From an uncultured Eubacteriales bacterium (GTDB lineage Bacteria; Bacillota; Clostridia; Oscillospirales; UBA644): 64,000 nucleotides of DNA. Both the position numbers and the translations under genes were made by a program. Within the stretch, counting starts at the first letter, position 1, and each line of letters begins with the position of its first letter. The stretch is taken from contig URFZ01000001.1 of the NCBI GenBank assembly GCA_900547165.1, positions 11,631 through 75,630 on the forward strand, in the 5' to 3' direction. The notes beneath the pieces are model-generated. The model was not told the DNA's origin, searched no databases, and saw nothing but the letters and a program-made list of their open reading frames with translations. Shown in pieces: positions 1 to 64,000 of the stretch.

Positions 1-729
1 CAATTGCTTCTTCGGAAGCGTTTTTATAAGAATCAGCGTATATGCGACTGTTATAGCTATCAGAACGGCTATATGGATCAGCTGCCCTTGCATGGCGACA
101 TCAGCATCATTAGCAAACGTACCAAGCGTGTTAATAGCAGAGTGAACGATGATACAGGGAAGCATGCTTCCGCCGCGATAAAAAATAGTTACAAGCATAA
201 AGCCTACCGCAACCGCAAATACAATCTGGCACAGATTGCTTACCAAGCCCATGCCGCTGCCGTTGAAAAGGTTGATAATGTGCCCTATGCCGAAAGTTAC
301 GCTTGAAATAATTATTGCGGATTTCACATTATCCTTTGCAATAGAAGCAAACAGAAGCCCCCTGAAAATCACTTCCTCCAGAAATCCAACGCAGAGCATG
401 CACACGATGCGGCAAACCGTTTCTGTCGGCGAATAGTTTACGGCAAAACCGTTCCAAAGATTTCCCGACGCCAATACCAAAAGCGGCACATAGTAAAGGA
501 ACCGCCATGCAGGAACCTGCGATCTGCAAAGCCCATAGCGCTTCTGCAATCCGTTCTTTCGTATAAAGCCGAGAAGAACGATCGTCTGCAATATGCAGAA
601 AACTGCGCTTGCGGAGTATTCGATTCCTATTATTTCGTTCAGCGGATTCGCCAGGGACTGCAAAACACAATAAATAACCATCCATACAATTGCAAATGTC
701 AGCTCGTTTTTCTCATATAACTTTTTCAT
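1..729 (-). CDS. CPBP (CAAX-type) intramembrane protease family protein, C-terminus off-window
   Basis: The gene runs off the window, so it is absent from the ORF track. A minus-strand ATG at 729..727 lies a few nt after GGAGGAG. Hand translation gives MKKLYEKNELTFAIVWMVIYCVL...GFLEEVIFRGLLF...TFGIGHIINL. This shows the EExxxR and FxxxH motifs of CPBP proteases plus several TM helices. The frame stays open to base 1. Track ORFs 4..306, 236..436 and 329..685 are shadow frames. Confidence 0.8.
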   Translation of the reverse strand, partial: MKKLYEKNELTFAIVWMVIYCVLQSLANPLNEIIGIEYSASAVFCILQTIVLLGFIRKNGLQKRYGLCRSQVPAWRFLYYVPLLVLASGNLWNGFAVNYSPTETVCRIVCMLCVGFLEEVIFRGLLFASIAKDNVKSAIIISSVTFGIGHIINLFNGSGMGLVSNLCQIVFAVAVGFMLVTIFYRGGSMLPCIIVHSAINTLGTFANDADVAMQGQLIHIAVLIAITVAYTLILIKTLPKKQL

Positions 730-806
730 TTTATCTCCTCCTGTATTATAATACCTCAACACACTTATCGCCGTAATCGGCAGCCTTTTGCAAGCGACTT
801 CACCGT

Positions 807-1986
807 CTATTCCCGCGCGGGCTTATAGTCTATGCCCGCCTTCCGCGCCTGAGCACACAAGTCCTTTGTTTGAAGCTTATACTGCCTGCCATCCTTAATG
901 CCGTTTTTCCCCAGCAGTATCAGCCTATATTCACGGTCATAGTTCTCCGCAAAATAAAAGTCCGCGCAGCGGCCCTCAGGACAATATACAATGCTCCACA
1001 TCGTCTTTTCATAGCTGCCGTCCGTTTTGGGATAGTTCTTCTGCGCTACACTCTCCAGCATGTCCCGCACCTGCGGCGCGCCAGCGGGCCCGCTGTATGC
1101 CGCAAGGGTATCGTACCGCTCACGCGACTGCGCCGAGCCAACGCCCCTCTTTTCGCAGTCGGTAAGATAATGGTTTGTGACCACTTTTGTTTCGCTAACC
1201 AGCATTTCTCCGTTAACATACTCCACAACAATGCTTTTGCCGTGCGCATCCGCAATGGACAGATGATGAGAAATGCCTATGGATGAATTCATGTCATACT
1301 GCTTCAGCAGCGCAACGGCTTCGTCCACGTCTGCCGCTTTATCCAGCAGCAGGCGAATGGCCGTGGTGGTGGTCAGGTTCACCTTACCTGTCCGCTGGTA
1401 CGTTTCCTCGTCATCCCCCGCCGTCAAGTCGGCCACAACAAGCCCTTTGGCATTCATGCCGTCCAGCGGAACATAAATCGCCGTTATGCTCTGCATCCGT
1501 TCCGTCATCGATCCGTCCGGCGCATACTTATCGCCAAAACCTAAAAAATCTAGGCAGCAGGTAGATACCGACTCATATCCGTTTTTCGGGCTTGGTATGC
1601 ACTATCATGGTTTCACATTCTGCCCAGTCATAGTTGCGTCCAAAGAAGTAAGTGCCGTTTTCATCCTGCGTATATATCGTGGAGCAGCCGAAACTTCCAG
1701 TCGTCACATTTCCATCCGCCTTGTAAAAGCCATGCGACAGGAACGAAACCAAATATTCCGCAACTTCGCCGTCGCTTGCGGCGCCGCCATTAGCAAGGAA
1801 ATCATCAAACCCGTAGTCCCCCGCAAACTCCATTGCATAAAGCCCATCTTCAAGTTTTTCTATGCTGTTTGCAGCCTTTACGAACGGCCCGAACATCACC
1901 GCCGCTCCGGCGGCAATAATAATCAGCAATACCCCTATCGTTATGCCTATCCACTTCAAAGCACGCTTTGCCGTGCGTTTTTTCAT
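807..1986 (-). pseudogene. C45/Ntn-hydrolase family (acyl-CoA:6-APA acyltransferase / linear amide hydrolase-like) gene split by a 1-nt frameshift
   Basis: ORF 1573..2037 has its likely start at ATG 1986 after GAGGAGG. It encodes a signal anchor (MKKRTAKRALKWIGITIGVLLIII) and a Cys-nucleophile motif (SFGCSTIYTQDENGTYFFGRNYDW). It stops at ...HTKPEKRI*. ORF 807..1508 carries the rest of the fold (PLDGMNAKGLVVADL, TTTTAIRLLLDKAADVDEAV). A frame change at the T5 run 1582..1586 joins the two seamlessly. Confidence 0.7.
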
Positions 1987-2055
1987 ATTATCCTCCTCAT
2001 TCCGCAGCAACCTGTCGTTCGGTAGCCAAACGGTCAAAATAAAAGCAACTCGCGC

Positions 2056-2469
2056 TCAATCGGCCTCTATTCCCGCTTCCCAAAGCACATATTCATACCA
2101 TTCCTCATCAGTCTGCCTAAATCCTACTGACAGGAACATGCGGCGGCTTTGCGCATTAAAGGAATAGATATTTGCCGTAACCTTCGCCATTTCCTTTTCC
2201 TTTGCAAGCTTCAGCATATCAATAACGCAGCGCCGGCCGATATGCTTGTTCTGGTATTCTTTGCAAATCACAATGGCTATTTTCCCGCTGTCCCGCAGGG
2301 AAACATCCCCTACCAGCACACCGTTGTATTCTATATAATAGCAATCGCCATGTGCGCAGAGATAATCATACATGCTGTGCAGCAGTTCCGTATCGTATGG
2401 CTTGTCCCTATTGTCCACCTGCTTACATACATCCAAATCCTGATACCAACGGCTGGTTGTTATTATCAT
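2056..2469 (-). CDS. GNAT family N-acetyltransferase
   Basis: The acetyl-CoA binding core is visible (IAIVICKEYQNKHIGRRCVIDMLKLAKEKEM, SFNAQSRRMFLSVGF). I placed the start at ATG 2469 (MIITTSRWYQDLD...). The upstream part of track ORF 2056..2577 is a shadow frame of the YjbR remnant. There is no clear SD, so the start is uncertain. Confidence 0.6.
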   Translation of the reverse strand: MIITTSRWYQDLDVCKQVDNRDKPYDTELLHSMYDYLCAHGDCYYIEYNGVLVGDVSLRDSGKIAIVICKEYQNKHIGRRCVIDMLKLAKEKEMAKVTANIYSFNAQSRRMFLSVGFRQTDEEWYEYVLWEAGIEAD

Positions 2470-2593
2470 CGTAGCACACCGCGGCAAACATTTTATCGCC
2501 AACCATGTACCGTAGCCAGTTCCACTCCGCCTTAAAATCCTTCTTAACACCTTTTTTCGCCAGCAAATATTCATCAAGCCAGCCGTATTTCAT
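2423..2593 (-). pseudogene. Truncated MmcQ/YjbR-family gene (N-terminal ~56 aa only)
   Basis: ATG 2593 follows GAGGGGG. MKYGWLDEYLLAKKGVKKDFKAEWNWLRYMVGDKMFAAVCYDDNNNQPLVS resembles the N-terminal half of YjbR/DUF419 proteins. It then terminates (..GFGCM*). No other frame continues the homology. The 3' end overlaps the GNAT start. Confidence 0.5.
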
Positions 2594-2607
2594 GCATTTT
2601 CCCCCTC

Positions 2608-3240
2608 TCAAGCTTCATTAGGCTTGCCGTACACCTTATAAAACTGCCTTATGTGCCGCTCTATCAGCCCAACCACTTCATCCTCGCGTTCCGGCTCGCG
2701 GTCGCAAAGGTTTATCCAAACCGATATGGGCAGGCATAGCTGCGCCGCCATTATCTCTGGATCGTCATCAATAAGTCTCCCGTTCTTAATCAGGAATTTC
2801 ACAAGCCCCGTAAAATAGCGCATCACATCAGCATAATTTTGCTTTGTTTGCAGCGCGCTCAGCTCAGCGTTTTGGAACTGCTCTATCGTCAGCATTTTGC
2901 GGGATTTACTTATTTGCGGGTCATGCAAAATATAGCGCACATGTCCAAGAACCATCTGCAGCGCCGCGTCCGGCGTAACGTCCTGCTTATCCTTTGTAAA
3001 AGCAGGATCGTCCCAATCCGCCCGCGCGAATATGGAGCGCTTTTCATACTGCTCTAAGCTATGCCGCACAAGTGCATCCAGTATTTCCTGCTTGCTTTTA
3101 AAGTGGCTGTACATGGATGCCTTACGTATGCCCACCGCGTTTGCTATCTGCGCAATGGAAGTGGCTTCATATCCCTGCACTGAGAATAAATCCAATGCCT
3201 TGTCCAAAATCGCTTTCTTGGTGCTGCCCTGCTCAACCAT
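2608..3240 (-). CDS. TetR/AcrR family transcriptional regulator
   Basis: The N-terminal HTH is KKAILDKALDLFSVQGYEATSIAQIANAVGIRKASMYSHFKSKQEIL. I moved the start to ATG 3240 (MVEQGS) because GGAGGG lies about 7 nt upstream. Confidence 0.9.
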   Translation of the reverse strand: MVEQGSTKKAILDKALDLFSVQGYEATSIAQIANAVGIRKASMYSHFKSKQEILDALVRHSLEQYEKRSIFARADWDDPAFTKDKQDVTPDAALQMVLGHVRYILHDPQISKSRKMLTIEQFQNAELSALQTKQNYADVMRYFTGLVKFLIKNGRLIDDDPEIMAAQLCLPISVWINLCDREPEREDEVVGLIERHIRQFYKVYGKPNEA

Positions 3241-3280
3241 TCTGCTGCCCTCCTGCATGAAATAATACCGCTAAGATTAT

Positions 3281-3298
3281 ACCTACCGACCGATAGGT
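3281..3298. promoter_or_regulatory. Inverted repeat, candidate TetR operator
   Basis: ACCTACCGACCGATAGGT (ACCTA-N8-TAGGT) lies about 40 nt upstream of the TetR start, in the divergent TetR/kinase intergenic region. This is only a candidate. Confidence 0.3.
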
Positions 3299-3463
3299 TG
3301 TCAAGAAAAAGTCATTCTCATCCGTAGAAGCATCGCTATAACCAGTCGTTCTCAGTGCTCCTCACATTTATCAGCTTTTTTATTGTCAAATGGACGTGAA
3401 GATCTGCATGTGGTATTATAAGTTTATGTAGGATAATCATCGGCAGGAAGGAACGGGCCTATT

Positions 3464-4324
3464 ATGAACTTAAAAGAAATACTTGCACAAATGTGCCTCA
3501 GCGAACAGGCTGAGGCAACGCCGTTCAAAAGCGCGGAGGACGGCACGGATTACGCCGTATGGAAAATAAACGACGGCAATACCGCATACGTTCTGAAAAA
3601 GGCAAGCGAGCAAGAACTGTCTGTTTACAATACTTTTTTGGTGTCTGCCGAGCGCGCTGTTCCGCACCTTTACAAAAGCCTTAACTATTGCGGCGAACTG
3701 TTTTTACTTATGGAATACATAGAAGGGCACGACCTGCGGAAGTGCGACCGCGAATCGCTGACTGCGGTTCTTGACGCCTTGATTTATTTACAGAATATGT
3801 ATTGGGAAAGACGTGAATGTCAGGCTGTCGATCTCACTTTTGAGGCAAGCCTGCCGAGGCAGCAAAACCGAGGCAAGTATTTGAATGATGCGGATTTAGA
3901 GCATGCCTATGCAAAGTATCTGAGGCTGTATTCAAGCGTCCCTCGGGCGCTATGCCATGACGATCTTTTGCCGTTTAATGTACTGTGTGCAAACGGTCAT
4001 GCAACTATAATCGATTGGGAATATGCCGCAATACTGCCCTATCCAACATCACTTGCCCGCCTTATCGCCCACGGCGAAGAAGACGAATCGGCCTTTTTCT
4101 ATATGACGCAGGCAGACAAAGACTATGCCATAGAATATTACTTTGAGCATTTGTTAAAAGAAAATGGCATCGATTACAATGATTACCGCAGGACGCTGGA
4201 TTATTTTCTGCTCTATGAGTATTGCGAATGGATTATGCTTGGCGTGAAGTATAATGAAACAGACTCCGAACGGTTTCAAAAGTACTATGCAAAAGCAAAG
4301 GAGCATATCAAAACGCTGGCATAG
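3464..4324 (+). CDS. APH/choline-kinase fold phosphotransferase family protein
   Basis: The catalytic loop LCHDDLLPFNVL (HxDxxxxN) is followed by IIDWEYA. The ATP-lysine context is AYVLKKA. Length is 286 aa. The gene is divergent from the TetR gene. Confidence 0.8.
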   Translation: MNLKEILAQMCLSEQAEATPFKSAEDGTDYAVWKINDGNTAYVLKKASEQELSVYNTFLVSAERAVPHLYKSLNYCGELFLLMEYIEGHDLRKCDRESLTAVLDALIYLQNMYWERRECQAVDLTFEASLPRQQNRGKYLNDADLEHAYAKYLRLYSSVPRALCHDDLLPFNVLCANGHATIIDWEYAAILPYPTSLARLIAHGEEDESAFFYMTQADKDYAIEYYFEHLLKENGIDYNDYRRTLDYFLLYEYCEWIMLGVKYNETDSERFQKYYAKAKEHIKTLA

Positions 4325-4403
4325 AAGCTAAATCCATGTGCGGTATCCAAGTATAAAGGCCGAACGGTTATTGGCTGCTAATAATTCAAGCTTAATACTG
4401 AAC

Positions 4404-4436
4404 AAAAGGCCGCTATCGCATTGATAACGGCCTTTT
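4404..4436. terminator. Bidirectional intrinsic terminator
   Basis: AAAAGGCCG-N15-CGGCCTTTT lies between the convergent stops at 4324 and 4469. Confidence 0.7.
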
Positions 4437-4468
4437 ATTGTTATGATGATTTTATGCGTATATTGGTT

Positions 4469-5416
4469 TTAGTCCTTGAGCTGCTTGCGGTATGCTTCAA
4501 GCTCGGACGGGGAGCAATACACGAAATGCTCCGGCTCAACCTCCACCATTGAGGGCTTCTCAACTGAATAATCATGGTCCCTCTCAGGATCGTAATCCAC
4601 GCGCTTGCGCGTGCGCTCCGTAATGGGATTGGGTTCGGGTATTGCGGAAAGCAAAGCCTTTGTATACGGATGCAGCGGGTTCTTATACAGGTCGTCGCCA
4701 TTTGCAACCTCAACCAGATGGCCATAGTACATAACGCCGATACGGTCGGAGAAATACTTGACAACGGAAAGGTTATGGGCTATGAAAAGTATGCTGAGAC
4801 CCATCTCGTCCTTCAAATCGTTCAGCAGATTTATAACCTGCGCCTGCACGGAAACGTCCAGCGCGGAAACAGGCTCGTCTGCAATTACAAGCTTGGGTTT
4901 GGTGATTATCGCGCGGGCTATGCCTATGCGCTGGCGCTGACCACCCGAAAATTCGTGCGGATAGCGGGTGGCGTGTTCTTCCACAAGACCAACCTTTTCC
5001 AGCATCTCAACCACCTGACGGTGAATTTCATCGCGATCCTTCTGTCCGCGCACCTTAAGACCTTCGCCCACGATTTCCTCTATGGTCATCTTGGGGTTAA
5101 GGGATTCTATGGGGTCCTGGAATATCATGGAGATATTCGATGTAAGATAGCTCCGCAAATCTTTTGTCATCTTGCCGGAGATATCCCTGCCGTCAAACAG
5201 AACCTCGCCACCCGTGGGATCATACAGACGGATTATGGTGCGGCCCGTTGTGGTTTTTCCGCAGCCGGATTCGCCCACCAGGCCAAAGGTTTCCGCCCTG
5301 CGCACGGCAAAGCTTACGTCATCAACAGCCTTGACAACCATTTTGTTTTTGCCGTGACCGGAACTGAAGTGCTGACAAAGGTTTTTTACTTCAAGAATAT
5401 ATTCGTTTTCAGCCAT
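4469..5416 (-). CDS. Peptide/nickel ABC transporter ATP-binding protein (OppF/DppF type)
   Basis: Walker [12 protein letters not shown], signature [14 protein letters not shown], Walker [13 protein letters not shown]. The start is ATG 5416 ([10 protein letters not shown]) with GGAG upstream, overlapping the preceding stop. Confidence 0.9.
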
Positions 5417-6476
5417 TTTGCACTCCACTCCCTTTCATTCTTTCTATTCTGGCCCTAAGCACTTCGGGCATCTCTATGCCGTTTGCCTTGGCCTTGGGAT
5501 GCAGCAGCCATGTTGCCGCAGCATGTGTATCGCTTATTCTGAACATAGGCGGCTCCTGCTCATAATCGATTCGCATGGCGAACTGATTTCTGGCGGCAAA
5601 AGCATCGCCCTTGGGCGGGAATATCATGTTTGGCGGCGTACCGGGAATCGCCAAAAGGCGTTCCTTGGTATGAAGATCCGGCATGGAGCTGAGCAGCGCC
5701 CATGTGTACGGATGGGCAGGTTCGAAGAATATCTCCTCGCTGGTGCCCGTTTCCACTATCTTGCCCGCATACATAACGTTCACGCGGTCCGCCATATTTG
5801 CCACAACGCCCAAATCGTGAGTTATGAATATAACGGACAGGTTGCGCTCCTTCTTGATATTGTTAATAAGCTCCAGTATCTTTGCCTGAACCGTAACGTC
5901 CAGCGCGGTGGTGGGCTCGTCACAAATCAGTATTTCCGGATTGCCGGCAAGCGCAATAGCTATAACTATACGCTGGCGCATACCGCCGGAAAACTGGAAC
6001 GGATACTGCTCAAAGCGGCGCTCCGCATCGGGAATACCAACGGCTTTCATAAGCTCAAGCGCCTTTGCGCGGGCGTCGTGCTTGTTCATCTTGTCGTTAA
6101 GCCGCAGCACCTCCGTTATCTGGTGGCCTATTTTCATTATGGGGTTCAGTGCAGACAGCGGATCCTGGAATATGAGGCCTATCCTCTTGCCGCGGATGCG
6201 GTGAAAATCATCCTCATGCACCTTTGTAAGATCCATTCCGTCATAAAGTATCTCGCCGGATTCTATTATGGCATTGTTTGCCAGAATACCCATAATGGCC
6301 TTGATGCTGACGGACTTGCCCGAACCGGACTCGCCGACTATCGCCAGCGTTTCGCCCCTGTGAAGGTTGAAATCTATGCCGCGCACAGCCTGCACCAATC
6401 CGCCGTAAGCGCGGAAGTTGATGCGAAGGTCCTTCACGCTGAGAATTACTTCTTTGTTCATATATTCATTACCCAT
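5409..6476 (-). CDS. Peptide/nickel ABC transporter ATP-binding protein (OppD/DppD type)
   Basis: Walker A GESGSGKSVS, signature FSGGMRQRIVIAIA, Walker B ILICDEPTTALD. The start is ATG 6476 (MGNEYMNKEV) just after GGAGAGGAA and 5 nt after the upstream permease stop. Confidence 0.9.
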   Translation of the reverse strand: MGNEYMNKEVILSVKDLRINFRAYGGLVQAVRGIDFNLHRGETLAIVGESGSGKSVSIKAIMGILANNAIIESGEILYDGMDLTKVHEDDFHRIRGKRIGLIFQDPLSALNPIMKIGHQITEVLRLNDKMNKHDARAKALELMKAVGIPDAERRFEQYPFQFSGGMRQRIVIAIALAGNPEILICDEPTTALDVTVQAKILELINNIKKERNLSVIFITHDLGVVANMADRVNVMYAGKIVETGTSEEIFFEPAHPYTWALLSSMPDLHTKERLLAIPGTPPNMIFPPKGDAFAARNQFAMRIDYEQEPPMFRISDTHAAATWLLHPKAKANGIEMPEVLRARIERMKGSGVQNG

Positions 6477-6480
6477 AGCT

Positions 6481-7632
6481 TTATTCCTCTCCGCGTTTTG
6501 TCGGGTCAAGGGCGTCCCTAAGACCATTGGCGAACAGGTTGAATGCAACCATCAGCAGCGAAATCAATACGGCCGGGAATATGACCTGATACGGATACTG
6601 CAGCAGCACGCTCTGTCCGTTGGAAAGCAGAATGCCTATGGAAGGCTCCGGAGGCGCTATGCCAAGACCGATATAGGCGAGGAACGCTTCCGAGAAAATG
6701 GCGCCGGGAACGGCGATCATGGCACGAATGATCAGGGGGCCTACGCAGTTGGGCAGAATGTGGCGGAATATAAGCGTCTTATCCGGTACTCCCATCGTAC
6801 GGGCAGCAAGCACGTATTCACGTCCCTTAAAGCGATAGAACTGGGCGCGGATAAGGCGAGATGTGCCTATCCAGCCCGTTACCGTCATTGCGAGTATTAT
6901 GGAGAACATACCTGCGCCGAACACCAACATGAACAGAATGGTAACGACCACGTACGGCATGCCGTCCAAAACCTCTGCCAAATGCGTAAGGAATATATCT
7001 ATCTTGCCTCCGCAATAGCCGGATATAGCGCCGTATACAACGCCTATCACAAGGTTTACCGCAACGGATACCGCGGCGATTATAAGCGATATGCGCGCGC
7101 CGCGGAAAAGCCTTGTAAGCAAGTCGCGTCCCAAATAGTCCGTGCCGAGCCAATGATATTCGCCGTCTGCCACGCCGCTGTACTTATAATAGTCAACCTT
7201 TACGTCGCACATGGTAACGTTCTTAACGTCGTGCTCGTTAAAAATCTCGATAATGCAGCCTTCAGGATATCTGTCGGTATCGTCAAGCTTATCCTTGCGG
7301 CGGTCTGTAAGCACGCGGGAACCATCGAATATGCCAAGCTTTTCAAGCCCGGGTATTTTTGGGGGCAGATTTTGCTGCGCAACATTCTGCTCAGTATAGG
7401 AATACCCTGTGATATTAGGCACTATTATGGCCATCAACACGATCAACAGTATTATTGCGCCGGAGATCATGGATACTCTGTTCTTGCTGAGCCTTATCAT
7501 TGCATCCTTGAAGAAGCCGACGGGTTTAGTTTTAAACTTTTCGTCCTTTATATCTTCCTGATGCAGGGGTTCAAAATCGGCATCGGGCAAATTTTTAATA
7601 TCGTCCGGCAGATTATTTCTATCATAAATCAT
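6481..7632 (-). CDS. Peptide ABC transporter permease (OppC/DppC type)
   Basis: Multi-TM binding-protein-dependent permease with the long N-terminal extension typical of OppC. There is a 4-nt overlap with the upstream permease gene. Confidence 0.9.
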   Translation of the reverse strand: MIYDRNNLPDDIKNLPDADFEPLHQEDIKDEKFKTKPVGFFKDAMIRLSKNRVSMISGAIILLIVLMAIIVPNITGYSYTEQNVAQQNLPPKIPGLEKLGIFDGSRVLTDRRKDKLDDTDRYPEGCIIEIFNEHDVKNVTMCDVKVDYYKYSGVADGEYHWLGTDYLGRDLLTRLFRGARISLIIAAVSVAVNLVIGVVYGAISGYCGGKIDIFLTHLAEVLDGMPYVVVTILFMLVFGAGMFSIILAMTVTGWIGTSRLIRAQFYRFKGREYVLAARTMGVPDKTLIFRHILPNCVGPLIIRAMIAVPGAIFSEAFLAYIGLGIAPPEPSIGILLSNGQSVLLQYPYQVIFPAVLISLLMVAFNLFANGLRDALDPTKRGEE

Positions 7633-8582
7633 GCTTTCTTACCTCCCACGCGCACACGGGGATCGATCAGGCCGTAGGACAGATCCACCAGCAATATGGT
7701 GACCAATGACGTCACCGAATAGAATATCAGGCATGCAACGGTAAGGAAATGGTCGCCGGCCATGATGGACTTTACCGTCAAGCCGCCCTGCCCTGGTATT
7801 GCGAAGATGTTTTCTATAACAAGAGAACCACCCATTATGCCCGTTATCATTGCGATAAGGGTATTGGAAATGGGAATAAGCGAATTACGGAAGGCATGGC
7901 GCACTATGGATTGAACCTTGGTCAGGCCCTTGGTGCGCGCAAGCAGCAGATATTCCGAAGAAATATTTTCTATCAGTTCACCGCGCAGATACCTTGCTAT
8001 TGTAGCTATAGGGCTGAGAGCCAGCGCAATGATGGGCAGCACCAAAGAGTGGAGCTGCTGCGCAAGCGTGGCGGCGTTCGTGTCGTAAAGCGTCGGGAAC
8101 CATTCCAGCTTAAATGCTAAGAAATACTGAAGGGCCGATGCAAAAACAAACGACGGTACTGATATGAATATTACCACGAAGAATGATATCACGTGGTCCA
8201 CCCATGTGTTGCGCTTAAGCGCGGCTACCGTTCCGGCAATAAGCCCCAACGGTATTGATATGAAAAGAGACAGGAAATTGACCAAAATCGTGGGCGGAAG
8301 TCGGTTGATCAATATGCCGAATACCGGCAGGCCGGGACGAAGCTTTACGGAAACACCGAAATCAAGATCGGTAACTATATCCGAAATAAAATAAAAATAC
8401 TGAACCGGCAAAGGATCGTTGAGATGGAACTTGTCTTCCAGCTGTTTCTGTATTTCAAGCGGCACCTCCGGATTTTCAAAAAGCGACATCGGCATCAGGC
8501 GCACCACGATAAAAGAAAGCGACATGATAAGGAAAAGCGTGATGAGCATTGCAGCGATGCGGGACATAATGTATCTAAACAT
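7629..8582 (-). CDS. Peptide ABC transporter permease (OppB/DppB type)
   Basis: 6-TM permease (MFRYIMSRIAAMLITLFLI...). The context is SBP-permease-permease-ATPase-ATPase. Confidence 0.9.
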   Translation of the reverse strand: MFRYIMSRIAAMLITLFLIMSLSFIVVRLMPMSLFENPEVPLEIQKQLEDKFHLNDPLPVQYFYFISDIVTDLDFGVSVKLRPGLPVFGILINRLPPTILVNFLSLFISIPLGLIAGTVAALKRNTWVDHVISFFVVIFISVPSFVFASALQYFLAFKLEWFPTLYDTNAATLAQQLHSLVLPIIALALSPIATIARYLRGELIENISSEYLLLARTKGLTKVQSIVRHAFRNSLIPISNTLIAMITGIMGGSLVIENIFAIPGQGGLTVKSIMAGDHFLTVACLIFYSVTSLVTILLVDLSYGLIDPRVRVGGKKA

Positions 8583-8640
8583 AGGATTCTCCTAACTGCA
8601 TGGGACTTCCCCGGATAAAGCCTTCGCTATTATCCGAATC

Positions 8641-8674
8641 GGGGGCATGCCGCCACATTAGGTAGCATGCCCCC
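8641..8674 (-). other. Intercistronic GC-rich stem-loop after the SBP gene
   Basis: GGGGGCATGC-N14-GCATGCCCCC (10-bp perfect stem) lies between the SBP stop (8715) and the permease start (8582). There is no U-tract on either strand. This is likely an mRNA-stabilising or partial-termination element, as is common after oppA-type genes. Confidence 0.4.
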
Positions 8675-8714
8675 GGAAGATGTGTGTTAAGTTAACGTTT
8701 GGCTGTTCAGGCGC

Positions 8715-10571
8715 TTAGTCGGTGACGATATCGCCGTAAGGTTCGCCCCAACCGAAGCCGGGAATATAGGTGTAAACGGGCAGAACCAGACGGTCGGAAT
8801 GGAGCTCGTAAACAACATCCTGTACAACGGGGCACTGCACCACATGCTCAAGGTAGATCTCCTCAAGCTTCTGAGTTTCCTGCAGCAGGGTCTCGTAATC
8901 GCCGTTCTGGATTTCGCGGCAATATGCGAACTGGGCGTCAAACTCGTCGTTGAAGTAGTTGTTGGGCGCTCCGGAATAGCCGCTGGTGAAGTAGTAGAAG
9001 CCTTCGTAAGGATAGGTACGCGCAACGGCACGGGCCCAATCGTTGGGGGAAAGATCCCAACCGTCGTCGCCCTGCTTCTTGTACTCGGTGGTGGAGATGC
9101 CGCTGTAGTTCTTTATTTCCACGGTCACGCGGTTGTTAAAGACCTTGGGGAACTCCTCCTGGAGGAACTGAGCGGTCTTGTTCCAGTGTACCTCGCTGGG
9201 ATCGTAAGCAATGATGATGTTGATAACGGTGCCAGCGGGAACGCCGCACTCTTCATAGGCCTTGTTCAGGTAATCAAGCGCAAGTTCGGGGTTGTAGCCG
9301 GTGGTGTGGCCTTCTGCGCTCCAGGAGGCAACCATTTCTTCCACGGCCTTGCCGTACTTGGATTCGCGGTAGACGCGGGCACCCTCGCTGAGTATACCGG
9401 CCTGGGCACTTACGTACCAACCGGCGGGTTCCATATGACCAAACAGGTTCTTGGCTATGGTCTCGCGGTCGATGGCGTGATAGATAGCCTTGCGGTAGTT
9501 GTCGCTGCCGCTGATGGGGTTATTGGGGTTCTTGCAGTTGATGTCCAGATGGAACACAGAGTTGGAGCCGTATTCCACAAGGCGCGGATCATCGATGTAG
9601 GTTTCGAGGGTATCAGAGTTGGGCGCGAATATATCCAGCTGCCCCTGCTCCCAAAGCTCAACGCGGGCATTCTGCTCGGGAACTACGCGATACTGTACCT
9701 CGTCATAATTGAAGTAATCAGCCAGCCAATGGTCGGGGTTCTTAACATATGTCTGCACGGAGTCATAGGTCCAATCAGAGAAGATGTAAGGACCGCAGCC
9801 CATGAAGTGGTCAAGGTCGGAACCGTAGGAAGTGGTCAGGCCGTCGGCGCTGAGGCATTCGTTCCACAGGGGTTCGTAGCAGGGTACGTTGTTCCTGTTG
9901 AAGAAGTGGTTCATAACCTGAGTAGCGGTGTTTACGTCAACGGTGGTTATCTGAATGGTGTAATCATCGATCTTCTTTATACCGACGTCTTCCCAATCGG
10001 TGGGTATGCCGCCTTCGGAATTCTGCATGGAATACTGCTCGGCATTCACGATGGTGATGGCATTGCTGGCCAGGAAGGTGCTCATACGGGGCATCATCAC
10101 GGGGTCAAGCTGCTGCTTAAAGGTGAACATAAAGGTGTCCGCATTGATGGGATCGCCATTGTTCCACTTTGCATCCTCGCGGATCTTTATCTGCCAGTTG
10201 TAATCGTCGATCTGAATGGGCTCTTCAGCGGCGATGTCGCAGATCCAGATGTATCCGTTGCCTTCTTCGTTGGGATACTGACGATACAGATAGCTCATGC
10301 AATAGGTGGCAACGTTGCCAACGGGGCTATCAACATTGTCAAGGAAGTTGAGGCTCGAATGGTCGGAACTGAGCACGGAATAATAGACCTTCTTACCCTC
10401 TGCCGTGGGCTCTGTTACAGGAGCGTCGGTCGGGGTCGTGGTCTCCGCAGGTGTGCCGGCGTTGGGGTCGTCGGTCTGCACAGGATCCTGCGTGGTGTTG
10501 GAGGGAGTGCATGCAGCCAGCAGGCCAATTACGAATATCATGGCCAGAAGCAGTGCAATGGTTTTCTTCAT
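8715..10571 (-). CDS. ABC transporter substrate-binding lipoprotein (family 5, peptide/oligosaccharide type)
   Basis: Lipoprotein signal MKKTIALLLAMIFVIGLLAAC, then a Thr/Pro/Asp-rich linker and a 618-aa family-5 SBP body. It is the first gene of the five-gene importer operon. Confidence 0.9.
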   Translation of the reverse strand: MKKTIALLLAMIFVIGLLAACTPSNTTQDPVQTDDPNAGTPAETTTPTDAPVTEPTAEGKKVYYSVLSSDHSSLNFLDNVDSPVGNVATYCMSYLYRQYPNEEGNGYIWICDIAAEEPIQIDDYNWQIKIREDAKWNNGDPINADTFMFTFKQQLDPVMMPRMSTFLASNAITIVNAEQYSMQNSEGGIPTDWEDVGIKKIDDYTIQITTVDVNTATQVMNHFFNRNNVPCYEPLWNECLSADGLTTSYGSDLDHFMGCGPYIFSDWTYDSVQTYVKNPDHWLADYFNYDEVQYRVVPEQNARVELWEQGQLDIFAPNSDTLETYIDDPRLVEYGSNSVFHLDINCKNPNNPISGSDNYRKAIYHAIDRETIAKNLFGHMEPAGWYVSAQAGILSEGARVYRESKYGKAVEEMVASWSAEGHTTGYNPELALDYLNKAYEECGVPAGTVINIIIAYDPSEVHWNKTAQFLQEEFPKVFNNRVTVEIKNYSGISTTEYKKQGDDGWDLSPNDWARAVARTYPYEGFYYFTSGYSGAPNNYFNDEFDAQFAYCREIQNGDYETLLQETQKLEEIYLEHVVQCPVVQDVVYELHSDRLVLPVYTYIPGFGWGEPYGDIVTD

Positions 10572-10667
10572 GTCGTTTTTCTCTCCTTTTGTTCTTTTTT
10601 ATTTTTTGCAGAAGCCCTTAGCGGCTTCAAATTTAAAGTCAAGTTTATTGGATTTTGCCTGCCTTAA

Positions 10668-11075
10668 TTAAAGCATATATAGTAACGAAAGCAGCGCCGA
10701 TATCACAATGAGTATTGCCGCGCATACCATATATAAGGATACATCATTATGATGCTTGCGGCTGTCGCGATATTCAATATAGTCATCTTTCAAGTCGTCT
10801 GCCGTTTTATGTTCGTTGCGGAAAATCATTTTAAGAAGCTTTACGCCGTAAGAAAGGCTTGTAAACATGTGCATATTTGTCAGCTGATGCGCTATGCCGA
10901 CGAGCAAAAGCGCCATTCCGGCCGAAAATATCGCATTTATTATCCATACGAAAGCCGTTTGTTCCCTTCCCCTGCCGATAACGTAAGAAACCACGATCCC
11001 CAGCACGCAAACGAATGCCATTTTAGGCCATGACTGTTTAAATTTGTTCAACATAGTCTGTTGAGGATAACTCAC
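10668..11075 (-). CDS. Small membrane protein, DUF3899-like
   Basis: Two N-terminal TM helices are followed by MFTSLSYGVKLLKMIFRNEHKTADDLKDDYIEYRDSRK and a C-terminal TM. This layout recalls DUF3899 proteins. The start is uncertain: GTG 11075 or TTG 11078 after GGAGG, or ATG 11054. Confidence 0.5.
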   Translation of the reverse strand: MSYPQQTMLNKFKQSWPKMAFVCVLGIVVSYVIGRGREQTAFVWIINAIFSAGMALLLVGIAHQLTNMHMFTSLSYGVKLLKMIFRNEHKTADDLKDDYIEYRDSRKHHNDVSLYMVCAAILIVISALLSLLYML

Positions 11076-11345
11076 CAATGTTTCCTCCACCCGGTTTCGT
11101 GTATAAGGTTTGGATCCGTCCCTTGGACCCGTTCGGTAATATATTATGTACATTCATACATATATATCAGATAATAAGCATAAGAACACTTTAATTATAT
11201 GATATTTAAGCACATAAACACCGTCTTGTCAATACATTGTTTCTATGTATACAATTCCGTCTTAATTCGTCGATAGGGGCTTGCTATACCACTAATATGG
11301 TAATAGAATATATAATATGAAGATTTGCAGCAAAGGAGCTTCCCC

Positions 11346-12110
11346 ATGCGTTTAGCAATGAAAGGCACCACAGCAAAAAATACCCGTTATGCCGATAAGC
11401 CAAACGAGGATCTTTTCTTCTTTGACGAGGCAACAGGTTTTGCCATGATACTTGACGGTGTAAGCCGCGACAGAGAAAACGGCATATACCCCAACCCCAG
11501 CCCCGCCTGCCGCGCCGACAACGCCTTTGCCGATGCCGCGCAGGCCGTACTTTTGAAAAAAAACGGTGCCGCACCGGCGGACCGCCTTAAAGCGGCAGTA
11601 TACGCCGGGAACATGGCCGTTGCCGCCGCCAACGAAGGCTTCCCCTCCCCATTCCTCCCGGGCACGGTCGGCGTGCTTGCGCTTTTTGCCGAACACAAGC
11701 TGCATTATGCATATATAGGAGATTCTAACGGCATATTGATTTCAAACGGAACGCTATCGTATTTTACAACACCTCAAACCGCAGAGGTGCATCGCCGCCG
11801 CAAGGAGTTTACGTCCGACGAGATACGCGCCGTTATATGCAACAATCCTTCCCACCCCTGCGGCTACGGCGTATGGAACGGCATGCCGTCCGCCGCAGAG
11901 TTTCTGCGCGTGGGCGAACTGCCTTTATCCGCAGGCGACAGGGTCCTTTTATGTACTGACGGAATCGACCCGTTCCTTGTGTCGTTGCCGGATAAAGCCA
12001 TAGCCGCTATGGATGCCGATACTTTAATTTCTCAGGCCATGGCCTACATGATGCCCGAAGGATACATGGATGACCGCACAGCCATTGTTATAAACATATT
12101 GGATGTATGA
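11346..12110 (+). CDS. PP2C-family protein serine/threonine phosphatase
   Basis: The start is ATG 11346 after AAAGGAG. Motifs seen: NEDLFFFDE, ILDGVS, LLCTDGI (metal-binding Asp motifs of the PP2C/SpoIIE fold). Confidence 0.75.
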   Translation: MRLAMKGTTAKNTRYADKPNEDLFFFDEATGFAMILDGVSRDRENGIYPNPSPACRADNAFADAAQAVLLKKNGAAPADRLKAAVYAGNMAVAAANEGFPSPFLPGTVGVLALFAEHKLHYAYIGDSNGILISNGTLSYFTTPQTAEVHRRRKEFTSDEIRAVICNNPSHPCGYGVWNGMPSAAEFLRVGELPLSAGDRVLLCTDGIDPFLVSLPDKAIAAMDADTLISQAMAYMMPEGYMDDRTAIVINILDV

Positions 12111-12176
12111 ACGAGGTTGGAACCCCGTGTCATCATAATCCATGATTGCAGAATATACCCTTGTATGCAGAAAAGC

Positions 12177-12206
12177 GGCGTGACCGTGAAGGTCGCACCG
12201 TTTTTT
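12177..12206 (+). terminator. Intrinsic terminator after the PP2C gene
   Basis: GGCGTGACC-GTGAA-GGTCGCACC is followed by GTTTTTTCTTT. Confidence 0.6.
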
Positions 12207-12259
12207 CTTTGCCCAACCTTAATACTTATGACTGGTAAGCATTAGGCCGGCGTGATTTC

Positions 12260-12348
12260 TGGCGGAGCGGGTGGGATTCGAACCCACGGAACCTTGCGGT
12301 TCAACTGATTTCGAGTCAGTCCCGTTATGACCACTTCGATACCGCTCC
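12260..12348 (-). tRNA. tRNA-Ser (anticodon CGA), CCA encoded
   Basis: Hand fold of the minus strand: acceptor GGAGCGG/CCGCTCC, anticodon arm ACTGA-CTCGAAA-TCAGT (C-U-CGA-A-A), long variable arm GAACC-GCAA-GGTTC, T arm GTGGG-TTCGAAT-CCCAC, then G-CCA. Length 89 nt. Confidence 0.9.
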
Positions 12349-12449
12349 GTATTTATCTCAACATCAGCACCTCGGAAAACGGGGAGAACTGATGGGGAGA
12401 ACAAAGAAAAATATTAAGTTAAGGATACCCGAAAAACCCCGTAAAATCA

Positions 12450-12528
12450 AGGGATTCCGGTTAGGGAGCTACCGAGTAGCGACCACGATTTCGAGTCATG
12501 TCCGTTATGACCACTTCGATACGTCTCC
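12450..12528 (-). pseudogene. tRNA-Ser(CGA)-like element lacking a T arm and acceptor 3' strand
   Basis: GGAGACGTATCGAAGTGGTCATAACGGACATGACTCGAAATCGTG is near-identical to the 5' part of the adjacent tRNA-Ser. It has compensatory changes in the anticodon stem (CATGA/TCGTG) and a good variable hairpin (GCTAC-TCG-GTAGC). The following CCTAACCGGAATCCCTT cannot form a T stem. No CGTCTCC acceptor complement follows. Confidence 0.5.
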
Positions 12529-12540
12529 GTGTATAAAAAT

Positions 12541-12569
12541 ATTGTACTAAAAAAACGGCGGTTTGTCAA
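12541..12569 (-). promoter_or_regulatory. Sigma-A type promoter driving the tRNA-like element and tRNA-Ser
   Basis: The minus strand reads TTGACA-17 nt-TACAAT. The -10 ends 12 nt before the GGAGACG 5' end of the tRNA-like element. Confidence 0.6.
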
Positions 12570-12705
12570 TAGGTATGCACAAAAAAATTGTGTGTTTTTA
12601 CGGAAATCTGCGACAGGAGAACAAGAACTCCGCATTTTTATTATTTCAAAACAAGGATTCAACAAATCTTAATCTGTTCAACATAAAACTTAATTACGCT
12701 GAATC

Positions 12706-12734
12706 TTGTAACCGCGCAATTGTTATGATATACT
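12706..12734 (+). promoter_or_regulatory. Sigma-A type promoter
   Basis: TTGTAA-17 nt-TATACT lies about 40 nt upstream of ATG 12774. Confidence 0.5.
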
Positions 12735-12773
12735 CTTTCTGTAAGAAGATTCGGAAAGGGGCTTGCGTTCATA

Positions 12774-13313
12774 ATGAAATGCGATTTACGAAAAATCATA
12801 CTGAACCCTCTGACGATGCTTGTTTGCGGGCTTTTGCTCGGAACAGCGGCGCGGCTGTTTGACATATACACACAAAACCTCGGAGACATTTTTTCGCAAA
12901 TGGCGGTTTGGGTTCTGCTCGGAACACTGATAGCGATTTACAGTCCGACAAGAGTGCGCGCAATGATAAACATACTCCCCTTTTGTCTCGGCATGCTCGC
13001 CACATATTATATAACTGCAACGCTCACAAAAAATCTGACGATTTGGTATATAAATTGGAACGTCATAAAATACTGGACCGTGTTCGCATTTTTATCTCCG
13101 TTCGCGGCATTGATCGTGTGGCAAACAAAGGAAAAGGGCATATCGGGAAAAATAATCGGAGTGGGAGTCGTCTTGTTCTCTGTATTAACAAGCGTTATCA
13201 TGTTCGGCGGTCCGCGATTTTATGATTTTATAATTGACGGGTTGTTGATATACTTTTTGTTTTTCAAAAAAATCGAGAGACCGAAACCCAATGACAGAAA
13301 AGAAATTGCTTGA
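12774..13313 (+). CDS. Polytopic membrane protein, function unknown
   Basis: 179 aa with about 5 hydrophobic helices (LVCGLLLGTAARLF, MAVWVLLGTLIAIY, ILPFCLGMLATYYI, WTVFAFLSPFAALIV, IIGVGVVLFSVLTSVIMF). I recognise no catalytic motif. Confidence 0.6.
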   Translation: MKCDLRKIILNPLTMLVCGLLLGTAARLFDIYTQNLGDIFSQMAVWVLLGTLIAIYSPTRVRAMINILPFCLGMLATYYITATLTKNLTIWYINWNVIKYWTVFAFLSPFAALIVWQTKEKGISGKIIGVGVVLFSVLTSVIMFGGPRFYDFIIDGLLIYFLFFKKIERPKPNDRKEIA

Positions 13314-13338
13314 CACCGATTACTCATTATGCTATACT
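13310..13338 (+). promoter_or_regulatory. Sigma-A type promoter (overlaps the preceding stop codon)
   Basis: TTGACA-17 nt-TATACT. GGAGG lies 6 nt before the TTG start at 13380. Confidence 0.6.
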
Positions 13339-13379
13339 TATTCTGAAAATTCGGCAAAACCCTGCTTCGGAGGATAATT

Positions 13380-13913
13380 TTGAACTGCAAGGATACAAAT
13401 TATGAGTTGATCGAAAAGTTCGGTTCACTCGAAAAGATATGCAATCAAATTTACGGCGAAAAACACGGCGTGACGGCATACATCGACGACATGGCGAAAA
13501 ATAACGATTTTGGGGAAGTATATGTCCGCGCTTGGTCGGACTTTTTACAAGGGCTTAAAGAAGTCAGGCACAAAAGGAATCAACTCTCACACGGCGATGT
13601 GCCTTTTTCTTCGGATTATGCGCAAAAAGATGATTTGAAGTTCATAGATGATTTTCACGAACTGATTTTGACGCAAAATGACCCGCTGACAATATTGAGA
13701 AAAGAGCATGAACGGCATCTAAAAGAAGCCGAGAAAAAGATTAAAGAGCAGAAAGCAAACAAAGAAAAGCAAAAAGCAACAGAGCGGCAACATTCAAAAA
13801 AAGCAAATCAAACAAAAGAAAAACCGATAATGTCGAAAAAGATTTCCGCCGCAATATGGATAATAATAGCGGCGGCATTCATCGCACTTATCTGTTTTCT
13901 CGGGTTCAGATAA
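13380..13913 (+). CDS. Tail-anchored protein with an N-terminal helical domain carrying an RNxxxH (HEPN-like) motif
   Basis: TTG start with a good SD. The motif context is WSDFLQGLKEVRHKRNQLSHGD (Rx4H, with Asn after Arg). A Lys/Glu-rich linker (KEAEKKIKEQKANKEKQKATERQHSKKANQTKEK) and a C-terminal TM (ISAAIWIIIAAAFIALICFLGF) follow. The functional call is inference only. Confidence 0.5.
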   Translation: MNCKDTNYELIEKFGSLEKICNQIYGEKHGVTAYIDDMAKNNDFGEVYVRAWSDFLQGLKEVRHKRNQLSHGDVPFSSDYAQKDDLKFIDDFHELILTQNDPLTILRKEHERHLKEAEKKIKEQKANKEKQKATERQHSKKANQTKEKPIMSKKISAAIWIIIAAAFIALICFLGFR

Positions 13914-13944
13914 ATGCAAGAAAATAAAATCTTGACAAAGTATA

Positions 13945-13979
13945 CCCCGTAAGCGAAAATCTCGCCTACGGGGTTTATT
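13945..13979. terminator. Bidirectional intrinsic terminator
   Basis: CCCCGTAAGCGA-AAATC-TCGCCTACGGGG (one mismatch) is followed by TTTATTATT. It lies between the convergent stops at 13913 and 14000. Confidence 0.7.
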
Positions 13980-13999
13980 ATTGTGAATTTAATTATTTA

Positions 14000-14755
14000 T
14001 TACTTTACAAGCGTATGCAAATATTCTGCGGAAACATGAACATCATCAATGCTCTTATGACCCGCTGTCGGGGCGTCCTGCTCGACTATGAGCCACTCTG
14101 CACAGAGTTTTTCCGCTGTTTTAACCACGGCGGGAATATCTACCTTTCCCCTGCCGAGAGGACGGAAATCGGGTCTTTCTGCGCCGTCAGAAGAAACATA
14201 ATCTTTCAGGTGAACCACTCTTATGCGGTTCGCATACCGTTCAAGATATGAGACGGGGTCTTCTCCCGCAAAATGAAGCCAGCAAACATCGAATTCAGGC
14301 AATAAAATATCAGGTACAGCGGGATATAGTTCATCGAGAAAATTATTTCCGTTCAATTTAGAAAGTTCGTGCGCATGGTTGTGATAAAGCATTTTCAAGC
14401 CCGCGGCTTTTGCCTTTTCGGAAAGAACGCGAACCTTTTCTATGGTGTTTAGACGGTCGTTCTCCGTTGACATTTCTTCGGGCGCAATATACGGTATGGC
14501 GATATATTCGCAGCCCATCTCTTTATAATCGGAAAAGACATTTTCATTTTCAAGCATTTCGCCTATGCCGACATGGGCGGAAATGGGAACAAGTCCGTAT
14601 TTTTCGCAAAGTTTCCGAACATCTTCGGGTGTTTTGCCGTAAAGCCCGGCAAACTCAACTCCGTCATATCCGAACTCGGAAACGGCTTTGAGTGTTCCCT
14701 CAAAATCTTTTTCAACTTCATCTCTTACTGAATATAACTGCAATGCTGTCTTCAT
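14000..14755 (-). CDS. Sugar phosphate isomerase/epimerase (xylose-isomerase-like TIM barrel)
   Basis: MKTALQLYSVRDEVEKDFEGTLKAVSEFGYDGVEFAGLYG...LYHNHAHEL...VVHLKD is typical of the AP-endonuclease-2/xylose isomerase-like family. Confidence 0.85.
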   Translation of the reverse strand: MKTALQLYSVRDEVEKDFEGTLKAVSEFGYDGVEFAGLYGKTPEDVRKLCEKYGLVPISAHVGIGEMLENENVFSDYKEMGCEYIAIPYIAPEEMSTENDRLNTIEKVRVLSEKAKAAGLKMLYHNHAHELSKLNGNNFLDELYPAVPDILLPEFDVCWLHFAGEDPVSYLERYANRIRVVHLKDYVSSDGAERPDFRPLGRGKVDIPAVVKTAEKLCAEWLIVEQDAPTAGHKSIDDVHVSAEYLHTLVK

Positions 14756-14831
14756 AAAATCACCTCGTGTTTAGATTGAATCTACTCAATTTATTTTAAC
14801 AGAATCCGTCTGATATTGCAATAGGCAAAAT

Positions 14832-14875
14832 AAAAAAATCGACCTCACGAAGTAAATTCGAAAGGTCGATTTTTA
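14832..14875. terminator. Bidirectional intrinsic terminator
   Basis: AAAAAAATCGACCT-N17-AGGTCGATTTTT lies directly after the GH2 stop (14893). Confidence 0.7.
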
Positions 14876-14892
14876 ATTATTGTTACTTTTTG

Positions 14893-17800
14893 TTACTTTT
14901 GTTCTTCTATGCCGTCAACGTACCACTCGGAACCTATCTGTACGGAAACTTTGCGGTCATTGTCGGATGCAAGATTCCACTTCTGATTTACTTTGCCGCT
15001 CCACTTTGCAAGAGTAAGAACGTAAGTGTTCTTAAATGCTTTTTCGGGATCGGAGATGAAATCTCTGTCCATTTCTGCCTGAGTGAGTTTTACTCTCTTC
15101 AATGTTGTTTGAAGCGCAAGGTCGGTATCAACATTGATTATGCTGTAAACACCGCCCCTGTTTCTGATTCTCCAAACAAGAGAAGCGGGTTCCTCATCCG
15201 CATTTGTCGCGTCGTAAAGGACCAGGGACGAAACACCGTCAACGGTTCTTACGCCGAGATACATACCGTTTGAGGTGTTGTATATGCGGTAATCGGATTC
15301 ACCCTCTGCCACAAACACCCAAGTCTGGGAATCTGCGGGAAGCAGTTCGCATTGAGTAATTCTGCCCGTCGTCTTTGCAAAGTTGGAAGAACTTGCGGCA
15401 AGATCTTCCGCTGTCTGATAAACGCTCCAATCAATATCGGGCGCATATCCCATCGTGCGTCTGTCCAATGCGGCAAGAGACGATGAAGAATATGTCACTC
15501 TGTCAACATAAGTCAGATACAGACCGGAGTTGTTGTTTCTTATGGTTGCAAACTCGGAATTGCCGATCTCATAGTTGATAGTCCAATATGCGGAATCATT
15601 GCCCTGAATATTCGACATTGCCACTCTTGCGCCGGGGAATGTTGCCGTCTGCATGACCGAAAGAGAATACTCGGTCAGACGTTCGCAAGCAAGTTGGTTG
15701 GTGGAATAATACCACATCTGCCACGGTGTTTTTTCGGTATCAAGAGGTGCGAATCCAACCTCGATTGACGGGGCTTTTCTCGTTGAAACGCCGACAGCTG
15801 TCATATAAAGGTTGTTTGCCGTGCATTTGATGTAGATGCTGGAAGAATCGGTTCTTTCTATCTGGAATCTCTGATTTGCGCTTCCGAGACCTTCAAGAAC
15901 GGAAAGTTCGTTATCGGCAGCGGATATGTACTGACCGCTTGCAAGATCGCGAAGCGAATAGGACTGTCCGTCCGCCAGAGAGTTTCTCGATACGCTTGCT
16001 TTGCCCGCGGACGAAAGAGTCTTTGCACTTTCAGCCTTATATGCGGAAACATCGGTCGTGGAAACGGGAACTATTCTGTAAGAGAACGAGAGCACACTGC
16101 CCGGTTCTATCGAAGAGTCTGATACCAGATATGCTTGATCCGAAGTGCTCGGAACGGAGCATCCGCTCTGCGCACCGATTATGCTGAGGACAGTATAAGG
16201 ATTATTCATGGAATCCGAAGCATATGCAGCCAAAGAGTGCGGATACTGTTTCGAAAGATTGAATGCAAAATTGTTTGTGTCGGAAGTTACAAGAACACCT
16301 GTACCTGATTCATCGGTAAGCGCAAGCCATCTTGTCTGGCTTCTGTCTCCGCCGTTGGCGAAAAGATACGAGGGAACAAGATCGGAAACGGAAGAGGAGA
16401 AGACATCAACCGTTGAGTTGTAAAGTTTGTCGCCGTAAGTTTCGCCGGGGCCTCTGCCGTACCATGTTGCCTTTGTGAGATCGGAAGACATGGTAAGAAT
16501 GCTCGATATGGAAAGCGGAACGGCAGACTCGGCATTAAGCGAATAAGCCGAACTGATATTCATAACGCCGTTCGGATAGAAGTCGTAAACGACCGCGTAT
16601 TCCGTATTGCGGGAAGCAAGGTTCGAAACATTGCCGCCGTCGGAAACGGGAAGACTGTAACGAAGCGACATTCTGTAATGTCCGTCATCGGTCTTTCTGA
16701 CGCTGACAAGTCCGTTAAGAAATTTCTTCAAGTTGCCGAAATCAAAATTCGAAAGAGCCTTGGAATTATTTGCGGTACCCGAAACATAGTCTCCGCCTGT
16801 CGGATTTCTGTAAAGACTGCCAATCGTGCTTGCCTTAATGCCGTTTTCAGAATCGGCAGTTGCGAAAACATCTTTGCCGTCAACGGTGTACTTATTTATA
16901 AGTCCGCTGTCGGAATCTATTTCAATGGTAACTCTCGAATTGGAAAGGCGAATATACGGTGCGGGAGTCGGATTGACTTCATCGGGTGCGCTGTAATAAA
17001 CAGTCGAAGAGGTGTATTCCGTCAGACCGGGGTCACCGTTGACCCAAACTCTGTTTCCCTTTTCGTCTATCTGCTGTTCGCCTGTCGTCTCATCTATAAC
17101 AGGTTCCGGAGTTCTCGAAGAATCAACGGGGAACGGAATTTCTGAACCGAGAGTTCCCGAGTTGAAATTATAAAGAAGTTCATATCCTGCGGGAATATCT
17201 CCGAATGCCTTTTTCGTCGTAACAGAGATAACGACCTCATATGAACCGTTCTCTACCGCTTTGACTGAGAACGGAAGTTTTACGGTGCCGTCCTTCGTAT
17301 ACCCGGCAAGTCCTGTATTGACCTTTCCACTTGCATATACGACCGCTTTCGGGTCATTGCAGAAGTTGTTTGTCTCAACGACGATGTATTTTAAAGTGAA
17401 TATATCGTCAAACGCTTCGCTGCAATAGTTTGTTACATATATTGTACCGTTCGCAAGGTCTGTGTTTATTGTCGATATATCCGGAGCACGGAATATATCA
17501 AGAGTCAATGCACTGCCGGAAACATCGGTGGAACCGCCGTTTTTAACGGGGGCGCCGTTGCCTGTTACGTCATATTGAACAGAGAACAATGTTCCGTCAT
17601 AGCCGTCTCTCGCCCATGCGGGAACTTCATTGTACTTAACCGAAACGGTAACAAAAACATCCGCAGAAGAATCAACCGTTCCGTAGTCGAGCGTTATATC
17701 AAGCGTTTGACCCGCTTTGAGTGAAGATATGTCGATATTGCCGCTCACACCGTTTGAAACGGAATAAGAAACGGTAAATTTCGATCCGGCATCGGTAAAT

Positions 17801-19941
17801 CCGAATCTGTTGCTTATTCTGAATGTGCCGTCTTTCACATTTATGGGTTCAACGTAAATAGGCGCGTAGGAAGTTTTCATTTCAAGCGCGTCGGACTGGA
17901 ATGATCTGTCGGCTTTGAGAATACCGTTAAGACTGTACATTCCGAGCAATGCCGCAGCCGACTCCTCGTCTGAAACCCATGACGCGGCATATTTAAGTTC
18001 GTAAAGATCCGCATTATCCGCATTATACGGAGTATCCTTGCAGACCTGAACCGCATTTTTGCTGTCCTTGGGAACGTAGATCGCTTTGTCAACCCAGTTT
18101 GCAAGGAAGCATCCCTGAACGGTATTGTCTGCGGTTATGTAATCGACATATCCGTCAACACCGCCGCCGGAAGAAAGAAGTGCGCTGTCGATATTTTGAA
18201 GAATAATGGGTTTTGTGATTTCTTTATTGGTCAGTATATCGTTGAATTTGTCCATATCCCAACCGGAAGCGGCGATGATGTCTCCGTCGGAGATATAATC
18301 GTCATTGCCGTAATTTTCCTTATCAAGGTCAAGATATGCGTCATATACGATAAGTCTGGAATCGTTTTCTATGAGGTAGTTTTTGATATTGGTCAAAACA
18401 CTGCCCTGTCCGGACTCATTTCCGAGTCCCCAAAGAATAACGGACGGAGCGTTCTTGTCACGCTCAACGACATTCGAAAGGCGATCGAGAAGCGCAGTCT
18501 GCCAAATGCCTTGATCGCCGGGTATGGATTGCTCTTTTTTACTCGAATAAGGTTCGGATTCAAGGTTTATATCGGAAACGACATAAAGACCGTATTCGTT
18601 GCAAAGAGAAATAAACTCACGGCTGAGAGGAACGCCGGGAGATCTGACGGCGTTGATGTTGAGTTCTTTCATCTTTTTGATGTCTTCAATCATTTCATCG
18701 CGTGTCAGGGCTTTGCCGTTGATTGCGCTGAATTCGTAGTAAGTAACACCGAAAAGCGAAACAGTCTGTCCGTTTACGGTAAATATCTGCTTACCGCTGT
18801 CATCGGATGCAAACGCGGCGTCTCTTATTCCGATGCGTTCGCTGACTGTTCCCACCGTCGTTCCGTCAGGCTTTTTAAGAGTATATACCGCAGTATAGAG
18901 ATTGGGTTCCTCCGCGCTCCAAAGTTTAATTCCGTTCACGGTAACGCGTCCGCTGACGGTGGCTGTATATGCGCCGCCCGTTTTATCCGCAGAAAAAGAA
19001 ATATCCGCGCCGAAACGGTAAGGTTCAACAACCGCGGTTCCGTTCTCATCATAAAGAGAAAACTCTGTATACCAACCGTCCTCTTTGTTTACGTATGTAG
19101 ATACGTCTGCGGAAAGATAAAGAAGTGCGCTGCCGTCAAAACCGCCCTCTTTTTTCATATCGACGGTCGATTGAACGGAAAAATCCTTTATCATCGTCTT
19201 TTCGGACAAATACAGATATACGTCTCTGTAAATTCCGCCCATTTTGAGCGTATCCTGCGCTTCGAGCCACGATGCGTCGCAATATTTGAAAACTTTAACG
19301 GCTATCGTGTTCGTTTTTCCCGCTTCTATATAAGGCGTGATTCTGAAATCTTTCGAAGTATAGGAATCTTCGCCGTAGCCGCACATTTTGCCGTTGACAT
19401 AAACGTAGCATGCGCTTTCCACGCCGTCAAAAGATATAAACACCTCTTGACCGTTCCACTCTGCGGGAACATCTATTTCTCTGGTGTAAAGACCTATCTC
19501 GTTCTCCTCGGGGATCTCGGGAGGCGTCAATGCGGACGAATTCCATGTATAATCGTCATATCCGTAATCGGGAGAAGAGAATCCCTGCGTTTCCCAATTG
19601 CCGGGCACGCGAATGGTATTCCACGAACTCGAATCAAAGTCCTTGTTCTGGAACCCGGCGGGAATGTCGCCTTCTTTCGTAACGAGATTGAATTTCCACT
19701 CGCCGTTCAAACTCAGATAACGAGAAGAAGCCTTTATATCGGCTTTCAAAGCCTCGTCAATGCTGTCGTAAGAAACTATCGGAGAATGAGCGAGTTCCTT
19801 GTTTCGGGAAACAACGGAAGCGTTGTTCTTCCACTCACTGTTTTCGTCAAGTCCCGCACTGCCTTTACCGCACGCGAAAAGAGACGCGCACAGACAAACA
19901 ACAACAGCGCAGACAGCGGCTGCCTTTAACCAATGTTTCAT
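14893..19941 (-). CDS. Giant GH2-family glycosidase lipoprotein (beta-galactosidase-like) with C-terminal ricin-type lectin repeats
   Basis: The start is ATG 19941, 8 nt after GGAGG. The signal is MKHWLKAAAVCAVVVCLCASLFAC (lipobox). GH2 blocks seen: LNGEWKFNL, WNTIRVPGNWETQGF, PSVILWGLGNESG. A LacZ small-chain-like block is TRWLALTDESGTGVLV. The C-terminal approx. 350 aa carry QxW motifs (PWQMWYY, SQTWVF, NQKWNL). Length is 1682 aa. Confidence 0.85.
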   Translation of the reverse strand: MKHWLKAAAVCAVVVCLCASLFACGKGSAGLDENSEWKNNASVVSRNKELAHSPIVSYDSIDEALKADIKASSRYLSLNGEWKFNLVTKEGDIPAGFQNKDFDSSSWNTIRVPGNWETQGFSSPDYGYDDYTWNSSALTPPEIPEENEIGLYTREIDVPAEWNGQEVFISFDGVESACYVYVNGKMCGYGEDSYTSKDFRITPYIEAGKTNTIAVKVFKYCDASWLEAQDTLKMGGIYRDVYLYLSEKTMIKDFSVQSTVDMKKEGGFDGSALLYLSADVSTYVNKEDGWYTEFSLYDENGTAVVEPYRFGADISFSADKTGGAYTATVSGRVTVNGIKLWSAEEPNLYTAVYTLKKPDGTTVGTVSERIGIRDAAFASDDSGKQIFTVNGQTVSLFGVTYYEFSAINGKALTRDEMIEDIKKMKELNINAVRSPGVPLSREFISLCNEYGLYVVSDINLESEPYSSKKEQSIPGDQGIWQTALLDRLSNVVERDKNAPSVILWGLGNESGQGSVLTNIKNYLIENDSRLIVYDAYLDLDKENYGNDDYISDGDIIAASGWDMDKFNDILTNKEITKPIILQNIDSALLSSGGGVDGYVDYITADNTVQGCFLANWVDKAIYVPKDSKNAVQVCKDTPYNADNADLYELKYAASWVSDEESAAALLGMYSLNGILKADRSFQSDALEMKTSYAPIYVEPINVKDGTFRISNRFGFTDAGSKFTVSYSVSNGVSGNIDISSLKAGQTLDITLDYGTVDSSADVFVTVSVKYNEVPAWARDGYDGTLFSVQYDVTGNGAPVKNGGSTDVSGSALTLDIFRAPDISTINTDLANGTIYVTNYCSEAFDDIFTLKYIVVETNNFCNDPKAVVYASGKVNTGLAGYTKDGTVKLPFSVKAVENGSYEVVISVTTKKAFGDIPAGYELLYNFNSGTLGSEIPFPVDSSRTPEPVIDETTGEQQIDEKGNRVWVNGDPGLTEYTSSTVYYSAPDEVNPTPAPYIRLSNSRVTIEIDSDSGLINKYTVDGKDVFATADSENGIKASTIGSLYRNPTGGDYVSGTANNSKALSNFDFGNLKKFLNGLVSVRKTDDGHYRMSLRYSLPVSDGGNVSNLASRNTEYAVVYDFYPNGVMNISSAYSLNAESAVPLSISSILTMSSDLTKATWYGRGPGETYGDKLYNSTVDVFSSSVSDLVPSYLFANGGDRSQTRWLALTDESGTGVLVTSDTNNFAFNLSKQYPHSLAAYASDSMNNPYTVLSIIGAQSGCSVPSTSDQAYLVSDSSIEPGSVLSFSYRIVPVSTTDVSAYKAESAKTLSSAGKASVSRNSLADGQSYSLRDLASGQYISAADNELSVLEGLGSANQRFQIERTDSSSIYIKCTANNLYMTAVGVSTRKAPSIEVGFAPLDTEKTPWQMWYYSTNQLACERLTEYSLSVMQTATFPGARVAMSNIQGNDSAYWTINYEIGNSEFATIRNNNSGLYLTYVDRVTYSSSSLAALDRRTMGYAPDIDWSVYQTAEDLAASSSNFAKTTGRITQCELLPADSQTWVFVAEGESDYRIYNTSNGMYLGVRTVDGVSSLVLYDATNADEEPASLVWRIRNRGGVYSIINVDTDLALQTTLKRVKLTQAEMDRDFISDPEKAFKNTYVLTLAKWSGKVNQKWNLASDNDRKVSVQIGSEWYVDGIEEQK

Positions 19942-19972
19942 CAAAAAAACCTCCATTTGCTTTCGGGGACCC

Positions 19973-20013
19973 AACGCGAAAGAACCGATTTTCGTAAAAA
20001 TCGGAATCGCGTT
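19973..20013 (-). promoter_or_regulatory. Long imperfect palindrome in the GH2 promoter/leader region
   Basis: The plus strand reads AACGCGAAAGAACCGATTTTCGTAAAAATCGGAATCGCGTT. It has an outer stem AACGCGA/TCGCGTT and an inner stem CCGATTTT/AAAATCGG. It lies between TATAAT-like boxes (20014..20035, minus strand) and the SD. Confidence 0.35.
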
Positions 20014-20328
20014 AATTATATATAGAATTATAACAGAAAAGAAGATGAAATGCAAGAAAACAGCGTTACGGGACAACGACGAAAAATCGATATGTATATA
20101 CCGCGATTTTTGTTCAACATCAACAATAAAAAATGCAGAAGCAGACACATCAGATATGTATTCAGCACATTTCCGCGCACACAAAACTGTATCATTTCAA
20201 CAAAATATTCCGAACTTTCGGTGAAACCCGTCATTTTTATTTCAAATTCAAAAAAACTGCGTCAGACAGAGTGAAAAAAGCGCCGAATGTCAACAAATTC
20301 GACAATTATGAAAACTCATTGACAAAAG

Positions 20329-20357
20329 TGAGGGTTTGATATATAATGAAGATAATT
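20329..20357 (+). promoter_or_regulatory. Consensus sigma-A promoter of proS
   Basis: TTGACA-17 nt-TATAAT. The leader to ATG 20384 is only about 20 nt, which leaves no room for a T-box. Confidence 0.7.
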
Positions 20358-20383
20358 ATTATATATTATTGAGGTTGAGCAAT

Positions 20384-21817
20384 ATGGCTGAAAAACTTGT
20401 TAAAGACATAACTTCGATGGACGAAGATTTTGCAAAATGGTACACCGACATTGTGCTGAAAGCGGAACTTGTCGATTATTCGTCCGTCAAGGGCTGTGTG
20501 GTATTCAGACCTTACAGTTATGCTATTTGGGAAAATATACAAAAAGACCTTGACGCAAGATTCAAGGCAACGGGGCACGAAAACGTATATATGCCTATGT
20601 TCATTTCGGAGAGTCTTCTTCAAAAGGAAAAAGATCATGTTGAGGGATTTGCGCCCGAAGTTGCGTGGGTAACGCACGGCGGAAGCGAACAGTTGCAGGA
20701 AAGACTATGCGTCAGACCGACTTCCGAAACGCTTTTCTGCGAACACTATTCACATATTATACATTCGCACAGAGATCTGCCGAAACTTTACAACCAATGG
20801 TGCAGCGTTGTGCGTTGGGAAAAGACGACGCGTCCTTTCCTGCGTTCGAGGGAGTTCCTGTGGCAGGAAGGACATACGGCGCACGCGACCGCGGAAGAGG
20901 CAATAGCGGAAACGGAAAGAATGCTTAACGTTTACGCCGATTTCTGCGAAGAGTCTCTGGCTATGCCCGTTGTCCGCGGCAGAAAGACCGAAAGCGATAA
21001 ATTCGCAGGCGCGGAAGCGACGTATTGCATAGAGGCGCTTATGCATGACGGAGTGGCTCTGCAAGCGGGAACTTCGCACTATTTCGGGGACGGTTTTGCA
21101 AGGGCGTTCGGCATTCAGTATACTGATAAAAACAACACTCTTCAATACGTTCACCAGACTTCATGGGGCGTTACCACAAGACTTATCGGTGCGGTTATAA
21201 TGGTTCACGGAGACGACAACGGTCTTGTTCTGCCTCCCGCAATCGCTCCGATTCAGGCGGTAATAATACCCATTGCGATGCACAAACCCGGAGTTACGGA
21301 AAAAGCGCAGGAACTCGAAGCCGCGCTCAAAGCCGCAGGCATCAGAGTTAAATGTGACCTTAGCGAACAGTCGCCCGGTTGGAAATTCTCCGAATATGAA
21401 ATGAGAGGCGTTCCCGTTCGTATAGAAGTCGGTCCCAGAGATATCGAAAACGGAACGTGCGTTGTCGCGTGCAGAGACAACGGCGAAAAAACAACGGTGG
21501 CTCTTGACGAACTTGCAAATGTCGTTTCGGGCCTTATGACGACCGTAAGAGACAGAATGTATGAAAAAGCGCTTGCGAGACGCAACGCAATGACTTATAC
21601 TGCAACCACCCAAGAGGAACTTGCGGAAATAGTCAAAGACAAACAGGGATTTGTTAAAATGATGTGGTGCGGAGACGAGGCGTGCGAAGACGAGATAAAA
21701 GAAAAGTACGGTGTCGGCACGCGCTGCATTCCGTTTGAGCAAGAGCATATTTCCGACAAGTGCGTTTGCTGCGGAAAGCCCGCAAAGCATCTTGTTTACT
21801 GGGGTAAAGCGTATTAA
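20384..21817 (+). CDS. proS: Proline--tRNA ligase, archaeal/eukaryote-like short form
   Basis: [50 protein letters not shown]... Class II motifs are present and there is no bacterial INS domain. The Cys-rich C-terminal domain ends in ...VYWGKAY. Length is 477 aa from ATG 20384. Confidence 0.9.
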
Positions 21818-21844
21818 TTCATTTTATGTTACGGAGGAGCCGAA

Positions 21845-22219
21845 GTGGGAAGTAAAAGACTGATATTGCACAGAAAAACGATGAAGAAAATCAATATTGC
21901 ACTCTGCGTGATCATTGCAATTCTTGTCGTCACTCTTATGTTTTTGCTGATGAAGCGCAAAGAAGCGATAATGCAGACTGACAACGCAAGACTGACATAT
22001 GAAGACGCAAAGACAAAGTATTCATATGAAGGCTTGGTGAAGCAGGAAACAGAGTTGCAGCAGCAGTTGGACAAACTCAATTCAGATATATCGGACAGAA
22101 ACGATGAGATAAACGATTTCAACGACATGATATCGAAAGCCGAAGCCAGAGAGAATGCGGCAGACAGATTCAACGATTTGGCTGAAATGTATCTGAAACT
22201 TCTCAACGACGGACAGTAA
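21845..22219 (+). CDS. Small membrane-anchored coiled-coil protein
   Basis: GTG start after GGAGGAG. One TM (INIALCVIIAILVVTLMFLLM) is followed by a heptad-rich acidic region (ETELQQQLDKLNSDISDRNDEINDFNDMISKAEA). Confidence 0.5.
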   Translation: MGSKRLILHRKTMKKINIALCVIIAILVVTLMFLLMKRKEAIMQTDNARLTYEDAKTKYSYEGLVKQETELQQQLDKLNSDISDRNDEINDFNDMISKAEARENAADRFNDLAEMYLKLLNDGQ

Positions 22220-22233
22220 CGGAGATTGAACCG

Positions 22234-22665
22234 ATGGGAAAAACGAAAATAAAGAAAAAATATTCGAGATCCGCATATAAAACTGTCTTGACAGTGTTTT
22301 GCGGGGTCATCATAATCCTTGTCATCGCTTGCATTCTTCTAATTCACTCCGTAAACGAAAAGAAGTCCGAATATGACGAGTATCTGAAAATGACTAATTC
22401 GGTCTCCGCGGAAAAAAATCTTGACGACAAGTCAAAAGATGTTTATGAAAGCATCAGAGAAAAGAACTCCATGCTGAAAGACCTGAAAACGTCTCTTTCG
22501 GAAAGAACTACCCGCAGAGAAGAACTCAAATCCCAGGCAACGGACAAGAACAACAACGCAGCGGAAGCGGAAGCAAAAATGGCTCAGTATATGAAAGAAC
22601 TCGGTTTTTCGAGTTATGAGGAACTGCTTGCGGCTTACAACGATTTGCTAAAAGAAAACAGATAA
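22234..22665 (+). CDS. Small membrane-anchored coiled-coil protein (same architecture as 21845..22219)
   Basis: Basic N-terminus, one TM (VLTVFCGVIIILVIACILLI), a coiled-coil-like region, and a similar C-terminal ending (AAYNDLLKENR versus EMYLKLLNDGQ). Confidence 0.5.
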   Translation: MGKTKIKKKYSRSAYKTVLTVFCGVIIILVIACILLIHSVNEKKSEYDEYLKMTNSVSAEKNLDDKSKDVYESIREKNSMLKDLKTSLSERTTRREELKSQATDKNNNAAEAEAKMAQYMKELGFSSYEELLAAYNDLLKENR

Positions 22666-22730
22666 AGAGGAAACATTCAACGCGTCTGCGCATATTATTA
22701 TTGAGAAATAATCATGCGGAGGCGCGTAAA

Positions 22731-23768
22731 ATGATAATCGACACTTTTTTATCTGCAAACACAACGAAAGGCTTCGTATCGCTTTACGGAGACTTTCTGA
22801 AAGGGAAAAAGCAGTATATCATCAAGGGCGGTCCGGGGACGGGCAAAAGCACTTTGATGAAAAACATCGGCGCGTATGCGGAAAACGAGGGTGAAGACGT
22901 CGAATATATCCGTTGTTCGTCCGACCCCGATTCACTTGACGGAGTGTGGCTGAAAAAGCACAATGTCGCGGTATGCGACGGCACGGCACCGCACGTTCTC
23001 GAGCCTGAAAACGTAGGCTGTCTAGGCGGAATAATCAACATCACGGACTGTTGGGACGAAAAAGCGCTGACGGAAGCAACGGAAGAAATACTTCTCATAA
23101 AAGACAAAACCGCAAAAGCATACAGAAGCGCATACGGATACCTCGAAGCCGCGGGCAAAATACTTGATACGACATTTGCGGACGCAACGGAAAAAGAGGA
23201 AAGACGAATAAGGGGAACGGCGGAAGATTTTTGCGGGACGTTCCTGAAAAAAAAGAAGAAAAACTGCGAACCGATATTTGAAAAGCGCTTTCTGTCAACT
23301 TTTTCATATAAAGGCGCAACCGCGTTTTACGAAACGTTCGAAACACTTGCCGATAAAATTTATACTTTGCCCTATGCCTGCGGAGCGGCAAACCTTGCGA
23401 TAGCGCGGATAGCGGAAGAAGCGAATAACAAACTCTATCCCGTCACGGTATTTGCAGATCCTCTTTTGCCGCAGACGGTAATGGGCGCGGTCTTTCCGAC
23501 GGAAAAATTGGCTGTGCTTGCGCTCAGTCCCACATTCGAAGCGGCGGAAACAAAAGAGTTTGCCCCGTTCCGAGGTTCGACGCTGACGGACATAACGGAC
23601 GGTGCGGCAGACGGCGCGTGCGGGATCTTGTTTGAACAGGCAACGGATAAATTAAAGAACGCAAAGGCGCACCATGACGCGCTTGAAAGAATATTTATTA
23701 AAAATATGGATTTTGAAAAAGTCGGAAGGATCACGGCATCTTTGATGACGAGGATATTTTCCGAATAA
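22731..23768 (+). CDS. P-loop NTPase of unknown function (PRK06851-like layout)
   Basis: ATG 22731 lies 8 nt after GGAGG. The N-terminal NTTKGFVSLYGDFL is followed by Walker A IIKGGPGTGKSTLMKNIG. Length is 345 aa. Confidence 0.65.
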   Translation: MIIDTFLSANTTKGFVSLYGDFLKGKKQYIIKGGPGTGKSTLMKNIGAYAENEGEDVEYIRCSSDPDSLDGVWLKKHNVAVCDGTAPHVLEPENVGCLGGIINITDCWDEKALTEATEEILLIKDKTAKAYRSAYGYLEAAGKILDTTFADATEKEERRIRGTAEDFCGTFLKKKKKNCEPIFEKRFLSTFSYKGATAFYETFETLADKIYTLPYACGAANLAIARIAEEANNKLYPVTVFADPLLPQTVMGAVFPTEKLAVLALSPTFEAAETKEFAPFRGSTLTDITDGAADGACGILFEQATDKLKNAKAHHDALERIFIKNMDFEKVGRITASLMTRIFSE

Positions 23769-23783
23769 CGGAGACGAACGAGA

Positions 23784-24815
23784 TTGATATACAAAGCAAC
23801 GGAAGAAAACATAGCAAAAGCGGGAAAAATATTGAGAAACGGCGGCGTCGTCGCAATTCCGACGGAAACGGTATACGGGCTTGCGGCGAACGCGCTTGAC
23901 GAAAAGGCTGTTGCAAAAATATTCGCGGCAAAGGGCAGACCCGCAGACAACCCGCTCATCGTGCATATAACCGACGCAAAAGATATTGAAAAATACGCAT
24001 ATCCGAACGAAAAAGCGGCGGCACTCGCAAAAAAGTTCTGGCCCGGACCTTTGACGATGATACTTCCGAAAAAGGACTGCATCCCCGATATTGTCAGCGC
24101 AGGACTTGACACCGTGGCTATACGCTGCCCGTCCCACCCCGTGGCAAGAGCGATAATAAATGCGGCGGAAGTTCCCCTTGCGGCGCCGAGCGCCAACATC
24201 AGCGGAAAGCCGAGCGCAACGACGGCAAAACACGTTTTGAAAGATTTCGGAGAAAATATTGACGCTGTCATAGACGGCGGAACGTGTGACTGCGGAGTGG
24301 AATCAACGGTTGTGACCGTGGCGACCGAGCCGCCCGTGCTGTTGAGACCCGGATTTGTAACACCGGAACAATTGCGCGAAATATTGCCTGACTTAAAAAT
24401 CGCGGAAGCCGTTACAAAAGAATTGCCAGCAGGAGCAAAAGTGCTGTCCCCCGGAATGAAGCACAAGCATTATGCCCCGAAAGCGGAAGCATACGCGGTG
24501 CTCGGAAGTCCGGAAAAAGCGACGAGGTTTATTCTCAACCGTATTTCAAAAGATAAACGAACGGCGGTTATATGCTTCGACGGAGAAGAAAAAGCGTTCA
24601 AAGACGTTTCCGAAGTATTTCCCTACGGTGCAGCGGACGACAGCGAACGGCAGGCGGCGAAACTTTTCGATCTGCTCCGCGAACTTGACGACGACGGCAT
24701 TGAAGAAGTTTATATCAGAGCGGGAAAAACATCGGGTGTCGGACTTGCGGTTTACAACAGGCTTATAAGAGCGTGTGAATTCAGAATATTCGACGCTGAC
24801 GGAGAAAACCGATGA
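23784..24815 (+). CDS. tsaC: L-threonylcarbamoyladenylate synthase (Sua5/YwlC long form)
   Basis: GGVVAIPTETVYGLAANALDEKAVAKIFAAKGRPADNPLIVHI plus a C-terminal Sua5 domain. TTG start. Confidence 0.9.
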   Translation: MIYKATEENIAKAGKILRNGGVVAIPTETVYGLAANALDEKAVAKIFAAKGRPADNPLIVHITDAKDIEKYAYPNEKAAALAKKFWPGPLTMILPKKDCIPDIVSAGLDTVAIRCPSHPVARAIINAAEVPLAAPSANISGKPSATTAKHVLKDFGENIDAVIDGGTCDCGVESTVVTVATEPPVLLRPGFVTPEQLREILPDLKIAEAVTKELPAGAKVLSPGMKHKHYAPKAEAYAVLGSPEKATRFILNRISKDKRTAVICFDGEEKAFKDVSEVFPYGAADDSERQAAKLFDLLRELDDDGIEEVYIRAGKTSGVGLAVYNRLIRACEFRIFDADGENR

Positions 24816-25417
24816 TTACGATAGGTTTGACGGGACAGACCGGAGCGGGCAAATCGACTTTTGCCGATTATCTGCGCAGAAAATACGGTTTTGTCCACAT
24901 AGACACGGACAAGATCTCACGCGAAGTTATAAAAACAAAGACCGCGGAACTTGCCGCAATGTTCGGAAGCGAAGTGCTGAACCCCGACGGAACGCCGAAC
25001 AGAAAGATGATTGCAAAAAGGGCGTTTTCATCAAAGGAGAACACGGACGCGCTGAACCGAATAATGCACCCCGCAATTATGCAAACGGTTGAAAAGATGA
25101 TTTCCGATGCAGAGAAAAACGGAGCGGTGGGCGCAATCGTGGACGGAGCGGCTCTTATTGAAAGCGGCTCGATAAAGACGTTTGACACATCGGTTTGCGT
25201 CGTTGCAGACAGAGAGGTCCGCAAGCGCAGAATAATCGAACGGGACAACCTTTCCGAGGAAGATGCGGAAACGCGGTTAAACGGTCAGAAAGACGACTCT
25301 TTTTATATATCCAACACGGAGCATAAAACAGTCAACAACAGTCTTGCCGAACTTGAAAAACAGGCAGACGAGCTGATGAAGAAATACAATATTTATCCTG
25401 TCAAGGAGGAAAAATAA
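24812..25417 (+). CDS. coaE: Dephospho-CoA kinase
   Basis: MITIGLTGQTGAGKSTFADYL (P-loop), 201 aa, with a 4-nt overlap with tsaC. Confidence 0.9.
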   Translation: MITIGLTGQTGAGKSTFADYLRRKYGFVHIDTDKISREVIKTKTAELAAMFGSEVLNPDGTPNRKMIAKRAFSSKENTDALNRIMHPAIMQTVEKMISDAEKNGAVGAIVDGAALIESGSIKTFDTSVCVVADREVRKRRIIERDNLSEEDAETRLNGQKDDSFYISNTEHKTVNNSLAELEKQADELMKKYNIYPVKEEK

Positions 25418-25418
25418 A

Positions 25419-26789
25419 ATGAGTGAACTCAGTTTCAAACAAAAAGAAACGTTCTCTTCCATGAGTGAAGAAGAACTGATTGCGGCGCAGAGATTTTGCG
25501 AAGATTACAAAAAATTTCTCGACGCTTCGAAAATCGAATACTACGGCGTGAAAAATGCCGTTGCGGAGGCTGAAAAGGCGGGTTTTGTTCCGTTCGAATA
25601 CGGCAAAAAGTATTCGGCGGGAGACAAGATATATCACGTCCAGAAAGGTCATGCCGCGATTTTTGCAACGATAGGCAGAGCACCTTTTGAAGAAGGTTTC
25701 AACCTTGTTGCGGCGCACGTTGACTGCCCCAGACTTGACCTCAAACTCAGCCCGCTTTACGAGGACGGCGGTCTTTGCCTGTTGAAAACCCATTATTACG
25801 GCGGAATCCTCAAATACCAATGGGTAACAAATCCGCTTATGCTTATAGGCGCAGTCTACAAAAAGGACGGTTCCGTTGTCGAGATAAACATCGGCGGAGA
25901 TGACAGCGACCCCGTTTTCTGCATTTCGGACTTGCTTCCGCATCTCGGAAAAGATCAGGCGGGCAAAAAACTTTCGGAAGCGTTCACGGGTGAAGACCTG
26001 AACATCATCGCGGGTTCACGTCCCGACGCGGAAGAAGAAAAAGATAAGATAAAGACCACGGTGCTTAAACTTCTCAACGAGAAATACGGTATAAACGAGG
26101 AAGACCTGCTGACCGCAGAAATTTCCGCGGTTCCCGCAGGAAAGGCAAGAGACCTCGGTCTTGACAGAAGCATGATACTTGCGTTCGGACACGACGACAG
26201 AGTTTGTGCATATCCCGCATTCAAGGCGCTGCTTGACGCGGGCGTTCCCAACAAAACGGCGGTTTGCGTTTTTGCGGACAGAGAAGAAGTCGGCAGTATG
26301 GGCGTTACGGGTCTCCGCAGCGATTATCTGAAAAACTTTATCGAAGAACTCTGTGTAAACGCTTCGCAGAATGTCAGAAAAGCACTTGCGAACTCTGCGG
26401 CTATATCCTCAGACGTAACGGCGGCGTTCGACCCCGATTTCGCTTCGGCTTTCGAGAAGAACAACACCGCATACCTGAACAAGGGCTGTGCAATATGCAA
26501 ATTCACGGGCGCAAGAGGTAAGTCGGGTTCTTCCGAAGCTTCGGCGAGATTTATCGCAAAACTTTGCGCGATATTCGATAAAAACGATGTTGTTTATCAG
26601 TTCGGTGAACTCGGAAAAGTTGACCAGGGCGGCGGTGGAACTGTTGCACAGTTCTTGGCGGACAAAGACATCGAAAACGTCGATATCGGAGTTCCCCTGC
26701 TCTCAATGCACGCACCTTACGAAATCGCGGCGAAGAACGACATCTATATGATGTACAAATCTTCTCTCGTATTCTACAAAGAGTTTTAA
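25419..26789 (+). CDS. M18-family aminopeptidase
   Basis: NLVAAHVDCPRLDLK, THYYGGILKYQW, ILAFGHDDRVCAY, VFADREEVGSMG, LSMHAPYE: the metal-ligand blocks of M18/M42-type aminopeptidases. Confidence 0.85.
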   Translation: MSELSFKQKETFSSMSEEELIAAQRFCEDYKKFLDASKIEYYGVKNAVAEAEKAGFVPFEYGKKYSAGDKIYHVQKGHAAIFATIGRAPFEEGFNLVAAHVDCPRLDLKLSPLYEDGGLCLLKTHYYGGILKYQWVTNPLMLIGAVYKKDGSVVEINIGGDDSDPVFCISDLLPHLGKDQAGKKLSEAFTGEDLNIIAGSRPDAEEEKDKIKTTVLKLLNEKYGINEEDLLTAEISAVPAGKARDLGLDRSMILAFGHDDRVCAYPAFKALLDAGVPNKTAVCVFADREEVGSMGVTGLRSDYLKNFIEELCVNASQNVRKALANSAAISSDVTAAFDPDFASAFEKNNTAYLNKGCAICKFTGARGKSGSSEASARFIAKLCAIFDKNDVVYQFGELGKVDQGGGGTVAQFLADKDIENVDIGVPLLSMHAPYEIAAKNDIYMMYKSSLVFYKEF

Positions 26790-26807
26790 TTTTATAAGAA
26801 AAAAGCA

Positions 26808-26845
26808 CAGAGGCAACACGGTTTTCGTGTTGCCTCTGTTTTTTG
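26808..26845 (+). terminator. Intrinsic terminator
   Basis: CAGAGGCAACACG-GTTTT-CGTGTTGCCTCTG is followed by TTTTTTGG. Confidence 0.8.
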
Positions 26846-27072
26846 GTGGCTGTTAAAAAAGTCCAGACCGCAAAAAAAGCTGAAAAATACAAAAAAAGCA
26901 ATGGTCTAAAAGATAAGCAGAATAACTCAAAACAACAAATTTTGTACTTTTTTCATTAAACCGGGAGAATATGCCTTTTTTGCTACGGGCGAATCTCACC
27001 TCTCGACGTACCTATGTACGCCTTCGGATTCGATTCCCCCATTCTGAACATCTTTTCCTATCCCCCAACTGC

Positions 27073-27102
27073 GGCTGTAAAAATTTTGCATTTTTTACAG
27101 CC
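27073..27102. terminator. A/T-core hairpin after uvrC (copy 1 of a recurring motif)
   Basis: GGCTGTAAAAA-TTTTGCAT-TTTTTACAGCC lies 17 nt beyond the uvrC stop. Confidence 0.55.
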
Positions 27103-27118
27103 CCATATATATTCTGTT

Positions 27119-28897
27119 TTATTGTTCAAGCGCAAAGATTATTTTCAGAGCCAGCCCCTCGGTTATTCCGGGCACGGTCATCAGTTCTTCTTTTGACGCT
27201 TTTTTCATTTTTTCCACGGTCTTGAATTTATCGAACAGCGCTTTCACTTTAACTTTTCCGAGACCGCTGATTTTAAGCAGTTCGCTTCGTCTTGCCGCCT
27301 CGTCGCGCAAAGCGCGGTGATAGCCTATCGCATATTTGTGAACGGATTCCTGCAATCTGCCGCAAAAAGCAAAAACTTCAGGGTCGTTGCGCAGATCAAG
27401 TTCGTGACCGTCGCAAAAAACGATGCTTTTTGTTCTGTGTCGGCTGTCTTTTTTGAAGCCGATAACGTCTATATCATAGCCGAAAGAATCGACAACGGCT
27501 TTTACCGCATGGATCTGACCGAGACCGCCGTCGCAGACGATTATCTTCGGCAAAGGTGAGAATTTCTCGTCTCCGTCCGCAAAATGACGCAGGCGGCGTT
27601 CCACGGCTTCACTCATAAATGCGGTATCATCGGTGTTTCCGAAAGATTTTCCGACCTTATAACGGCGATATTTGTCCGAAACCAATATACCGTCTATGCA
27701 GGTCACCTGACCGCAAACAGCGTCCGTTCCGAGCATTTGGCTGACGTCGTATATCTCCATGAACGAAGCGTCTTTGAGCGATGTAAAATTGCAGAAAGCG
27801 TCGAGATTGCGCTGCGCTTTCATAGTTCTGCCCTCGTATTGGAGCATTCTCTCCCCCGCATTTTTGAATGCGCTTTCCAAAAGTTCTTTGTCCTGCTTCA
27901 TCGTCGGCAGTTTGACTTTGTTTTTAAGCCATTCGTTTATAAGAGGAAGCCATTCGTATTCCACGTCGATATAAATTCCGTTCGGCGGATTTTCGTCGTC
28001 AGAATAAAAACGTTCGATGTATTCGCGCAAAAGAGAATCGGAAAAAGGCTCGTCAAAAATATCGCTGCGTTCTCCTATAATATATCCGTTTCTTATGCGC
28101 AACATAAATATACAGGTCTTTTTATCGTTTGAACGATAACCGATATAGTCGGCATGACGGTTCGTAACGGACACCGCACGCTGACGTTCGGCAATCTCCG
28201 AAAGAGCGGCAGCGCTGTCGCGCAAAACGGCGGCGCGTTCAAAATCAAGATTCTCTGCGGCTTTTTCCATATCCGAAACGACTTTTTCGCGTATAGTATC
28301 AACGTTTCCGTTCAGGACGGCACAGACCTTTTCGCTGAGTTCTTCGAGTTTTTCTTCGTCCACCCGGTTCTCACAATATCCGAGACAACGCCCGATATGA
28401 TAATTAAGGCATATCTTTTTACGTCTGGTTTTTGCGGAACAGTCGGGCAATGCGAACGCCTTTGAAATAAGGCGAACGACCATATTGCATTTCTGACGCG
28501 ACAAAAACGGACCGAAATATTTTCCTTTTGAATTTTTGAAACGTTCGGTCGTCAAAACGGGAAAGCCCTTATCTATATAAAATCTGATGAACGGGTATCC
28601 GTTACCGTTTTTCAATGCGATATTGTAAAGCGGGACGTATCGTTTTATCAGACTGCACTCCGTTAAAAGAGCATCAAGTTCGCTCGCGCATATTATAACA
28701 TCGAAGCGGTCAACGCGTGAGACCATCTGCCGAGTTTTTTCCGTATGCTCCCCGTTGCGGAAATAACTGACGACGCGATTTTTGAGTATCTTCGCTTTTC
28801 CGACGTAAATGACCGTGCCGTTTACATCTTTCATCATGTAAACGCCGGGTTTCATCGGCAGTTCATTCGCCTTTTTGAGCAGCTCGCTTTTTGTCAT
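27119..28897 (-). CDS. uvrC: Excinuclease ABC subunit C
   Basis: GIY-YIG N-terminus (PGVYMMKDVNGTVIYVGKAKILKNRVVSYF), a UvrB-interaction region, and a C-terminal HhH2 (ISGLGKVKVKALFDKF). Confidence 0.95.
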   Translation of the reverse strand: MTKSELLKKANELPMKPGVYMMKDVNGTVIYVGKAKILKNRVVSYFRNGEHTEKTRQMVSRVDRFDVIICASELDALLTECSLIKRYVPLYNIALKNGNGYPFIRFYIDKGFPVLTTERFKNSKGKYFGPFLSRQKCNMVVRLISKAFALPDCSAKTRRKKICLNYHIGRCLGYCENRVDEEKLEELSEKVCAVLNGNVDTIREKVVSDMEKAAENLDFERAAVLRDSAAALSEIAERQRAVSVTNRHADYIGYRSNDKKTCIFMLRIRNGYIIGERSDIFDEPFSDSLLREYIERFYSDDENPPNGIYIDVEYEWLPLINEWLKNKVKLPTMKQDKELLESAFKNAGERMLQYEGRTMKAQRNLDAFCNFTSLKDASFMEIYDVSQMLGTDAVCGQVTCIDGILVSDKYRRYKVGKSFGNTDDTAFMSEAVERRLRHFADGDEKFSPLPKIIVCDGGLGQIHAVKAVVDSFGYDIDVIGFKKDSRHRTKSIVFCDGHELDLRNDPEVFAFCGRLQESVHKYAIGYHRALRDEAARRSELLKISGLGKVKVKALFDKFKTVEKMKKASKEELMTVPGITEGLALKIIFALEQ

Positions 28898-29015
28898 ATC
28901 GCGCCTCCGTTCCCGTTATTTTTCCCGAAAAGAACAAAAATAGTCAATAACCGAAATTCAAAACTCCGGTCATTCACTATTTTTATATCCTATTTAATTT
29001 GAAAGCCGCAGATCA

Positions 29016-29285
29016 TCAGGTGCGGTCTTCGATACCGCCGTTAAGAAGCTCGGTCAATCCTTCGATAGCTTCGGTCTCGTCAACGCCGTCAGCGATTATG
29101 TCAATAACGGTATCCTTGGTTATAGCCATGGAAAGGATTCCGAGAAGGCTCTTAGCATTCTGCCTGCAATCGCCTTTTTCTACCCAAATATTGCACTGAT
29201 ATTCGTTTGCTTTTTGAATGAAGAAAGTTGCGGGTCTTGCATGAAGTCCCACCGCATTGGTAACTTTTACCGTTTTAGATGTCAT
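29016..29285 (-). CDS. ptsH: Phosphocarrier protein HPr
   Basis: MTSKTVKVTNAVGLHARPATFFIQKA (His15 motif) and NAKSLLGILSMA (Ser46 motif). The start is ATG 29285, 9 nt after GAGGAG. Confidence 0.9.
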   Translation of the reverse strand: MTSKTVKVTNAVGLHARPATFFIQKANEYQCNIWVEKGDCRQNAKSLLGILSMAITKDTVIDIIADGVDETEAIEGLTELLNGGIEDRT

Positions 29286-29339
29286 AAACATTCTCTCCTC
29301 TTTGCGCAGATATACAAACATCCGCGTTTTTACAATGTT

Positions 29340-29368
29340 ATTTTACCATACGCACAAAAAAACTTCAA
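29340..29368 (-). promoter_or_regulatory. Extended -10 promoter of ptsH
   Basis: The minus strand reads TTGAAG-17 nt-(TGG)TAAAAT. Confidence 0.5.
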
Positions 29369-29495
29369 CCCATAAATACAACAAAAAGCACATATCAAAT
29401 TTATAATTTTAGGTTAAATATAACAAAATACAAATAATTCTTGACAAAGCGCGGCAACATTGTCTTTATCTGTATCGGCTGGCGTTCTTCTCACG

Positions 29496-29527
29496 GAATA
29501 CGCCGAACCGACGCGGCAAACATAATA
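29496..29527 (+). promoter_or_regulatory. Possible forespore (sigma-G/F-like) promoter of spoIVB
   Basis: GAATA...CATAATA resembles GHATR / CATxxTA. The spacer is 20 nt rather than 17-18, so this is tentative. Confidence 0.25.
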
Positions 29528-29598
29528 TTGAAGCGCGGACTGCCAAAAGCGCATTGACAAAATCAACCACGGCACCGCGATTCGAAGAAGGTGAACAA

Positions 29599-30762
29599 TT
29601 GCCAAAATCAAAAACAATGCGACGGATATTTCTGCTGCCGTTGATGATCGCAATGGTCGTTACCTGCGCATGGATATATACAGACGCGCAAGTGCCGGAG
29701 AACTGCTATGTCACGGCGGGGAAAGAACCGAACATCGAAACGCTTTGTCCGACGACTCTGACGCGCATAGGAGAGGGACAGAGATACGATATCAAAGTCA
29801 ACCTCTGCGGCGTCATACCCGTAAAAACGGTCAGTGTGACGGTTCTCGGAACGGAAAAGGTCATTCCCGGCGGGCAGGTCTTCGGCGTCAAGTTTTATTG
29901 CGACGGACTTATCGTGATAAATATTGACGACGGCTCGCCTGCGGCGAAAAGCGGAATATGCGTCGGAGACATCATAACGAAAGTCGACGGCTCAAAAATT
30001 TCGCAAAACGAAGAACTTGCGGCGCTTGTTGCTTCCTGTGGGGGAAAAGAACTGACGCTGACTTACACCCATGACGGCAAGGAATGCAAAGCGTCTGTTC
30101 GACCCACGTTGCGTGACGGGGAGTACAAACTCGGACTTTGGGTGCGTGACAGCGCGGCGGGTCTCGGAACAATGACGTTTTACAATCCCTCAAACGGAAC
30201 TTTCGGGGCGCTCGGACATTCTATATCAGACGCAGACACGGCGCGCCTACTTCCTTTGAGAAAAGGAACAATCGTTCCGGCGGCGATAACGGGAATAGTC
30301 AAAGGCAACACGGGCAGTCCCGGTCAGCTTTCGGGAACTTTTCTTGACTCATCGGTGTTGGGAAATGTTTTCAAAAACTGCGACTGCGGTATTTTCGGAA
30401 CTGTTGACAGCGCAAAGAACTACGACGCCGAACCTGTTGAGATAGGGCTCAGCGGCGACGTCAAAACAGGCAAAGCGACCATTCGCTGTACGCTTGATTC
30501 GACGGGCGTCAAAGAATACGACATCGAGATACTCAAAATCAACCGTGACGAAAATCAGAGGACGAAAAATATGCTGATAAAAGTTACGGATGCGGAGTTG
30601 CTCGAAAAAACGGGCGGCATCGTTCAGGGAATGAGCGGAAGCCCGATTATCCAGAACGGCAAACTTATCGGCGCGGTGACCCACGTTCTTGTCAGCGACC
30701 CGAAACAGGGATACGCGGTATTCATCGAAAATATGCTGGCGGAATGTGAACCCGCCGTCTGA
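29599..30762 (+). CDS. spoIVB: SpoIVB peptidase (S55), sporulation signalling protease
   Basis: A PDZ region (GDIITKVDGSKISQNEELAALV) is present. S55 blocks are GLGTMTFYNPSNGTFGALGHSISD and GMSGSPIIQNGKLIGAVTHVLV. The start is uncertain: TTG 29599 after AAGGTG, or ATG 29617. Confidence 0.85.
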   Translation: MPKSKTMRRIFLLPLMIAMVVTCAWIYTDAQVPENCYVTAGKEPNIETLCPTTLTRIGEGQRYDIKVNLCGVIPVKTVSVTVLGTEKVIPGGQVFGVKFYCDGLIVINIDDGSPAAKSGICVGDIITKVDGSKISQNEELAALVASCGGKELTLTYTHDGKECKASVRPTLRDGEYKLGLWVRDSAAGLGTMTFYNPSNGTFGALGHSISDADTARLLPLRKGTIVPAAITGIVKGNTGSPGQLSGTFLDSSVLGNVFKNCDCGIFGTVDSAKNYDAEPVEIGLSGDVKTGKATIRCTLDSTGVKEYDIEILKINRDENQRTKNMLIKVTDAELLEKTGGIVQGMSGSPIIQNGKLIGAVTHVLVSDPKQGYAVFIENMLAECEPAV

Positions 30763-30833
30763 TTCGATCAGACAATAACAGTCAACATCAACGCCTGCGA
30801 GTTATTTGAAAGATTTCGACGGAAGAAGAAAAC

Positions 30834-30868
30834 GGGGCTGTAAAAAACGCAAGTTTTTTTACAACCCC
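30834..30868. terminator. A/T-core hairpin between spoIVB and recG (copy 2 of the recurring motif)
   Basis: GGGGCTGTAAAAAA-CGCAAGT-TTTTTTACAACCCC (one mismatch) lies between the convergent stops at 30762 and 30894. Confidence 0.6.
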
Positions 30869-30893
30869 GCACATATAATAAATTAAAAAATGT

Positions 30894-32933
30894 TTAACTG
30901 AATATATTAAAATCAACTCTGTCAAACAGTTCGATAACAGAATTTTTAAGTCCGACAAGGCTTTCGTCCGTGAACCAAAGAGGGTCGTTCAAAATATTGT
31001 CGGCGGTCTCTTTTGCCTGTTCAAGCGTTTGCATATCCGTCAACAGGTCTGCGTGACGGAATATCGGAAGTCCGCTCTGTCGCTGACCGAAAAAGTCTCC
31101 CGGACCTCGGATTTCAAGGTCTTTTCGGCTTATTTCAAAACCGTCGGTCGTCGAACAAAACGCTTTGAGACGTTCGAGAGTTTTTTCGTTTTTCGTATCG
31201 GACGAAACGAAGCAGTAGGACTTTTTTGTTCCGCGCCCGACGCGTCCGCGCAACTGATGAAGCTGCGAAAGTCCGAAACGGTCGGCATTTTCGATAATCA
31301 TTATCGTTGCGTTCGGCACATCGACTCCGACTTCAACAACCGTTGTGGAAACAAGCACCTGCGTTTTTCCGTCGGCAAAATCACGGAGTATCTCTTCTTT
31401 TTCCTTGGCTTTCATCTTACCGTGCAGATAACGTACGGAAATGCCGTTCAGGTGTTCTCGGCAAAGTCTGTCCGCATATTCGACGGCTGAACGCAACTCG
31501 TCGTTGTCCCCCTCTTCTACAAGCGGGCAAACGACATAAGCCTGCGCGCCTTTCAGACATTCTTCGCGCAGATACGAATACATTCGGTCGTGATATGAGC
31601 CGTCCACGAGGTGCGTTGAAATTTTCTGTCTGCCGGGAGGCAATTCGTCGATAACGGAAATATCCATATCGCCGTAAAGAATCATTGCAAGAGTTCTCGG
31701 AATAGGCGTTGCGGACATAACCAGAATATGGGTGCCGTTTCCTTTTTCGGAAAGTTTTGACCGTTGTGAAATGCCGAAACGGTGCTGTTCGTCGGTCACG
31801 GCAAGCGCAAGGTCGAAAAAATCCACACCTTTCTGAAAAACGGCATGAGTGCCTATAAGTACATCTATCTCCCCGTTTTTGAGCCGATCAAGAAGTTTTT
31901 TTCGCTCTGCGGCGGAAGTCGAACCCGTCAGCAAAGCGCACCGAACACCGAGACCGTCAAACAATTTTGTAAAAGACGCAAAATGCTGAACCGCAAGTAT
32001 TTCGGTCGGAGCCATAAGGCAGGACTGCCTGCCGCATTTTGAGACATAATACATAACCGCGGCTGCGACAACGGTTTTTCCGCTTCCGACATCGCCCTGA
32101 ACTATACGGGACATCGGCGTCTTTTTTTTCAAATCGGAAAGGCAATCGTCAAGCGCACGTTTTTGCGCGTTTGTCAGCGTATACGGCAACGTTTTCAGAA
32201 AATCGGAGACGTCGCAATCGCCCTCAACGGGGTTTCCGACAAGTTTGCGGTTTGCCGAACGCAGCGTCATTATACCGAGCGAAAACAACAGCAATTCTTC
32301 AAACGCAAAGCGACGCATAGCCTTTTCACGCGCTTCAAAAGATGTAGGAAAATGAATTTGTCTGTACGCTTCCGAAAGAGGGCAAAGCGAATACTTTTCG
32401 ATTATTTCCCTGTTCAGAGTTTCCGAGAGATTGCTCCCTACCGCAGTCAGCGCCGTTTTCACAAGCGCCGCAATTCTGTTTGATGAGATACCTTTCGGGT
32501 GCGAATAAACGGGGTGTATATATTTATTCTCAGGTTTTTCAATCACGGGGGCGTTTATATCAACGAACTTACCGAGTTTTTCGACTTTGCCGTAAAACAG
32601 ATATTTTTTGCCAACCTCGACAGAACCCATAACATACGGCTGATTGTAAAAGGTCAGACGTGCTTCACCCGTGCCGTCCGAAACGTCTATCTTCGAAAAG
32701 GTTATTCCTTTTGCGGTAAACGGACGCATTTTTTTGACGACAGTCGCTTCCACAACAACCGAAACATCGGGTTCGAGTTCGGCGATTTTTGATATTTGGG
32801 AAAAATCAATATACTTTCGGGGAAAGTATTCAAGCAGGTCGCGAACGGTCAATATACCGAGATTTTCAAGTTCTTTTTGCATTTTTGTTCCGACGCCTTT
32901 CAGCACGGAAACATTTGCGTCCGAAATGTTCAT
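30894..32933 (-). CDS. recG: ATP-dependent DNA helicase RecG
   Basis: Wedge domain, then helicase motifs GDVGSGKT, DEQHRFG, MSATPIPRT and QLRGRVGRG. Confidence 0.95.
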   Translation of the reverse strand: MNISDANVSVLKGVGTKMQKELENLGILTVRDLLEYFPRKYIDFSQISKIAELEPDVSVVVEATVVKKMRPFTAKGITFSKIDVSDGTGEARLTFYNQPYVMGSVEVGKKYLFYGKVEKLGKFVDINAPVIEKPENKYIHPVYSHPKGISSNRIAALVKTALTAVGSNLSETLNREIIEKYSLCPLSEAYRQIHFPTSFEAREKAMRRFAFEELLLFSLGIMTLRSANRKLVGNPVEGDCDVSDFLKTLPYTLTNAQKRALDDCLSDLKKKTPMSRIVQGDVGSGKTVVAAAVMYYVSKCGRQSCLMAPTEILAVQHFASFTKLFDGLGVRCALLTGSTSAAERKKLLDRLKNGEIDVLIGTHAVFQKGVDFFDLALAVTDEQHRFGISQRSKLSEKGNGTHILVMSATPIPRTLAMILYGDMDISVIDELPPGRQKISTHLVDGSYHDRMYSYLREECLKGAQAYVVCPLVEEGDNDELRSAVEYADRLCREHLNGISVRYLHGKMKAKEKEEILRDFADGKTQVLVSTTVVEVGVDVPNATIMIIENADRFGLSQLHQLRGRVGRGTKKSYCFVSSDTKNEKTLERLKAFCSTTDGFEISRKDLEIRGPGDFFGQRQSGLPIFRHADLLTDMQTLEQAKETADNILNDPLWFTDESLVGLKNSVIELFDRVDFNIFS

Positions 32934-32972
32934 AACCTTTGCTTTCCCCCTTTACATTTTCTGTACAAGATT

Positions 32973-33017
32973 CAAAAAACTGCGGTTCTTGTCTCGGAAA
33001 CGGACAAAGACCGCAGT
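32973..33017 (-). terminator. Intrinsic terminator after cysS
   Basis: The minus strand reads ACTGCGGTCTTTGTC-loop-GACAAGAACCGCAGT followed by TTTTTTG. Confidence 0.75.
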
Positions 33018-33047
33018 TTGAAAGTTATTTTGAAAAGAGCGTCCGTT

Positions 33048-34475
33048 TCAGACTCTTTCCCACTTTGCTCCGTTCGGAGTGTCGGTTATAACGATGCCCT
33101 CCGCTTTGAGAGAGTCGCGTATCTCGTCGGCACGGGCAAAATTTCTGTCTTTTTTCGCCTGCGCACGTTCCGCAAGCAGAACCTCGATTCTTGCGGCATC
33201 GGGATCGGACGACGGTTCTTCCGCTTTTGCGTTCAACGCGTCCGCTTCTTTGCAAAGATTGAGCGAAAGCACGGTATCGAACTCTTCGATAAGCGCACGT
33301 TTGGTCTTATCGTTTGTATCGTATTTCAAAACGTCGTAAAGGCAGGTTATGCCGAGCGATGTGTTCAAGTCGTTGGACATTCCGTCGTTGAATTTTTCAC
33401 GCAGAGCCGTCGCGGCGTTTTCATCAAAAACGTCGTTTTCCTGCGGGTTAAGAGCGGCTATACGCTCAACAAGTTTTTTGTATGCAACGGTCGCATTGTC
33501 AAGTCCCTCATACGAGAAAACAAGATTCTTGCGATAATGCGATTGCAGGCAGAAAAAGCGGTATACGGCAGGGTCATATCCTTTTTCTTTGAGCAGCGAA
33601 AGCGTCAGAAATTCGCCTTTTGACTTCGACATCTTACCGTCAGTCGTGTTAAGATGCAGAACATGGAACCAATGCGGGCACCATGCATGACCGAGATATG
33701 CCTCGGACTGCGCAATTTCGTTGGTGTGATGCGGAAAAGCGTTATCTATGCCGCCGCAATGAAGGTCAAGATATTCGCCGAGGTTCTTTATGCTTATCGC
33801 GGAGCATTCGATATGCCAGCCGGGATAGCCGACGCCCCACGGGGAGTCCCACTTCAATTCCTGATCCTCAAACTTTGATTTTGTGAACCAAAGAACAAAG
33901 TCCGCCTTGTTTCTCTTGTTCGTGTCCTCAAATACGCCATCTCGAACGCCGACCGCGAGATTTTCCTCATCATGGTCGTTGAAAACATAATATTTTTTGA
34001 GCGTTGAAGTGTCAAAATACACGTTGCCGCCCGCGATATATGCGGAGCCGTTGTCAAGCAGGCGCGTTATCATTTCGATATATTCGGGAATGCAATGCGT
34101 TGCGGGCTCGACTATCTCGGGCTTTTTGATGTTCAGTTCGGCGCAGTCCTCAAAAAACTTATCCGTATAAAACTTCGCTATCTGCATAACGGTTTTATGC
34201 TCGCGTTTTGCGCCTTTGAGCATTTTATCCTCGCCCGTGTCCGCGTCCGAAGAAAGATGTCCCACGTCGGTTATGTTCATCGCGCGCTTAACGTGTATAC
34301 CCGTGTAATTGATATATTTTTCGAGAACGTCTTCCATTATATACGAACGCAGGTTTCCGATATGCGCAAAATGATATACGGTCGGGCCGCAGGTGTACAT
34401 AGTGCAAACGCCCGGTTCATGAGTTTTCAACTCTTCTTTTTTATGGGTAAGCGAATTGTAAAGATTTATCATCAC
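33048..34475 (-). CDS. cysS: Cysteine--tRNA ligase
   Basis: HIGN-type motif (PTVYHFAHIGNLRSY) and KMSKS (GKMSKSKG). Confidence 0.95.
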   Translation of the reverse strand: MMINLYNSLTHKKEELKTHEPGVCTMYTCGPTVYHFAHIGNLRSYIMEDVLEKYINYTGIHVKRAMNITDVGHLSSDADTGEDKMLKGAKREHKTVMQIAKFYTDKFFEDCAELNIKKPEIVEPATHCIPEYIEMITRLLDNGSAYIAGGNVYFDTSTLKKYYVFNDHDEENLAVGVRDGVFEDTNKRNKADFVLWFTKSKFEDQELKWDSPWGVGYPGWHIECSAISIKNLGEYLDLHCGGIDNAFPHHTNEIAQSEAYLGHAWCPHWFHVLHLNTTDGKMSKSKGEFLTLSLLKEKGYDPAVYRFFCLQSHYRKNLVFSYEGLDNATVAYKKLVERIAALNPQENDVFDENAATALREKFNDGMSNDLNTSLGITCLYDVLKYDTNDKTKRALIEEFDTVLSLNLCKEADALNAKAEEPSSDPDAARIEVLLAERAQAKKDRNFARADEIRDSLKAEGIVITDTPNGAKWERV

Positions 34476-35110
34476 TCTTTTTTCTCCAATCTTTTAAGTT
34501 CCGCACGCAGCGTGTCTATCTGCGCCTGCAATCGACACAGTTCCTGCGATACGGGGTCAGGTATATGCACCTGATCCAGGTCGGGAGTTTTCTGTCCGTC
34601 ACGTTTGACTATCCTTGCGGGAACGCCGACCGCCGTGGAGTTGGGCGGCACGTCGCACAGAACAACAGCACCTGCGGCGACTTTTGAATTGTCCCCTATC
34701 GTTATCGAGCCGAGAACTTTGGCACCCGCACCGATAACAACGTTGTTGCCGAGCGTAGGATGTCTTTTGCCTGTTTCTTTGCCTGTTCCGCCGAGCGTTA
34801 CGCCGTGATAGATAAGGCAATCGTCCCCTATCTCTGCGGTCTCGCCTATAACGACGCCCATACCGTGGTCGATAACGAGTCTGCGCCCGAGTTTTGCGGC
34901 GGGATGTATCTCCACACCCGTTTTATGTCTTGCGCGCTGAGATATGGCACGCGCTAAAAATTTATGATTGTGCCTGTAAAAGAAATTTGCAACGCGGTGA
35001 CTGCGTATTGCTTTAAGTCCCGAATAGCAGAAAAATATTTCCGCATTCGAACGCGCGGCAGGGTCTCTTTCTCTGAAAGCGGCAATATCTTCTTTCAGTC
35101 TTTTTCCCAT
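34472..35110 (-). CDS. cysE: Serine O-acetyltransferase
   Basis: RERDPAARSNAEIFFCYSGLKAIRSHRVANFFYRH plus hexapeptide repeats (GVVIGETAEIGDDCLIYHGVTLGGTG). Confidence 0.9.
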   Translation of the reverse strand: MGKRLKEDIAAFRERDPAARSNAEIFFCYSGLKAIRSHRVANFFYRHNHKFLARAISQRARHKTGVEIHPAAKLGRRLVIDHGMGVVIGETAEIGDDCLIYHGVTLGGTGKETGKRHPTLGNNVVIGAGAKVLGSITIGDNSKVAAGAVVLCDVPPNSTAVGVPARIVKRDGQKTPDLDQVHIPDPVSQELCRLQAQIDTLRAELKRLEKKE

Positions 35111-35126
35111 AATTCCCCTATCCGAA

Positions 35127-35744
35127 TTATTTCATCTTAATAAATTTTGCGCCGTTTACAAAGTAAGGGATAACGGATATGACCGTTATAACGGCAAGTA
35201 CCCAAACGGCGATCTGAACGGGCAGAAATGAAATCCCGTCATGCGGAGCAGACATCATTGTTACGGAAGTGTCCTTTATCCAATACATAACGATAAGATA
35301 AATGTACGAACAGGACATGACCACGCCCTGCGTTCCCGTTTTAATCTTGCCCCAAATGCTTGCGGCGATAACTTCGCCCTTTGCCGCCGCCTGCATACGA
35401 AGTCCAGAAATAAGAAATTCGCGGGCAACGATAAGGATAACCGCAACGCTTGATGCAAGCCCCACAGAGATAAAGCCCATAAGGACGCTGACAACAAGCA
35501 GTTTATCCGCTATCGGGTCAAGAAATTTGCCGAAATCGCTGACAAGATTATATTTTCTCGCTATTTTTCCGTCCGCCATATCCGTGAGCATCGCAATGCC
35601 GAAAACAGCGCCCGAAACAAGCATTCTGATATATACGGGAATGCCGTTTACAACAGGGTTATCCAAAAGGAACAACAGAACGAACGGTATCAGAGCAACA
35701 CGCGTTATACAAAGATAGTTGGGTAAATTTTTATTTACTTTCAT
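35127..35744 (-). CDS. pgsA: CDP-diacylglycerol--glycerol-3-phosphate 3-phosphatidyltransferase
   Basis: CDP-alcohol phosphatidyltransferase motif DMADGKIARKYNLVSDFGKFLDPIADKLL, with multiple TM helices. Confidence 0.9.
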   Translation of the reverse strand: MKVNKNLPNYLCITRVALIPFVLLFLLDNPVVNGIPVYIRMLVSGAVFGIAMLTDMADGKIARKYNLVSDFGKFLDPIADKLLVVSVLMGFISVGLASSVAVILIVAREFLISGLRMQAAAKGEVIAASIWGKIKTGTQGVVMSCSYIYLIVMYWIKDTSVTMMSAPHDGISFLPVQIAVWVLAVITVISVIPYFVNGAKFIKMK

Positions 35745-37036
35745 TTCTTCACCGCCTTGCCGAACAAGTCGTAATCTTTACATTCATCAATTCGAACGCG
35801 GACAAAATCGCCCTCCGAAACGGCGAAATCGGAGTCAAAATAAACTCTTCCGTCAATGTCGGGAGCCTGAAAATACGCTCTTCCTACAAGTTTGCCGTCT
35901 TCCGCGCCCTCAACGAGAACATCGTAAGTTTTTCCCACATACTGTTCGTTTATGTCTTCAAGAAGTCTCAACTGCATCTGCATAATGCGGTCCGCTCTGT
36001 CCTGTTTTGTCTGTTCGTCGATCTGACCGCGCATTCTCGCTGCGGGAGTTCCCTCTTCACGCGAATACGGAAAAACGCCGAGATTGTTGAAACGAACTTC
36101 CGATACAAATTCACAGAGTTCCTCAAAATCCGCTTCGCTTTCGTGCGGGAAGCCCGAAATAAACGTCGTTCGAAGCGACACGCCAGGAACCATATCGCGG
36201 ATATGCTTCATCTGTGCCGCAAGGCTTTTCACATCGCCGCTTCTGTTCATTCGTTTCAAAACGTCTTTCGACGCGTGCTGCAACGGCACATCGATGTACG
36301 AACAGAACTTTTCCTCATTTGCCATGAGTTCGAGAAATTCGTCCGTTATGCCCTCCGGGCGGCAATAAAGCACACGCACCCACTTGACGGACGGAATGGC
36401 GCAGGTCTTTTTTATAAGTTCGCAAAGACGCGGATATTTTGTGGTGTCCTGAGCAATGAGATTTATCTCTTTCGCACCGTTGAACGCAAGCGTTCTTATC
36501 TCGTCGAGAACGTCCTCGAACGGGCGCGGCTGAAATTCTCCTCTGACGGACGGTATGACGCAGTATGTGCAATGATTTGAACATCCGTCCGCTATCTTGA
36601 CATAAACCGAATAATCGGTCGAAGTCAGAACACGCTCGCCGTCGGGACACGGTGTGTCAAGCGGCGCATAGTATTCGTAAATGCCGTCGCTTTCTATCGC
36701 TTCGACTATCTTATCAAAAGATTTTGAACCGAGGCAGGCATCGACCTCGGGCATATTCTCTATTATCTCGCCGCGATAGCGTTCCGCCATACAGCCCGTT
36801 ACTATGATTTTTTTCAGTTTTCCCTTTGTTTTATACTCCGCCGCATCGAGTATCGCCCCGATGGACTCTTCTTTTGCGGGTCCGATAAACGTACAGGTGT
36901 GAACTATGCACGCATCGCACTCCGCAAGGTCGGGACATATCTCATACCCGTGTTTTTCGAGCATTCCCAAAAGCACTTCCGCATCGACCCTGTTTTTTGC
37001 GCAGCCGAGCGCTATCATGCCTATTTTTTTACTCAT
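35741..37036 (-). CDS. rimO: Ribosomal protein S12 methylthiotransferase RimO
   Basis: N-terminal GCAKNRVDAE cluster, radical SAM CSNHCTYC, C-terminal TRAM domain, 431 aa. Confidence 0.85.
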   Translation of the reverse strand: MSKKIGMIALGCAKNRVDAEVLLGMLEKHGYEICPDLAECDACIVHTCTFIGPAKEESIGAILDAAEYKTKGKLKKIIVTGCMAERYRGEIIENMPEVDACLGSKSFDKIVEAIESDGIYEYYAPLDTPCPDGERVLTSTDYSVYVKIADGCSNHCTYCVIPSVRGEFQPRPFEDVLDEIRTLAFNGAKEINLIAQDTTKYPRLCELIKKTCAIPSVKWVRVLYCRPEGITDEFLELMANEEKFCSYIDVPLQHASKDVLKRMNRSGDVKSLAAQMKHIRDMVPGVSLRTTFISGFPHESEADFEELCEFVSEVRFNNLGVFPYSREEGTPAARMRGQIDEQTKQDRADRIMQMQLRLLEDINEQYVGKTYDVLVEGAEDGKLVGRAYFQAPDIDGRVYFDSDFAVSEGDFVRVRIDECKDYDLFGKAVKK

Positions 37037-37659
37037 TCCGAAATTTCTTCTCCCGTAATCATCATTTCATATTTTTCAAAAGCCGCCGATATTTCTTCCG
37101 AACCGAACCCGCGCCGAACAAGAAAGGCGTAAGCCCTGTTCTTTTCTTTCATATCGGAAAACGCCTGCATTTTCTGCTTTTTGCAGAGTGCGTCAAACGC
37201 GGCGGACGTCGGCTCCGAAAAAGCCTCGTCAAGAAGTTCAGCCGCAAGTTCACGGTCGATTCCGCGGCGGCGAAGTTCGTTTTCTATGCGGACTCTGCCG
37301 AACTTTTCAAAGTTCTTTTCGATAAACTCCCGCGCATAACGTTCGTCGTTGATATATCCCAATCCGACAAGTTTTTCAACCGCATTCGTTCCGTCGATAC
37401 CGGCTCTTGCAAGCCGCCGCAGCAGTTCTTTTTCGGAATAGTCTCGATAACCGAGAAACCGCATCGCGGCGGAAAAAGCCTTTTCTTCCTCGACATAGTG
37501 CAGGATGTTTTCAAACTCTGCTTCTGAAAATACTTTTCCGACGGCTATCTCACATTCGAAAATCCCTTTTGCACTCAAAGAAAACGCATAGCCCTCTTCC
37601 GTAAAAACATTGAAACGCGAACTTTTTTCCGCTTCTTTTATATCGGTTATTTTTTTCAT
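37033..37659 (-). CDS. recX: Recombination regulator RecX
   Basis: Repeated three-helix RecX units (AMRFLGYRDYSEKELLRRLARAGI, VEKLVGLGYINDERYAREFIE). The start lies 9 nt after the recA stop. Confidence 0.85.
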   Translation of the reverse strand: MKKITDIKEAEKSSRFNVFTEEGYAFSLSAKGIFECEIAVGKVFSEAEFENILHYVEEEKAFSAAMRFLGYRDYSEKELLRRLARAGIDGTNAVEKLVGLGYINDERYAREFIEKNFEKFGRVRIENELRRRGIDRELAAELLDEAFSEPTSAAFDALCKKQKMQAFSDMKEKNRAYAFLVRRGFGSEEISAAFEKYEMMITGEEISE

Positions 37660-37668
37660 TCCCGCGAA

Positions 37669-38814
37669 TTATATATCCTCGTCGTCCTCAAAATCGTCCG
37701 CAGTCGCGCTGAGTGTCACACGTCTTGCGGGAGCTGCCGCCGTCGAAGTTTTTGAGGTGGGAACGGTCGGCTTCGGCGCGGCTTTCTTTTCCGCAGCCTC
37801 TTTAAGCGCCGCCTTGATCTTTTCTTCTATTTCCTCTGCGACTTCGGGATTCTGCGCCAGGAAGTCTTTTGCCTTGTCTCTGCCCTGACCTATCTTTTCG
37901 CCGCAATAGGAGAACCATGCACCCGATTTTTCTACGATGTCGAGTTTTACGGCAGCGTCGATGAGTTCTCCCGTTTTGGAGATACCCTTGCCGTACATTA
38001 TATCAAATTCCGCTTCTTTGAACGGTGGTGCGACCTTGTTTTTGACAACTTTGACTTTTGTGCGTGCTCCTATCGCTTCTGTGCCGTTTTTGAGCGTTTC
38101 CGTTCTTCTTACTTCCATGCGGACGGAAGAATAGAATTTAAGCGCTCTGCCGCCTGTCGTAACCTCGGGGTTGCCGTAAATAACGCCGACTTTTTCACGC
38201 AGCTGGTTGATGAATATGGCAACGCAGTTGGTTCTCGAAATAACGCCCGCAAGTTTTCTCAAAGCCTGGGACATCAGTCTTGCGTGAAGTCCGACGTGGC
38301 TGTCGCCCATTCCGTCCTCTATTTCCTGTTTGGGAACGAGCGCCGCAACGCTGTCCACAACCAGCACGTCGATGGCACCCGAACGCACAAGTGTTTCCGC
38401 AATTTCAAGAGCCTGCTCGCCGTTGTCGGGCTGAGAAACAAGCAGAGAATCTATATCAACGCCGAGATTTCTCGCATATATCGGGTCAAGTGCGTGTTCC
38501 GCGTCCACAAAAGCAGCCGTGCCGCCGCGCTTCTGCGCTTCCGCAACGATATGTAAAGCAACAGTGGTCTTACCCGAACTTTCGGGACCGTATATTTCAA
38601 CAATTCTTCCCTTCGGAACGCCGCCGATGCCGAGCGCCAGATCGAGAGAAAAAGAACCGGTAGGGATAGCGTCAACGTTCATATTTGCATTCTGTCCGAG
38701 AACCATGACCGAGCCTGCGCCGTATGCTTTTTCTATCTGCGACATCGCCGCTTCAAGCGCTTTCTTTTTGTCGTTTGCAACACCGCTCTGCGCGGCACCT
38801 TTTTTTTCTGCCAT
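37669..38814 (-). CDS. recA: Recombinase RecA
   Basis: [40 protein letters not shown], with an acidic/Ala-Pro-rich C-terminal tail. Confidence 0.97.
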
Positions 38815-38941
38815 TTTTTTCAGCCTTTCCGACGGAAAGTCACCGTCCTGATTTTATAATATTATATACTAAAATAATTAAAAAAGCAATAGTTTCCGCA
38901 AAAATTTGATTTTGCGATACATTATCACACGCGCCTTAATT

Positions 38942-38970
38942 ATAATATCACATATTGCAATATTTGTCAA
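38942..38970 (-). promoter_or_regulatory. Sigma-A type promoter of the recA string
   Basis: The minus strand reads TTGACA-17 nt-TATTAT, about 125 nt upstream of the recA ATG. Confidence 0.5.
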
Positions 38971-38993
38971 TATCTTTTCACGACATTTTTCAT

Positions 38994-39022
38994 TTGACAT
39001 TGCGTGCAATATATGTTATACT
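38994..39022 (+). promoter_or_regulatory. Sigma-A type promoter of the parvulin gene
   Basis: TTGACA-17 nt-TATACT, 40 nt upstream of ATG 39063. Confidence 0.6.
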
Positions 39023-39062
39023 GTAAAATATAAATTTTATCATTAACGGAGATACAAAAATC

Positions 39063-39809
39063 ATGGATGAATCAAGAGTTATAGCCACCGTAGGCACGGA
39101 AAAAATCACACAGGCGGAATTTGACGCAATGCTGCTTGCGCTCCGTCAGCGCGGCAGAGATTTCAGCGACGAAAGAGGCAGAGAAACCATACTCGACGAA
39201 CTTATAAGCCAAAAACTTTTTCTTTTGGACGCAAGAAAGAATCTTTATGAGTTCAGCCCCGAATTTAAGGCAGAGCTTCAACGCGTAAAAGAGGAAATGC
39301 TTGTAAGTTATGCGATGAACAAGGCGTTTTCTGACATCACGGTCACGGATGCGGAAGCGAAAGCGTTTTACGATGAGCACAAAGACCACCTCGGAGGCGG
39401 AGAGACCGTCAACGCAAGCCACATTCTTGTTGCCGACGAAGACGAAATAAAGAGAATAAAAGCAGAGATAGAAAGCGGTGCCATTACATTCGAAGAAGCG
39501 GCAAAGAAATACAGCACCTGCCCCTCGAAAGAAGAGGGCGGCAACCTCGGCGATTTCGGAAGAGGTCAGATGGTTCCCGAATTTGAAGTTGCGGCGTTCG
39601 GCATGGAACCCGGTCAGATATCCGAACCGGTAAAAACGCAGTTCGGTTATCACTTGATAAAACTCAACTCAAAAGGTACGGCTTCCACACCCGATTTCGA
39701 TACATTGAAAGACAACATCAAAGAGCATCTTTTGCAGGAAAAACGTCAAAAAGCGTTCAGAAGCAAGGTAAATCAACTTAAAATTCTTTATCCCGTAACA
39801 AAGGCATAA
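39063..39809 (+). CDS. Parvulin-type peptidyl-prolyl isomerase (SurA-N-like plus rotamase domain), no signal peptide
   Basis: NASHILVADEDE...AKKYSTCPSKEEGGNLGDFGRGQMVPEFEVAAF...QFGYHLIKL. Confidence 0.85.
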   Translation: MDESRVIATVGTEKITQAEFDAMLLALRQRGRDFSDERGRETILDELISQKLFLLDARKNLYEFSPEFKAELQRVKEEMLVSYAMNKAFSDITVTDAEAKAFYDEHKDHLGGGETVNASHILVADEDEIKRIKAEIESGAITFEEAAKKYSTCPSKEEGGNLGDFGRGQMVPEFEVAAFGMEPGQISEPVKTQFGYHLIKLNSKGTASTPDFDTLKDNIKEHLLQEKRQKAFRSKVNQLKILYPVTKA

Positions 39810-39830
39810 AATTCGGCAGAGGTGTCGTAA

Positions 39831-41180
39831 ATGTTCACTTTTGAAGAACTTCGAAAAAAATATCCGACATTCGTTTACAGGTCGTATACAGTGAGCGACG
39901 ACGGCGGAAATCTGAAAGTCACATACGAGTTTGCGCTCGGCGACGATATCGTGTTCCGTCCGAGTTGGGTATTTCCCTATCAGAAAGAAAAAATCGAAAG
40001 CGGCAAAAACGCAAAGGTGCTGAAACGCGTTCTGTTTTTGCTCGGCTGCGTCGAACTTGTCAGTTATTGGAAAGCCGCCTGTCCGCCGAAAGTCGTTATC
40101 GAATGCGGAAAGTTGACGGACGAAGAAACGCTTTGGTTCAAAAAACTGTTTTTCAACGGGCTCGGAGAGTTCTTTTACAGGAACGGAATAACGACCGACG
40201 AAAAGACTTTTATGACCATAGAAAGCCATGGCGAAGCGTTTGAAAAAACGCCTTTGGCAGGAATTTTTTCGGGCAATCTTATCCCCGTCGGCGGCGGCAA
40301 GGACTCTGTTGTAACAATGGAACTTCTGCGCGCACACAAAGCGGAAAACAAAGTCTTTATGATAAATTCGCTCGGCTCGGCTGTCGAAACGGCGCGTGTG
40401 GCGGGATATTCCGAAAAGGATACCGTCGCCCCGAAAAGACGGCTCGACCTGAAAATAGTCGAATTAAACTCACAGGGTTTTCTGAACGGTCATACGCCGT
40501 TTTCGGCGATAGTTGCGTTCTCCGCTCTTTTCTGCGCGATCGCAGAGCAAAAAAGATACATTGTTCTGTCAAACGAGAGCAGCGCAAACGACGTTTACGT
40601 CAAAGGTACGACGGTCAATCACCAATATTCGAAGAGCGTTGAATTCGAAAATGACTTTCGCGTGCTTGTAAAAGACCACATTTGCGGCGAGGTTGAATAT
40701 TTCAGCCTTTTGCGCCCGCTCAACGAATGGAACATAATCAAACTGTTTGTCGGTTATCCGCAGTATCTGCCCGTTTTTAAGAGCTGCAATCTCGGAAGCA
40801 AAAAAAATGTATGGTGCGGAGAGTGTTCAAAGTGCCTGTTCGTATATATAATGCTTTCGCCGTTTGTCGAGAACGAAAAACTCAAAGAGATATTCGGACA
40901 CGACCTTTTGGACGACGAAAATATGCTTAAATACTTTGACGGACTTGTCAGCGAACAGTTCGATAAGCCGTTTGAATGTATCGGAACGCGTGAAGAGATA
41001 AATGCGGCGCTGACGAAAACGCTCGAAAAGAGAACGGGACATCTTCCCCTGCTGCTTGAAAAATACAAAGAGAAATATTACGATAAAAACTTTGACATAA
41101 CTTCGGTTGATACATTTTTTGATGAGAATAACAATGTTCCGAACGAACTGAAAGAAGAGTTGAAATGGAAAAAGAACTGA
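39831..41180 (+). CDS. PP-loop-like ATP-utilising protein; candidate UDP-MurNAc-L-Ala-L-Glu epimerase (MurL-like)
   Basis: 449 aa, cytoplasmic, with IPVGGGKDSVVTMELL (SGGxDS-like PP motif) and WCGECSKC. The stop overlaps the MurD-type ligase start by 16 nt. The functional call rests on synteny and motif only. Confidence 0.45.
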   Translation: MFTFEELRKKYPTFVYRSYTVSDDGGNLKVTYEFALGDDIVFRPSWVFPYQKEKIESGKNAKVLKRVLFLLGCVELVSYWKAACPPKVVIECGKLTDEETLWFKKLFFNGLGEFFYRNGITTDEKTFMTIESHGEAFEKTPLAGIFSGNLIPVGGGKDSVVTMELLRAHKAENKVFMINSLGSAVETARVAGYSEKDTVAPKRRLDLKIVELNSQGFLNGHTPFSAIVAFSALFCAIAEQKRYIVLSNESSANDVYVKGTTVNHQYSKSVEFENDFRVLVKDHICGEVEYFSLLRPLNEWNIIKLFVGYPQYLPVFKSCNLGSKKNVWCGECSKCLFVYIMLSPFVENEKLKEIFGHDLLDDENMLKYFDGLVSEQFDKPFECIGTREEINAALTKTLEKRTGHLPLLLEKYKEKYYDKNFDITSVDTFFDENNNVPNELKEELKWKKN

Positions 41181-42529
41181 CAGACTTTTTCAAAGAAAAA
41201 AAGGTGCTTATTCTCGGCTTCGGCAGAGAGGGCAGAACGACTTACGAATTTCTGAAAGACAAAGTTCCGTCGGCTGAAATCACCGTTGCGGACGCAAAAG
41301 AGCAAAAACTGACGTCCGTTTCGCCGTGCGGCTGCGTTTCTTTTGAACCGTTTGAGTGCAAAACGATATTCGGAGAGCATTATATGGACGACCTCGGCGG
41401 GTACGACATAATAATGAAATCGCCCGGAATACCGATACTCAAAGATTACGGCGAAGAAGTCGAAAACAAAATAACATCGCAGACCGATCTGTTTCTCCGA
41501 TTCTGTCCCGCGACGGTTATCGGCATAACGGGCACAAAAGGCAAATCGACAACATCTTCGCTGATATATCATATTCTGAAAAAATGCGGAAGAAGAACAC
41601 GGCTTGTGGGCAACATCGGTGTTCCCGTATTCTCCGATATGGCGAATATCAAATCCGATACCGTCGTTGTATACGAACTCAGCTGCCACCAACTGCAATA
41701 TGTAAAAGCGTCGCCGAACATCGCCGTATTGCTCAATGTTTACAGCGATCACCTCGATCACTATCGTTCGTTTGAAGAATACAGAGACGCAAAGTTCAAC
41801 ATTTTTAAGTATCAGACCGAAAATGATACGCTCATAGTCAACTCGACCTGCGAAAACATAGACACTTCGATGTTTGACGAAGCAAAACAGCACGTCATAT
41901 TCGCAAACGACAAAAACGGGTGCGGTATTGACGGTGAAAATATGTATGTCTGCGGAAAAGTCGTTCCCCTCGAACGAGTAAAAACGACTTTGATAGGAAA
42001 ACATAATTTATATAACATTTCCGTTGCGTTGACTGCGGCGGTGACGGCGGGCGTACCGCTTGAAGAAGCGATAAGCGCCGTGGAAGACTTCAAAGGACTT
42101 GAACACCGGCTTGAACTGTTCGCGACGCAAAACGGCGTCCGCTGGTTCAACGATTCCATTTCAACGATACCCGAAGCGGCGATAAACGCGGTTGAGGGCA
42201 TAGGCGACGTCCGAACGCTGATAATCGGCGGCATGGACAGAGGCATTCCCTACGGCGAACTTGAAAATTATATCGCGTCGGGAAAAGTCGAAAATGTTAT
42301 TTTTGCTTATGAAAGCGGAAAGCGCGTATTGAAAGAGACCGAGCCGCTTTGTCCGAAATGCAGGTTGTTTAAAGTTGCGGACATTTACGAAGCGGCGGAC
42401 AAGGCAAAAGAGATAACAAAGAACGGTTCCGTGCTGTTCTCCCCCGCGGCGGCAAGTTACGGCTACTTCAAAAACTTTGAAGAACGCGGCACAAAATTCA
42501 AAGAATATGTCCTGAAAGGAACAAAATAG
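41165..42529 (+). CDS. murD: MurD-family UDP-N-acetylmuramoyl-L-alanine--glutamate ligase (possibly MurD2)
   Basis: Rossmann N-terminus VLILGFGREGRTT, Mur ligase P-loop IGITGTKGKSTTSSL, GNIGVP, and C-terminal domain GLEHRLE. It is not in a dcw (mraY/ftsW/murG) context. Confidence 0.8.
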   Translation: MEKELTDFFKEKKVLILGFGREGRTTYEFLKDKVPSAEITVADAKEQKLTSVSPCGCVSFEPFECKTIFGEHYMDDLGGYDIIMKSPGIPILKDYGEEVENKITSQTDLFLRFCPATVIGITGTKGKSTTSSLIYHILKKCGRRTRLVGNIGVPVFSDMANIKSDTVVVYELSCHQLQYVKASPNIAVLLNVYSDHLDHYRSFEEYRDAKFNIFKYQTENDTLIVNSTCENIDTSMFDEAKQHVIFANDKNGCGIDGENMYVCGKVVPLERVKTTLIGKHNLYNISVALTAAVTAGVPLEEAISAVEDFKGLEHRLELFATQNGVRWFNDSISTIPEAAINAVEGIGDVRTLIIGGMDRGIPYGELENYIASGKVENVIFAYESGKRVLKETEPLCPKCRLFKVADIYEAADKAKEITKNGSVLFSPAAASYGYFKNFEERGTKFKEYVLKGTK

Positions 42530-42532
42530 AAA

Positions 42533-43924
42533 ATGTTCGACATAGAAAAACTCAAAAAAGAGGTATCCGCGTTTCCCGCAGGAGTGAACACGGAAATACG
42601 TTTTCAGCGAAACTCGACAAAGAGAGTGGGCTTCCTTGACGGCAGACTGACTTCAAACTCAACGGCATCGGGCCGCGGCGTCAACGCGAGAATATACAAA
42701 AACGGCGCTTACGGTTTTGCGTCATGCCCCAACACGGACGAAGACGGCGTAAAATTTGTGCTGAAAGAAGCGGCGGGCAATGCCAAACTGCTTTATTCAA
42801 GACAAAAGCCGACAAAGCCGCAGTTCCCGAAAATTTCCGCAACGCAGGAAGCGAACAGACACCCGCAGGACGACTTATCTTCTCAAAAAAGACTTATCGA
42901 GTTTTGCGCGGAGGCCGACGCATATATAGCAAAAACATACAAAAAACTTGTTTCCCGTTCTGTTGTCGCATCAGGACTCAACATGGAAAAGGCGCTGTTC
43001 ACTTCCGACGGCGTTGTTGCACACTCGTTCACGCCGAGAGCGTCTTTCTATATCTTTATGACGGCGGAAGACAACGAGGGCAATATGCAGGAAATGCTCG
43101 AACCCATAGGCGATTTAGGCTGTTTTGACGAGGTATTTTCCTCTCCGACGAAGTATTACGGAAAGATTGACGCGCTTTACGAAGAACTGATGAAAAAGTG
43201 CGAGGGCGTTTATGCGGACGCGGGAATAAAAGACTGCGTTCTGCACCCCGACCTTGCGGGAATGTTGGCACACGAAGCGGTCGGACATACTGTCGAAGCG
43301 GATTTTGTTCAGTCGGGCTCCGTTGCGGCGCACATGATGAACAAACAGGTTGCGTCGGAACTTATAAACATGACGGACTTTGCGCATACGGCGTTCGGCA
43401 AAACGCTGCCTGTGCCCGTTTATGTGGACGATGAAGGCGTGGAAGCAAAAGACGTAAAGATAATCGAAAACGGCGTTCTTCGCAATTATATGCACAACAG
43501 GGAATCGGCTGAAAAATTCGGCGTTGAGCCGACAGGCAACGCAAGGGCGTTTTCGTTCCCCGACGAACCTCTTATAAGAATGAGAAACACGTTCGTGCTT
43601 CCCGGAGAATCAAAACTTGAAGAAATGATAGCCTCGGTAAAGGACGGTTACTATCTGACGAGAACGGGCAACGGACAGGCGGACTCGACGGGTGAGTTTA
43701 TGTTCGGTGTGGATATGGGCTACGAAATCAAAAACGGAAAAATCGGCAGAGCCATAAAGTCCACAACAATATCGGGCGTGGCGTTTGAAATGCTGAAAAC
43801 CGTTACCATGGTATCAGACGACCTGACGTGGACAAACTGCGGAATGTGCGGCAAAAAGCAGCCGATACCCGTTTCAATGGGCGGTCCCGCAATAAAATGC
43901 AAACTCAACGTAGGCGGAAGATAA
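42533..43924 (+). CDS. tldD: TldD-family metalloprotease
   Basis: HEAVGH zinc motif (LAHEAVGHTVEADF) and C-terminal GMCGKKQPIPVSMGGP. Confidence 0.85.
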   Translation: MFDIEKLKKEVSAFPAGVNTEIRFQRNSTKRVGFLDGRLTSNSTASGRGVNARIYKNGAYGFASCPNTDEDGVKFVLKEAAGNAKLLYSRQKPTKPQFPKISATQEANRHPQDDLSSQKRLIEFCAEADAYIAKTYKKLVSRSVVASGLNMEKALFTSDGVVAHSFTPRASFYIFMTAEDNEGNMQEMLEPIGDLGCFDEVFSSPTKYYGKIDALYEELMKKCEGVYADAGIKDCVLHPDLAGMLAHEAVGHTVEADFVQSGSVAAHMMNKQVASELINMTDFAHTAFGKTLPVPVYVDDEGVEAKDVKIIENGVLRNYMHNRESAEKFGVEPTGNARAFSFPDEPLIRMRNTFVLPGESKLEEMIASVKDGYYLTRTGNGQADSTGEFMFGVDMGYEIKNGKIGRAIKSTTISGVAFEMLKTVTMVSDDLTWTNCGMCGKKQPIPVSMGGPAIKCKLNVGGR

Positions 43925-43937
43925 GGAGGACAATACA

Positions 43938-45236
43938 ATGAGCGAAAATGATAAGGCGAAGTTTCTTATCGAAGAAATAAAGACCTCCGACGCCGACTGC
44001 GGAGAAGTCTGCTTTACAAAAACGCAAACGACGGAAGTTTATTACGAATCCGGCAAAGTCAGCATGATACGCACAAACGAAAACGTTGCCGCGAATGTAA
44101 AGGTCATCAAAAACGGCAAAAAGGGCGTTGTGGCGACAAACGACGTCTCTTCGTCGGACGCATTGAAAAAAATCGTTTCCGACGCGCTCGAATCGGCGCA
44201 AAGCGCGCACGAAGACGACGCAAACGGAATTTCCGATGTTCCTTGTAACGAAACTTTTGTTTACGGGGCGACCGAAAAGGACACGGAAAAACTTTACGAC
44301 CGCCTTACCGAATTTTTGGCAGATACGAAAAAGAAATATCCCAAAATTTCGTTTGACTCCATAACCGCAAATCACGTTTCGGTTGAGCGAATATACAAAA
44401 ACACAAACGATGTGAACATAACCGAAAAATTCGGTTATTACACTTTCAGCCCGATGTACATGGCGGTTGACGGCGAAAAGACCTCGGCGTTCAATTATTC
44501 GGGGGTTATCACAAAGGACCTTGACAGACCGTTTATGACGCTCGGAATGACGGAAGAACTGCTGAAAGAAACGGAAGAACAGACGGACACAATAACCGTG
44601 GACGGCAAATTCATAGGCGACGTTATCGTCACCCCGCAATGCCTTTCCGAAATGCTCGGCATAATCGAGGACAACTTTCTTTCCGATCAGGTGCTCATAA
44701 ACAAAACGTCTCCGTATCTGGACAAACTCGGCAAGCAGATCGCGGCAAAAGAAGTCACTTTGATCTCCTCGCCGCTTTCGGAAGAACTTGTTGACGGTTA
44801 CAGATCTACGGCGGACGGCTATATTGCGAAGAATATGCCGCTGATAGAAAACGGAGAACTTAAAAACTTTATCGTTTCTCGCTACGGAGCGGCAAGAACG
44901 GGGCTCAAAAGAAGCGACAGCGACGGCGGCTGTTATATAATGGACGGCGGAGACACTTCCCTTTCAGACATTATTAAAAATACGAAAAAGGGACTTCTTA
45001 TGAACCGTTTCAGCGCGGGTTCGCCGGGTGTAAACGGAGATGTTACCGGCGTGGCGAAAAACAGTTTTCTTATCGAAAACGGTCAGATAGTCGGTGCAGT
45101 CAGCGAAACGATGTTTTCGGGGAATCTGATAGAGATGTTGATGAATGTCAAAGCGATTTCCTCCGAGCGCATAAATGACGGTTCGTGCATACTTCCTTGG
45201 GTCGATTTCGGCGGAGTCACGGTCTCGGGAAAATGA
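43938..45236 (+). CDS. pmbA: PmbA/TldE-family protein (TldD partner)
   Basis: Same fold without HExxxH. GGAGG lies 8 nt upstream. It ends ...PWVDFGGVTVSGK, as is typical of PmbA. Confidence 0.8.
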   Translation: MSENDKAKFLIEEIKTSDADCGEVCFTKTQTTEVYYESGKVSMIRTNENVAANVKVIKNGKKGVVATNDVSSSDALKKIVSDALESAQSAHEDDANGISDVPCNETFVYGATEKDTEKLYDRLTEFLADTKKKYPKISFDSITANHVSVERIYKNTNDVNITEKFGYYTFSPMYMAVDGEKTSAFNYSGVITKDLDRPFMTLGMTEELLKETEEQTDTITVDGKFIGDVIVTPQCLSEMLGIIEDNFLSDQVLINKTSPYLDKLGKQIAAKEVTLISSPLSEELVDGYRSTADGYIAKNMPLIENGELKNFIVSRYGAARTGLKRSDSDGGCYIMDGGDTSLSDIIKNTKKGLLMNRFSAGSPGVNGDVTGVAKNSFLIENGQIVGAVSETMFSGNLIEMLMNVKAISSERINDGSCILPWVDFGGVTVSGK

Positions 45237-45799
45237 CGTTTTACGACAAAAACGCGCTTAAACTTGCGCACGCATATCTGAATGCAAATGTCGGCAAAGG
45301 CGATACCGTCATAGACGCAACTGCGGGCAAAGGCAGAGATACGCTGCTGCTTGCGTTGCTTGTCGGCGAAAACGGCAAAGTCATTGCAATCGACATACAA
45401 AAAGAAGCGATAGACGAAGCCGAAAAACTCATTGCCGAGCACGGGGTTTCGGACAGAGTGACGTTCGTCTGCGATTCGCACGAAAACATCAAAAGTTACG
45501 CGGATAAGGTGAACTGCGTTGTGTTCAATCTCGGTTGGCTGCCGGGAAGCGACCACGAGATAAGAACCTCGACGCAAACAAGTATAAAAGCGATAAAAGC
45601 CTCAACGGAAATGCTGACGGACGACGGATTTGTCCTTGTCTGCATATATTACGGCGGACTGTCGGGCTTTGAGGAGCGCGACGGCGTTCTCGACTTTCTC
45701 AAAACACTTGACCAGAAAGAGTTCACCGTTGCAATCACGCAATTTGCAAACAGAAAAGGCTGCCCGCCCATTTTTGCGGTTATCGAAAAAAACCGATAA
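45233..45799 (+). CDS. mnmM: YtqB/MnmM-family SAM-dependent methyltransferase
   Basis: ATG 45233 overlaps the pmbA stop (ATGA). TVIDATAGKGRDTLLLALLVGENGKVIAIDIQ, FNLGWLPGSDH and PPIFAVIEK closely parallel B. subtilis YtqB as I remember it. Confidence 0.65.
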   Translation: MTFYDKNALKLAHAYLNANVGKGDTVIDATAGKGRDTLLLALLVGENGKVIAIDIQKEAIDEAEKLIAEHGVSDRVTFVCDSHENIKSYADKVNCVVFNLGWLPGSDHEIRTSTQTSIKAIKASTEMLTDDGFVLVCIYYGGLSGFEERDGVLDFLKTLDQKEFTVAITQFANRKGCPPIFAVIEKNR

Positions 45800-45845
45800 A
45801 ACCGCATCGCAACCGCAACGCGGCAATTAAAACAAAAACAAAATA

Positions 45846-45885
45846 AAAAGCCCGACCGAAGCGAAAAAACTCTGCTTCGGTCGGG
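45846..45885. terminator. Bidirectional intrinsic terminator
   Basis: AAAAAG-CCCGACCGAAGC-N11-GCTTCGGTCGGG lies between the convergent stops at 45799 and 45933. Confidence 0.7.
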
Positions 45886-45932
45886 TCACTTTATATCAAA
45901 ATTCATTCGTTGCTTTTTATTCGCTGCGTTTT

Positions 45933-46559
45933 TTACATTTCCAAAGGTTCACAACCGTGATGAACACCGTTTTCATCCATCCAACCGAGAAAATAGCGGC
46001 TGTCGGCGGTCGTCAAAGCGCGGAAAAGACGTATATCCGCATCGAATATTTCGGACGTCAATTCGGCATAAAGCGCATCTGCGGGACTTTTTTTCGATTC
46101 GTATGCCAGCCCGTGAAACTCTGCCCACATTGCAATGTGACGGCGTTTTATATAACAGAGAGGACGTATAGTTTTTCCGCTTTTGGGCGGCAACGTTGCG
46201 GCTTTTCCGTTATATACGATATTTTCGAGAGTTGATGTGCAGACATCGTCAAAGCAGTCGTCAACGGCTGTCTTGTCATACTCTCCGCACGGTTCGGAAA
46301 CAGGTATTCCGAGGTTTTCGAAAACAGGAGACGGTTCGTCCGCGCAAAACTCAACGGTCAGCGGAAAATCGCTGTACGCGGCAAGCAGCTGCATAAGTTT
46401 TGCAAGCAGAACGGACTGCGCGTTCGGGCTGACAAGAACAAGAATGCGGTCGTCGGGAGATGTCATGGAAAACTCCTGTAACGCTTCTATAAAAGGTCTT
46501 CTGAGATTTTTTCTGAAACGCTTTGTCAATCCGCGTTCGACGGTTATCGCGTCGTCCAT
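45933..46559 (-). CDS. TtcA-like PP-loop superfamily protein with a degenerate PP motif
   Basis: LTKRFRKNLRRPFIEALQEFSMTSPDDRILVLV-SPNAQS-VLLAKLMQLL aligns by eye to the TtcA N-terminus, where SGGKDS is expected. DDVCTSTLENIVYNGK...IRPLCYIKRRHI aligns to the DD..T.LLN...GG...IRPL block. Confidence 0.55.
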   Translation of the reverse strand: MDDAITVERGLTKRFRKNLRRPFIEALQEFSMTSPDDRILVLVSPNAQSVLLAKLMQLLAAYSDFPLTVEFCADEPSPVFENLGIPVSEPCGEYDKTAVDDCFDDVCTSTLENIVYNGKAATLPPKSGKTIRPLCYIKRRHIAMWAEFHGLAYESKKSPADALYAELTSEIFDADIRLFRALTTADSRYFLGWMDENGVHHGCEPLEM

Positions 46560-46610
46560 TTCTTCCGCTCCTTTATACGATAAAAATTACGTTTTCACAA
46601 TCGCTTTCCG

Positions 46611-47639
46611 TCAGAAGCATTTACCGAGGCGGTGCGTTCTGCAATTATCGGTCTTTCCGCAATGATAGCAAAGTTCGTTTTCGCCGCAGCCGTTCCTCTC
46701 AAAGTCGCGCAGATTGCGAACCGTGGTTTCAGCGATATTGTTCAGCGCTTCCGCCGTGAGAAACGCCTGATGCGAAGTAACGATAACGTTGGGCATTGTT
46801 ATAAGCCTTGCGAGAATATCGTCGGACACGATATGTCCCGAAAAATCCTCGAAAAACACGTCGGCTTCTTCTTCGTAAACGTCAAGGCAGGCGGCGCCCA
46901 CTTTGCGGCCCTTGATTCCTTCGAGCAACGCTTCCGCATCGATGAGCGCGCCGCGTGAAGTATTCAGAATATAAACGCCCTTTTTCATTTTTGCTATCGC
47001 GTCGCCGTCGATGAGATGATAGGTCTCTTTCGTCAACGGGCAATGCAGCGAAATAATATCGCTTTCGGCAAACAGCGTATCAAGAGAGACATATTCTATG
47101 CCGCAATTTTCGGCGGGAAATTTATCGTATGCTATAACTTTCATGCCGAAGCCTTTGCATATATCGATGAATATTCTGCCTATCTTGCCCGTTCCGACAA
47201 CCCCAACTGTCTTGCCGTGCAGGTCAAAACCCGTCAGACCGTTCAGGCTGAAATTAAATTCGCGGGTTCGGTTATATGCTTTGTGAATACGGCGCACTGA
47301 CGTCAAAAGCAGTGCCATGGCGTGTTCCGCAACGGCATACGGCGAATATGCGGGGACGTGAAAAACGTGTATTTTGCCGTAAGCGTGGCGCACGTCAACA
47401 TTATTGTAACCGGCACAGCGCAAAGCAATTACTTTTATGCCGTTGCGATATAAAATGTCGATAACATCCGCACTCACATCGTCGTTGACAAACACGCAAA
47501 CACAGTCAAAGCCTTTTGCGAGTTCGGCGGTATCGGCACCGAGTTTTGTTTCAAAGAATTTGAACTCAATTCCGTCATGTTCAACTTTTTCAAACGATTC
47601 GGAATCGTAGTTTTTTGCATCGAAAAATGCTATTTTCAC
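46611..47639 (-). CDS. ldhA: D-isomer-specific 2-hydroxyacid (D-lactate) dehydrogenase with a Cys-rich C-terminal tail
   Basis: GTG start. NAD motif VGVVGTGKIGRIF and catalytic block NTSRGALID...VIVTSHQAF. The tail is ...NGCGENELCYHCGKTDNCRTHRLGKCF. Confidence 0.8.
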   Translation of the reverse strand: MKIAFFDAKNYDSESFEKVEHDGIEFKFFETKLGADTAELAKGFDCVCVFVNDDVSADVIDILYRNGIKVIALRCAGYNNVDVRHAYGKIHVFHVPAYSPYAVAEHAMALLLTSVRRIHKAYNRTREFNFSLNGLTGFDLHGKTVGVVGTGKIGRIFIDICKGFGMKVIAYDKFPAENCGIEYVSLDTLFAESDIISLHCPLTKETYHLIDGDAIAKMKKGVYILNTSRGALIDAEALLEGIKGRKVGAACLDVYEEEADVFFEDFSGHIVSDDILARLITMPNVIVTSHQAFLTAEALNNIAETTVRNLRDFERNGCGENELCYHCGKTDNCRTHRLGKCF

Positions 47640-47666
47640 AGGCTGTTTCCCCTTTCTTCCCTTTTA

Positions 47667-48212
47667 TCATTTCCCGTTTTTGAAAACATATTTGCGAAGT
47701 TTTACAAAATAGAGTATACGCAGACGGGCAAGACAGAAATCGAGAAGAATGAACGCAACGTTGCCGAGCACGAGAGTTGCGATAAGAAGAAGTGTGCCTG
47801 TCGTTCTGAACTCTTCAACAAGCGCCGTCATATTGAAGACGAATATCAGAAGCGCATAAAGAACGACTGCGGAAACGTTGAACAAAAGCAGTTTTAAGAT
47901 TATCCGCAAAACTTTCGGGCGTATTCGGTCAAAGAATTTTTTGACGATGGGATAATAACCGAGAAACACGAATACCGCGGCAGTTTCCTTATCCGCGACG
48001 AGAAGCACAGAGAGAACGGCGACGGCGGCATAAGCGGTCAAGCCGTATTTTGTTCCGCATTCGCAGTCTATCGGAACGAGCAGCATCGCGGCAAGAGCGG
48101 GACAGCAGTAAACGGCGATGGGAATGACACCGCCGAACAGCATAACGACCACGCCGAGAGCGCATAAAACGCCGCTAAGAGCCAACTTTTTAACTTTTTC
48201 GCCTGTTTTCAC
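47667..48212 (-). CDS. Polytopic membrane protein, function unknown
   Basis: 181 aa with about 5 TM helices (LALSGVLCALGVVVMLFGGVIPIAVYCCPALAAMLLV...). There is a 4-nt overlap with the rsmG stop. Confidence 0.55.
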   Translation of the reverse strand: MKTGEKVKKLALSGVLCALGVVVMLFGGVIPIAVYCCPALAAMLLVPIDCECGTKYGLTAYAAVAVLSVLLVADKETAAVFVFLGYYPIVKKFFDRIRPKVLRIILKLLLFNVSAVVLYALLIFVFNMTALVEEFRTTGTLLLIATLVLGNVAFILLDFCLARLRILYFVKLRKYVFKNGK

Positions 48213-48919
48213 TTTAACGGCTCCTTTTTGATTTTGTTATATTTTCTCGGATATTTTTCGGGGGTAACAGACGTTTTTTCAATTCGGAATATGTACCGTT
48301 CGCTCCCGTCCGAAAGTCGGAAATTGTCAGATGCGGACGGCGTACCTCCGAGAATGCGGACTGCATTTTCCGCTTCGCGCAGTTCCGCGAGTCCGTCGCT
48401 GCCTTTCATGGCAACAAAAGCGCCCCCGACTTTGACAAGCGGAAGACACAGTTCGGAAAGACCGTCGAGCCTTGCGACCGCCCGAGAAACGCAGACATCG
48501 AACTTTTCGCGCAGTTCTTCGTCATGTCCGAGTTCCTCCGCACGGGCAGCGGCTACGGTGACGGAAAGCCCGAGATCACGGGAAACGCCGTCCACGAAAA
48601 CAAGTTTTTTCGCAACGGAATCGACCGCGAAAATCTTTATATCGGGGCGAACTATGGCAAGAGGCAACGTCGGAAATCCCCCGCCGCAGCCGATGTCAAC
48701 GACATCGGCATTTTGCGGGATATACTCCGCGACGCGGACACAGTCGGCGAAATGTTTGACTATAACTTCGTCTCTGTCCGTTATCGCGGTTATGTTTACA
48801 CGGCTGTTTGCCTCGATAAGTTTGCCGTAAAGAAATTCGAATTTTTCGGAGCATTCCAGAAAATCTTCAAGTCCGTTGTCCCTGAAAATTCTCCCGAATG
48901 CGGCGGAGAAACCGCTCAT
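48209..48919 (-). CDS. rsmG: 16S rRNA (guanine527-N7)-methyltransferase
   Basis: SAM motif VVDIGCGGGFPTLPLAIV and GAFVAMKG. ATG 48919 lies 9 nt after GGAGG and overlaps the pgmB stop. Confidence 0.9.
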   Translation of the reverse strand: MSGFSAAFGRIFRDNGLEDFLECSEKFEFLYGKLIEANSRVNITAITDRDEVIVKHFADCVRVAEYIPQNADVVDIGCGGGFPTLPLAIVRPDIKIFAVDSVAKKLVFVDGVSRDLGLSVTVAAARAEELGHDEELREKFDVCVSRAVARLDGLSELCLPLVKVGGAFVAMKGSDGLAELREAENAVRILGGTPSASDNFRLSDGSERYIFRIEKTSVTPEKYPRKYNKIKKEPLK

Positions 48920-49593
48920 TGAGAGTTCCTCCACGCCGTATACGCTTCACAGATTTTTTCAAAATCGAGTTCGGCTGTCGAACCGAGTTCGAGCCGAGGG
49001 CGAACGCTTGTGACTTCGACGCCTATTCCCACCGAGAACATTCCTGCAGCGGTTATCGCCTCGATACCGCTTTGAGCGTCCTCCACGCCGACGCAGTCAT
49101 TGCCCTCAAATCCGAGTTCGGAAGCGCAAAGGGCAAAAATTTCGGGGTCAGGCTTCGGTTTCGTGACTTTTGCGGCGTCCGCAATATAGTCAAACCTGTT
49201 CTTGATATTCAGCACGGAAAGCACGGTATCTGCGTTTTTGGAAACGGACGCTACGCCCGTTTTTATTCCTTTTTCGCGGAGAACGGCGAGAAAATTCTCT
49301 ATTCCGGGAAGGATATCCGCTTTCGTCATTTTAAGAATAAGCGTTTTGTAATACTCATTCTTTTCGTTTGCGAGGGCGGCTTTTTCGGAATCGGAAAATT
49401 TGTCCGAAACGCCGTTGTGAGCAAGGATTATTTCAAGCGAGGTCAATCTGTCAACGCCTTTGAGTTTTTCGTTGACGGTCTCGGTAAAGTCGAGCCCCAA
49501 TCTGTCCGCAAGCTGCTTCCACGCAAGAAAATGGTATTTGTCGGTGCTCGTCAGAACGCCGTCGAGGTCAAAAATAAATGCTTTAGGTTGCAT
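48916..49593 (-). CDS. pgmB: Beta-phosphoglucomutase
   Basis: HAD motif I FIFDLDGVLTST, KGVDRLTSLE, and GVEDAQSGIEA. Confidence 0.9.
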   Translation of the reverse strand: MQPKAFIFDLDGVLTSTDKYHFLAWKQLADRLGLDFTETVNEKLKGVDRLTSLEIILAHNGVSDKFSDSEKAALANEKNEYYKTLILKMTKADILPGIENFLAVLREKGIKTGVASVSKNADTVLSVLNIKNRFDYIADAAKVTKPKPDPEIFALCASELGFEGNDCVGVEDAQSGIEAITAAGMFSVGIGVEVTSVRPRLELGSTAELDFEKICEAYTAWRNSQ

Positions 49594-49605
49594 TGCAAAA
49601 TCTCC

Positions 49606-51855
49606 TTATCGGTATTCGACGGTCAATACGTCTTTCACCGAATAGTCTTTACCGCCGCAGAGGAAAGATACATCGCCGTCTCCGCCGAGTTTTTTCACGG
49701 TAACGGTCTTTTTGTCGGCGCATATTTCAAGATGACAGCCGTGCCAATATATCTTTGTTCTGACTTTCTTCCACGTTTTGGGCAAATTGGGCTGAATACG
49801 GAGTTTTTGACCGTAAAGGCGAACGCCGAGATAGCCGAAAACAACGCATTGCCATATTCCGCCGAGCGAAGCCGCATGAAGTCCCGCAACACTCGAACCC
49901 ATCTCTTTATCGCCAAGGTCTATGCGGCACGCTTTTTCAAAGAGCGAATACGAATAATCGGAAAGATTGATGTCTGCGGCAAGCGTCGCGTAGGTCGAAA
50001 GGCTCAGCGACGACGTGTGCGCACAGCATTTTTCGTAATATTCGAGGTTGTGTACTTTTTCTTCGGGAGTAAACAGGTCTTCAAGCAACAGGAAAAGCGC
50101 CGTCACGTCTGCCTGTTTGGTTATCTGAGTGTTGCATACGGCAACATTGGGGAACGGCTCTGTACCGTTCTTGAAGCCCGTCAGATCGACATCTTCAAGC
50201 GAAAGAAACTTGTCGTCCTGCGGCAGAAGCCCGTCCTTGTTTATCTTGGGCAGATAAAGTTTTTTGCCTTTCGTTGTCCACTCGGCATAAACCTTGTCAA
50301 GTCCGAGTTTTTCGGAAAGCGCCGCGAAAAGTTCGGGCGACGATTTTTTCAGTTTTTCATAATACTCGACCGCAAGTTCGAGGTTGAGGTTCGCCAGATA
50401 GTTCGTATATGCGTTGTTATTGACGCCCTCGTGATACTCGTCGGGACCGATGACATTGTTTATATCGTATCTGTCGAGTTCTTTGTTGTAATCGAAGCGG
50501 GAGACCCAATACTTTGCGGTGTCGAACAGAAGTTCATAGCCGTATTTTTCCATGAAGTCTTCATCGCCCGTTACGGAATAATACAGATGAACCGCATATG
50601 CGATGTCCGCCGTTATATGGTGTTCGAGTTTGCCAGAAAGCGCCCAGCCCGGAGTTTCTTCATCGTTGTCTATCCACGCCGCTTCCCACGGGAACATTGC
50701 GCCCTCGTAGCCGTTGTCCTTTGCCTTTTTGTGCGCGCCCGCAAGTCCGTGCCAGCGGGAGATCAGCAGGCTTCTTGCAACGTCGGGTCTTGCGAACACA
50801 AATGCGGGAAGCATATATATCTCGGTGTCCCAAAATGCGTGTCCGCTGTAACCGGGTCCCGAAAGTCCTTTTGCTCCGATGTTCATTCTGTCATCGTGCG
50901 CGGGTGTCATAACCGTCAGATGATAAACCGCAAATCTGTAAGCAAGTTGGTCAAAGCCGTGCTTGCAGTCGATAACTGCGTCCATATTGCTCCAAACTCT
51001 CTTCTTCCAAGCGGAAGCGGACGCTTTCAGAAGCGCATCAAAGCCCTTTTCTGCGGCTTTCTGCGCGGCTTTTCTGCCCACGGTCTTCAACTTGCGAAGC
51101 GTCAGTCCCCCGGAAGTCTTATCGCGCATAGTATAAACGGAAGCGAACTTTTGAAGCGTCAAAGACTGTCCCGCACGCAGATCCTTTTCAAAAATATCCT
51201 CGGCGTGCGTTCTGCCTTTTTTCGTTGTTTTTTCGGCGTCGCAGACATTGACTACCGTCGCAACAATGTCAATTCCGCTCTGACGGGTAGTCTGAACTAC
51301 CTGAATATAGTCTTTTGCAAGCAGAGATTTTTTCTCGCAATGGGGCGCTGCGACCGTCTTGGTATTCAGTCCGCTTGCAACGGCGATATGTGCGTCGGAA
51401 ACAGCGGTCACGCGAAGTTTTGCAGAATAAATATGCAGTTGTGCAAGAGAGATCATACGCTCCGACTCAAAACGGATCTGTTTGCCGTTCGGGGCTGTCC
51501 AATCAAAAGAACGGGTAAGCAGTCCGTTTTTAAGATTTATAGAAACAAAATAGTTCGAAAGAACGCCCTTGCGCAAATCGAGTTTTTTGCCGTCAACATA
51601 AATATCAACGGGTGAAACGTCTGCGATAAACGGAAGTTCCGTCGGTTCTTCATTGTAACGGTCGAATGTACCCGCAACAAGCGTTGAACGAAGTTGTCCG
51701 GGATATTCTTCTTCCGTCGCGGCGCGCATACACATATACCCGTTGCCTATGCACATGACCGGCTCGTACTTCTGCAAAAAGCCCTTGTCCTGCCCAAATT
51801 CGTCGGCGGCGACAATGAAGTTTTTTTCTGTTCCTTTTCCGTAGTCGTAGATCAT
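49606..51855 (-). CDS. GH65 family disaccharide phosphorylase (maltose/kojibiose/trehalose phosphorylase type)
   Basis: ATG 51855 lies 9 nt after GGAG; the track start at 51870 is a TTG inside the SD. GH65 catalytic region ...NNVIGPDEYHEGVNNNAYTN..., and the gene is followed by pgmB. Confidence 0.9.
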   Translation of the reverse strand: MIYDYGKGTEKNFIVAADEFGQDKGFLQKYEPVMCIGNGYMCMRAATEEEYPGQLRSTLVAGTFDRYNEEPTELPFIADVSPVDIYVDGKKLDLRKGVLSNYFVSINLKNGLLTRSFDWTAPNGKQIRFESERMISLAQLHIYSAKLRVTAVSDAHIAVASGLNTKTVAAPHCEKKSLLAKDYIQVVQTTRQSGIDIVATVVNVCDAEKTTKKGRTHAEDIFEKDLRAGQSLTLQKFASVYTMRDKTSGGLTLRKLKTVGRKAAQKAAEKGFDALLKASASAWKKRVWSNMDAVIDCKHGFDQLAYRFAVYHLTVMTPAHDDRMNIGAKGLSGPGYSGHAFWDTEIYMLPAFVFARPDVARSLLISRWHGLAGAHKKAKDNGYEGAMFPWEAAWIDNDEETPGWALSGKLEHHITADIAYAVHLYYSVTGDEDFMEKYGYELLFDTAKYWVSRFDYNKELDRYDINNVIGPDEYHEGVNNNAYTNYLANLNLELAVEYYEKLKKSSPELFAALSEKLGLDKVYAEWTTKGKKLYLPKINKDGLLPQDDKFLSLEDVDLTGFKNGTEPFPNVAVCNTQITKQADVTALFLLLEDLFTPEEKVHNLEYYEKCCAHTSSLSLSTYATLAADINLSDYSYSLFEKACRIDLGDKEMGSSVAGLHAASLGGIWQCVVFGYLGVRLYGQKLRIQPNLPKTWKKVRTKIYWHGCHLEICADKKTVTVKKLGGDGDVSFLCGGKDYSVKDVLTVEYR

Positions 51856-52106
51856 TTTTCGATTCTCCAATATATTTTATAATATTGTATTTACTATATA
51901 TAATTAAACAATAACATACCGAGCGGAAAAAGTCAATCAATGCCGCAAAAGTTCGGTTCGATTTTGCTTTTTAAGAAAACGGGGCGTACAGACAAAAGAG
52001 AAAAAACAACCGAAAAAAGTATATATCCGAAGATAATTCTTTTGGTATACTCATCCCGAGGAATAATAAAACCACGGGCGATATAAAATAGTTACGGGTG
52101 ATCATA

Positions 52107-52577
52107 ATGAAAATAAATTGGAAAAAACTCATAATTTCTCTTGCCGTGCCGCTTGCCGTCGGCGGGCTTTCGGCATGGCTGTCGGGCGGGGCGATGGAAA
52201 GATTCGACAGCCTTCAAAAGCCCGCACTTGCTCCGCCGTCATGGCTGTTTCCCGTTGTATGGACGATTCTGTTTCTGATGATGGGCGTCGCGTCCTACCT
52301 TGTCGCGGTGGGAAAAGCCGATGAAAAGCAAAAAAAGACCGCACTTATCGTTTACGGCGTTCAACTCGCTTTCAATTTTGCGTGGACGCTCATATTCTTT
52401 AATGCGGGCGCGTATCTTTTCGCTTTTATATGGCTTATCGTTCTGTGGCTGTTGATAATCGTAACGATATATCTTTTCTCGAATATTTCTTTTGTTTCGG
52501 CGCTGCTTCTTGTTCCTTATGCTTTATGGGTCGCATTTGCGGGGTACCTGAACTTTATGATATACAGACTTAACTGA
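52107..52577 (+). CDS. tspO: TspO/MBR family tryptophan-rich sensory protein
   Basis: Five TM helices, LQKPALAPPSWLFPVVWTILFLMMGVASYLV, and YALWVAFAGYLNF. Confidence 0.85.
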   Translation: MKINWKKLIISLAVPLAVGGLSAWLSGGAMERFDSLQKPALAPPSWLFPVVWTILFLMMGVASYLVAVGKADEKQKKTALIVYGVQLAFNFAWTLIFFNAGAYLFAFIWLIVLWLLIIVTIYLFSNISFVSALLLVPYALWVAFAGYLNFMIYRLN

Positions 52578-52618
52578 AAAATATCTCCGTGGGCTGAGCC
52601 TCACGGAGATATTTTTCG
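52578..52618. terminator. Bidirectional intrinsic terminator
   Basis: AAAAATATCTCCGTG-N10-CACGGAGATATTTTT lies between tspO and the convergent ABC genes. Confidence 0.8.
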
Positions 52619-52704
52619 GGTTATTTACAACCCATATATGAGCAAGAGAATAAGCATAAAAACCATGATTTGGGGACACAAGAAACTATGTTCTTCTTAT
52701 CCTC

Positions 52705-54573
52705 CTATGCAGTATAATACTGAGCCTGCGCGTTCCACAGAGCATGATAAACGCCGTTTTCGTCTGAGACGAGAGAATCATGGTCTCCGCGCTGAACAAG
52801 CCTGCCGCCGTCGAACACCGCAATATCGTCGCAGAAACGGCAGGACGAAAGGCGGTGACTGATATATACGGCGGTCTTGTCGCCCACAATGGAATTGAAG
52901 TTTGAATATATTTCCGACTCCGCAACGGGGTCAAGCGCCGCGGTCGGCTCATCAAGAATGATAAACGGGGCGTTTTTGTAAAGCGCACGGGCAAGCGCGA
53001 CTTTCTGCGCTTCGCCGCCCGAAAGATCGACACCGTCGCGTTCAAACTCTTTGTAAATATATGTTTCTTCGCCTTTTTCAAGAGTTTTCAGCCTGTCCGC
53101 AAAGCCCGCTTTTTCAAGACATTCATCGGCAAGAGAAGCGTTATAATCACTCCTGCCCGCAATATTGTCTCCGAGTTTGAAAGCAAAGAGTTTGAAGTCC
53201 TGGAACACAACGGAGAAAATGCCGAGATATTCCGAATAATCGTAATCTCTTATATCTTTGCCGTTCAGCAATATCGTGCCCTCTGTCGGGTCGTAAAGGC
53301 GGCAAAGCAATTTTATAAATGTTGTTTTCCCGCTTCCGTTCCGTCCGACAACCGCAAGTTTTTCGCCCGCGCGGAATTTAATATTGACGTCTTTAAGCGC
53401 ATATTCGCCGCTTGCGGGGTATTTGAAAGACACGTTCCGAAACTCAATGACATATTCATTGTCTTTCTTTTTTTCGATATGTTCGGTTCCGCTCGCCATA
53501 TCGTTGGGTATCTCAAAAAACGTCATGCTCTTTTTCAGTGCGGGAGCATTGTTTTTAATATCGCCGAGCCCCTTGACAAGTTTTGAGAGCCCGCCCGACA
53601 TCTTTGTCAGCGCCGCAACATACTGCGCAACGCTGCCGACGCCGAACGCGCCGCCGAGAGCTTTAAGACAAACATAGAGATATGCAATACCGATAAACAC
53701 GGCGGAAACGGCGGATGATGAAGCAACGAGCGCGCCGACTTTTCCCTTACTTAACTTTGCAAAAAAGCCCTGCGAGCCGAATGCCATGGTTTTGTCGCCT
53801 ATATGCAGCGAACTTATCTTATCCTGACGGTAAATTCGCATATCGGAAGCGATATTTTTTTCATCGCCGCAAAAACCGTAATAACCGAACAGCCTGTTAA
53901 CAAGATTGTGCGTATCGGAGTTTTGCGAGTAATACGAAATTGCTTTTGTCATAAGTGCGGGCGCGGTAAGCGTTGCGGCAAGCATTACTCCGATAAGAGC
54001 GATAATACAAACGGGATTGTTCAACACCGAAAGAGCATTGCCGCTCGGTACTTTTTGTGCAAACAAAGAAACCGTCAGCACTACGCCGCCGAACAGCGTT
54101 GCGACAGCCGACGCAAGACTTTCGGTCTGCCATACAACGCTCGGCAGTCCCCACCCATTGCCGTTTATAAGCTGCATTATTTCCGAATACAGTTCATGCG
54201 TTTTCGGGTCGTCCACGGACACAAAATCCATATTGAGGAATTTTTCCGTATATAACTTGCTTATTTTTGTGTAATCGCAGGTGTTCGAATTGTCTTTCCA
54301 CATTTTCAGAAGAGCAGTCCCGAGCGCCGTCAAAGCAGCGGCAATAAGCGCGGCAACGGCAAGCACGGTCAGCCTTTTCAGGTCACGGGAAGAGGCTATT
54401 TCTCCGATAAGCAGAGCGGAAATATAGATTCCGACATACGGCGTCAGAGCCTCCCATGCAACAAAAACTATGCGCGAAAGGTACATTTGCGGATATTCCC
54501 GAAACAACAGCCGAAACGTTTTTGCGCTCAACCTGAAAGATTCGGAGAAAGAAATCTTATTCGGGTTTTTCAT
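52705..54573 (-). CDS. ABC exporter, fused permease/ATPase (second half-transporter)
   Basis: Six-TM domain, then Walker A GRNGSGKTT, LSGGEAQKVALARAL, IILDEPTAALD and YISHRL. ATG 54573 (MKNPNKISF) overlaps the upstream gene by 17 nt. Confidence 0.9.
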   Translation of the reverse strand: MKNPNKISFSESFRLSAKTFRLLFREYPQMYLSRIVFVAWEALTPYVGIYISALLIGEIASSRDLKRLTVLAVAALIAAALTALGTALLKMWKDNSNTCDYTKISKLYTEKFLNMDFVSVDDPKTHELYSEIMQLINGNGWGLPSVVWQTESLASAVATLFGGVVLTVSLFAQKVPSGNALSVLNNPVCIIALIGVMLAATLTAPALMTKAISYYSQNSDTHNLVNRLFGYYGFCGDEKNIASDMRIYRQDKISSLHIGDKTMAFGSQGFFAKLSKGKVGALVASSSAVSAVFIGIAYLYVCLKALGGAFGVGSVAQYVAALTKMSGGLSKLVKGLGDIKNNAPALKKSMTFFEIPNDMASGTEHIEKKKDNEYVIEFRNVSFKYPASGEYALKDVNIKFRAGEKLAVVGRNGSGKTTFIKLLCRLYDPTEGTILLNGKDIRDYDYSEYLGIFSVVFQDFKLFAFKLGDNIAGRSDYNASLADECLEKAGFADRLKTLEKGEETYIYKEFERDGVDLSGGEAQKVALARALYKNAPFIILDEPTAALDPVAESEIYSNFNSIVGDKTAVYISHRLSSCRFCDDIAVFDGGRLVQRGDHDSLVSDENGVYHALWNAQAQYYTA

Positions 54574-56395
54574 TGCATTCGTCCCCTTTCCGATAATATT
54601 TGCTCTGAACCTCGAACAATTCGGCATACCGCCCGCCTTTTGCGAGCAATTCCGCGTGCGTTCCCTGCTCCGCGATACCTTTGTTTTCGACAAGAATTAT
54701 TCGGTCGCAAAAGCGCGTTGACGCAAGTCTGTGCGATATGTAAACGGAAGATCTTCCGAGCGTCATTTCGTTGTATTTTTCATAAAGTTCCCGCTCCGAT
54801 ATCGGGTCAAGCGCGGCGGTCGGTTCGTCAAGCAATATCACGGGCGAATCTTTGTAAAGTGCGCGCGCCAACATAAGACGCTGCATTTCGCCGCCCGAGA
54901 GATCTACCGCATCTTCGTAAATATCCCTGTTCAGAAGACTTTCGACCCCGTTCGGGAGAGATGAAATCTTTTGAGTCAGTCCAGCACGCTCTATGCAATC
55001 CGCAACTCGGGCATAATCAATATCCGTTTCCGTCTGCGCAACATTCGCCGCGATAGTGGCGGGCAATACCGAAAATTCCTGAAACACGGCGGAGAACAGC
55101 GTATAGTAATCGCGTCTGTTATATTCGCGAATATCTTTTCCGTTCAGCAGAACCCGTCCCTCGGTCGGGTCGTAAAAACCGCAGATAAGTTTTACGAGAG
55201 TGGTCTTTCCCGCGCCGTTTAAACCGACGACGGCAAGTTTTTCACCGGGATGAAGCGTTAAATTTATATTTTCGAGAACATTTTCCGAACAACCGTCATA
55301 GCGGAACGAAACATCTTCGAGTTTAATTTCATATTTTTCTTTTGCGTCGGGAACTATATGCTCACCCTCGTCGAGCGCAAACGGTTCGGGATACTCGATA
55401 AATTCTCTGACAGTCGAAATGTCGATACTCTGCTTGTGCAGTTCGGTCAAACCCGAAAGAATACCGCTGACCCAAGCCGTGAAGCCTCCGACGGCGGAAA
55501 AGTAAAGCAAAAATTCGGCTGCGCTCAACTTGCCGGCAACGGCAAGCCCGATAAGATAAGCATAAGCAAATCCGTTTCGCAAAAACGCAAGCACAAGGTC
55601 TGCAACGCTTCCCCAAAAGTATATTCCGTTTTCCTTTTTCCTGAAAGCGGTATATGAGTTCAATGCCTTTGTATAAAGGTCTTCAAGCCACGGGCGCAGT
55701 CCGAATATACGAATGTCTTTTGCCGCGGAACGGTCCGCGGAACGGCGGTTTATATATCCTATTTTCCGTTCGTATTCGGCAATTTCTTCTTTGTGGCGAT
55801 AACCGTAGCCGTTGAGTTTTTTACCGACAAAATAACTCACAAGCGTCGTTGCCGATATAACAAGAATAAGTTTGATGTCAAGCGTTGAAAGCAAGGCAAG
55901 ATAAATGATAAATCCCGCCGTGTTTTTGAGCAGGTCGGTAAGGGTTGTCCAAACAGCCTCCGTCGCACTTCTGTTTTGCTGTGTCGGTTCAAACGCCTTT
56001 GAACAGGCTTTTCTGAACTTTTCGTTCATGATGTTCGGATATGCGGTAAGCATACATTTTCCGTTTATTTGGGAAATTATAGCCATTCGTGTCTGAATGC
56101 GCCCGAACGTCGTATTTTCGTCAATATAAGCCGCCGCCGCGGAAAAAATGACGGTCAGAAGCGTAAATATTCCGACGGCAGACATAAGTTTTGCCACGGA
56201 GTCCCCGTTCTCGACGCAGGCAAGCACCGTTGGGGTAACAAAGAGTTCCGCAAGACTTTTCGCAACGGCAAAAACAGCAGATAAAAAGCAGAGGACAAGC
56301 ACTTTTTTCTCTTTTATCCGCCACGCCGTCGAAACCATATACGCGACATTTTGCCACATATTGTATTTGGGCTTGTTCTTCTTTACCGCGTCCAT
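54557..56395 (-). CDS. ABC exporter, fused permease/ATPase (first half-transporter)
   Basis: Six-TM domain, then Walker A GLNGAGKTT, LSGGEMQRLMLARAL, ILLDEPTAALD and YISHRL. The SD (GGAGGAAACGC-ATG) lies inside the upstream sORF. Confidence 0.9.
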   Translation of the reverse strand: MDAVKKNKPKYNMWQNVAYMVSTAWRIKEKKVLVLCFLSAVFAVAKSLAELFVTPTVLACVENGDSVAKLMSAVGIFTLLTVIFSAAAAYIDENTTFGRIQTRMAIISQINGKCMLTAYPNIMNEKFRKACSKAFEPTQQNRSATEAVWTTLTDLLKNTAGFIIYLALLSTLDIKLILVISATTLVSYFVGKKLNGYGYRHKEEIAEYERKIGYINRRSADRSAAKDIRIFGLRPWLEDLYTKALNSYTAFRKKENGIYFWGSVADLVLAFLRNGFAYAYLIGLAVAGKLSAAEFLLYFSAVGGFTAWVSGILSGLTELHKQSIDISTVREFIEYPEPFALDEGEHIVPDAKEKYEIKLEDVSFRYDGCSENVLENINLTLHPGEKLAVVGLNGAGKTTLVKLICGFYDPTEGRVLLNGKDIREYNRRDYYTLFSAVFQEFSVLPATIAANVAQTETDIDYARVADCIERAGLTQKISSLPNGVESLLNRDIYEDAVDLSGGEMQRLMLARALYKDSPVILLDEPTAALDPISERELYEKYNEMTLGRSSVYISHRLASTRFCDRIILVENKGIAEQGTHAELLAKGGRYAELFEVQSKYYRKGDECNEKPE

Positions 56396-56529
56396 GCGTT
56401 TCCTCCCGCACCGACAAGACCGAATGCAAGCGCAGTCAGCGCCGAATCAGCCCCGTACCATGAAGAAAACGGAAATGCTCCTATCTTTTTTTCTCTTTTT
56501 TCTTTCTTGTTTCTTCTGAATATTCTCAT
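56383..56529 (-). CDS. Hidden 48-aa sORF translationally coupled to the ABC exporter genes
   Basis: It is not in the track because it is under 60 aa. The minus strand reads GGGGGAGGCAAA-ATG. Hand translation: MRIFRRNKKEKREKKIGAFPFSSWYGADSALTALAFGLVGAGGNAWTR*. The TAA at 56385..56383 overlaps the ABC ATG (56395) by 13 nt. Confidence 0.4.
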   Translation of the reverse strand: MRIFRRNKKEKREKKIGAFPFSSWYGADSALTALAFGLVGAGGNAWTR

Positions 56530-56557
56530 TTTGCCTCCCCCTTTATGTAAAATTTCA

Positions 56558-56582
56558 GCGCACGGGGTCGGACCCCGTGCGC
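56558..56582 (-). terminator. Hairpin (terminator/attenuator) between the LiaF-like gene and the sORF
   Basis: The minus strand reads GCGCACGGGG-TCCGA-CCCCGTGCGC followed by TGAAATTTTAC. It ends 28 nt before the sORF ATG. Confidence 0.5.
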
Positions 56583-56607
56583 TTATCGCTTTTCAGAGCC
56601 TGTATGT

Positions 56608-57324
56608 CTATTCAAATATGATTGCCAGAGAGCCGAGATTGTTGTCTCCCGTGATTTTCAGCACGGGCGCGCCCTCCGCCGTCTCGTGCGACGGAATTTT
56701 GACCGAGCCGAGATTGTTGTCAACATTGCTGACCACACGCCATGCTTTGGGAACATGAACGACCATCGAGCCGCAGTTATTGTCAACATTCAGGGCTCCG
56801 CTGCCGCCGTATCTGTCCGCGTTTTCGATATAAACGTGAATCGAACCGCAGTTGTTTTCCACTTCGTATTCGCCGAGATCCGCCGCATCGACATAAACGA
56901 CCGACGCCTGCGAAAAATTCTTTTTCTCGTTTGTGTTTATCACAACAGTATTACCGTCCTTATCTATCTGCGTTTTTTTTCTTTTTTTTAAATTGCCGCC
57001 GAGAACGCCGACGCCTATCGTCAGCAGAAGCGCGGCAAGAAGAACCAGCCAGTTTGAGATAAGGTTGGGGTCGTCATGACCGAGCCACGTTGCTATCTGT
57101 CCCTCAAAAAGAAGGAAGATGAATGCCAACGGGAAGAAGATGTGCGAAAATTTGAGTTCGACGATTTCCACAACGAGCCATGCAAGGCAAAGAACGCCGC
57201 CGACTATGCTCCATGCCGAGATCTGCGCGCCGCTTATCGAAATGCCGAGTCCGTCAAGGATAAGCGCAACAGCCGCGCAAACAAGTATTATTCCGAAAAA
57301 CAAACCGTTTCTGCTCTTTTTCAT
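56608..57324 (-). CDS. LiaF-like membrane protein (4 TM plus repeated NNxGS beta-domain)
   Basis: N-terminal TM helices, a KKRKKTQ linker, then repeats VENNCGSIHVY / VDNNCGSMVVHVP / VDNNLGSVKIP / GDNNLGSLAIIF, as in LiaF/DUF2154-type proteins. Confidence 0.7.
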   Translation of the reverse strand: MKKSRNGLFFGIILVCAAVALILDGLGISISGAQISAWSIVGGVLCLAWLVVEIVELKFSHIFFPLAFIFLLFEGQIATWLGHDDPNLISNWLVLLAALLLTIGVGVLGGNLKKRKKTQIDKDGNTVVINTNEKKNFSQASVVYVDAADLGEYEVENNCGSIHVYIENADRYGGSGALNVDNNCGSMVVHVPKAWRVVSNVDNNLGSVKIPSHETAEGAPVLKITGDNNLGSLAIIFE

Positions 57325-57779
57325 TTTTTCAACCTCGTTTCTTCTATCGTTTCTCTGAACGCCTTGTAATACATTCTCGAAACGTAAACTATTTTGTTTG
57401 AATTTTTAAAAGTGACTTCGCTTGCACCCGTCACTGAACGCTGAACGGAGAATACAAGAGCCGTGTTTATCAGGCATGATTTTGAACCTCGGACAAACGT
57501 TCTCGGAAGTATCTCCGAAAGCTCGTGAAGTCTCATACGGCACGAGAACATTCTGTCACGCGTGTGTGCCGAAATTTTTCCGTCCGCCGTTTCAAAAAAC
57601 AGAATGTCTTCGCACGGGACGTAACATTCGACATCGCCCAGAAACATCGCTATCTCGCTTTTTCCGTCGAGCAAGCCCTCGATGGCGGAACTGAGACGGT
57701 AAACCGTGTTGTCCGCGCTCGGAGACCGTATAACAACTTCCGCTTCCGCGGCGGGGTCTATCTCTATTCTGAGTTTCAC
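57321..57779 (-). CDS. LytTR-domain DNA-binding protein (no receiver domain)
   Basis: LytTR block YVPCEDILFFETADGKISAHTRDRMFSCRMRLHELSEILP..FVRGSKSCLIN. I moved the start to GTG 57779 (8 nt after AAAGGAG) because the track ATG at 57806 lies inside the -10 box of the promoter. Confidence 0.8.
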   Translation of the reverse strand: MKLRIEIDPAAEAEVVIRSPSADNTVYRLSSAIEGLLDGKSEIAMFLGDVECYVPCEDILFFETADGKISAHTRDRMFSCRMRLHELSEILPRTFVRGSKSCLINTALVFSVQRSVTGASEVTFKNSNKIVYVSRMYYKAFRETIEETRLKK

Positions 57780-57804
57780 GCCCTCATCTCCTTTCGACAA
57801 TTGC

Positions 57805-57833
57805 ATTATACAACTTTTCCCGCAACTTGTAAA
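57805..57833 (-). promoter_or_regulatory. Sigma-A type promoter of the LytTR string
   Basis: The minus strand reads TTTACA-17 nt-TATAAT. Confidence 0.6.
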
Positions 57834-57927
57834 TACCTTTTCTCTGACAGGTCGTTTTTTTTCTCCGAGTGGTAGTTCTTTTTGCCCAAAAGCGTTTTTA
57901 CGGGCGTCAAAATGCGTTTTTGCCGTC

Positions 57928-57957
57928 TTGACGGGTATTGTTCGCGTATGATATAAT
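57928..57957 (+). promoter_or_regulatory. Extended -10 promoter upstream of the sigma-factor gene
   Basis: TTGACG-18 nt-(TGA)TATAAT, about 115 nt upstream of TTG 58071. Confidence 0.55.
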
Positions 57958-58070
57958 CAATTCGGGGCGGAGCAAAAATTTTTTTCAAAAAGCATAAGGA
58001 AAAACGCCCGCCCGATTGTATAATAAGTGAAAGGGCTTGAAAACGCCCGCGTCAAAAGGAGGGAATCGCC

Positions 58071-58622
58071 TTGGATAACGGCGCCCGTAGCTACCGCCGT
58101 TTTCTGGACGGGGACGAAAACGCCTTTGTTGAAATAATGGACGAATACCGTGACGGACTTATTTTCTTCATCAACGGCTATTTGAACGATTTTCACGCGG
58201 CGGAGGACATCGCGGCAGACTGCTTTGTGTTCCTGCTTGTCCACAAACACAGGTACAACTTCAAAGTTTCGCTGAAAACCTATCTTTATATGATAGGTCG
58301 GTCAAAGTCGCTCAATTATCTGAAAAGGCGTAAGATAATCACGACCGAAGCCCTCGACGAAGCGGAAAACGAAGTATCGGACGAAAAAACACCCGAAGAC
58401 GCCGTTCTGACAAGCGAACGAAAGCGCGCGGTTCACGAAGCGCTGAAAAAGCTGAACGAAGAAATGCGGACGGCGGTTCACCTTGTCTACTTCGACGGTA
58501 TGACCTACGCGGAAACGGCAAAAATCATGAAAAAATCTCCCAAACAGGTAGACAATCTTTTATACAGGGCAAAAGCGGAACTCCGCTCCCTGCTCGGAAA
58601 GGAGGGCGAAAGCCTCTTATGA
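58071..58622 (+). CDS. Sigma-70 family (ECF-like) RNA polymerase sigma factor
   Basis: TTG start 7 nt after GGAGGG. Region 2 is DIAADCFVFLLVHKHRYNF...LYMIGRSKSLNYLKRRK. Region 4 is MTYAETAKIMKKSPKQVDNLLYRAKAELR. Confidence 0.85.
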   Translation: MDNGARSYRRFLDGDENAFVEIMDEYRDGLIFFINGYLNDFHAAEDIAADCFVFLLVHKHRYNFKVSLKTYLYMIGRSKSLNYLKRRKIITTEALDEAENEVSDEKTPEDAVLTSERKRAVHEALKKLNEEMRTAVHLVYFDGMTYAETAKIMKKSPKQVDNLLYRAKAELRSLLGKEGESLL

Positions 58623-59218
58623 AAACAAGAGAAGAATTCAACGAAGAAGTGTTCGCTCGACGCGACGCTTATATAAAGGAAAGAAAACAAAGGACAAAAA
58701 GAATAATTTCGGTATCCGCTTCCGCGGCCTGCGTTGTTCTTGTCGCGGTCGTCGCCGTTGCGGGGTTAGGAAACAGAGACCCAAAGAAAACAAACGTTTC
58801 AAACAGCGAAGAAAACGGATATACGCTCGCCGAAACGGAAAAAATATCTGCGCTTCCGTCACACACCTCCGACAGAGCAAATTCCTCCGCCCCGGAAGCC
58901 TCCGACAAGACGAAGCTTGAAGAATTCTCTTTTGATGAAGATATGGAAAACCTCAAACCAGACCCGAATTTAAGGATAAACGGGTTTGTCAACACCTCTC
59001 CCGAAAAGACAGAAACCGCGGAGGACGCGATAAATCGGGCAAAGAAAGAATTAAAAAAGGAATATCCCGATACCGAAGTCGCGTTTGACTGTGACGAAAG
59101 CGTTTGGAGAGTGCGCTTCGGTTCAAACGATGACCCCGACGGCTGCTGCTGCGTTTATATAACCGAAAACGGTATAACGCTTGCCGTGGTTTACTTTGCC
59201 GTCGCTTACGGAAAATAA
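58619..59218 (+). CDS. Single-pass membrane protein, candidate anti-sigma factor
   Basis: ATGA overlap with the sigma gene. It has a cytoplasmic N-terminal 30 aa, a TM (IISVSASAACVVLVAVVAVAGL) and an extracytoplasmic domain. There is no zinc-finger anti-sigma motif, so the role is inferred from position only. Confidence 0.45.
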   Translation: MKTREEFNEEVFARRDAYIKERKQRTKRIISVSASAACVVLVAVVAVAGLGNRDPKKTNVSNSEENGYTLAETEKISALPSHTSDRANSSAPEASDKTKLEEFSFDEDMENLKPDPNLRINGFVNTSPEKTETAEDAINRAKKELKKEYPDTEVAFDCDESVWRVRFGSNDDPDGCCCVYITENGITLAVVYFAVAYGK

Positions 59219-59228
59219 GGAGAGCGAT

Positions 59229-60233
59229 ATGAGAAAACATATTTTGCGAAAAGCGTGTTTTCCGCTTCTTGCGGTTGCGGTTTTAATAACCGCGGCAGCC
59301 TGCGCGGAAAAAGAGACCGAACGGGAAGTCGGAAAAGAAACGCGGAGAACAACGGAAAATACGCAGACAATAATCAACAGGGACGCGGCGTATGCCGGTA
59401 TCCACTTTCCCAAAGGAGAAAAGATAATCAAAATCACCGAAATAAATACCGATGAAAAAACCGTAAAGGGAACGGTGCTTCCTCAGCCCGTAAAATGCAG
59501 GGAAAACATCGTTTTTTCCGTATCGGACAAAACAAGCGTTGTCACAACGGAAACTGCGGAAAGCGGAACGAAAGGCAACGTAAAAAGTCTGTCTGAACTC
59601 AAAGCGGGAGACATTGTTTCCGTCAAGACCGACGGCGCGGAAAAAGCGACGCCTTTTGCGGAACGGATAACGTTTATCCCGACAGAAACCGATGAAGAAA
59701 CGTTTTCGTATAAAGAAATCGCGGAAAAATTCGGTCTTGCAACGCAATGGAAAAACAGTACAGACATTGAAAGTCTTTATACTCTTGACAACGCTTTCGA
59801 CGCGGTAATGATTGCCGTCCAGACCTACTCAAACGACGAATACGGTTTTTACGCATCTGTCGCTTACGATAAAGATTACGGTATGTGGGAAGTCATACTC
59901 ACACCCGACGAGGAAGCGACAAGACCCGCGCCGACAAGAGCCGTATATATCGAAAAAATCGCCGATAAGGGCGGCATACACGAAACGGTTACGGAACAGC
60001 AAATGACGGTAAAGGACATTGAAGCGGCAGCAAACACCGTTCTTTGCAGCGGCTTTTCGCTCAAATGCGACAAAAATACCGCATTTTACAGAGGCGGAGA
60101 CGAAATCAGGATAACGGATCTGAAACCCGACGAAACCGTTAAAGTGTTTTATTCGGGAAACGCGATAACGCCCGCCCCGCCGCAGATAGCGCAAATTTTG
60201 CGTATTGAAGCGAAATTGCCGACCGAAAGATAA
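59229..60233 (+). CDS. Lipoprotein of unknown function
   Basis: ATG 59229 follows AAGGAG. The signal is MRKHILRKACFPLLAVAVLITAAAC (lipobox). Length is 334 aa, with no motif I recognise. Confidence 0.6.
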   Translation: MRKHILRKACFPLLAVAVLITAAACAEKETEREVGKETRRTTENTQTIINRDAAYAGIHFPKGEKIIKITEINTDEKTVKGTVLPQPVKCRENIVFSVSDKTSVVTTETAESGTKGNVKSLSELKAGDIVSVKTDGAEKATPFAERITFIPTETDEETFSYKEIAEKFGLATQWKNSTDIESLYTLDNAFDAVMIAVQTYSNDEYGFYASVAYDKDYGMWEVILTPDEEATRPAPTRAVYIEKIADKGGIHETVTEQQMTVKDIEAAANTVLCSGFSLKCDKNTAFYRGGDEIRITDLKPDETVKVFYSGNAITPAPPQIAQILRIEAKLPTER

Positions 60234-60271
60234 ACAGTCGGAGTATAATCAGCCAAGAAAGGGAATCAAAT

Positions 60272-61552
60272 ATGAAAAAGAAAATAACAGGGATTTTTGC
60301 GCTGCTGCTCGCGGCGGTTATAGGAATCAACATTTCGGGCTGCGCAAAAAGGGTGCAGGCAGCAGATCTTTCACAGGGAATAACGCCCGTCAAGGTCGAA
60401 GGCAAGGCGGCGGACGCGAAATATTCGGCCGCGCAGATGAACTTTGCGCTCAAACTGCTTGAAAAAACGTTTGAAGAAAAAGGAAAGGAAAATCTGCTTG
60501 TCTCTCCCGTTTCCGTTACGCTTGCGCTTGCGATGACATCAAACGGCGCGGACGGAGAAACGAAAAAGCAGTTTGAAACTTTGCTCGGCTCGGGCATGGA
60601 CACCGACGAACTGAACGCCTATCTTTATGCCTTTTTGCAAAGCTTTTCAAATGAAAATGCCGGAAAACTGAAAACAGCGAACTCGATATGGTTCAACACG
60701 GAGCATCACTCTTTTGAAGCGGACAGAACCTTTTTGCAGAAAAACGCGGATTGGTATTCGGCGTCGCTTTACGGTTCCGATTTCGGGGCTCAAACCGTCA
60801 AAGACATCAACGCGTGGGTCAGCGACAAAACCGATAAAATGATAGACCGGATAATTGAAGATATCGACAAAGACACCGTTATGTTTTTGATAAACGCGCT
60901 TTCTTTTGACGCGGAGTGGCAGGATGTTTACAGGAAAAAAGACATCTCTGAAGGAACATTCACATCTCTTGACGGGCAAAAAAGAAAAGTCGAAATGATG
61001 CGGTCGAAAGAATACGCATATTTCGACGACGGGTATGCGACAGGCTTCAGAAAGAATTATACAGGCGGAAGATATTCGTTTATCGCGTTGCTTCCGAACG
61101 AGGGCGTTTCACTTGCCGATTACGTCAAAACTCTTGCGAATACCGCGCCCGAAAAGGTCGTTAAAATGCTGACCTCTCCGCAAAGTACGTCGGTACAGGC
61201 AACAATGCCGAAATTCGGCTATGATTTTGAATTGAGGCTCAACGACATCCTTATCGCGCTCGGGCTTTCCGACGCTTTCAATGCCTCAAAGGCAAACCTT
61301 TCAAAGCTCGGAAAATGCAGCGACGGAAGCAACCTTTATATAAGCGAGGTTTTGCATAAAACGCATATCGAAGTTGACGAGCGCGGCACAAAGGCGGGAG
61401 CGGTGACCTCGGTCGCAATCAATGCGGAAGCCTCGATGTACCCCGAAGAAATAAAAGAAGTCACGCTTGACAGACCTTTCGTCTATATCATATTCGACAA
61501 CGAGACCTCGACCCCGATATTTATAGGCTCGGTAACGGACATACAAAAATAA
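60272..61552 (+). CDS. Serpin-family protease inhibitor, lipoprotein
   Basis: Signal MKKKITGIFALLLAAVIGINISGC. Serpin blocks: NLLVSPVSVTLALAMTSNGADGETKKQFETLL, FIALLPNEG, hinge/RCL DERGTKAGAVTSVAINAEASMYPE, and LDRPFVYIIFD. Confidence 0.85.
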   Translation: MKKKITGIFALLLAAVIGINISGCAKRVQAADLSQGITPVKVEGKAADAKYSAAQMNFALKLLEKTFEEKGKENLLVSPVSVTLALAMTSNGADGETKKQFETLLGSGMDTDELNAYLYAFLQSFSNENAGKLKTANSIWFNTEHHSFEADRTFLQKNADWYSASLYGSDFGAQTVKDINAWVSDKTDKMIDRIIEDIDKDTVMFLINALSFDAEWQDVYRKKDISEGTFTSLDGQKRKVEMMRSKEYAYFDDGYATGFRKNYTGGRYSFIALLPNEGVSLADYVKTLANTAPEKVVKMLTSPQSTSVQATMPKFGYDFELRLNDILIALGLSDAFNASKANLSKLGKCSDGSNLYISEVLHKTHIEVDERGTKAGAVTSVAINAEASMYPEEIKEVTLDRPFVYIIFDNETSTPIFIGSVTDIQK

Positions 61553-61573
61553 TACAAGGCAAGGCATTAAATT

Positions 61574-61882
61574 ATGGTAAAATCAGTCAAAACAAGAAGA
61601 ATACTGACAACAGTTTTTCTCATCGCGCTTCTCGCGGCAGGCATTTTATTCTTCCCTGTTCCCGCGGCGGCGACAAACGACAGAACGCAGGAATTCAACG
61701 CCGTGACCTACAAGATAGTTATCTGGAACAAAACGCTTCCGAACGGCGAAACCTACAAAAAGACGCGATTCTATTTCCTCTCGCAAAGATACAAGAGCCT
61801 TGACGAACTCTGGGCGCAAGAGGAAGAATTTCTCTTCGGAAAAACGCTCAAAAACACCTCGACAGACTTTTCCGCCAAATAA
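61574..61882 (+). CDS. Small signal-anchored protein of unknown function
   Basis: 102 aa with an N-terminal hydrophobic segment (ILTTVFLIALLAAGILFFPVPAAA). It begins 21 nt after the serpin stop with no terminator in between. Confidence 0.45.
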   Translation: MVKSVKTRRILTTVFLIALLAAGILFFPVPAAATNDRTQEFNAVTYKIVIWNKTLPNGETYKKTRFYFLSQRYKSLDELWAQEEEFLFGKTLKNTSTDFSAK

Positions 61883-61926
61883 CAAAGACCGTTTCAAATC
61901 TCCTGAAATACCTTATCTCACAAAGC

Positions 61927-61958
61927 CCTGCGGCGTAAGCGAATGCTTACGCCGCAGG
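61927..61958. terminator. Perfect 14-bp hairpin closing the sigma/serpin cluster
   Basis: CCTGCGGCGTAAGC-GAAT-GCTTACGCCGCAGG. No clean U-tract follows on either strand. Confidence 0.45.
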
Positions 61959-62018
61959 ACTGTTCAGGCAGTAAAATCTATATGAAAAAGTTCAGACTTT
62001 TGCGATTAAATTCTTGCT

Positions 62019-62207
62019 GTGAGAGAGGTGTCACCATGTCAGGAGCGCTTCTTTTTCTCAACGACCGTAACCGCAACGGGCGGCTTCGGAATAGGGCTTT
62101 CGATAGCGCGCAGTATCGCGGAGGGACACAGAGGAAGCATAAAAGCGAAAAGCGACGACGGGAGAACGATCGAATTTGCTGCGGAGCTCAGACAGATGAC
62201 AAAATGA
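62019..62207 (+). pseudogene. 3' remnant of a histidine kinase gene (HATPase_c G2 box onward)
   Basis: ..CQERFFFSTTVTATGGFGIGLSIARSIAEGHRGSIKAKSDDGRTIEFAAEL is the last approx. 55 aa of a sensor kinase. An in-frame TAA lies 4 codons upstream. No DHp/H-box, N-box or SD is present. Confidence 0.6.
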
Positions 62208-62246
62208 GATATTCCGAAAGAAATCCGAAATTTGTTTTTGTCGCGG

Positions 62247-62275
62247 TTGACAATGCCGTTTATATATGATATAAT
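62247..62275 (+). promoter_or_regulatory. Consensus extended -10 sigma-A promoter of the SCIFF precursor
   Basis: TTGACA-17 nt-(TGA)TATAAT, 32 nt upstream of ATG 62308. Confidence 0.75.
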
Positions 62276-62307
62276 ATAACAAATCTATCTTTACGGAGGA
62301 TAAAATC

Positions 62308-62457
62308 ATGGAGAATATTAAGACGATAAGCACACGCAACCTTTGCGAGAGCGCGAAAAACGGCGGCTGCGGCGAATGCCAGACTTCCTGCCAATCCGCT
62401 TGCAAGACCAGCTGCGGCATTGCTAACCAGGCTTGCGAGAACAAAGAAAGCAAGTAA
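62308..62457 (+). CDS. SCIFF-type (six-cysteines-in-forty-five family) radical-SAM-modified peptide precursor
   Basis: Absent from the ORF track because it is 49 aa. GGAGG lies 8 nt upstream. Hand translation: MENIKTISTRNLCESAKNGGCGECQTSCQSACKTSCGIANQACENKESK*. The block GGCGECQTSCQSACKTSC matches the SCIFF family signature as I remember it. Confidence 0.9.
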   Translation: MENIKTISTRNLCESAKNGGCGECQTSCQSACKTSCGIANQACENKESK

Positions 62458-62476
62458 TTTTTGACAAAGAACTAAG

Positions 62477-62505
62477 ATGCCGCCCTTTCGGGGGCGGCAT
62501 TTTTA
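62477..62505 (+). terminator. Hairpin plus U-tract between precursor and maturase (partial terminator)
   Basis: ATGCCGCCC-TTTCGG-GGGCGGCAT followed by TTTTAG. The maturase ATGs follow at 62508 and 62520. Confidence 0.65.
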
Positions 62506-62519
62506 GAATGAAAGATATT

Positions 62520-63908
62520 ATGATTCATCAATATAAATTTAACGGCAGAAATATAGTTTTGGACGTGTGTTCGGGCGCGGTACACGTTGTGGACGACCCG
62601 ACTTACGACATCATCTCAATGTTTGAAACAAACGACCTCGAAACGATAAAAAAAGCCGTTACCGAAAAATACAAAGACAGCGACGACGTTACGGAAAAGG
62701 ACATAGAGAACTGTTACGCACAGCTGCTCGAAATGCAGAAGAACGGTCAGCTGTTTACGGCCGATTCGTTTGAGCCCATGGCGGGAACGCTGAAAGCCCG
62801 CACATCGGGAGTTGTTAAGGCGCTATGTCTTCACATCGCGCACACCTGCAACCTTAACTGCTCATATTGTTTTGCAAGCCAAGGCAAGTATCACGGCGAA
62901 CGTGCGCTTATGAGTTACGAAGTCGGCAAACGCGCCCTTGATTTTCTTATAGAAAATTCGGGCACGAGAAGAAACCTGGAAGTCGATTTCTTCGGCGGCG
63001 AACCGCTGATGAATTTTGATGTCGTAAAACAACTTGTCGCATACGCAAGAATCATAGAAAAAGAAAAGAACAAGAATTTCCGCTTTACGCTCACTACAAA
63101 CGGTGTGCTTGTGGACGACGATGTTATAGAATTTTCCAACAGGGAGATGAGCAACGTCGTTTTAAGCCTTGACGGCAGAAAAGAAGTTCACGACAGATAC
63201 CGTGTCGATTATGCGGGCAACGGCAGTTGGGAAAAGATAGTTCCGAAGTTCCAAAAGTTTGTCAATGCTCGCGGCGGCAAAAATTACTATATGAGGGGCA
63301 CATTCACTCACGCCAACCCCGATTTTCTTGAAGACATCAAAACGATGCTCGATCTCGGTTTTTCGGAACTCAGCATGGAACCGGTTGTTGCCGCTTCGGA
63401 CGATCCCGCCGCATTGACGGAGGAAGATAAGCCCGTTGTAATGAAGCAATACGAAGACCTTGCGAAACTTATGCTCGAAAGGGATAAAGAGGGCAAGCCG
63501 TTCACGTTCTATCACTATATGATAGATCTGAAAGGCGGGCCGTGCATATACAAGCGCATCTCGGGCTGCGGTTCGGGGACGGAATATATGGCGGTCACGC
63601 CGTGGGGCGACCTCTACCCCTGCCACCAGTTCGTCGGCGACGAAAAATTCAAGCTCGGCGATATATGGTCGGGCGTAAACAACAAAAAAATTCAGGATGA
63701 GTTCGCGTCCTGCAATGTGTATGCAAGAGAAGAATGCCGCGACTGCTGGGCAAGACTTTACTGCTCGGGCGGTTGTGCGGCAAACGCATATCATGCGACA
63801 GGGTCGGTCAAAGGCGTTTACAAATACGGGTGCGACCTTTTCAAGAAGAGAATGGAATGTGCGATAGCAGTTGCCGTCGAACGCGAATTGAGAGCGGAAA
63901 ATGAGTAA
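62520..63908 (+). CDS. SCIFF peptide maturase, radical SAM/SPASM thioether-forming enzyme
   Basis: Radical SAM motif CLHIAHTCNLNCSYCF (CxxxCxxC) and GGEPLMNF. The SPASM C-terminus is CGSGTEYMAVTPWGDLYPCHQF...CRDCWARLYCSGGCAANA. The start is ATG 62520 (MIHQYKFNGRNIVLDV) or 62508. The track start at 62433 lies inside the precursor gene. Confidence 0.9.
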   Translation: MIHQYKFNGRNIVLDVCSGAVHVVDDPTYDIISMFETNDLETIKKAVTEKYKDSDDVTEKDIENCYAQLLEMQKNGQLFTADSFEPMAGTLKARTSGVVKALCLHIAHTCNLNCSYCFASQGKYHGERALMSYEVGKRALDFLIENSGTRRNLEVDFFGGEPLMNFDVVKQLVAYARIIEKEKNKNFRFTLTTNGVLVDDDVIEFSNREMSNVVLSLDGRKEVHDRYRVDYAGNGSWEKIVPKFQKFVNARGGKNYYMRGTFTHANPDFLEDIKTMLDLGFSELSMEPVVAASDDPAALTEEDKPVVMKQYEDLAKLMLERDKEGKPFTFYHYMIDLKGGPCIYKRISGCGSGTEYMAVTPWGDLYPCHQFVGDEKFKLGDIWSGVNNKKIQDEFASCNVYAREECRDCWARLYCSGGCAANAYHATGSVKGVYKYGCDLFKKRMECAIAVAVERELRAENE

Positions 63909-64000
63909 ACCTATCTGCGACTTTGTGCGCAAATACGCAAAAAGCAATGCGGCAAGATTTCACATGCCCGGGCATAAAGGCGTTCCGTTTCTCGGATTTG
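63901..64000 (+). CDS. Orn/Lys/Arg decarboxylase-fold PLP enzyme (YaaO-like), N-terminus only
   Basis: ATG 63901 overlaps the maturase stop by 8 nt. MSKPICDFVRKYAKSNAARFHMPGHKGVPFLGF carries the HMPGHK N-terminal motif. The gene runs off the window. Confidence 0.65.
   Translation, partial: MSKPICDFVRKYAKSNAARFHMPGHKGVPFLGF

Follow-up and report, generated by a model that had tools for sequence, protein, structure and literature searches.

SCIFF peptides were reportedly defined bioinformatically in 2011. In the literature, they have been moved from the sactipeptides to the ranthipeptides (PMC8326336, PMC8172795). Two SCIFF maturases are described as studied in vitro, and CteB has been crystallised (PMC8326336). 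CteB acts with the precursor CteA in the thermocellin system of Clostridium (Acetivibrio) thermocellum. The pair Tte1186a/Tte1186 of Caldanaerobacter subterraneus belongs to the same SCIFF/ScfB family and is reported to yield a single Cys-Thr thioether in vitro (PMC8326336, PMC8172795, PMC10177961). The clostridial SCIFFs of Chen 2020, of the same family as well, are the only members with reported knockout phenotypes, and their taxa are distant from the one studied here. PapA/PapB (freyrasin) and QhpD bring in related radical SAM/SPASM enzymes that, like ScfB, form thioethers.

Here, we describe an scfA-scfB pair near the end of a 64-kb stretch of DNA (the window). The maturase is 53% identical to CteB over its full length and has the same layout, with an N-terminal peptide-recognition domain, a radical-SAM barrel, and a SPASM domain; the cluster cysteines are all aligned. 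One position that differs is Cys17, where CteB has an asparagine. The precursor differs as well. As CteA is described (PMC8326336), Thr37 is the in-vitro acceptor, whereas the window peptide has a glycine at residue 37; it also has a cysteine at residue 13 of the leader. After residue 37, peptides of the Thr37 type continue with VGNQ, and the window peptide with IANQ. The Cys32-Thr37 link reported for Tte1186a is likewise unavailable. PapB and QhpD join cysteine to Asp or Glu in CxxxD repeats, and such repeats are absent from the window peptide.

Taken as a whole, the pair is very probably a standard scfA-scfB from uncultured gut Clostridia (Oscillospirales/Acutalibacteraceae-like), for which the most likely reading has an attenuation layout, a Cys32-Thr34 link, and, as its least certain part, a signalling or regulatory role.

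Precursor and maturase genes

The ORF 62308-62457(+) translates as MENIKTISTRNLCESAKNGGCGECQTSCQSACKTSCGIANQACENKESK. The leader spans approximately residues 1-18 and includes the clade-specific Cys13. The core contains Cys21, Cys24, Cys28, Cys32, Cys36, and Cys43, together with Thr26 and Thr34. Its segment GGCGECQTSCQSACKTSC is the consensus of the SCIFF family, and the peptide has the six-cysteine spacing (GGCGECQTSCQSACKTSC...C) and the size (about 45 residues) that define a SCIFF precursor. The TIGR03973 model ("six-cysteine ranthipeptide SCIFF") gives 75.3 bits against a cut-off of 50, and PF13165 of Pfam gives 78 bits against a cut-off of 27. With Cys13, the peptide has seven cysteines in total and not six.

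On TIGR03974 ("thioether cross-link-forming SCIFF peptide maturase"), the maturase reaches 763 bits against a cut-off of 425. It falls short of the cut-off of NF040492 ("not_ScfB"; 559.6 against 855), the model that sets apart ScfB-like orphans as an exception, and of those of the models for the related enzymes PapB (274 bits against 340) and QhpD (256 bits against 453). The best match among solved structures is CteB (5WGG/5WHY), with E = 2e-160 over residues 1-452. An alternative start at ATG 62508 would extend the enzyme to 466 aa.

Each part of the CteB layout can be located in the window enzyme. Residues 1-100 align with residues 6-100 of CteB, a region that is described as an RRE (PMC8326336); the RRE is recognised here by sequence alignment. 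PF04055 (56.4 bits) and PF13353 match the radical-SAM domain-bearing protein. The SPASM region carries the pattern for two auxiliary 4Fe-4S clusters in seven cysteines (C350-x17-C368, C406xxC409x5C415x3C419, and C438), and every SPASM-region cysteine listed in Table 1 aligns with a cysteine of CteB. PF13186 (SPASM) reaches 21.8 bits, just over its cut-off of 21.5. An assignment to the sactipeptides (alpha-carbon thioether; AlbA, SkfB, RumMC type) was considered and rejected at the level of sequence, with sactisynthase models far below cut-off (RumMC, 128 against 720) and SkfB at just E = 4e-4 in the PDB search.

These results bear out most of what the preliminary description had read from the letters: a 150-nt gene for exactly the peptide quoted, a textbook promoter and Shine-Dalgarno sequence, a hairpin followed by a 462-aa enzyme, a CxxxCxxC motif with a twin-cluster SPASM domain, and the identification of the whole as a SCIFF precursor/maturase pair. 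The hmmsearch that it proposed, with the SCIFF precursor and maturase models, places both proteins well above the curated cut-offs.

Table 1 Features of the scfA-scfB locus (positions in the window)
Feature	Position	Strand	Details
Sigma-70-type promoter	62247-62275	+	-35 TTGACA 62247-62252, 17-nt spacer, -10 TATAAT 62270-62275
Shine-Dalgarno GGAGG	62295-62299	+	8 nt 5' of scfA ATG, read from sequence
scfA, 49-aa SCIFF ranthipeptide precursor	62308-62457	+	TIGR03973, PF13165, codon signature
GC-rich terminator-like hairpin	62472-62506	+	core stem 62477-62500, T5 at 62500-62504
scfB, 462-aa radical SAM/SPASM SCIFF maturase (thioether-forming by family)	62520-63908	+	TIGR03974
Radical-SAM motif CNLNCSYC, C110-x3-C114-x2-C117	62847-62870	+	aligns with CNLRCKYC of CteB
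SPASM region, C342, C350, C368, C406, C409, C415, C419, C438, C447	63543-63860	+	motif search
Start of PLP-dependent enzyme gene, Orn/Lys/Arg-decarboxylase fold	63901-64000	+	cut by window end

For the comparison of loci, we use the best 80 of the 541 maturase relatives obtained from a scan with one genome per species. These 80 enzymes are 75-89% identical to the window enzyme. All 80 loci come from Clostridia, the origin expected of a SCIFF precursor, and their sources are metagenome-assembled genomes (MAGs) from gut or rumen that belong to uncultured Clostridia, with labels such as Oscillospiraceae, Acutalibacteraceae, Ruminococcus sp., or Eubacteriales. In at least 74 of the 80, scfA lies immediately 5' of scfB, with a median gap of 67.5 nt; the gap in the window is 62 nt. 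No second SCIFF-like cysteine pattern was found in any frame of the window.

The chemistry can be outlined by reference to the characterised enzymes. The N-terminal recognition domain of ScfB would bind the leader, as the biochemistry of CteB and Tte1186 suggests (PMC8326336, PMC8172795). The cluster held by C110, C114, and C117 would cleave SAM reductively, and the resulting 5'-deoxyadenosyl radical would abstract a hydrogen from a threonine side chain. The thioether would then be closed, with a loss of 2 Da, by one of the core cysteines, which the open iron of auxiliary cluster I would hold in place. These catalytic steps are taken from published summaries of the CteB structure (PMC8326336, PMC10177961), and by this analogy the window ScfB would form a thioether on the window peptide.

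Residue 37 and the crosslink site

The SCIFF cores compared fall into two types, KTSC-G-[IV]ANQ and KTSC-T-VGNQ, and the window peptide belongs to the former. Among the matches listed, the Gly37 core is present in 115 of 115 and in 132 of 132 parsable nearest homologues, Thr34 is invariant, and most of these nearest relatives of the Gly37 type have the leader cysteine. A search seeded with a Thr37 peptide gives the opposite picture: 118 of the 119 peptides listed carry KTSC-T-VGNQ and lack the leader cysteine, and their sources are Lachnospiraceae, Eubacterium, and others. Thr34 is present in all 119 of these listed peptides and is thus invariant in both subtypes; Thr26, again among the matches listed, is nearly so. 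Cys13 is kept in all 74 close loci and absent from the Thr37-type peptides. It co-occurs with Cys17 of the maturase in 64 loci, a count with exceptions that stems from few independent lineages and is subject to phylogenetic confounding.

Point variants of the window peptide were scored against TIGR03973. The score changes by +1.2 bits for G37T, -3.7 bits for T34A, -3.0 bits for C43A, and +4.0 bits for C13K. To the model, Gly and Thr are both acceptable at residue 37, Thr is preferred at residue 34, and Cys13 is unusual.

The reported position of the crosslink depends on the experiment. According to two reviews, CteA and Tte1186a acquire a Cys32-Thr37 link in vitro, whereas CteA co-expressed with CteB in E. 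coli acquires a link from Cys32 to Thr34 at the gamma carbon; both reviews treat the discrepancy as still unresolved (PMC8326336, PMC8172795). In the window peptide, residue 37 is glycine, and therefore a Cys32-Thr37 link is impossible. The Cys-to-Thr crosslink anticipated in the preliminary description can therefore not be that one; Thr34 and Thr26 are both present. Because Gly37 is found in every close relative and Thr34 is invariant across both subtypes, the link here is most likely between Cys32 and the gamma carbon of Thr34. The position is argued from conservation, and the acceptor may instead be Thr26, or there may be several links.

The subtype might instead follow a chemistry unlike that of CteA, with several thioethers, with another acceptor (Thr26, or Asn40 in the conserved motif N-Q-x-C), or with participation of Cys13. 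We regard this as unlikely, while granting it more weight than the other alternatives below. Gly37 deletes one of the reported acceptors, Thr26 is conserved too, and Cys13 behaves as a mark of the subtype, being universal in the close loci, missing from the Thr37 type, and disfavoured by the family model by 4.0 bits relative to lysine. There is precedent as well: Cys-Asn beta-thioethers in NxxC motifs are known in another system (PMC8326336), and the related PapB forms six links (PMC8172795). However, the two subtypes otherwise have an identical core, the maturase is an ordinary ScfB equivalog with 53% identity to CteB, and the near-equal scores of Gly and Thr at residue 37 suggest that this position is not functionally critical. 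No biochemically characterised member of the Gly37/leader-Cys13 subtype was found in the reviews covered.

Expression signals and the intergenic hairpin

The promoter of scfA matches the consensus hexamers at 12 of 12 positions, and a TG at 62267-62268 creates an extended -10 element, TGaTATAAT (62267-62275). The perfect pattern TTGACA-N14-TGnTATAAT is the sole one in the window; with one mismatch allowed, the window has 5 matches to the extended pattern against 0.03 expected from shuffles. Of 74 related loci, 66 have a promoter 5' of scfA that matches at 10 or more of 12 positions, in most cases with the TG included, and a GGAGG/GGAGGT-like motif stands at the equivalent place in nearly all the related loci. 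Judged by these elements, the promoter would be strong and looks constitutive, and the ribosome-binding site is a good one. A further TTGACA at 62461-62466, just 3' of the scfA stop, was rejected as a promoter for the maturase; no -10 element pairs with it, and related loci do not share it.

A hairpin occupies the interval 15-49 nt past the scfA stop. Its predicted fold has an energy of -22.5 kcal/mol (z = -5.0; 0 of 200 shuffles as stable) and is followed by UUUUU. Of 76 loci, 68 have a hairpin with a run of 4-7 T no more than 110 nt from the scfA stop; the 5' arms of these stems have 43 distinct sequences, and pairing is kept in all. In most of the distant Thr37-type loci examined, a stem-loop of unrelated sequence occupies the equivalent position. 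In a few loci, the hairpin is absent or the scfA-scfB gap is long. A rule-based terminator call on the + strand narrowly missed the hairpin, whose U-tract is short (5 U), and neither the leader nor the intergenic region matches an RNA family in Rfam. The sole Rfam match in the window is a tRNA-Ser at 12260-12348.

From its position and fold, the hairpin would be a leaky terminator or a transcript-stabilising 3' end. The scfB ATG comes just 15 nt after the T-run, too close for a separate scfB promoter to fit in between. The stem keeps its position while its sequence changes, as expected of a functional RNA element that sets the ratio of precursor to enzyme. Most transcripts would end at the hairpin and give an abundant short precursor mRNA of about 220 nt, and the fraction that reads through would supply a little maturase and probably also some of the overlapping PLP-dependent enzyme. 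Much precursor mRNA with little maturase mRNA is a common arrangement in peptide natural-product operons.

The stem is very stable and the terminator rule on the + strand does not call it, and with the few exceptional loci this leaves some room for a hairpin that does not attenuate, either a complete terminator (with the scfB promoter inside scfA) or a stabilising stem left after RNA processing. Against this stand the 15-nt distance to the scfB ATG, the failure to find any promoter-like site between 62458 and 62519, and the conserved position of a stem of changing sequence, and we consider it quite improbable. Attenuation between the two genes is the reading that we retain.

Biological role, gene neighbourhood, and standing of the pair

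The role of the product is the least certain part of our reading. In published accounts of Chen 2020, SCIFF knockouts in solventogenic clostridia are linked to quorum sensing and the expression of sporulation genes (PMC8326336, PMC8102284); in C. beijerinckii and C. ljungdahlii, sporulation genes go down and agr goes up. According to a 2026 preprint, no biosynthetic clusters of Clostridia are more conserved than those of SCIFFs, which it describes as still uncharacterised. The preliminary description had stated that the role is still unknown. This holds for the mature product and its mechanism and is too strong in view of the reported knockouts. Because of the knockouts of Chen 2020, the role is most likely signalling or regulation in cell physiology rather than that of an antibiotic. 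The quorum-sensing evidence comes from one study of distant Clostridium species.

No exporter or leader protease adjoining the pair was found in the Gly37 clade or in the Thr37-type loci examined, and this sits awkwardly with a secreted signal. The ABC exporters at 52705-56395(-) were rejected as dedicated exporters; they have no peptidase domain and lie 6 kb off on the opposite strand. The product could accordingly stay inside the cell, where its mostly unmodified cysteines would bind iron-sulfur clusters or other metals or buffer redox, and the single thioether would just shape the peptide. Such a product would suit a family that is near-universal across Clostridia, occurs about once per genome (at most one copy), and resides in housekeeping contexts, and in the characterised SCIFFs only one of the six core cysteines is reported to be crosslinked (PMC8326336, PMC8172795). 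The only PDB sequence match of the peptide, to the ferredoxin-type cysteine motif of epoxyqueuosine reductase, points the same way, but at E = 0.62 it is non-significant and the resemblance is at the level of chance. Moreover, the spacing C-x2-C-x3-C-x3-C-x3-C is not a canonical ferredoxin motif, and the transcriptome effects of the knockouts have been interpreted as quorum sensing. We therefore hold an intracellular product to be doubtful, and a signalling or regulatory role remains our preferred reading.

On the 3' side, the gene of a PLP-dependent enzyme overlaps the scfB stop by 8 nt. A tblastn search with the 33 residues present in the window finds matches in 76 of the 80 loci, and PF01276 gives 100 bits for the full-length homologue in L001, the closest locus. 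In about 65-76 of the 80 loci, the gene comes next after scfB in the same orientation; the median distance from the scfB stop to the PLP ATG is -1 nt (65 loci), and the gene is probably co-transcribed with scfB. A "Candidatus Limiplasma" MAG likewise has the PLP gene 3' of scfB on the same strand. The linkage is clade-specific, because Thr37-type loci sit in another context, tgt-yajC-scfA-scfB-secDF-recJ, and it may be incidental synteny. A pathway in which the Gly37/Cys13 subtype is matured unlike CteA (through one or more other rings, in which Cys13 or N-Q-x-C might take part), perhaps as three genes with the PLP enzyme, would make use of this linkage; we think it decidedly improbable, and no such three-gene pathway is described in the papers searched.

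On the 5' side of the pair, the window encodes an ECF sigma factor, a putative anti-sigma factor, a 350-aa protein of unknown function, a serpin, and a 102-aa membrane protein. These were rejected as parts of the system, being syntenic with scfAB in 0 of the 80 loci. A 62-aa remnant of a histidine-kinase ATPase domain also lies there and is alone among the upstream genes in recurring, in L001.

Selection on scfA leaves little doubt that it is a gene. Across 75 sequences, the nucleotide entropy of the core codons is 0.068, 0.035, and 0.869 at positions 1, 2, and 3, and the differences from the window comprise 636 synonymous and 74 non-synonymous changes, the latter mostly at residue 42. Variation so confined to third positions, together with these counts, is the signature of a translated, selected gene, and scfA is under very strong purifying selection. 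That the ORF is a chance, untranslated one beside an orphan ScfB-like maturase has its short length in its favour and nothing else, and is refuted, as far as sequence analysis reaches, by this signature, the conserved synteny, the two model scores far above cut-off, and the score on the "not_ScfB" model under its cut-off.

The SCIFF locus thus reads as a genuine but routine copy of a well-known clostridial peptide with its radical-SAM maturase. The matches of the peptide number 5,157 when clustered at 90% identity and 1,251 when the representatives are taken at 50%, and near-identical peptides carry the name "six-cysteine ranthipeptide SCIFF" in public records. Because the family is very large (more than 5,000 clusters) and public pipelines name its members, the SCIFF/ScfB pair at 62308-63908 is already known biology. 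The gene was called unannotated in the preliminary description, which is true of the six-frame track and not of the public records; "open biology" is a fair phrase for the SCIFF family overall, to which this locus adds nothing beyond thousands of others. Descriptions of the Gly37 subtype, the leader cysteine, the conserved hairpin, or the PLP coupling were not found in the papers searched, which likewise had nothing relevant that connects SCIFFs with a decarboxylase or a terminator.

As an annotation, the pair is of minor value, curated models already recognising such pairs. The comparative by-products, none of them specific to the window, have some value for the open questions on SCIFFs. A large natural subtype without Thr37 but with Thr34 and Thr26 supports the Cys32-Thr34 link, or at least disfavours Thr37 as the universal acceptor. 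The order of promoter, precursor, hairpin, and maturase predicts an abundant short transcript, which could easily be sought in gut metatranscriptomes.

Gene surroundings of the two core types

In most loci of the Gly37 type, the SCIFF subtype of the window, the stop codon of the maturase gene scfB is overlapped or abutted by a gene for a PLP enzyme (median gap, -1 nt). The enzyme matched no specific equivalog model. In loci of the Thr37 type, the other core type, the PLP enzyme gene is absent and scfB is followed by secDF or recJ. Thr37-type pairs are surrounded by secretion and housekeeping genes (yajC, secDF, recJ, and tgt), as in loci L087, L089, and L091.

Features of the window and of related SCIFF loci
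Feature	Location	Strand	Remark
ABC exporter genes (two, neighbouring)	window 52705-56395	-	~6 kb upstream of scfAB, opposite strand
ECF sigma factor	window 58071-58622		upstream of serpin
Putative anti-sigma factor	window 58619-59218		upstream of serpin
Full-length bacterial serpin	window 60272-61552	+	PF00079, 303 bits
62-aa ORF, piece of histidine-kinase ATPase domain	window 62019-62207	+	HATPase_c profile match
Same ORF, closest locus	L001 2547-2690		
Peptide Cys13 codon	window 62344-62346		leader, clade-specific
Peptide N40-Q41-A42-C43	window 62425-62436		conserved N-Q-x-C closing core
Maturase Cys17 codon	window 62568-62570		recognition domain
PLP enzyme gene	window 63901-64000 (cut by window end); L001 4382-5725; L082 6619-7959		Orn/Lys/Arg-decarboxylase fold (PF01276)
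Thr37-type pair	L087 4001-7833		flanked by yajC and secDF
Thr37-type pair	L089 2393-6674		flanked by yajC and recJ
Thr37-type pair	L091 4001-7933		no yajC upstream; secDF downstream

Genes upstream of the pair

The ORF immediately 5' of the promoter of the precursor gene scfA covers positions 61-108 of the 111-position HATPase_c profile, which correspond to the last third only. It resembles what is left of a kinase gene that lost its 5' part, and it is common only to the window and its closest locus, L001. Further upstream, the serpin apparently has an N-terminal lipoprotein or signal-like segment. In the ABC exporters, membrane and ATPase domains are fused and a peptidase domain is absent; the exporter genes show no synteny to scfAB.

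Residues of the precursor and maturase

Some metagenomic ORFs (P0121, P0122, and P0002) carry two SCIFF units, each with leader and core, in tandem in one frame. These could be true duplications or assembly artefacts.

In the unrelated NxxcA system, an NxxC motif takes a Cys-Asn beta-thioether; the likeness of the SCIFF N-Q-x-C to it is mere resemblance.

Leader Cys13 is found together with maturase Cys17 in 64 loci; the exceptions have Tyr, Phe, or Ala. The independent lineages among these loci are too few for the pairing to count as covariation. In contrast to the window maturase, CteB, the crystallised SCIFF maturase of Clostridium (Acetivibrio) thermocellum, has Asn at the position of Cys17.
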